From an uncultured archaeon (GTDB taxonomy: Archaea > Asgardarchaeota > Heimdallarchaeia > Heimdallarchaeales > Heimdallarchaeaceae), in NCBI GenBank assembly GCA_964534625.1, contig CAZHRF010000072.1, positions 1 to 10,975 of the forward strand: a stretch of 10,975 nucleotides of DNA. The letters are read 5' to 3'. The translations under genes were made by a program, and so were the position numbers. Below the pieces are notes generated by a model. It did no database searches and had not been told where the DNA came from. It was given only the letters and a program-made list of their open reading frames with translations. This document shows positions 1-10,975 of the stretch, piece after piece (position 1 is the first letter of the stretch; the number at the start of each line of letters is the position of its first letter).

Positions 1-69
1 GTAAGCCCTCATTTTGAGGCAACTTCGTTGAAACAAGAAACCATCTGCCTTTAGGTAGTGGTAGTTCAT
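1..69 (+). mobile_element. Right end of an IS200/IS605-family (tnpB-type) element; likely 3' part of the omega/reRNA scaffold
   Basis: Subterminal imperfect hairpin ACCA(T)CTGCCT-TT-AGGTAGTGGT (40-62), preceded by GAAA and followed by AGTTCA(T). Upstream GTAAG-[CCTCA-TTT-TGAGG hairpin]-CAAC...TTGAAACAAGAA layout is typical of tnpB 3' ends. No tnpB gene is in the window. Confidence 0.7.
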
Positions 70-100
70 AATGAAAAAATAGGATAAAAGTATTAAGAGA

Positions 101-745
101 TTATTCTGTATATTTTGATTGTAAAATATCTTCTGTTGTACGTAGTGTAGCTCCTTTTCCTTTCCATTCTTTAATCAAATTTGCTGTTTTTTCTTTGTCT
201 ACACCTTTTATTGCATCTTCTACGACATAAACTTCATATTGTCGCTCTAATAATCCTTCCACAGCATGCTTGACACATACATCAGCTGCTACCCCATACA
301 CAATAATCTTCTTTGGATCAATCTCACTCAAAATTAGTTCAGCATTAGGATTAGTAAAGACATCAGTATCATTTTTTCTAAAAAATATAGGAAAACGGCT
401 ATTTACAATATCATGAATCTTTTCAGAAGACAGATTCTCACTATAATCTATCCAATGTGCTGTATCAGATCTTGTTTCCATAATCTTTTCCGCACCAAGC
501 TCACCAGCCATACAATGTGGAGGAAATGTATTCTTAAAATCTGCTCCTTCCTCCACTATTTCTTCATCATCAAGAGAATGATAATCAACAGAACCTAATA
601 AACGAATGCCAGTTAGCCTTGCATATTGAGTCATTTTCTCTAAATTAGGTTTAATATCTTCTGCACCTTCAACATAAAGTGCCCCATCTTTATTACAGAA
701 ATCTCTTTGGGTGTCGACATCCCAGAAAATTACGTTGCCTATCAT
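101..745 (-). CDS. pncA: Nicotinamidase/pyrazinamidase (isochorismatase-like cysteine hydrolase)
   Basis: DVDTQRDF (catalytic Asp), DYH and FPPHC metal ligands, catalytic Lys in FRKND, GVAADVCV catalytic Cys motif. Confidence 0.85.
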   Translation of the reverse strand: MIGNVIFWDVDTQRDFCNKDGALYVEGAEDIKPNLEKMTQYARLTGIRLLGSVDYHSLDDEEIVEEGADFKNTFPPHCMAGELGAEKIMETRSDTAHWIDYSENLSSEKIHDIVNSRFPIFFRKNDTDVFTNPNAELILSEIDPKKIIVYGVAADVCVKHAVEGLLERQYEVYVVEDAIKGVDKEKTANLIKEWKGKGATLRTTEDILQSKYTE

Positions 746-773
746 TTTTTTTCAAATAATACTAGGTTTTCTA

Positions 774-787
774 CTTATAAAAGTTTT
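774..787 (-). promoter_or_regulatory. Putative archaeal BRE/TATA promoter of pncA
   Basis: AAAACTTTTATAAG on the minus strand, about 30-40 nt upstream of the ATG at 745. Confidence 0.5.
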
Positions 788-865
788 ATTTAATCAATTC
801 TCCTAAAACTCATCACCTAAAGTTAAAATATCGATTTAGAATAGAAAAAGGGGTTATTATTTACT

Positions 866-2113
866 TTAATCGGGGAACTTTATCCTTATATACACATCTG
901 GTTCTTCGCCATTCCGCTCTAGTCCAGTTACAAATAATGTTTCATAATTACGTATATTTAATTCTTGTAGAGTAGCATTCTTTTTTGCTTCTTGCATATT
1001 TTGTCTATCAATGATCCAAAAATTGGGTAGATATTCAGGATCAAAGGTATACCCTTCTTTCTTTATAAGAGGTAAGATCATATCTATTGTCGTGGTAGGA
1101 GTAACTTTTATTTCAATCATATCAGGCTTGAATGACCCACATAATTGACAGTTCTTATTTGGAGGTTTCTTAAACTGATAAAATTTACCAACTAAGCCAT
1201 TGTATATTAGATAATCTTCATTCATCGTGCCTAATTCTATACCTTTTTGATGGTGTAAAATTTTCACCGCTTCTTGTGATTGAATTGATGCCATAACTGC
1301 ATTAATAGTTATAATAGTAGGATCATGTTGATCAACCATTTTTACAGCCTCATCTATTGTAAATTCACTCTCTCCAGGAAAGTGTTCTTTTACTAGTTTA
1401 TTCGCATACTCTAATACCATCTCCATCTCATTTATTTCCGTTGTATCCGGTGGCCTATTAAATTTCGATTCAAAAAATAGTTGTCCTTTAAGTAAACAGT
1501 GACTTCTTTTTCTTGGTATTCCAACCAATGTACATGCAGCCAGCGTTTCTCTTTCTGGTTCAATTTGGGGATCACATTGTAAACAAGCATTTTTCCCGGG
1601 TAAATAGGTATATACATGCCCATAATATGTCTGTGTTCCTGCATCAATCAAAGGTTTTTGAAAATGTACTGCTCTCCTCATTAATTCATTTCTTGCTGCT
1701 ACTGAATCTAGTCCTGCAATTATCAAATCTGCTTTTGCATAAATTTCTGGATCAACATTTTCCAAAGGTTTGTAATGCCATTCATATTCGCTAAACGGGT
1801 TAATCTTCTTTAATGTCCTGGCTGCCACTTTAGCTTTTGGTTCTCCTTCTTCAGCATCATAAAATAATATTTGTCTATTAAGATTAGAATATTCCACAAA
1901 ATCAAGATCAATCAGATGAAGCTTACCTACCCCCGCCATAGCTAAATTTTTAGCTACTTCAACACCTAACCCCCCTACACCAGCTATAATAACAGTTGAT
2001 TGTTTTAGGGCTTGTTGACTCCACCCAGGTAATCGCAATTGTCTATCTAAACGTTTTCTCTCTTCCTTATCAAAAGTTTCATCAAAAAAATTTGATTGAT
2101 ACCCTTTACTCAT
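866..2113 (-). CDS. Ubiquitin-like activating enzyme E1 (ThiF adenylation domain, catalytic Cys insert, C-terminal ubiquitin-fold domain), UBA2/UBA3-like
   Basis: RLDRQLRL, GVGGLG nucleotide-binding loop, DLDFVEYSNLNRQILF, GLDS, PLIDAGT, two Zn CxxC pairs (C177/C180, C322/C325), catalytic Cys194 in ACTLVGIPRKRSHC (cf. UBA3 MCTIASMPRLPEHC), and an ~85-aa C-terminal extension consistent with a UFD. Confidence 0.92.
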   Translation of the reverse strand: MSKGYQSNFFDETFDKEERKRLDRQLRLPGWSQQALKQSTVIIAGVGGLGVEVAKNLAMAGVGKLHLIDLDFVEYSNLNRQILFYDAEEGEPKAKVAARTLKKINPFSEYEWHYKPLENVDPEIYAKADLIIAGLDSVAARNELMRRAVHFQKPLIDAGTQTYYGHVYTYLPGKNACLQCDPQIEPERETLAACTLVGIPRKRSHCLLKGQLFFESKFNRPPDTTEINEMEMVLEYANKLVKEHFPGESEFTIDEAVKMVDQHDPTIITINAVMASIQSQEAVKILHHQKGIELGTMNEDYLIYNGLVGKFYQFKKPPNKNCQLCGSFKPDMIEIKVTPTTTIDMILPLIKKEGYTFDPEYLPNFWIIDRQNMQEAKKNATLQELNIRNYETLFVTGLERNGEEPDVYIRIKFPD

Positions 2114-2225
2114 TTTTTCACGCTCTTTAAGATGTTAATATATATTTCAAATAGTTTTTTATTATGTTTCTTTCAACTTTTTAGAGGATCATCCAAAAAA
2201 AAGATGGAATCTTTTCCTGCCAGTT

Positions 2226-2255
2226 AAAAAAAAATAAAACTAAATAAAATAAAAA
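2226..2255 (-). terminator. Oligo-T tract downstream of the Ubl gene (putative archaeal terminator)
   Basis: The minus strand reads TTTTTATTTTATTTAGTTTTATTTTTTTTT starting about 10 nt after the Ubl stop codon. Confidence 0.45.
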
Positions 2256-2264
2256 GTGTTTTGT

Positions 2265-2630
2265 TTAACCTGCTGTTGAAACTGGTATCAACAGTACGGT
2301 ATCCCCATCTTCAACACCATAATCTTTCAAAGCATCATCAGGATCACATGTTCTCCCAGCATGACTCAGATGGAATTCTTCTGGAGGTAATCCAAATATT
2401 TGGCCAACAGTATATTTCAAATCTGCAATAGGTGCTTCTTCAGATACAACTAACTTTTCTTGTTTAGGGTTTGGACCAATTGTACTTTGGAAATACACAC
2501 TTATTTTCTTTCCTTTGGGTGTTTTGGCTGTTGCAGGCGTCTTAGATTTAATAGGTTCTTCATCTTCAAATTCTTCTTCATCAAAATCCAATTCTTCAAA
2601 TTTTTCCTCTTCTTCACTCATGTTTTTCAC
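2265..2630 (-). CDS. Ubiquitin-like modifier (beta-grasp fold) with acidic N-terminal extension; C-terminus ...LLIPVSTAG-stop
   Basis: The last 42 aa align without gaps to ubiquitin residues 35-76 (GLPPEEFHLSHAGRTCDPDDALKDYGVEDGDTVLLIPVSTAG vs [42 protein letters not shown]). The true start is probably ATG at 2621 (118 aa), with the GTG at 2630 being part of a GAAGTGA RBS. Confidence 0.9.
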   Translation of the reverse strand: MKNMSEEEEKFEELDFDEEEFEDEEPIKSKTPATAKTPKGKKISVYFQSTIGPNPKQEKLVVSEEAPIADLKYTVGQIFGLPPEEFHLSHAGRTCDPDDALKDYGVEDGDTVLLIPVSTAG

Positions 2631-2784
2631 TTCGTTTTGTTATGTCATAGTAAGGTTATCCGTTTATTCTAATAAAGCTTCTCCTTTAATCAGATAAAGC
2701 ACGTCAATGTCATCATAAGAGTTAAAATTGAATACATTTATCTAGTACCAGAATCATCTTTAACTAACCACATAATCAAAATGA

Positions 2785-3573
2785 ATGGTCGACTCTACTT
2801 TGGTGAACAGCTTGAGACGAAATAACAAAAAACAAAAAGAGAGGATAAAATCTAAAACACCAGATAAGAAAGAAATTAAACGTAAAGCAAAAATTTCTAA
2901 AAGTAAAATTCCTACAGATGGTGAAGAAATAATTCTTCCTCCGGCAAAAAAAAATGTTCATCCCGTGAATGATAAAATACCCAAACAATCTGTTTTAGAA
3001 CAAGAAAGAGAGAGGAATCAATCTTTAACAAAAACTAAAATGCCTAATAAACATAAAGTTCCAGGAAAACAGAAACATAAATATTTTCCAGAAAAGAAGA
3101 ATAAAAAAATACCTAAAGAACGTATAAAGGATAAAAAACCTAAGAAAGACACGTTGGCTAATGATAAAACAAATAGTTTGATTCCCCCTAGATCATCACC
3201 TAAGGATACACCAGACGCAATACCATCTAAATCACGAATCAAAAAAGTTTCTAGATTAAAGAATACAGCACTAAAAAGAGAAAGAAGACAAAGAGAGGAA
3301 CCAGAAAGATCAAAATTCAGGAAACTATTATCTTTATTGTCTAGACCATTGACTAGAAAAGACAAAGAAGAGGCTCTCCCAAATGATGATTCTGATCTTT
3401 TTACCTCTCCAGAACCTATAGAATCACAACCAGTACCAGATGAACCAAAAAGAACTGAACAAAAAGAACGTTCAACACCTGTGACAAAAACAATCAGAGA
3501 AGAAAAAAAGCCTAAAAGAGTAAAAACGCCTAAAAAGGTAAAAACGCCCAAAAAAGATAAAATACCAAAATAA
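2785..3573 (+). CDS. Hypothetical Lys/Arg/Pro-rich, probably disordered protein with C-terminal KTPKK repeats
   Basis: 789-nt open frame, basic low-complexity composition, in-frame 18-nt repeats, no recognisable globular domain; fills the gap between two minus-strand genes. Confidence 0.7.
   Translation: MVDSTLVNSLRRNNKKQKERIKSKTPDKKEIKRKAKISKSKIPTDGEEIILPPAKKNVHPVNDKIPKQSVLEQERERNQSLTKTKMPNKHKVPGKQKHKYFPEKKNKKIPKERIKDKKPKKDTLANDKTNSLIPPRSSPKDTPDAIPSKSRIKKVSRLKNTALKRERRQREEPERSKFRKLLSLLSRPLTRKDKEEALPNDDSDLFTSPEPIESQPVPDEPKRTEQKERSTPVTKTIREEKKPKRVKTPKKVKTPKKDKIPK
3502..3573 (+). repeat. Four degenerate 18-nt tandem repeats encoding EKKPKR-VKTPKK-VKTPKK-DKIPK*
   Basis: gaaaaaaagcctaaaaga / gtaaaaacgcctaaaaag / gtaaaaacgcccaaaaaa / gataaaataccaaaataa; the two central units differ only at synonymous positions. 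Confidence 0.8.
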
Positions 3574-3614
3574 TGGTTATGAATTCAAGGGAAAATTTAA
3601 TGGTTTTTCATTTT

Positions 3615-4202
3615 TCATACAAACAAGGCTATAATTCCGCTATATAAATACAATCCCCCAAATATTATTAGAAAGAGATTATTCAGATAAAGAAATGAAG
3701 TAAGGAAATATGCCAAAGGGATCATTATTGTGAGCATAAAAGCTGTAAATTTTGGAGGTAAACCACCTTCACTTGTACCTGTTAATCTTATGAATGGGTA
3801 ACGAATATAGCTCCTAAACAACAAATAATTGCTGAAGATGTAATAAGGAGTTATGAGTATATCTACCACATTAATTGAATAAGTAAGATCTATATTCTCC
3901 CCTTGCAACTGGCCTGTTATAAATACCATTGCTTCATTTATTTCAAATATGCTTTGAGCCAAAATTAAGATTAGAGGAATTAGGGGTAAAAAAACAACAT
4001 ATGCCACTTCATTGAAGGTTGCGCTGTGTCTAACATAATAAATACTTCTAAACATATAAAATAAAGAAATAAACGCATATAATGCTAAGAAAACAAACAT
4101 TTTTCCATTAAACGAATTCCCTTCTATAAAATAATAGATCGCTATTCCTACTAAGGAAAGAGAGATCAAAAAAGAAGCGGTACCATATAATTTTCTACCC
4201 AT
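3615..4202 (-). CDS. Multi-pass membrane protein (about 6 TM), apparent paralog of the adjacent E3's membrane domain
   Basis: Several long hydrophobic segments; GGAGATGA RBS; in-register identities with the N-terminal domain of 4291..5403. Confidence 0.8.
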   Translation of the reverse strand: MGRKLYGTASFLISLSLVGIAIYYFIEGNSFNGKMFVFLALYAFISLFYMFRSIYYVRHSATFNEVAYVVFLPLIPLILILAQSIFEINEAMVFITGQLQGENIDLTYSINVVDILITPYYIFSNYLLFRSYIRYPFIRLTGTSEGGLPPKFTAFMLTIMIPLAYFLTSFLYLNNLFLIIFGGLYLYSGIIALFV

Positions 4203-4290
4203 TAAAATTCATCTCCAGTATAAATTTATACATTATCTTATTAAATCTTGCACTAATATTTTTATGGTAACAATAAAAATACTTTTGCTC

Positions 4291-5403
4291 TTATCTAATT
4301 TTAGATATGACTTTCTCAACGTAAAATTTGGTGCTCATTCTTAGTTTGGGATGTTTGATATATGCAGCAGATATTTTTGTGTTGCATCTTGGACATAAAT
4401 GAGAATTTGCAAACCACATATTAAGCTCATCCTCATGTGCTGGATACTTACAATGAGGGCATAATATCACTCGTCTTTTATCATTCTTCTTAAAATCTTG
4501 ATAACAAATTATACACTTTAAATCGTCTTTTGTTAATTTTCCTTTTGGTCTAATATTGATTTTACGTGTTTTTCTTTTTGTTTTCGACCTAGTTCTTCTA
4601 GTACTATCCACTTCTATTCCAGGATCCCTGTCAGCTAGAGCATCACTTGACGAAGACCTAGCTGTTGAATCCCTACTTGATCTAGTCGAGACTGTTCGAT
4701 AGCCATTTGATGGTCTTGTGGAAACCGGTCTATGTCTTGATGAGCGCCTGTTAGAAGAGCGACTACCTGTCCTACTTTTTGTTGTTGATCTTCTTGATGT
4801 ACTAGCACTTTTTTTACGAACGGCTGGTATTATATAATGTATCAACATCTGACTGAAAAATATAATGATAAATAGTATCGCTGTTATATCATATACTGCA
4901 GTTAAAAACACATATCGTATCCCTAGTATTAAAGTTAAAAGCAAATGAACTAAAACGGGTAAGGCTTGTTTTCTGATTATTTTTCTATTTATTGCCATTG
5001 CTGCCCATTTTTTACTATGAAAATTTCTAAAGTGTATGGAGAGAATTAACAGAGGGACAACTAGACTAATAGAGATTGTATTTGTGATTATTCGTATATA
5101 AAAAAAAGGCAATTCAAGCGCCAATCCCAAATATAAGTTATCTTGTATTATAGGCGAAACATATGTGCCAAATACAAGAATAACGTAAGGTAAAACTATA
5201 AACTGTAAACTTGCTAGTATTGCATTATAGCTTCTATAATAACTACGTTCTAACAAAAATTTTAATCCTGCTATGATATAGATTGTAATGTATAAAACGA
5301 GTAAACTTGTTTCTATGGCTTTGTCTATCAAGAAGTACAATAAACTTACCATTAGACCTAAAATAGCTAAACTAAGATATGTTTTACTGTTATTTAGATC
5401 CAA
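4291..5403 (-). CDS. Membrane-anchored RING-type E3 ligase (about 6 TM, Ser/Arg-rich linker, C-terminal variant RING)
   Basis: aa 1-195 hydrophobic; aa 196-289 S/R/T/K-rich; CIIC-x14-CPHC-x4-HEDE-LNMW-x6-CPRC with the E2-contact Ile, Trp and Pro of RING ligases; TTG start; clustered with E2 and JAB genes. Confidence 0.82.
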   Translation of the reverse strand: MDLNNSKTYLSLAILGLMVSLLYFLIDKAIETSLLVLYITIYIIAGLKFLLERSYYRSYNAILASLQFIVLPYVILVFGTYVSPIIQDNLYLGLALELPFFYIRIITNTISISLVVPLLILSIHFRNFHSKKWAAMAINRKIIRKQALPVLVHLLLTLILGIRYVFLTAVYDITAILFIIIFFSQMLIHYIIPAVRKKSASTSRRSTTKSRTGSRSSNRRSSRHRPVSTRPSNGYRTVSTRSSRDSTARSSSSDALADRDPGIEVDSTRRTRSKTKRKTRKINIRPKGKLTKDDLKCIICYQDFKKNDKRRVILCPHCKYPAHEDELNMWFANSHLCPRCNTKISAAYIKHPKLRMSTKFYVEKVISKIR

Positions 5404-5454
5404 TGGTGATTACTCCGATTTTCATTATCTCTTGTAACTATTTTTTTAATCTGT

Positions 5455-6189
5455 CTATTTATTCATTATTAGCTGGATTGAATCATAAGCTGCTTCTGTA
5501 CTTAATCCTTCTACTTCAAAATCAATTGCATAATACGATTGTTTATCTTCAGCCACTCTAAAAATTTTAAACCCATACGAGTTTTCAGAGATCATTAAAG
5601 GATCAACTACCAAGGCTATAGATCGATTCCAAAAAGTTTGGTATCTTAAATGCGTTCTAATATCATCATCACTCAAAAACGGAGTGTACGAAGGATGTGA
5701 ATGAGCCCAACCTATAATAAACTGTTTATCTTTCATTTTTTCTACAATTTCAGTAAAGATTTTTTGATCAATAATTTCAACTTTTACAGCATCACCTTGT
5801 GTCACTGGCCAATAATCTCGAACAACTAGTTGTTCAATAGGCGTATCTTCATTTTTGATAAAACCTGTAAGTAGCCCTATTATCTCAACCCATTTTTTTT
5901 GAGGAATAGTCCTATTAGCATAAGATAAAGCGTGTTTTGATAGTTTTAGATATGCTTTTGGCTTGATTACTATCTCAGGTTTTTGTTCAATGGAAATAGT
6001 CTCTTCGGTAATGTCAGCATCAAACTCTTCATTATCTTCATCGTCTATGGGTATTTCGTCTTCCATTTCCATATCTTCAATATGTAATTTTTTTTCTATC
6101 GCTTGAACTTTTTTTAACAGCTCTCTATAAGTAATAGGGATGGTTTCTTTTTCCTCATCTTTCATTTTTTTCACCAACATATCTACCAA
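5455..6189 (-). CDS. MPN+/JAMM (JAB) metallo-isopeptidase, Rpn11/CSN5/AMSH-like, with acidic N-terminal extension
   Basis: Catalytic Glu in VEIIGLLTG; GWAHSHPSYTPFLSDDD fits HxH-x7-S-x2-D; ALVVDP. The start may instead be ATG 6180 or ATG 6165 (the latter is preceded by GGTGA-AAAAAA). Confidence 0.92.
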   Translation of the reverse strand: MVDMLVKKMKDEEKETIPITYRELLKKVQAIEKKLHIEDMEMEDEIPIDDEDNEEFDADITEETISIEQKPEIVIKPKAYLKLSKHALSYANRTIPQKKWVEIIGLLTGFIKNEDTPIEQLVVRDYWPVTQGDAVKVEIIDQKIFTEIVEKMKDKQFIIGWAHSHPSYTPFLSDDDIRTHLRYQTFWNRSIALVVDPLMISENSYGFKIFRVAEDKQSYYAIDFEVEGLSTEAAYDSIQLIMNK

Positions 6190-6704
6190 TATGATTTAGC
6201 GTATTTTTTGTTGATGGATTTTGCTTTCTTGACAAATTTTCGCTTATTATTCAAAAATTCGATAGCTGCTTTCTTATTAAAAACATCATTAGGATTGATA
6301 AAAGCACCATCAACATTGAACATAGCTAAAATCGAATATATGACGGTGTTAATATTTTTACTTGGTGACCATCCATCAGGTTTACCGATTAAATCATTAT
6401 CAACTAACGCAAGACAAATATTACGTTTTCCCGGATATTCCTTAGGATTAGGCCAGAAATTAGGATGCCATATAGGTGTATGCAATCTTACAAACGGAGG
6501 TTTATAGGGATAGTTTTTGCCAAACTTAATTTCTAGTTTATATTTGCCGCCCACATAAGGCGTCCCCCTCGGTCCTTTAAATCCTACTGCCAAATGTGTC
6601 ATAGTCTTTTTGCCTGTAGGAAAAGATTTTACTTGCTCAATTATTCCCTCTTTATGTAATTTTCTGAGGCTTTCATATTCTTTTATAATCCTTTGTTTTC
6701 TCAT
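6183..6704 (-). CDS. Ubiquitin-conjugating enzyme E2 (UBC fold)
   Basis: RIIKEY helix 1, GPRGTPYVGG, YPYKPPFV, IWHPN, catalytic Cys in NICL, WSP, and NPNDVFNKKAA. Confidence 0.95.
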   Translation of the reverse strand: MRKQRIIKEYESLRKLHKEGIIEQVKSFPTGKKTMTHLAVGFKGPRGTPYVGGKYKLEIKFGKNYPYKPPFVRLHTPIWHPNFWPNPKEYPGKRNICLALVDNDLIGKPDGWSPSKNINTVIYSILAMFNVDGAFINPNDVFNKKAAIEFLNNKRKFVKKAKSINKKYAKSYW

Positions 6705-6747
6705 TGCTTGCCACCACTTGTTGATTTCATACTAAAATAACCATATT

Positions 6748-6761
6748 CCTATAAAAACGTT
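6748..6761 (-). promoter_or_regulatory. Putative TATA promoter for the E2-JAB-E3 transcription unit
   Basis: AACGTTTTTATAGG on the minus strand, about 45-55 nt upstream of the E2 ATG. Confidence 0.45.
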
Positions 6762-6812
6762 ATTAAAAACCATCTAATCTGTTTGAATCAGAGTTTAAGT
6801 TTACAGAGAAAA

Positions 6813-7856
6813 TTACGAGTCAAGGTAGACAATTTCATATGAAGCTTTGTATAATCTATTCATTATAGCTAATCCTTCTTTTTCCTCTTCCACAGATTCA
6901 ACATAAGCCATCGTACAGTCTTCGTCATCCAATTTACGTAGACATTCGAAAAGATTCTTTTGGATTTCTTTTTTATCTTCTCCAACTAAGATAACCGATT
7001 CTGCTCTTTTATGTACATGTTCGTTATGTAAACACAAAACTGCTATTTTTGCTTTATCTAATCGAATAATCTCTCGGTTGATAAACGTTTCTTGTGTAGC
7101 CTTATCACCATGTACCAATATTAAGCGTGTATTGGGTGAATAATGTTTATACTTTAACCCAGGACTTGTAGGACTTGTTCTTATTTTAGGATCAACACTT
7201 TTTAGGATGGTTATATTTGGTAGATATTGTTTAAGAGTTTCATATGTAATGCCTCCTGGTCTTAAAATTGTTGGAGGGTCAATTACGATATTTAATACAG
7301 TTGATTCGACTCCAATCTTTGTTTTTCCTCCATCTAAAATGAGCGGGATTTTTCCTTGAAAATCTTCATAGACTCTTTTTGCATTTGTGGCACTTGGTTT
7401 TCCAGAAAGATTAGCACTTGGGGCAGCAATTGGTGTTTGTGCTTCTTCAATTAGTTTCAAAGCTATAGGATTATTAGGAATACGTATTGCAACAGTATTT
7501 AGCCCACCTGTTGTAATTGTAGGTACTTTTTCACTTTTTTTAAAAAGGAGCGTCAATGGACCAGGCCACAAAGCTGTCATCAACTGTTTATATTCTTCAG
7601 GAAAGTAGCTAACTAACGGATATATCTGTTTGATATTACTTACATGCAAAATTAATGGATTGTCACTTGGTCTTCCTTTTACTGCAAAAATCTTTTTTAC
7701 AGCATGAGGATTCAACGCATCAGCTCCCAGACCATAGACTGTTTCTGTTGGGAAAGCAACAACATCCCCCGATTTGATTATTTTGGCTGCTTGTTGGATT
7801 TTGTTCTTATCGTACGAATGTTTTAAATCCTCAATTATTGTCTGCAAATTGTTCAT
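6813..7856 (-). CDS. sua5: Threonylcarbamoyl-AMP synthase (YrdC plus SUA5 domains), t6A tRNA modification
   Basis: AFPTETVYGLGADA, KGRPSDNPLI, WPGPLT, APSANLSGKPS, LRPG, linker SPGLKYKHYSP, C-terminal AIMNRLYKA. Confidence 0.96.
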   Translation of the reverse strand: MNNLQTIIEDLKHSYDKNKIQQAAKIIKSGDVVAFPTETVYGLGADALNPHAVKKIFAVKGRPSDNPLILHVSNIKQIYPLVSYFPEEYKQLMTALWPGPLTLLFKKSEKVPTITTGGLNTVAIRIPNNPIALKLIEEAQTPIAAPSANLSGKPSATNAKRVYEDFQGKIPLILDGGKTKIGVESTVLNIVIDPPTILRPGGITYETLKQYLPNITILKSVDPKIRTSPTSPGLKYKHYSPNTRLILVHGDKATQETFINREIIRLDKAKIAVLCLHNEHVHKRAESVILVGEDKKEIQKNLFECLRKLDDEDCTMAYVESVEEEKEGLAIMNRLYKASYEIVYLDS

Positions 7857-7889
7857 CTCTTGCTTACTATTCTAAATATCATTGAGTTA

Positions 7890-7903
7890 ACTTAAAGGTT
7901 TTC
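7890..7903 (-). promoter_or_regulatory. Putative BRE/TATA promoter of sua5
   Basis: GAAAACCTTTAAGT on the minus strand, about 35-45 nt upstream of the ATG. Confidence 0.55.
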
Positions 7904-7956
7904 TGACAGTTGTTTATTATATGCACTATATTTATTCGACAAATAAATTGATACAA

Positions 7957-7973
7957 GAAAAGATTATTTAATA
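7957..7973 (+). promoter_or_regulatory. Putative BRE/TATA promoter of the SDR gene
   Basis: GAAAAGATTATTTAATA about 35-50 nt upstream of ATG 8007; GAGATGA RBS-like motif before the start. Confidence 0.4.
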
Positions 7974-8006
7974 GAAATACGTTACTTCATTGATAGAGAT
8001 GAAAAA

Positions 8007-8753
8007 ATGAAAACGATTATTGTAGCAGCCCCCTTTAGCGGAATAGGAAAAGGCATTGTACCTAAACTTCTAGAGCTATACGAGGTCATAGGAATAAGTA
8101 GAAGTGTAAACAAAAAACTTTTGTCTGAATATCAAAATATAGGTAAATTCACTTTTGTCAAGTCCGATCATACTACTGAAGAATCAATAATCAAGGCCAT
8201 ACAAGTAGCAACCACAGTGAATAGTGACATCCATGGTTTAATTCATTTTGTAGGTGGAAGCTTAATGAGCAAAAAGGTAGAAGATCTTTCAGCTGAGGAT
8301 TTTACTAAAGTACTTGAAGTTAATTTACACTCTGCCTTTTTGTATAGCCGTGAGGTCTATAAAGCGATGAAGAAAAATAAGGGTGGAAACATAATTTTAT
8401 TTGGTTCAACCACTGGCAACAGTCCAACGAAAAAAAAATTGCCTTATGCAGTAGCAAAAGCAGGCATCCACATGTTAACTAAAGCTCTTGCATTAGAAGG
8501 AGCAGAACACCAAATTATTGTTAATACTATTGCCCCTAGCTATGTAATGACAGAAAGACATATTGAGGATTTAAAGAAAGAAGCTAATAAAAGAGATCAA
8601 CAATTTAAGGAAAGAGTAAAACACAAAAAAAATAAGAACCCATTAAAAGATGTATTATATCCAGAAGATCTCTATGAATTAATAGAATTATTACTGCATA
8701 CTAAGAAAATACAAGGACAAACTATACAGATTGATTTGGGACAATTATTGTGA
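8007..8753 (+). CDS. Short-chain dehydrogenase/reductase (FabG-like SDR)
   Basis: Variant Rossmann motif AAPFSGIGKG, VLEVNL, catalytic Ser in FGST, YAVAK (YxxxK), VNTIAP. Confidence 0.88.
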   Translation: MKTIIVAAPFSGIGKGIVPKLLELYEVIGISRSVNKKLLSEYQNIGKFTFVKSDHTTEESIIKAIQVATTVNSDIHGLIHFVGGSLMSKKVEDLSAEDFTKVLEVNLHSAFLYSREVYKAMKKNKGGNIILFGSTTGNSPTKKKLPYAVAKAGIHMLTKALALEGAEHQIIVNTIAPSYVMTERHIEDLKKEANKRDQQFKERVKHKKNKNPLKDVLYPEDLYELIELLLHTKKIQGQTIQIDLGQLL

Positions 8754-8893
8754 TGCTCACCCTTTACTGTTACTTCATTCATTCTCATAAAAATAGTGGA
8801 GACGGATTATATCTCTCAGTGATTGAATGATGTGTTTTTCTCTCTACCAAATTAAAAACATGTCAAGTAAGAAATTATATCTGCTATTTCATA

Positions 8894-9046
8894 CTACTCT
8901 TCTTTGCTTACACTAAAGGGTAATATTAGTCCTTTTTCATTTATATACTTGTATAATAAATAAATCAAATAAACCAAAGCTGTACAGCTAACAATAAACA
9001 ATAATGAACCTATAATAGCATTAAACAATTGATGCAATTCTATCAT
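8894..9046 (-). CDS. Small (50 aa) single-pass membrane protein, not in the ORF track
   Basis: Manual translation: MIELHQLFNAIIGSLLFIVSCTALVYLIYLLYKYINEKGLILPFSVSKEE*. One hydrophobic helix followed by a charged tail; TATA-like element about 20-27 nt upstream. Confidence 0.55.
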   Translation of the reverse strand: MIELHQLFNAIIGSLLFIVSCTALVYLIYLLYKYINEKGLILPFSVSKEE

Positions 9047-9065
9047 ATTACAGTTGAACGGCACG

Positions 9066-9080
9066 ACTTAAAACCTTTTT
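9066..9080 (-). promoter_or_regulatory. Putative BRE/TATA promoter for the small membrane ORF (leaderless geometry)
   Basis: AAAAAGGTTTTAAGT on the minus strand; same TTTAAGT core as the sua5 promoter candidate. Confidence 0.45.
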
Positions 9081-9144
9081 TAAAAGTTCTTTTTTATCGT
9101 TTTTTGCTGACATTGGTAATTTAAGTAATCTTTGATTCTGCTTG

Positions 9145-9176
9145 ATGAACTACTCCACCCCAAGTGATGGGCATTC
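9145..9176 (-). mobile_element. Degenerate IS200/IS605 end-like remnant
   Basis: The plus strand ATGAACTACTCCACCCCAAGTGATGGGCATTC resembles the reverse complement of 37-69 (ATGAACTACCACTACCTAAAGGCAGATGGTTTC): 9 identical terminal nt, and a similar CCA..AAG..ATGG..TTC layout. Confidence 0.4.
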
Positions 9177-9265
9177 TGACTAGGTTAGGTAAAAATTATC
9201 TGCTACATTATCACTATACATAATTTTTTAACATATAGGGAGTATGTAAGAATGGTTCTTTCGGG

Positions 9266-10027
9266 GTGATTATCATTTCTCAAGAATATGTCATAGAAAC
9301 ACAAAATCTTGAAAAAATATATAAAACAGACGACGTAAAAGCAGTAAATGGCTTAAATCTTAAAGTGAAGAAAGGCGAGATTTATGGTTTTATCGGTGCC
9401 AATGGTTCGGGTAAGACGACTACGATTAATATGCTTACTGGAACTTTAAAGCCAACTAGTGGTTCAATTAAAATTTTAGACATGGATGCAGTTAAACATA
9501 GATATATATTAGCCCCTGATATTGGTATTGCACCCCAAGACTATTCTATCTATCCTGATCTAACAGTCAAAGAAAACATCCGATTTTTTGCTAAGCTATA
9601 TGGTATACATGGAGATAAACTCAAAACAAAGATGAAACAATTGCTTAACATTATTCATCTTCAAGATGAAAAAGACACCTTGGGTAAAAATCTATCAGGG
9701 GGGATGAAACGACGAGTTAGCCTTGCAGCAGCTCTAATTCACGAACCTAAAGTGGTTTTCATTGATGAAGCGACTGTTGGAGTAGATCCCATTCTCCGTA
9801 ATTTCTTTTGGGATTATTTTCGAAAGTTACGAGATGAAGGCACAACATTAGTTATTACTAGTCACGTAATGGATGAAGCAGAGAAAGCGGATAGAATAGG
9901 ATTAATGCGAGCAGGCAAACTTATCGAAGAAGGAACCCCTTCCGAATTAAAAGACAAATATGCTGTAGAAACAATAGAAGAAATTTTTCTACTACTTAGC
10001 ACAGGAGTGAAAATTAATGAAATCTAA
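9266..10027 (+). CDS. ABC-2 type exporter ATP-binding subunit
   Basis: Walker A GANGSGKTT, Q-loop APQ, signature LSGGMKRR, Walker B VFIDE, H-loop ITSH. Confidence 0.95.
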   Translation: MIIISQEYVIETQNLEKIYKTDDVKAVNGLNLKVKKGEIYGFIGANGSGKTTTINMLTGTLKPTSGSIKILDMDAVKHRYILAPDIGIAPQDYSIYPDLTVKENIRFFAKLYGIHGDKLKTKMKQLLNIIHLQDEKDTLGKNLSGGMKRRVSLAAALIHEPKVVFIDEATVGVDPILRNFFWDYFRKLRDEGTTLVITSHVMDEAEKADRIGLMRAGKLIEEGTPSELKDKYAVETIEEIFLLLSTGVKINEI

Positions 10028-10975
10028 TAAAAATAATCTCCCTATTGTACTGGAAAATGGACATAAATCTGTTTCCAGAATTATTACTGTCACACATAGG
10101 GTTCTTAAACAATTTTTACGCGATCGTCAGACGTTTGCGATGATATTGATTATTCCCTTACTAGTGATGATTGTATTTGGATTTTCGCTCTCTGGCGAGT
10201 TCAAGAATCTTCCTATACTCATAGAAAATGCCGATCAAGGCTATCCGCCTGATGCTTTACCAGAGGATCAATGGTTTAATTATGGCACTAATATTACTGA
10301 ACAGCTGAAACAAGATGAAACTATAGACTATCATGAAGGAACTTATAATACTTCTTTAGCTGATGTTGACAATGGTAAATATTATGCTGCTATTTACATT
10401 CCCAATAATTTTTCGGAAAGCTTGTATCGGCGCATTGTCTATAATCATAATATTACTATTGTAGTGACAATATATATTGATGCTACCAATCCTACTGTGA
10501 GAATGAGTATCATGAATGCACTTGGTAATTCTCTACAAGAGTCACTTGGTGCTGATTGGATTGTGGTACACGAAACATTTGCACACGGAGGAGAAGAATA
10601 TTCAGGATTGGATACCAGTATACCTGGTGTGATGGCTTTTGTTTTAACGTATTTAGTATTACTCATTTCAACACTAACAATGATCAGAGAAAAACTTGTG
10701 GGTACAGAAAATAGATTATTTGCCACTCCTCTTCGTTCATCAGAAAAAATATGTGGATATTCTCTCGCTCTACTTGTCATTGCAGTATTAACTTCAATTG
10801 TTATTCTTATTGTAGGTCTAGGGATATTTGGTACAACATTAAGAGGGAGTTTCTTCCTCTTGATAGTTGCAATAGTGATGTACAGTCTGTTACATGTATT
10901 AATCGCAGTATTTGTTTCAAATTTCGCAGAAAATGAATTACAAGCAGTTCAAATGGCCCCAATTATAACTTTGCC
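10017..10975 (+). CDS. ABC-2 type exporter permease (YbhR/YbhS-like), truncated by the window end
   Basis: ATG at 10017 overlaps the ATPase 3' end, with a GGAGTGA RBS. Manual translation gives MKSNK...RVLKQFLRDRQTFAMILIIPLLVMIVFGF... and, in the same frame, the conserved IREKLVGTENRLFATP motif followed by TM helices. Confidence 0.9.
   Translation, partial: MKSNKNNLPIVLENGHKSVSRIITVTHRVLKQFLRDRQTFAMILIIPLLVMIVFGFSLSGEFKNLPILIENADQGYPPDALPEDQWFNYGTNITEQLKQDETIDYHEGTYNTSLADVDNGKYYAAIYIPNNFSESLYRRIVYNHNITIVVTIYIDATNPTVRMSIMNALGNSLQESLGADWIVVHETFAHGGEEYSGLDTSIPGVMAFVLTYLVLLISTLTMIREKLVGTENRLFATPLRSSEKICGYSLALLVIAVLTSIVILIVGLGIFGTTLRGSFFLLIVAIVMYSLLHVLIAVFVSNFAENELQAVQMAPIITL

Follow-up and report, generated by a model that had tools for sequence, protein, structure and literature searches.

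Gene content and organization of the locus

The window analysed here, a 10,975-nucleotide stretch, belongs to a Heimdall-group Asgard archaeon that carries a complete ubiquitin-like gene set besides its ordinary ubiquitin genes. The minus strand encodes, between positions 866 and 6704, an E1, a Ubl tag, a RING-less membrane paralog, a membrane RING protein, a JAMM protease and an E2, all with intact catalytic residues (Table 1). The original prediction had placed all five components of such a system within 5.8 kb on one strand, with intact motifs, and Pfam matches and motif residues agree with this placement. It had also counted two embedded genes, of which the RING-less paralog indeed lies on the strand of the cluster, whereas the Lys-rich gene lies on the plus strand. 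Therefore, the cluster consists of two minus-strand blocks and not of one operon. The housekeeping genes Sua5 and isochorismatase are found at its flanks.

Table 1. Coordinates and supporting evidence for the features of the Ala-Gly cluster (positions in the window)
Feature	Position	Strand	Evidence or remark
E1 activating enzyme, single chain, UBA3/UBA2-like, 415 aa	866..2113	-	Pfam ThiF 1e-55; catalytic Cys194, codon 1532-1534
Ubl tag ending S-T-A-G, acidic N-terminal tail	2265..2630	-	Pfam ubiquitin 9e-8; probable start ATG at 2621
I-K-S-K-T-P motif in tag tail, Lys30; candidate acceptor lysine for chains	2535..2552	-	Conservation; putative function
Lys/Pro-rich low-complexity protein, 262 aa, divergent from tag gene	2785..3573	+	8 K-[TIV]-P; candidate substrate/partner
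RING-less six-helix membrane protein, 195 aa	3615..4202	-	hhalign: paralog of ligase membrane domain
Membrane RING protein, 370 aa: six TM helices, Ser/Arg-rich linker, C-terminal RING variant	4291..5403	-	TM prediction, alignments
RING variant, residues 297-340	4384..4515	-	C297, C300, C315, C318, H323, E326, C337, C340; W330
JAMM/MPN+ isopeptidase, 244 aa	5455..6189	-	Pfam JAB 3e-13; metal-site motif intact
E2 conjugating enzyme, 173 aa	6183..6704	-	Pfam UQ_con 8e-27; HPN80; Cys97, codon 6414-6416

The Ala-Gly tag and its enzymes

As had been predicted, the modifier ends in Ala-Gly behind a tail: its Ala-Gly aligns in register with ubiquitin G75-G76, and its acidic N-terminal tail is probably disordered. 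Both residues are invariant in 52/52 tag homologs, some of which carry one to five residues beyond the terminal Gly, and such pro-forms require a protease. Lys30 of the tail is kept in 46 of the 52 homologs, and K-[TIV]-P was found in 46 of 53 tails, with Arg never occupying the Lys position. At the positions of ubiquitin I44, K48 and K63, the tag presents Ser, Arg and Asp, and the lack of these equivalents argues against an ERAD-like degradation signal. The Pfam ubiquitin model scores better than the SUMO-like one, whose match is below cut-off. The tail of the tag had suggested a possible UFM1 identity, which was ruled out at the sequence level, since Pfam Ufm1 (PF03671), with E values of up to 5 allowed, matched 0/19 tags, ubiquitin matched all 19, and no Pfam Ufm1 match was obtained anywhere in the host genome.

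The E1 contains the ATP loop GxGxxG at 45 and a catalytic cysteine that aligns to the UBA3 catalytic motif, both kept in 40/40 orthologs; its best solved relative is the NEDD8 E1 subunit UBA3 (E about 1e-35 to 4e-35), followed by UBA2, with UBA5 reaching only 1e-14. In the E2, two insertions of about seven residues flank the catalytic cysteine, and an insertion after this residue is a feature of Cdc34/Ubc7-type E2s. Across Asgard orthologs, E2 identity ranges from 55 to 82%, and the cluster E2 retains the PxxPP and WSP loops, which have been described as E3-binding (PMC5654768). The JAMM protein presents the metal-site residues Glu102, His163, His165, Ser173 and Asp176, a motif that is also intact in its orthologs.

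Lys-rich neighbours and the K-[TIV]-P motif

The 262-aa Lys-rich protein has no Pfam match, and the place and strand of its gene are constant across the loci of the family. For K-[TIV]-P, a motif defined from these same proteins, its eight copies compare with 1.08 in shuffles, none of 500 shuffles reaching eight, and it is the densest K-[TIV]-P protein in the host genome. In 26 Lys-rich neighbours, 152 K-[TIV]-P were counted versus 0 R-[TIV]-P (508:241 genome-wide), a ratio that overstates independence because the copies derive from internal duplication and shared descent; position -2 of the motif accepts K or R. The Lys-rich neighbours of Heimdall and Loki lineages gave no alignment after masking and are thus linked by position, composition and motif only. 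From these sequence patterns, the motif lysine may be an acceptor site for the tag, at slightly less than even odds. K-T-P is also compatible with kinase or DNA-binding tails. As soluble proteins, the candidate substrates leave the membrane location of the ligase unexplained.

A probable second pathway beside Gly-Gly ubiquitin

A Gly-Gly ubiquitin is encoded separately on contig C36 of the host genome, together with an E1 of its own and ESCRT genes, and the cluster E1 shares 41% identity with the C36 E1 over 188 residues. The existence of this separate locus marks the Ala-Gly cluster as a second pathway. The predicted absence of ESCRT genes is thus true for the window but not for the genome, since these genes sit with the Gly-Gly ubiquitin on C36. 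In Heimdall ubiquitin, UEV binding depends on the hydrophobic-patch residue (PMC9192718); this I44-equivalent residue is Val in the C36 ubiquitin and Ser in the Ala-Gly tag.

As judged from sequence, the cluster would represent, with a probability of about 0.6, a further ubiquitin-like conjugation pathway, complete in itself, that Asgard archaea run beside Gly-Gly ubiquitin/ESCRT, more likely with a regulatory output. Synteny, family-wise co-occurrence and the separate C36 locus sustain the earlier claim of a dedicated reversible Ubl pathway with a membrane RING. The outcome of tagging would rather be non-degradative, that is, regulatory in the manner of SUMO or NEDD8, than a proteasome/ESCRT signal.

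The membrane RING protein and its RING-less paralog

The polytopic nature claimed for the membrane RING protein was recovered, with six predicted TM segments and an outer beta-hairpin. Basic residues are enriched in loops 2 and 4 and past helix 6, a placement by which the RING is predicted to be cytoplasmic. Its ligand pattern is C4-H-E-C2, neither RING-H2 nor RING-CH, with Glu326 at ligand 6; a Glu occupies this position in 67/68 representatives with a readable RING, and the eight ligand positions and W330 are invariant in two alignments (A2 and A4). The RING of the ligase model can be aligned over 70 residues with U-box/RING structures (Z 7.5-7.7, rmsd 3.3). Its Pfam match is weak (zf-RING_2 3e-4, below cut-off), and the position following the last RING Cys, where a basic linchpin is usual, mostly holds Asn, Ser or Asp. 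Taken with the Glu ligand, these features mean that the RING may bind the E2 weakly or non-catalytically. The host genome has no fewer than eight further RING proteins that could serve the E2 of the cluster. Several other membrane RINGs are encoded in this genome, so that a membrane RING alone is not special here.

The 195-aa protein, which had been proposed to be a RING-less paralog of the membrane domain, was verified as a true one (hhalign 94%, E 9e-8): the secondary-structure elements follow in the same order, and the TM-domain profile recovers the paralog. It was found in 54/400 Asgard genomes, all of the window's own class, with one full-length copy apiece; this restriction to Heimdallarchaeia makes it an add-on and not a core part. 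The chances that it is a partner subunit of the ligase in this class are about even, and a prediction of the paralog in complex with the ligase membrane domain (score 0.00) has no weight either way. Its structure model (pLDDT 88) showed no clear fold match in the PDB, either with Foldseek or in a VIA wide search with a second look, and the best TM against the ESM Atlas was < 0.5 by query. For the full ligase model, RING/U-box domains and generic bundles were the only matches, which does not establish a new fold, and the membrane-domain profile gave no match in PDB sequences and no consistent Pfam family. Among 1.84 billion representatives, in a library carrying no taxon names, the 96 matches to this profile were the same family, its fragments or the paralog. 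A related-locus search returned one distant Helarchaeota RING only.

With its polytopic membrane domain, long linker and predicted cytoplasmic C-terminal RING, the protein recalls Hrd1, and an ERAD-like quality control could be conceived in which the membrane RING and the paralog tag damaged or surplus membrane proteins for removal by Cdc48/proteasome. Such a role is unlikely. The E2 insertion after Cys resembles that of Cdc34/Ubc7-type E2s, and Cdc48 and 20S are present in archaea (PMC13328587); however, the tag lacks the I44, K48 and K63 equivalents, the linked motif-bearing proteins are soluble, and no AAA-ATPase or proteasome gene was a conserved neighbour in the loci read, as judged by shared protein clusters. 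An HRD1-SEL1L-XTP3B chain was listed second in the wide fold search (Z 7.8, rmsd 3.2, 113 aligned, 4% identity), but this score ties with unrelated helical bundles and falls under the tool's noise level for such folds. The ERAD analogy of the original prediction thus finds no support beyond architecture, considering the S/R/D residues of the tag, the RING type and a membrane domain with no relatives detected outside its family.

Even less probable is that the RING is not a working E3, in which case E1 and E2 would suffice, the E2 would read K-[TIV]-P as Ubc9 reads the SUMO consensus, and the membrane proteins would be a sensor, scaffold or substrate. The Glu at ligand 6 and the absent basic linchpin could be so explained, the two E2 insertions round the active site could form a motif pocket, and the tag tail and the neighbours have a short linear motif in common. 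However, conservation from Loki-type to Heimdall lineages covers seven of the RING ligands in canonical form, W330 and the RING/U-box fold, the E2 retains both E3-binding loops, and the membrane RING gene stays with the JAMM-E2 block throughout the loci. Within the second-pathway reading, the membrane RING protein is, from its sequence, probably the E3 ligase.

Conservation and inheritance of the cluster

The gene-neighbourhood survey proposed with the original prediction found that synteny holds from Heimdallarchaeia to Loki-type lineages. The cluster genes are adjacent in all 40 other Asgard loci examined, as far as contigs reach, which exceeds what chance would give, and 34 of these loci have full-length E1, E2, JAMM and membrane RING. 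The core set Ubl-E1-E2-JAMM-membrane RING is syntenic in Heimdallarchaeia (including Hodarchaeales), in Loki-type lineages and in the cultured Ca. Lokiarchaeum ossiferum, and in 20/20 loci picked by E2/Ubl, the gene directly after JAMM is that of the membrane RING protein, whole or in part. The parts of the cluster were gained and lost together by family: tag, E2 and paralog counts were 24, 22 and 23 of 30 in f1, 9, 7 and 9 of 12 in f3, 19 each of 22 in f5 and 2 each in f7, and none of the three was found in f6 (12 genomes), f4 (3) or f2 (1). The proposed phylogenetic check also agreed with taxonomy, as Heimdallarchaeia form a separate branch of the E1 tree (100/100), and the tree mostly mirrors the families. 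Pairwise distances of E1, E2, JAMM and the RING protein correlate at 0.68-0.85, for which shared ancestry alone would suffice. With the queries used, the system was not found in several near-complete genomes, e.g., the closed G004 and G007, which indicates that it is dispensable.

It is very improbable that the cluster serves in antiviral defence or stress conflict in the manner of the bacterial Bil/Bub or CBASS E1-E2/JAB modules, with virion proteins being tagged at the membrane: although the E1/E2/Ubl/JAMM cassette is self-contained and patchy in Asgard, E1 and JAB have generic PADLOC matches, and a HerA-type ATPase fused to a paralogous tag adjoins one locus, PADLOC (2023 library) matches only the ThiF core and a weak JAB, with none for E2, tag or membrane proteins and no family-specific E2, Ubl or effector profile match, conservation is high, the flanks are housekeeping genes, and the E1 tree follows taxonomy, not mobile inheritance.

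The L. ossiferum cluster is covered by contigs from four RNA libraries of one study, and one run yielded a 4346-base contig with ends close to those of the five-gene block; this is a weak hint only, since the contigs give no strand, level or single-transcript information and DNA carry-over is possible. A sigma-70 scan, a method unsuited to archaea, remained at chance level.

Proposed mechanism

In the proposed second pathway, the single-chain UBA3-like E1 would adenylate the terminal Gly of the tag and load it on Cys194, and the tag would then be handed to Cys97 of the E2. The six-helix protein would offer its cytoplasmic RING, with one zinc site made of Cys-Cys-His-Glu, to the charged E2, so that transfer would be confined to or triggered at the membrane, the RING-less paralog being a candidate partner subunit in Heimdallarchaeia. 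The tag would be joined to lysines, most likely those of K-[TIV]-P in its own tail, forming chains, and in the Lys-rich protein. Finally, the JAMM protease would trim pro-forms and remove the tag. The chemistry of E1 loading, E2 transfer and JAMM cleavage is established knowledge.

A bolder and rather doubtful extension is that the last ancestor shared by Loki-type and Heimdall-type Asgard archaea ran two orthogonal E1-E2-E3 pathways, one with Gly-Gly ubiquitin for ESCRT and the other with the Ala-Gly tag, in which a membrane RING complex responded to a signal from the membrane or from outside by building chains on K-[TIV]-P proteins.

Comparison with known systems

The Caldiarchaeum subterraneum operon, which comprises Rpn11, Ub, E2, E1 and a small RING (PMC5654768, PMC6043591), shares with the Asgard cluster a clustered tag, a single-chain UBA3-like E1 with Cys, an HPN-type E2 with PxxPP and WSP, an Rpn11-like JAMM, a RING protein and pro-forms in some orthologs. 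In contrast to its di-glycine modifier and small soluble RING-H2, the Asgard cluster has an Ala-Gly tag with an acidic N-terminal tail and no I44/K48/K63 equivalents, a C4-H-E-C2 RING on a six-helix membrane domain, two E2 insertions, an extra membrane paralog and a Lys-rich gene. Asgard Ub-ESCRT clusters, as described in PMC9192718 and bioRxiv 10.1101/2023.07.25.550441, the latter reporting the reconstitution of a Helarchaeia ubiquitin cascade, share organisms and enzyme superfamilies with this system. However, their Gly-Gly ubiquitin is read by UEV-Vps23, and the host has that locus separately on C36; neither an Ala-Gly tag nor a membrane ligase is mentioned in the passages covered. A discrete Ub region in Lokiarchaeota noted in PMC9192718 may be the Ala-Gly cluster, counted by domain annotation.

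Hrd1/gp78 and Doa10/MARCH6 resemble the predicted topology of the Asgard membrane RING protein in combining a polytopic membrane domain with a cytoplasmic RING, which in Hrd1 is C-terminal after a long linker. Hrd1/Doa10-type ligases build K48 ubiquitin chains, whereas the K48 site is absent from the Asgard tag, which has Arg there. Their RINGs are RING-H2 (C3H2C3) or RING-CH (C4HC3), as opposed to C4-H-E-C2, and no sequence relative was found, the HRD1-complex structural row being at noise level.

The SUMO system (SUMO2/3, SAE1-UBA2, Ubc9) has in common with the cluster a disordered N-terminal tail with a conserved motif lysine (Lys30 in Asgard, a candidate acceptor in a tail that is probably disordered), an E1 related to UBA2/UBA3, and a short linear motif common to tag and candidate substrates. 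On the other hand, the cluster has a single E1 gene versus a two-subunit E1, a JAMM versus a cysteine protease and K-[TIV]-P versus psi-K-x-E, and its tag gives a better score for ubiquitin than for the SUMO-like family; no orthology is claimed. Asgard Ufm1 homologues are reported in PMC12962969. The UFM1 pathway resembles the cluster in its single-Gly terminus after I-P-x-x-x-x and its membrane-associated ligase theme, but the cluster E1 is UBA3-like and not UBA5-type, its E2 has the HPN that UFC1-type E2s lack, and the tags have no Ufm1 match.

Evolutionary context

In eukaryotes, several ubiquitin-like pathways operate in insulation from each other, and membrane-embedded ligases are numerous. 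To our knowledge, every archaeal system studied to date is a single Gly-Gly cascade whose RING is small and soluble. Membrane segments in prokaryotic RING proteins were reportedly discussed by Burroughs in 2011, and this would make the present one less novel. No paper describing an Ala-Gly membrane-RING system was found in a search that key subscription papers fell outside, and the L. ossiferum locus tags appeared in no paper, nor in the supplements of that genome paper that the search covered. If Hodarchaeales and Lokiarchaeia inherited a second cascade vertically, complete with a tag, enzymes and a membrane ligase of its own, pathway multiplication and membrane-bound ligation would date from before eukaryogenesis, which suggests that tagging at membranes is older than eukaryotes; the Ala-Gly cluster does not by itself demonstrate an ERAD origin. 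If the two-pathway ancestor were true, it would represent a SUMO-like modification of consensus sites in a prokaryote, under control from the membrane, and eukaryotic UBA3/UBA2-type pathways or membrane E3s could have descended from it. The system is directly testable, comprising five small proteins and a predicted acceptor motif, with orthologs in the cultured L. ossiferum (NEF87_002992 to 002996).

Gene Organization and Conservation of the Cluster

The window spans its contig entirely (assembly of 3.37 Mb, 32% GC). Homologs of its proteins that bear names are assigned to Heimdallarchaeota, Heimdallarchaeaceae, Kariarchaeaceae and Hodarchaeales, which makes this a Heimdallarchaeia (Asgard) genome, with Heimdallarchaeaceae as the most likely family. 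All components of the E1-E2-E3-Ubl-JAMM inventory contained in the original prediction were located in the window, and the inventory was correct apart from the strand of one embedded gene, the Lys-rich one, which lies on the plus strand. The E2-JAMM-ligase-paralog block is spaced by -7, 51 and 88 bases. The flanking genes were considered external to the system because they are absent from the neighbourhoods of other loci.

Genes of the window and their arrangement
Feature	Positions	Strand	Placement
E2	6183-6704	minus	first in minus-strand reading order
JAMM	5455-6189	minus	second, after E2
Membrane RING protein (ligase)	4291-5403	minus	third, after JAMM
195-aa membrane protein (paralog)	3615-4202	minus	fourth, after ligase
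Lys-rich gene	2785-3573	plus	between paralog and tag
Ubiquitin-like modifier (tag)	2265-2630	minus	beyond Lys-rich gene, before E1
E1	866-2113	minus	last in minus-strand reading order
Isochorismatase family	101-745		flank
Sua5	6813-7856		flank
Short-chain dehydrogenase	8007-8753		flank
ABC ATPase and permease	9266-10975		flank

A neighbourhood survey showed synteny across Asgard genomes, in Loki-type as well as Heimdallarchaeia loci. The E2-JAMM-ligase block is retained in 20 Heimdallarchaeia loci chosen via the ligase, and in most of them the contig also encodes the paralog, the tag and E1. Additionally, tag-E1-E2-JAMM-ligase was found on one strand in 20/20 further loci, chosen via E2 or tag and mostly Loki-type, although in 3 of them assembly gaps interrupt or truncate the ligase gene; NEF87_002992 to 002996 of Ca. 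Lokiarchaeum ossiferum is one of these loci. The gene order of the window is a rearrangement of this arrangement.

The tag profile matches 194 of 400 Asgard genomes, with the same spread for close E2 orthologs, and the paralog occurs in 54 of the 400, each from the window's class. Within this class, tag, E2 and paralog are jointly present or absent by family: with these queries, they were not found in f2, f4 and f6 (family codes are the search tool's own, and public labels of these assemblies are noisy), and two closed genomes from the family of the window gave no hit either. The tree of E1, midpoint-rooted with no outgroup, separates Heimdallarchaeia from the rest at 100/100 and mostly follows families, which fits vertical inheritance of the cluster from before the Loki-Heimdall split. 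In two related genomes, the paralog is separated from the Lys-rich gene by an M20 peptidase and a 113-aa gene (L044:6412-7937, L045:10944-12492).

The cluster is real, and systems of its kind have already been described in Caldiarchaeum (PMC5654768, PMC6043591) and at Asgard Ub-ESCRT loci (PMC9192718; 10.1101/2023.07.25.550441). For Lokiarchaeota, PMC9192718 also records a discrete Ub region, which may correspond to the window's cluster type. The literature passages covered contain no tag with an Ala-Gly end, no membrane RING of the C4-H-E-C2 type, and neither the paralog nor the motif treated below. The tested features speak against membership in the UFM1 and SUMO families.

The Ala-Gly Tag and the Separate Gly-Gly Ubiquitin

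The tag has the ubiquitin-family fold, and its Ala-Gly end, invariant among 52 homologs, aligns exactly with ubiquitin G75-G76; some homologs carry short extensions beyond the Gly, as in pro-forms. The ubiquitin I44 position is Ser in 49/52 tags, the K48 position is Arg, Val or Ile, and the K63 position is Asp in the window's tag. Another contig of the same genome, C36, encodes a modifier with a Gly-Gly end and Val at the I44-patch position, in a canonical Ub-ESCRT locus (L073:4678-12194) comprising this ubiquitin, its own E1, a UEV-Vps28 fusion, Vps22, Vps25, Vps4 and two Snf7 genes. According to PMC9192718, the I44-patch residue is required for UEV binding by Heimdall ubiquitin. Because of the Ser at the patch and the separate C36 ubiquitin, E1 and ESCRT genes, the cluster is a second pathway whose tag is probably not recognized by ESCRT.

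Two tandem tags occur in Hodarchaeales and Kariarchaeaceae-type loci (L041, L042, L043, L046-L050, L067, L068), diverging at the ubiquitin R72 position, known for its role in E1 specificity (Val versus His, Phe or Ile); in some of these loci, one tag of the pair has no tail motif. A HerA-type ATPase with a C-terminally fused tag paralog ending R-A-G adjoins the cluster at L056:14072-15814, and probably a similar fusion lies beside it at L059:9691-11448. In Loki-type loci, two-TM proteins with a C-terminal tag paralog without the conserved Ala-Gly end (L062:12887-13681, L063:5768-6616, L069:4097-4891) sit between a winged-helix gene and a second tag, representing membrane-anchored ubiquitin-like domains.

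A Candidate Acceptor Motif

The tail of the window's tag contains I-K-S-K-T-P, and K-[TIV]-P is present in 46/53 tag tails. In SUMO2/3, a motif lysine likewise lies in the modifier's tail, a likeness to SUMO that concerns tail design. The Lys-rich neighbour, the densest K-[TIV]-P protein of its genome, carries 8 copies against 1.08 expected from shuffles, and in 25 other loci the protein at the corresponding position has 1-10; those from Loki loci, which are coiled coils, show no alignment to those from Heimdall loci. Strict Lys before [TIV]-P is the pattern expected for an isopeptide acceptor. In 26 Lys-rich proteins, this residue is Lys 152 times and Arg 0 times (508 to 241 genome-wide), while both occur two places upstream; since these motif counts are non-independent and the same proteins served to define the motif, the K-[TIV]-P lysine is advanced as a hypothetical, candidate acceptor site.

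In Hodarchaeales, K-[TIV]-P also occurs mid-protein in the product of a small gene oriented divergently to the tags, which resembles VapB antitoxins and probably binds DNA (L046:13541-13921, L047:13776-14225, L048:4495-4875, L050:13228-13623). The second densest motif carrier of the window's genome, a possible substrate, is encoded away from the cluster (C5:84065-84973); this 302-aa protein has five Pro/Ala/Thr repeats in which K-T-P occurs.

The Membrane RING Protein and the Proposed Mechanism

The most likely mechanism, given a probability of about 0.6, is conjugation of the Ala-Gly tag with a regulatory outcome. E1 would activate the tag and pass it on to a dedicated E2; once charged, this E2 would be engaged by the membrane RING complex at the inner membrane face, the tag would be attached to K-[TIV]-P lysines, and JAMM would reverse the attachment. 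The nearest solved structure to the E1 is UBA3, the NEDD8 E1 subunit (E 4e-35), and comparison with it identifies Cys194 as part of the catalytic motif. HPN80 and Cys97 are present in the E2, the Cys being flanked by two insertions, and JAMM has an intact metal site.

From hydropathy and an AlphaFold2 model (mean pLDDT 83), the ligase is predicted to have six helices, the third and fourth separated by a beta-hairpin, followed by a disordered Ser/Arg-rich linker and the RING. Loops 2 and 4 and the stretch beyond helix 6 hold the basic residues, so the RING is predicted to be intracellular. The candidate substrates are soluble, which gives no ready reason for a ligase in the membrane; the outer hairpin and conserved inner loops suggest a candidate sensor role. 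Profile and model comparison show the 195-aa protein to be paralogous to the membrane domain (94% profile match, E 9e-8; same element order in its model); the membrane-domain profile retrieved it from 1.84 billion proteins, with no matches outside the ligase/paralog family.

An ERAD-like disposal of membrane proteins, the foremost alternative, is considered unlikely. The analogy drawn earlier survives as a resemblance of the ligase's layout to that of Hrd1, whereas the tested features speak against membership in the ERAD-ligase family. In a fold search, one HRD1-complex chain (Z 7.8, 4% identity) stood among unrelated bundles, which points neither towards nor away from homology. Somewhat more doubtful is a RING acting as a non-catalytic scaffold, with the E2 working independently of an E3. 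The RING ligands (C297, C300, C315, C318, H323, E326, C337, C340) and W330 show no variation across 39 Heimdall sequences, nor across 31 from Heimdall and Loki together, the modelled domain superposes on U-box and RING1B/BMI1 structures (Z 7.5-7.7), and the E2 retains the PxxPP and WSP loops, described as E3-binding in PMC5654768. A defence system is very improbable.

Ligand 6 is Glu in the ligase versus His in the genome's other RING proteins, and is thus a mark of the ligase family. Membrane RINGs are a recurring theme in this genome: four others, all with His at ligand 6, are encoded at L074:6237-7538, C91:4947-6707, C70:1172-1804 and C17:54994-56016, with about 8, 4, 2 and 1 predicted TM segments, respectively. 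At another Asgard locus, the membrane RING gene is followed by a further copy of its RING variant, here standing alone (L058:7490-8916).

What the first reader, a model, noticed from the sequence alone, without database searches (positions are those of the whole stretch)
2265..2390. Modifier ends in Ala-Gly-stop and lacks ubiquitin's I44, K48 and K63 equivalents
Seen: GCA GGT TAA, so no di-Gly and no propeptide. By ungapped alignment to ubiquitin: I44->S, K48->R, K63->D, H68->L, R72->V, R74->T, G75->A. Known: single-Gly termini occur in UFM1 (VG) and Atg8 (FG); the I44 patch and K48 mediate proteasomal recognition. Inference: a distinct Ubl class, made in mature form, probably non-degradative or read by different receptors. 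It would be invisible to standard K-GG enrichment and leave a long tryptic remnant.
Basis: partly seen in the sequence, partly recalled or inferred. Interest (0 to 1): 0.78.

Follow-up and report, generated by a model that had tools for sequence, protein, structure and literature searches.

The report
Asgard ubiquitin-like tag ending Ala-Gly
This gene encodes a real ubiquitin-like protein tag of a Heimdall-group Asgard archaeon, from a large family that always ends in Ala-Gly instead of ubiquitin's Gly-Gly, sits beside its own activating, conjugating, ligating and removing enzymes, and coexists with an ordinary Gly-Gly ubiquitin elsewhere in the same genome.

Summary
The 118-aa ORF at 2265-2621 (minus strand) ends GCA GGT TAA (…LLIPVSTAG-stop). 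All seven substitutions relative to ubiquitin hold in a HMMER alignment.

It is not a private mutation. The motif IPxSxAG is present in 119 of 120 homologues (the other is truncated) and in about 30 more distant representatives. None ends in GG.

About 40% of homologues stop at AG. Two are head-to-tail arrays of two or three units, so AG marks a processing site.

The fold is ubiquitin-type (pLDDT above 90; best match is Caldiarchaeum ubiquitin). A conserved acidic/KTP N-terminal arm of about 40 aa is also a family hallmark.

The gene lies in a conserved cluster with:
- a UBA3-like E1;
- an E2;
- a membrane RING protein;
- an Rpn11-like JAB.

The same genome has a separate 77-aa GG ubiquitin with its own E1.

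A profile of the family matched 200 of 400 Asgard genomes. No paper I could search mentions the Ala-Gly end. This scan has already met the family on other DNA (e1-5454201).

"Distinct Ubl class" is supported. "Made mature" is true here but is not a family trait. "Non-degradative" is untested.

The parts
2265..2621 (-). Ubl gene (118 aa plus stop), AG-type ubiquitin-like modifier
   Evidence: ORF and translation. PF00240 at 32.3 bits against a cut-off of 25.4. 138 homologues.
2265..2282 (-). C-terminal tail V114-S-T-A-G118 plus TAA stop. This is the Ala-Gly end, with no propeptide.
   Evidence: S115, A117 and G118 are present in 119/120 homologues. Residues 112-118 touch the E1 in the predicted complex.
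2283..2507 (-). Ubiquitin-type beta-grasp core (residues 39-113). It includes S86 (2364-2366), R90 (2352-2354) and D105 (2307-2309).
   Evidence: AF2 block pLDDT is 92-96 and the secondary structure is bbabbab. Foldseek top hit is 6fno_D, Caldiarchaeum Ub, followed by ubiquitin.
2508..2621 (-). N-terminal arm (residues 1-38): an acidic/aromatic stretch followed by I-K-S-K-T-P-A...K-T-P-x-G-K-K. Predicted disordered.
   Evidence: pLDDT 45-66. K27, P29, K33 and P35 are conserved in at least 106/120 homologues. Median arm length is 40 aa.
866..2113 (-). Dedicated E1 (415 aa). It has a ThiF adenylation domain, catalytic Cys194, a Zn site at C177/C180/C322/C325 and a C-terminal extension.
   Evidence: PF00899 at 1e-55. 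Best solved relative is UBA3, 3.8e-35. C194 aligns with UBA3 Cys216. These residues are invariant in 41 orthologues.
6183..6704 (-). E2 (173 aa) with HPN and a downstream Cys
   Evidence: PF00179 at 7.9e-27. Best solved relatives are UBE2R2, an unnamed 'ubiquitin carrier protein' (2r0j) and UBE2A, at about 1e-15.
5455..6189 (-). JAB/MPN metalloprotease (244 aa) with an HSHPxxxxxxSxxD motif
   Evidence: PF01398 at 2.8e-13. Best solved relative is Caldiarchaeum Rpn11-like 6fju, 2e-13.
4291..5403 (-). Multi-pass membrane protein with a C-terminal RING finger (putative E3)
   Evidence: Weak zf-RING_2 match, 3e-4, below the cut-off. A gene of 368-400 aa occupies the same position in L003, L004 and L005.
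3615..4202 (-). 195-aa membrane protein with no Pfam match, lying inside the cluster
Evidence: I did not test this.

Best explanation
The gene encodes a conjugatable ubiquitin-like modifier of an Asgard-wide family whose reactive end is Ala-Gly.

Proposed mechanism:
1. Gly118 is already exposed in this genome.
2. The neighbouring UBA3-like E1 adenylates Gly118 and takes it onto Cys194.
3. It passes to the cluster's E2.
4. The membrane RING protein directs ligation to targets at or near the membrane.
5. The Rpn11-like JAB removes the tag. In lineages where the gene carries a cap or is a tandem array, the JAB also cuts after Ala-Gly to mature it.

The uncharged tail (P-V-S-T-A-G) and the Ser/His/Pro surface replace ubiquitin's basic tail and Ile44 patch. 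These differences probably keep this pathway separate from the Gly-Gly ubiquitin (the ESCRT-linked type) that the same cell also makes.

Shown: sequence, family conservation, fold, gene neighbourhood, and coexistence with a GG ubiquitin.

Inferred: adenylation, thioester transfer, targets, JAB specificity and insulation between the two pathways.
For: - Sequence: the AG-stop end and all listed substitutions are confirmed.
- Conservation: IPxSxAG occurs in 119/120 homologues at 46-100% identity and in about 30 further representatives from a 1.8-billion-protein scan. None has GG.
- Processing site: 49/120 end at AG and the others have short caps. P0121 (three units) and P0122 (two units) are head-to-tail arrays. 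Each unit ends in AG, the next begins directly after it, and a 2-residue cap follows the last unit, as in polyubiquitin.
- Fold: AF2 pLDDT is above 90 for residues 41-113, and Foldseek's top hits are Caldiarchaeum Ub and ubiquitin.
- Enzymes: the E1 has a catalytic Cys aligned to UBA3 Cys216. The JAB is closest to CsRpn11. The E2 is canonical.
- Synteny: the order Ubl-E1-E2-JAB-368/400-aa gene is kept in relatives of 54-57% identity, one of them named Helarchaeota by NCBI.
- Second system: the same genome has a 77-aa ubiquitin ending KGG-stop plus a second E1 that is 41% identical. It also has further E2 and JAB genes.
- Distribution: 76/81 class genomes have the GG type. The AG profile matched 200/400 phylum genomes.
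- Predicted E1-Ubl complex: ipSAE 0.69 against a best control of 0.00. That mark was reached by 58 of 80 solved complexes and 2 of 110 mismatched pairs. Runs agree in at least 95% of contacts and partner pLDDT is at least 89. The tail 112-118 and residues 47-52/84-94 lie on the E1's Gly-rich loop 45-50 and on 158-166/181-187. E1-Ubl complexes are solved, so this pass may reflect likeness only.
- Precedent: bacterial BilA is cleaved at Gly97 by its JAB and leaves an Ala-Gly remnant on targets (10.1101/2023.09.26.559546).
- NEDD8 parallel: the NEDD8 E1 prefers aliphatic residues and rejects basic ones at position 72, which is V/A here (PMC3731359).
Against: - There is no biochemical or proteomic evidence for any step.
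- In eukaryotic cascades Gly75 is strongly preferred, and changing it blocks later transfer steps (PMC3731359). Use of Ala therefore requires adapted enzymes, which is assumed and not shown.
- The tandem arrays lie on contigs of 1.2 kb, one at about 1.5x coverage.
- The RING match is below Pfam's cut-off.
- Insulation from the GG ubiquitin is inferred only from sequence differences.
- Two closed genomes of the same family have the GG type but gave no AG match, so the system is dispensable.
Confidence: 0.78

Rival explanations
1. One shared machinery. The cluster's E2, RING and JAB (and perhaps its E1) serve both the AG protein and the GG ubiquitin. The Ala-Gly end would then be a tolerated variant, not an insulating feature.
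For: Eukaryotic E1s tolerate some residue-75 changes.
Against: - The genome has other E2 and JAB genes outside both clusters.
- There are two distinct E1s, only 41% identical.
- The tails differ at every position from 71 to 75.
- Ala is invariant across at least 150 sequences, which argues for selection on that residue.
- Twelve of twelve family-f7 genomes gave no AG match, and 11 of the 12 f7 genomes searched have the GG type.
Confidence: 0.12
2. A Bil-like antiviral conjugation system. The Ubl would be attached to viral proteins, as with bacterial BilABCD, whose Ubl also ends in Ala-Gly.
For: It shares the parts list (Ubl, E1, E2, JAB) and the Ala-Gly end with E. aridi BilA. Family f20 genomes carry 3-6 matches each.
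Against: - PADLOC gives only weak generic E1-E2, JAB and E2 hits, and nothing for the Ubl or RING protein.
- The enzymes are closest to eukaryotic UBA3 and Rpn11 and to Caldiarchaeum.
- The cluster is syntenic and highly conserved across Asgard classes, beside housekeeping genes such as Sua5. That is unlike a defence island.
Confidence: 0.06
3. A non-conjugated beta-grasp protein, for example a MoaD/ThiS/Urm1-type sulfur carrier, or a Ubl domain protein that is never attached to targets.
For: The E1 belongs to the ThiF/MoeB superfamily. Some tandem units give faint ThiS matches.
Against: - The best Pfam match is ubiquitin, not ThiS or MoaD.
- The E1 has a UBA3-like catalytic-Cys insert, and the only Pfam match it gave was ThiF.
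- E2, RING and JAB genes are co-conserved with it.
- A separate 257-aa ThiF/MoeB-type gene exists elsewhere in the genome.
Confidence: 0.03
4. A sequencing error or private mutation of a Gly-Gly ubiquitin.
For: None found.
Against: Ala-Gly is found in 119/120 homologues from many independent assemblies, and in the matches across 200 genomes.
Confidence: 0.01

Closest known systems
Caldiarchaeum subterraneum ubiquitin operon (CsUb, E1, E2, small RING protein, CsRpn11; PMC5654768, PMC6043591)
   Same: It has a ubiquitin-type beta-grasp; CsUb is the top structural match. It has a compact E1/E2/RING/JAB gene set, and its JAB is closest to CsRpn11. Relatives of this Ubl carry C-terminal caps, as pro-CsUb does.
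   Different: - CsUb ends Gly-Gly and always has a 9-residue propeptide. This protein ends Ala-Gly with no propeptide.
- This protein has a conserved 40-aa N-terminal arm.
- The RING here sits on a multi-pass membrane protein, not a small soluble protein.
- Sequence similarity to CsUb is weak (E about 0.002).
Asgard Gly-Gly ubiquitin of the Ub-ESCRT cluster (Hatano et al. 2022, PMC9192718)
   Same: Same organismal group and same fold. Both lie next to a ThiF-type E1.
   Different: It is a separate gene in the same genome: 77 aa, ending KGG. It is 30% identical over 57 residues and scores higher on PF00240 (48.4 against 32.4 bits). The published Heimdall ubiquitin keeps a hydrophobic residue at the Ile44 position, and that residue binds the UEV domain. 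Here the position is an invariant Ser.
NEDD8 and its E1 subunit UBA3
   Same: The cluster's E1 is most similar to UBA3 (3.8e-35). Position 72 is aliphatic (V or A in 113/120). This is the class of residue that the NEDD8 E1 selects and the ubiquitin E1 rejects.
   Different: NEDD8 ends Gly-Gly, keeps Ile44, and has no N-terminal arm. By alignment, the pocket residues differ: H166/Y168/E185 here against N188/R190/Y207 in UBA3. I did not look for an APPBP1 partner or a cullin target.
Bacterial BilA (type II BilABCD, Ensifer aridi)
   Same: It is a single beta-grasp Ubl whose reactive end is Ala-Gly. The end is exposed by a JAB protease, and the protein is conjugated by an E1 and E2. This is direct precedent that Ala-Gly can be used.
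   Different: It is a bacterial defence system with no RING E3. The window's enzymes match eukaryotic and Caldiarchaeum proteins, not defence models. No sequence relationship to BilA was tested here.
UFM1 and Atg8 (single-Gly modifiers)
   Same: Only the single terminal Gly.
   Different: No Pfam hit to the UFM1 or Atg8 families. The E1 is far closer to UBA3 than to UBA5 or ATG7 (3.8e-35 against 3.7e-14 and 1e-8). The E2 is a canonical HPN-Cys UBC. UFM1 is absent from the top 50 fold matches.

Membership tests
Ubiquitin family (Pfam PF00240; type I conjugatable Ubl) | Profile match above the curated cut-off | tested here: met
   32.3 bits against a cut-off of 25.4, over residues 57-111
Ubiquitin family (Pfam PF00240; type I conjugatable Ubl) | Beta-grasp fold | tested here: met
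   AF2 pLDDT 92-96 for the core. Foldseek probability 1.00 to CsUb and ubiquitin, with target TM-score 0.80-0.92.
Ubiquitin family (Pfam PF00240; type I conjugatable Ubl) | C-terminal Gly-Gly | tested here: not met
   Ala-Gly here and in 119/120 homologues
Ubiquitin family (Pfam PF00240; type I conjugatable Ubl) | Terminal Gly free, or freed by processing | tested here: met
   The stop codon follows G118. Capped and tandem relatives break at the same point.
Ubiquitin family (Pfam PF00240; type I conjugatable Ubl) | Covalent attachment to target lysines through an E1-E2-E3 cascade | not testable with these tools
   Only gene neighbourhood and a predicted E1 complex (0.69 against a control of 0.00)
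Caldiarchaeum-type archaeal ubiquitin operon | Ub, E1, E2, RING and Rpn11-like JAB encoded together | tested here: met
   All five lie within 866-6704 on one strand. The RING match is weak.
Caldiarchaeum-type archaeal ubiquitin operon | Gly-Gly pro-ubiquitin with a propeptide | tested here: not met
   Ala-Gly followed by a stop. CsUb has GG plus 9 residues.
Caldiarchaeum-type archaeal ubiquitin operon | Small soluble RING finger protein | tested here: not met
   The RING lies at residues 296-341 of a 370-aa protein. Its long hydrophobic N-terminal part reads as multi-pass membrane.
NEDD8 | Non-basic small or aliphatic residue at position 72 | tested here: met
   V114. The family has V 79, A 34, H 5.
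NEDD8 | Gly-Gly end and Ile44 patch | tested here: not met
   A117 and S86
NEDD8 | Heterodimeric E1 (APPBP1-UBA3) and a cullin target | not tested
   Not searched for
UFM1 | UFM1 fold family with a UBA5-type E1 and a UFC1-type E2 | tested here: not met
   No UFM1 Pfam hit. UBA5 is a far weaker match than UBA3. The E2 is UQ_con.
Bacterial Bil system | Match to defence-system models for Ubl, E1, E2 and JAB | tested here: inconclusive
   PADLOC 2.0 gives only generic E1-E2 hits (best 6.8e-18), weak JAB hits and one weak E2 hit. It gives none for the Ubl. The library may lack Bil models.

The most novel reading that the evidence does not exclude
Asgard archaea run two insulated ubiquitin-type pathways. 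One uses a Gly-Gly ubiquitin tied to ESCRT. The other uses an Ala-Gly modifier with its own UBA3-like E1, E2, membrane RING ligase and JAB, and its genes can even occur as polyubiquitin-like arrays. On this reading, the split of ubiquitin-like pathways by tail chemistry, which eukaryotes show in ubiquitin versus NEDD8, predates eukaryotes.
Probability: 0.3. Interest if true: 0.75.

Novelty: new variant of a known kind. Interest (0 to 1): 0.58.

Why it matters
Archaeal ubiquitin systems are studied as forerunners of the eukaryotic one. The published work concerns Gly-Gly ubiquitins (Caldiarchaeum and the Asgard Ub-ESCRT cluster).

A second, widespread Asgard modifier with an invariant Ala-Gly end would show that pathway diversification and insulation began before eukaryotes. 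Its other features are its own complete enzyme set, a membrane-bound ligase and a conserved N-terminal arm.

There is also a practical consequence. Anti-K-GG enrichment and GG-remnant searches would miss its conjugates, so Asgard proteomics needs a custom remnant. One option is an engineered Lys or Arg near the end, as was done for BilA.

Tried and rejected
- PADLOC scan for a Bil or other defence assignment gave only generic weak hits.
- Six usable literature searches, and reading of Hatano 2022, Hennell James 2017, Fuchs 2018, Makarova 2024 and a 2024 review, found no mention of an Ala-Gly Asgard Ubl. Absence from this library is not proof that it is unpublished.
- Spang et al. 2015 could not be read.
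- Context of the tandem-array genes could not be obtained. All contigs are 1.2 kb or shorter, so no neighbours can be seen.
- I checked a suspected tandem array in genome G229. It turned out to be two separate adjacent genes, one ending at AG and one ending AG-YLV.
- I considered co-variation between tail position 114 (V/A/H) and the E1 pocket and dropped it. The aligned pocket residues H166 and Y168 are invariant in 41 E1s.
- I did not attempt a tree placing the family relative to ubiquitin, NEDD8 and SUMO. The domain is short and no reference sequences were available by reference.

Full report
**Observation.** On the minus strand, window 2273..2265 reads GCA GGT TAA. The ORF 2265-2621(-) gives a 118-aa protein ending LLIPVSTAG-stop. 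HMMER aligns residues 60-112 to ubiquitin 18-70 without a gap. With that offset of 42, G118 falls on ubiquitin G76.

**Is it private or an error?** No. A word-indexed search found 138 relatives, of which 120 were listed, at 46-100% identity.
- 119 of the 120 contain IP-x-S-x-A-G. The exception is a truncated entry.
- Column counts show S86, G89, Y101, G106, D107, I112 and P113 in all 120. S115, A117 and G118 are in 119/120.
- The loop T47-x-G49-P50 is also in all 120.
- Positions 90 and 105 are never Lys. K56 and K69 (the K27 equivalent) are invariant.
- A profile search of 1.8 billion cluster representatives recovered about 30 more distant members. All have x-A-G at this place and none has GG.

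**Processing.**
- 49 of 120 homologues stop at AG, as this gene does.
- The others continue for 1-12 residues (K, AF, ARR, RGY, ATRTRKPLLVKR and others).
- In one Loki-type genome two paralogues sit side by side upstream of the E1. One ends at AG and the other ends AG-YLV.
- Two proteins are head-to-tail arrays: P0121 has three units and P0122 has two.
- In both arrays every unit carries the N-terminal arm and the core and ends in AG. The next unit starts immediately, and two extra residues cap the last unit. This is the layout of eukaryotic polyubiquitin genes and marks AG as the maturation site.
- Caveat: these arrays lie on contigs of about 1.2 kb, one of them at low coverage.

**Fold and the arm.**
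- With a 70-sequence alignment, AlphaFold gives block pLDDT of 92-96 for the core and a ubiquitin-like order of strands and helices. Residues 1-38 are disordered.
- Foldseek ranks Caldiarchaeum ubiquitin first and then many ubiquitin chains. SUMO1 and NEDD8 are lower, and UFM1 is not in the top 50.
- The arm is nevertheless conserved. It is an acidic stretch with spaced aromatic residues followed by I-K-S-K-T-P-A…K-T-P-x-G-K-K. K27, P29, K33 and P35 are each present in at least 106 of 120 homologues.
- The function of the arm is unknown.

**Neighbourhood.** All on the minus strand:
- E1 (866-2113; ThiF, 1e-55);
- the Ubl;
- a 195-aa membrane protein;
- a 370-aa membrane protein with a C-terminal RING (weak match, 3e-4);
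- a JAB (2.8e-13);
- an E2 (7.9e-27).

The E1's best solved relative is UBA3, the NEDD8 E1 subunit (3.8e-35). UBA2 and UBA1 follow. UBA5, Uba4 and ATG7 are far weaker.

In that alignment C194 matches the UBA3 residue that PMC3731359 names as the catalytic Cys216. C194 and the four Zn-site cysteines are invariant in 41 orthologues.

The JAB is closest to the Caldiarchaeum Rpn11-like protease (2e-13). The E2 is a canonical UBC.

The order Ubl-E1-E2-JAB-368/400-aa gene is kept in relatives that are only 54-57% identical. One comes from a marine-sediment metagenome and one is named Helarchaeota by NCBI.

**A second ubiquitin in the same genome.**
- Contig C36 encodes a 77-aa ubiquitin ending KGG-stop. 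It is followed by a 338-aa E1 and a Cys-less E2 fold.
- That ubiquitin scores higher on PF00240 than the window protein (48.4 against 32.4 bits) and is 30% identical to it over 57 residues.
- The two E1s are 41% identical in the adenylation domain. The window's E1 has the longer Cys-domain insert.
- The genome also has further E2, JAB and ThiF genes.
- 76 of 81 sampled genomes of the class have the GG type.
- The AG profile matched 200 of 400 genomes of the phylum at E <= 1e-5. Six of these were only marginal (E about 1e-6 to 1e-8). By family the tallies were f1 24/30, f4 9/12, f5 19/22 and f20 120/135, often with 3-6 matches per genome in f20.
- Family f7 (0 of 12) and two closed genomes of family f1 gave no AG match but do have the GG type. 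The AG system is therefore a widespread but dispensable second system.

**Predicted E1-Ubl complex.** Using my own alignments:
- ipSAE was 0.69 and the best of three controls was 0.00.
- The mark was reached by 58 of 80 solved complexes and 2 of 110 mismatched pairs.
- The runs share at least 95% of contacts, and partner pLDDT is at least 89.
- Tail residues 112-118 and surface residues 47-52 and 81-94 (including H84 and S86) contact the E1's Gly-rich loop 45-50 and its segments 134-138, 158-166, 181-187 and 301-317.
- E1-Ubl complexes are solved, so the pass may come from likeness. It shows a canonical pose, not binding.
- The family's invariant surface residues coincide with this interface. 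That offers an alternative reason for their conservation.

**Comparison with known systems.**
- Ala-Gly as a reactive end has a precedent. E. aridi BilA is cut at Gly97 by its JAB and leaves an Ala-Gly remnant on targets.
- In eukaryotic cascades the NEDD8 E1 selects aliphatic residues and rejects basic ones at position 72. Both the ubiquitin and NEDD8 E1s strongly prefer Gly75, and residue-75 changes block later transfer steps.
- The family's V/A at position 72 and Ala at position 75 are therefore plausible specificity determinants. This is inference.
- The studied Asgard and Caldiarchaeum ubiquitins are of the Gly-Gly type.
- No paper I could search mentions an Ala-Gly Asgard Ubl.
- This scan has met the same family on other genomes. 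One follow-up (e1-5454201) reached the same family-level conclusion.

**Verdict.**
- This is a real, strongly conserved Asgard ubiquitin-like modifier family with an Ala-Gly end and its own cascade. It runs in parallel with a Gly-Gly ubiquitin.
- It is a new variant of a known kind of system.
- The mechanism beyond the sequence level is inferred.

Noticed in passing
P0121 (locus L006 59-1177) and P0122 (locus L014 205-957): Polyubiquitin-like head-to-tail arrays of three and two complete AG-type units. Each unit has its own N-terminal arm, and a 2-residue cap follows the last AG. Both lie on short metagenome contigs.
   Followed up: partly
P0194 (L015 1100-2794), P0231, P0164: AG-type Ubl domains fused to the C-terminus of larger proteins. 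These are a HerA/DUF87-like ATPase (564 aa), a CDC48_N plus VWA protein (570 aa), and proteins of about 300 aa (one with a faint Roadblock match). All end in or just after x-A-G.
   Followed up: partly
window 2508-2621 (-): The disordered N-terminal arm is conserved across the family. It has an acidic run with F-x-x-L/F spacing, then two K-T-P motifs with near-invariant K27, P29, K33 and P35. Its function is unknown; it could hold chain-building lysines or a binding motif.
   Followed up: partly
L017 943-1737 (-): In a Loki-type genome, a 264-aa membrane protein lies between two AG-Ubl genes. It has a C-terminal Ubl-like domain that lacks the AG end (…LIPSRKEKN), so it is a non-conjugatable relative.
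   Followed up: no
window 2785-3573 (+): A 262-aa Lys/Pro-rich low-complexity ORF with no Pfam match, transcribed divergently from the Ubl gene. It may or may not be a real gene.
   Followed up: no
G000 contig C94 7-645 and 801-1091: A ThiF-type gene directly followed by a JAB gene elsewhere in the genome. This may be a third, SAMP-like, modifier system.
   Followed up: no
window 6813-7856 (-): A Sua5/TsaC threonylcarbamoyl-AMP synthase lies directly beside the E2, so a housekeeping gene flanks the cluster.
   Followed up: no

Follow-up and report, generated by a model that had tools for sequence, protein, structure and literature searches.

A RING-less paralogue beside a predicted membrane-embedded RING ligase in the ubiquitin gene cluster of a Heimdall-group Asgard archaeon

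Archaeal ubiquitin operons, as described for Ca. Caldiarchaeum subterraneum and for Asgard archaea, encode ubiquitin, an E1-like and an E2-like protein, a small RING finger protein and an Rpn11/JAMM protein; in the operons so described the RING finger protein is the E3, and it is soluble as well as small (PMC5654768, PMC6043591). The locus considered here belongs to a Heimdall-group Asgard archaeon and lies in a window of 10,975 nucleotides, the whole stretch of DNA that was analysed. Its operon character is alike, with a ThiF E1, a UQ_con E2, a modifier, a JAMM protein and a RING protein again clustered (Table 1). It differs from the Caldiarchaeum-type operon in that the RING protein, encoded by gene B, is a 370-residue polypeptide built on a 195-residue six-helix membrane domain, and in that the cluster also holds gene A, whose product is a distant copy of that domain without the RING. 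In the literature surveyed on archaeal and Asgard ubiquitin operons, where subscription papers are under-represented, neither a membrane RING ligase nor a RING-less twin was found described. Work on archaeal operons of this kind, reconstitution included, has dealt with small soluble RING proteins, and a RING ligase embedded in the membrane would widen that picture.

Table 1. Features of the ubiquitin gene cluster, in positions of the window
Feature	Position	Strand	Evidence
E1-like (ThiF) gene	866..2113	-	Pfam ThiF, 1e-55
Ubiquitin-like modifier gene	2265..2630	-	Pfam ubiquitin, 8.9e-8
Gene A: 195 aa, six-helix, RING-less paralogue of the E3 membrane domain	3615..4202	-	ORF
Intergenic spacer between genes B and A, 88 nt, genes co-oriented	4203..4290	-	ORF coordinates
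Gene B (RING protein, putative E3), 370 aa, TTG start	4291..5403	-	ORF
Gene B residues 1-195, six-helix membrane domain, homologous to A	4819..5403	-	hhalign and AF2
Gene B residues 196-295, linker, Ser/Arg/Thr/Lys-rich, cytoplasmic, probably disordered	4519..4818	-	Translation
Gene B residues 296-341, variant RING finger	4381..4518	-	Pfam zf-RING_2 and invariant residues
Gene B residues 342-370 and stop codon, conserved C-terminal tail past the RING	4291..4380	-	Y361 invariant in the B alignment
JAMM/MPN+ deubiquitinase-like gene, directly upstream of gene B	5455..6189	-	Pfam JAB, 2.8e-13
E2 (UQ_con) gene, 7-nt overlap with the JAMM start	6183..6704	-	Pfam UQ_con, 7.9e-27

The original prediction, which first drew attention to the two neighbouring genes, had their open reading frames correctly placed, and it set the end of the hydrophobic domain of B at about residue 195, where the domain indeed stops, to be followed by RKKSAS and the start of a linker that is poorly conserved in the B-family alignment. 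The TTG start of the gene is conserved within the family. Past the linker, the RING follows the pattern C-x2-C-x14-C-x2-C-x4-H-x2-E-x3-W-x6-C-x2-C, in which seven Cys or His residues (C297, C300, C315, C318, H323, C337 and C340) are invariant, the sixth ligand position is held by an equally invariant Glu (E326), and W330 is invariant as well. This is a variant RING: a canonical RING regular expression gave no match, the zf-RING_2 match of B itself (E 3e-4, 21.5 bits) falls under the Pfam cut-off of 27.3, matches among 31 family members are limited to 12 for zf-RING_2 and 10 for Prok-RING_1, and a comparison of B with NCBIfam returned just two sub-threshold, meaningless matches. Given the sub-threshold score and the Glu at a ligand position, the activity of B as a RING-type E3 ubiquitin ligase is a putative one. 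Its genomic context fits an E3, since the E2-JAMM-E3 core is conserved together with ubiquitin and E1 in three families of the Heimdall class and in another class.

Gene A encodes neither a RING nor a linker, as judged from its translation, and matched no Pfam or NCBIfam family, as is also the case for the membrane domain of B. The claim that its product resembles the membrane domain of B as a duplicate would do is difficult to judge from the pair of sequences by themselves. When A is compared with B(1-200) by pairwise BLASTP, E is 0.073, which is not significant by itself. The ungapped register that starts from both Met1 residues has 29 identities in 195 positions (15%); its BLOSUM62 score is -8, where shuffles give -127 +/- 29 (z 4), and no other offset from -15 to +15 does better. 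On such figures the resemblance might be an artefact of composition, the two proteins being hydrophobic, six-helix and equally long. Comparison at the level of families argues strongly otherwise. An hhalign comparison of 32 A-type with 22 B-type sequences gives Prob 94.9% and P 4.5e-8 over 130 columns, and with more diverse members of both families it gives Prob 96.8% and P 2.7e-10 over 165 columns (185 columns in global mode), so that significance climbs with family depth. Column shuffles of the B profile, among them shuffles within 8-column windows that preserve the layout of helices and loops, score 15.3 +/- 2.8 and never above 23.6, as against 50.8 for the native profile, and the reversed profile scores 9.8; the profile alignment and shuffle controls that had been proposed for the duplicate are thus in its favour. 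When the B-domain profile is compared with the 9318 six-frame open reading frames of its own genome, the top non-self match is A (E 0.0015), and a broad B profile also recovers A-type frames in two further genomes. Alignments of profile to sequence run collinearly from about position 8 to about 186, and Pro, Gly and aromatic positions are common to the two families together with a Y-Y-x-[KR]-H-x-A motif. An artefact is, in light of these results, very improbable, and A and the membrane domain of B are almost certainly true, if distant, paralogues.

The residue matches from which the duplication had first been proposed fare unevenly. The register from Y23 to A61 stands, but the matches at T8, L12, L15 and L17 are coincidental, because helix 1 is offset by 3 residues in both the profile and the MAFFT alignments, where S14-G19 of A pairs with S11-G16 of B. 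Nor is the alignment gapless throughout, as had been supposed: past A61 gaps are required, and B is 4 residues shorter ahead of a conserved Pro. The later blocks, TYSINVVDILITPYYIFS / TNTISISLVVPLLILS and MLTIMIPLAY / LLTLILGIRY, are paired identically by the alignment programs.

Independent AF2 models of A (pLDDT 88.4) and of the membrane domain of B (pLDDT 86.3) have an identical order of helices and strands. Six long helices are interrupted between helices 3 and 4 by a beta hairpin of 8+7 residues and a 5-residue helix, in A as in B. Loops 2-3 and 4-5 are enriched in K+R, and loops 1-2, 3-4 and 5-6 in D+E, in both families, a charge bias from which A and B are predicted to share an N-in/C-in topology. 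Predicted secondary structure and topology therefore agree for the two proteins, where a difference had been named as grounds for abandoning the duplication. A shared fold is predicted from the order of secondary-structure elements and from the sequence profiles. Searches for structural relatives returned little: Foldseek of both models against the PDB found none at E <= 0.001, VIA-align of model A against 48,161 chains gave a best Z of 8.3, to designed or generic helical proteins and in the noise range for helical models, and an HMM of the joint family had no match among PDB sequences at E <= 1. The two models do have the same top PDB neighbours, though at noise level, a hint and no more. Word-indexed searching with residues 1-200 of B recovered just 3 proteins, and an exhaustive profile search of 1.84 billion proteins was used instead; it yields 61 cluster representatives, which make up an unclassified family for the membrane domain, seen in no architecture other than A and the RING ligases.

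Association of the two genes is close. In a sample of 201 genomes from the phylum, 30 carry a single A and a single B, one carries A only and none carries B only, so that 30 of the 31 family-bearing genomes have one of each, as a functional pairing had been expected to require. Orthologues of gene A are present in 27 of 41 relatives. The RING-less paralogue occurs, within the sampled genomes, in the Heimdall-group class only, and there three families keep the A-B pair together with the E2-JAMM-E3 core; in a distant sub-clade the pairing is met again, inside a Ub-E1-E2-JAMM-E3-A operon. Genomes without the pair, two of them closed, also lack this operon's E2, as searched with the present query. 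The genes are mostly adjacent and on one strand, in the order E2-JAMM-E3-195aa, with a B-A spacing that is similarly short across most relatives and with stop-to-stop frames that overlap in family f5. The description of the pair as tandem is right for the majority of genomes, but several members of family f3 have gene A on a different contig from B or on the opposite strand; co-translation is thus not obligatory, and both genes are retained even where they are unlinked. Both are under purifying selection (dN/dS 0.05-0.21 in A, 0.08-0.19 in the membrane domain of B). That A might be a decaying gene fragment was considered and ruled out by its equal length in three families and its dN/dS of <= 0.21.

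The history of the pair is illuminated by another Asgard class, in which a single-copy TM-RING ligase, S, closes a Ub-E1-E2-JAMM operon in the same position as B, with no A-type gene downstream. By profile comparison S is related both to B (P 9e-14) and to A (P 3e-6). In trees, A and B form separate clades, each common to three families of one class, and the duplication that separates them is on this evidence ancient. The three-clade tree of A, B and S is unrooted, with the longest stem on A (2.99 vs 1.51 for B), so that any order of events is provisional. The ancestor may have been a membrane RING ligase, perhaps homo-oligomeric, that was duplicated; one copy, B, would have retained the cytoplasmic RING, to which the operon's charged E2 is recruited, and the other, A, would have dropped the RING while retaining, and strongly conserving, its cytoplasmic loops. 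The loops concerned carry ATFNE past helix 2 and R-x3-RYPFIR...G past helix 4, and these most conserved motifs of A are unlike those of B in the alignment.

Because A and B always co-occur, they would probably belong to one membrane ligase complex. Assembled side by side and oriented alike, the two proteins could form a single membrane-embedded ligase, to which B would bring the catalytic RING and A a further surface, both membrane and cytoplasmic and without catalytic activity, where substrates or cofactors could bind, and which would attach the ubiquitin-like tag to membrane or membrane-proximal proteins on the cytoplasmic face. One candidate substrate is a Lys-rich protein encoded antisense within the cluster. 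Taken as a whole, this explanation by duplication and joint action is somewhat more likely than not. Its parts differ in strength: that A and B act in the same pathway is likely, and for a direct complex between them we put the chances at about even. The homologous position 52 provides a lead for such a contact, since it carries Glu in 56 of 56 B sequences and Arg or Lys in all 36 A sequences, fixed opposite charges at a place where the single-copy S form mostly has Asn. A stricter version, in which a single-copy, homo-oligomeric membrane RING ligase gave rise to an obligate parallel heterodimer of A and B, or to a 2:2 assembly, with Glu52 of B and Arg/Lys52 of A as the hetero-contact and with the paired domains recognising or partly extracting membrane proteins for tagging, is a tentative proposal and on balance an unlikely one. 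A channel function for the two domains, also among the original suggestions, is pure speculation.

Other readings accept the paralogy of A and B and part from this one on what A does or on which form came first. A protein entirely without a RING could be a regulator or antagonist, competing for substrates or for B-B self-association and damping ubiquitylation as a dominant-negative or decoy, a role the original prediction had also allowed; the faster divergence of A, seen in its longer stem, would suit it, and the opposite charge at position 52 could equally serve a capping interaction. Antagonists are usually dispensable and patchy in distribution, yet no sampled genome has B without A, A is constrained as much as B, and neighbouring co-oriented operon genes suggest matched and not opposed expression, all of which makes antagonism fairly unlikely. 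Were A instead a membrane protein with an independent function, such as transport or the handling of membrane proteins, unrelated to ubiquitin and near B by shared history, its distinct ATFNE and RYPFIR motifs and its separation from B in some genomes would be readily understood. Strict co-occurrence over three families, unlinked cases included, the loss of A and B along with the operon's E2 in related genomes, and the restriction of the family to the two architectures weigh against independence, which is accordingly improbable.

The direction of events could also have been the reverse, with a stand-alone A-like protein as the ancestral form, B and S descending from a copy that gained a linker and a RING, and the class of S later losing its stand-alone copy. 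The unrooted tree is compatible with a root on the branch of A, and a loop 4-5 motif, R-x-F-x-[RK]-Y-x-[FV]-I, is common to A and S and altered in B. This order would, however, require one extra loss, no A-type gene is found outside the B-bearing class among the sampled genomes, and S is far closer by profile to B than to A; a reversed direction is for these reasons distinctly unlikely, and the loss of the RING from a duplicated membrane ligase is the order preferred here.

Paired genes for small membrane proteins are familiar from EbrAB-like SMR transporters, in which adjacent paralogous membrane genes give rise to heterodimers, usually of partners with opposite K/R bias that insert antiparallel. 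A and B likewise come from adjacent, distantly related genes for small polytopic proteins of equal length, but have no link to transport and share their K/R bias; an opposite positive-inside bias, of the antiparallel dual-topology type, was not found between A and B, and any dimer of the two would consequently be parallel. Division of labour between paralogues is known from ubiquitin ligases themselves, for in the BRCA1-BARD1 and MDM2-MDMX heteromers an active subunit is joined by a paralogue that is catalytically dead. There, as may be the case for A and B, duplication was followed by a division into catalytic and non-catalytic partners, but in BRCA1-BARD1 and MDM2-MDMX both partners bear RING domains and it is these that dimerise, whereas in A and B it is the membrane domain that is duplicated and retained, and one partner has no RING.

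What A and B may work like is better seen in the multi-pass membrane RING ligase complexes of eukaryotes, namely Hrd1 with Der1, Hrd3 and Usa1 in ERAD and Pex2-Pex10-Pex12 in peroxisomes, where a cytoplasmic RING is carried on a polytopic domain and additional membrane subunits act alongside the ligase. The structural searches described above detected no similarity in sequence or fold between the A/B domain and Hrd1, Doa10 or Pex2/10/12, none of which stands among the VIA-align matches listed. The partner in the archaeal pair would also be of another kind, a RING-less paralogue: Pex2, Pex10 and Pex12 are mutual paralogues that have all retained a RING, while Hrd1 and Der1 are unrelated. This compact five- or six-gene system offers a setting in which to ask how membrane ligase complexes arise through duplication and division of labour, and what is tagged in an archaeon. 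If the two-subunit ligase is real, ubiquitin-like tagging at membranes would predate eukaryotes, and an obligate heterodimer, if that too is true, would be a prokaryotic functional counterpart of the ERAD-type and peroxisomal ligase complexes, in the archaeal class nearest to eukaryotes.

The RING-less membrane protein (A) and the membrane RING ligase encoded beside it (B) are paralogous. As single sequences the two align marginally (BLASTP E 0.073 over 69 residues), and the ungapped register from Met1, the best among 31 offsets and 4 SD over composition shuffles, yields 29 identities in 195 positions. With families gathered from 40 related genomes, the A profile matched that of B residues 1-205 at Prob 93% (P 3e-7), and the match between alignments A1 and A2 reached Prob 94.9% (P 4.5e-8) over 130 columns. 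Addition of more divergent members raised it to Prob 96.8% (P 2.7e-10) over 165 columns, and 185 columns were covered in global mode; homology predicts such a rise as families become more diverse. The native profile score of 50.8 compares with 13.4 +/- 2.1 when B columns were fully shuffled, 14.3 +/- 2.9 when they were shuffled within 20-column windows, 15.3 +/- 2.8 (maximum 23.6) within 8-column windows that keep the helix/loop pattern, and 9.8 for the reversed B profile. Native order lies far above all shuffled profiles, including those that keep the layout, which effectively rules out a compositional artefact. Among all 9318 six-frame ORFs of the genome, A was the best match to the B-domain profile after B itself (E 0.0015).

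Between-family profile-to-sequence alignments stay collinear between about positions 8 and 186. In the joint alignment both proteins have a helix-1 Gly, a Y-Y-x-[KR]-[HY]-x-A motif closing helix 2, Phe68, a Pro in each of helices 3 and 4 (invariant in helix 4) and, following helix 4, an Arg-aromatic-(Pro) element. The original observation is confirmed, and its reading of A as a duplicate of B's membrane domain is supported; the gapless register on which it was drawn holds from Y23 to A61, but is off by three residues in helix 1 and requires gaps after A61.

Confident AlphaFold2 models, made separately and each from its own family alignment (pLDDT 88.4 and pTM 0.83 for A; 86.3 and 0.80 for the B domain), have an identical order of elements of near-equal length, with offsets of at most 3-4 residues, when compared by element lists. 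Structure searches found no meaningful neighbour of either model among solved structures, and the family profile matched no PDB sequence. In both families K+R are concentrated in loops 2-3 and 4-5, as well as in the C-terminal flank of B, and acidic residues lie in loops 1-2, 3-4 and 5-6. By the positive-inside rule, this charge distribution places both proteins N-in/C-in, and so the linker and RING of B in the cytoplasm, alongside E1, E2 and the modifier. A and B are thus predicted from sequence to have one topology, with a cytoplasmic RING.

Genes of the ubiquitin-type cluster and structural elements of A and the B membrane domain
Feature	Position	Strand	Residues in A	Residues in B	Basis
E2 (UQ_con)	6183-6704	-			Pfam
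JAMM protease	5455-6189	-			Pfam
Protein B, 370 aa	4291-5403	-			ORF; zf-RING_2 E 3e-4, below Pfam cut-off
Protein A, 195 aa	3615-4202	-			ORF; no Pfam or NCBIfam match
Lys-rich ORF, 262 aa	2785-3573	+			Antisense, between A and modifier gene
Ubiquitin-like gene	2265-2630	-			Pfam
ThiF-type E1	866-2113	-			Pfam
Helix			2-26	6-27	AlphaFold2
Helix			30-58	30-58	AlphaFold2
Helix			66-85	67-82	AlphaFold2
Strand			93-100	90-97	AlphaFold2
Strand			105-111	102-108	AlphaFold2
Short helix			112-116	109-113	AlphaFold2
Helix			118-133	115-129	AlphaFold2
Helix			150-173	147-168	AlphaFold2
Helix			176-194	173-204	AlphaFold2

ORFs and Pfam matches place both genes in a cluster on the minus strand of the window (~32% G+C). 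B consists of a hydrophobic N-terminal domain to about residue 195, a Ser/Arg/Thr-rich linker and a C-terminal RING-like finger; relatives of A carry the label of hypothetical protein in their sources, which assign them to Heimdallarchaeota or Kariarchaeaceae. The finger (4381-4518, minus strand) has the variant pattern C-x2-C-x14-C-x2-C-x4-H-x2-E-x3-W-x6-C-x2-C, in which Glu326, at the expected position of the sixth Cys/His ligand, and Trp330 are invariant among 31 family members. The ligase gene starts with TTG (5401-5403, minus strand), which is kept with an N-terminal M-[DE]-L-N-N in genus-level relatives, more distant ones having ATG. A 7-nt overlap of the E2 gene's 3' end with the JAMM gene start (6183-6189) suggests translational coupling. 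By translation, the ubiquitin-like protein ends in S-T-A-G (2265-2273, minus strand) directly before the stop codon, with one terminal Gly and neither Gly-Gly nor a propeptide. The Lys/Pro-rich ORF, convergent with gene A, has IPKQKIPK-like repeats, is probably disordered and has no family in Pfam; four relatives carry counterparts in the same place and orientation (L033 7348-8004, L034 4960-5715, L035 4869-5618 and L036 7575-8237). Being Lys-rich and retained within a ubiquitylation cluster, its product is a candidate substrate or cofactor.

A joint A+B profile scored against 1.84 billion representative proteins matched only 61, of ~190-200 aa or ~355-465 aa, plus fragments, the long forms bearing the same variant RING. 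Of 201 genomes sampled across the phylum the family is present in 31, all from three families of the window's class; 30 have one short and one long ORF and no further match, and the other (88% complete) has the short ORF only, while none of the 201 has a B-clade long form without a short one. Family f1 has the gene order E2-JAMM-B-A-[antisense Lys-rich ORF]-Ub-E1. The distant sub-clade f5 and metagenome contigs related to it have Ub-E1-E2-JAMM-B-A, with hardly any spacer. Genomes of f3 have Ub-Ub-E1-E2-JAMM-B and retain A in every case, either adjacent, close by on the opposite strand or on a different contig. Close relatives lacking the pair (the closed genomes G004 and G007, and G001 and G030) have no match at E <= 1e-10 to the operon's E2 used as query; pair and E2 being absent together, gains and losses within the family seem to involve the cluster as a whole. 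With dN/dS of 0.05-0.21 for A and 0.08-0.19 for the B membrane domain, both are under purifying selection, A at least as strongly.

In the membrane-domain tree, A-type and B-type proteins form two clades separated by one long, fully supported branch, and a parallel deep division within each indicates that the duplication predates the three families. With a broader profile of the B domain, a single-copy form, S, was found in another class (17/40 and 1/1 genomes in two families): one protein per genome, of 353-397 aa, with a six-helix domain, Thr/Arg-rich linker and variant RING as in B, encoded last in a Ub-E1-E2-JAMM-E3 operon with no A-type gene downstream. The RING pattern of S is that of B. 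S operons also hold three ubiquitin-like ORFs (L059 861-3450; L060, L061, L063 and L064 likewise), one of which, of 264-274 aa on the opposite strand, matches the modifier (E ~1e-10). S resembles B (P 9e-14) more than A (P 3e-6); nonetheless, an R-x-F-x-[RK]-Y-x-[FV]-I element in loop 4-5 is common to S and A and altered in B. The simplest reading is that an ancestral TM-RING ligase was duplicated in the Heimdall-group class, and that one copy, having lost its RING, then evolved fast, the A stem being the longest in the tree of three clades. A less likely rival, in which the direction of evolution is reversed, is compatible with that tree, which three clades do not suffice to root.

We infer that A and B share one pathway of ubiquitylation at the membrane, and that they most likely do so as a hetero-oligomer of parallel subunits, in which B would supply the E2-binding RING and A a second membrane and cytoplasmic surface, including the loops ATFNE and RYPFIR...G that are nearly invariant in the A alignment. 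At homologous position 52, on the cytoplasmic end of helix 2, Glu is found in 56/56 B and Arg/Lys in 36/36 A sequences, with mostly Asn in S; as a lead, these opposite charges would fit a putative hetero-contact derived from a homomeric one. Less likely, A could be an antagonist or decoy, or have an independent function; the strict co-inheritance of the two proteins speaks against both readings, and the strong constraint on both also against the first.

The cluster belongs to a known group, the ubiquitin operons of Caldiarchaeum and Asgard archaea, for which the described E3s are small soluble RING proteins (PMC5654768, PMC6043591), whereas here the RING is carried on the membrane domain of B. 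No description of such a membrane ligase or of its RING-less twin was found in the literature searched. Structure and profile searches detected no homology or common fold with Hrd1 or Pex2/10/12, and the eukaryotic membrane RING ligase complexes of Hrd1 with its partners and of Pex2/10/12 may be likened to the pair as a functional analogy only. The pair is of real interest for the study of how the ubiquitin system originated.
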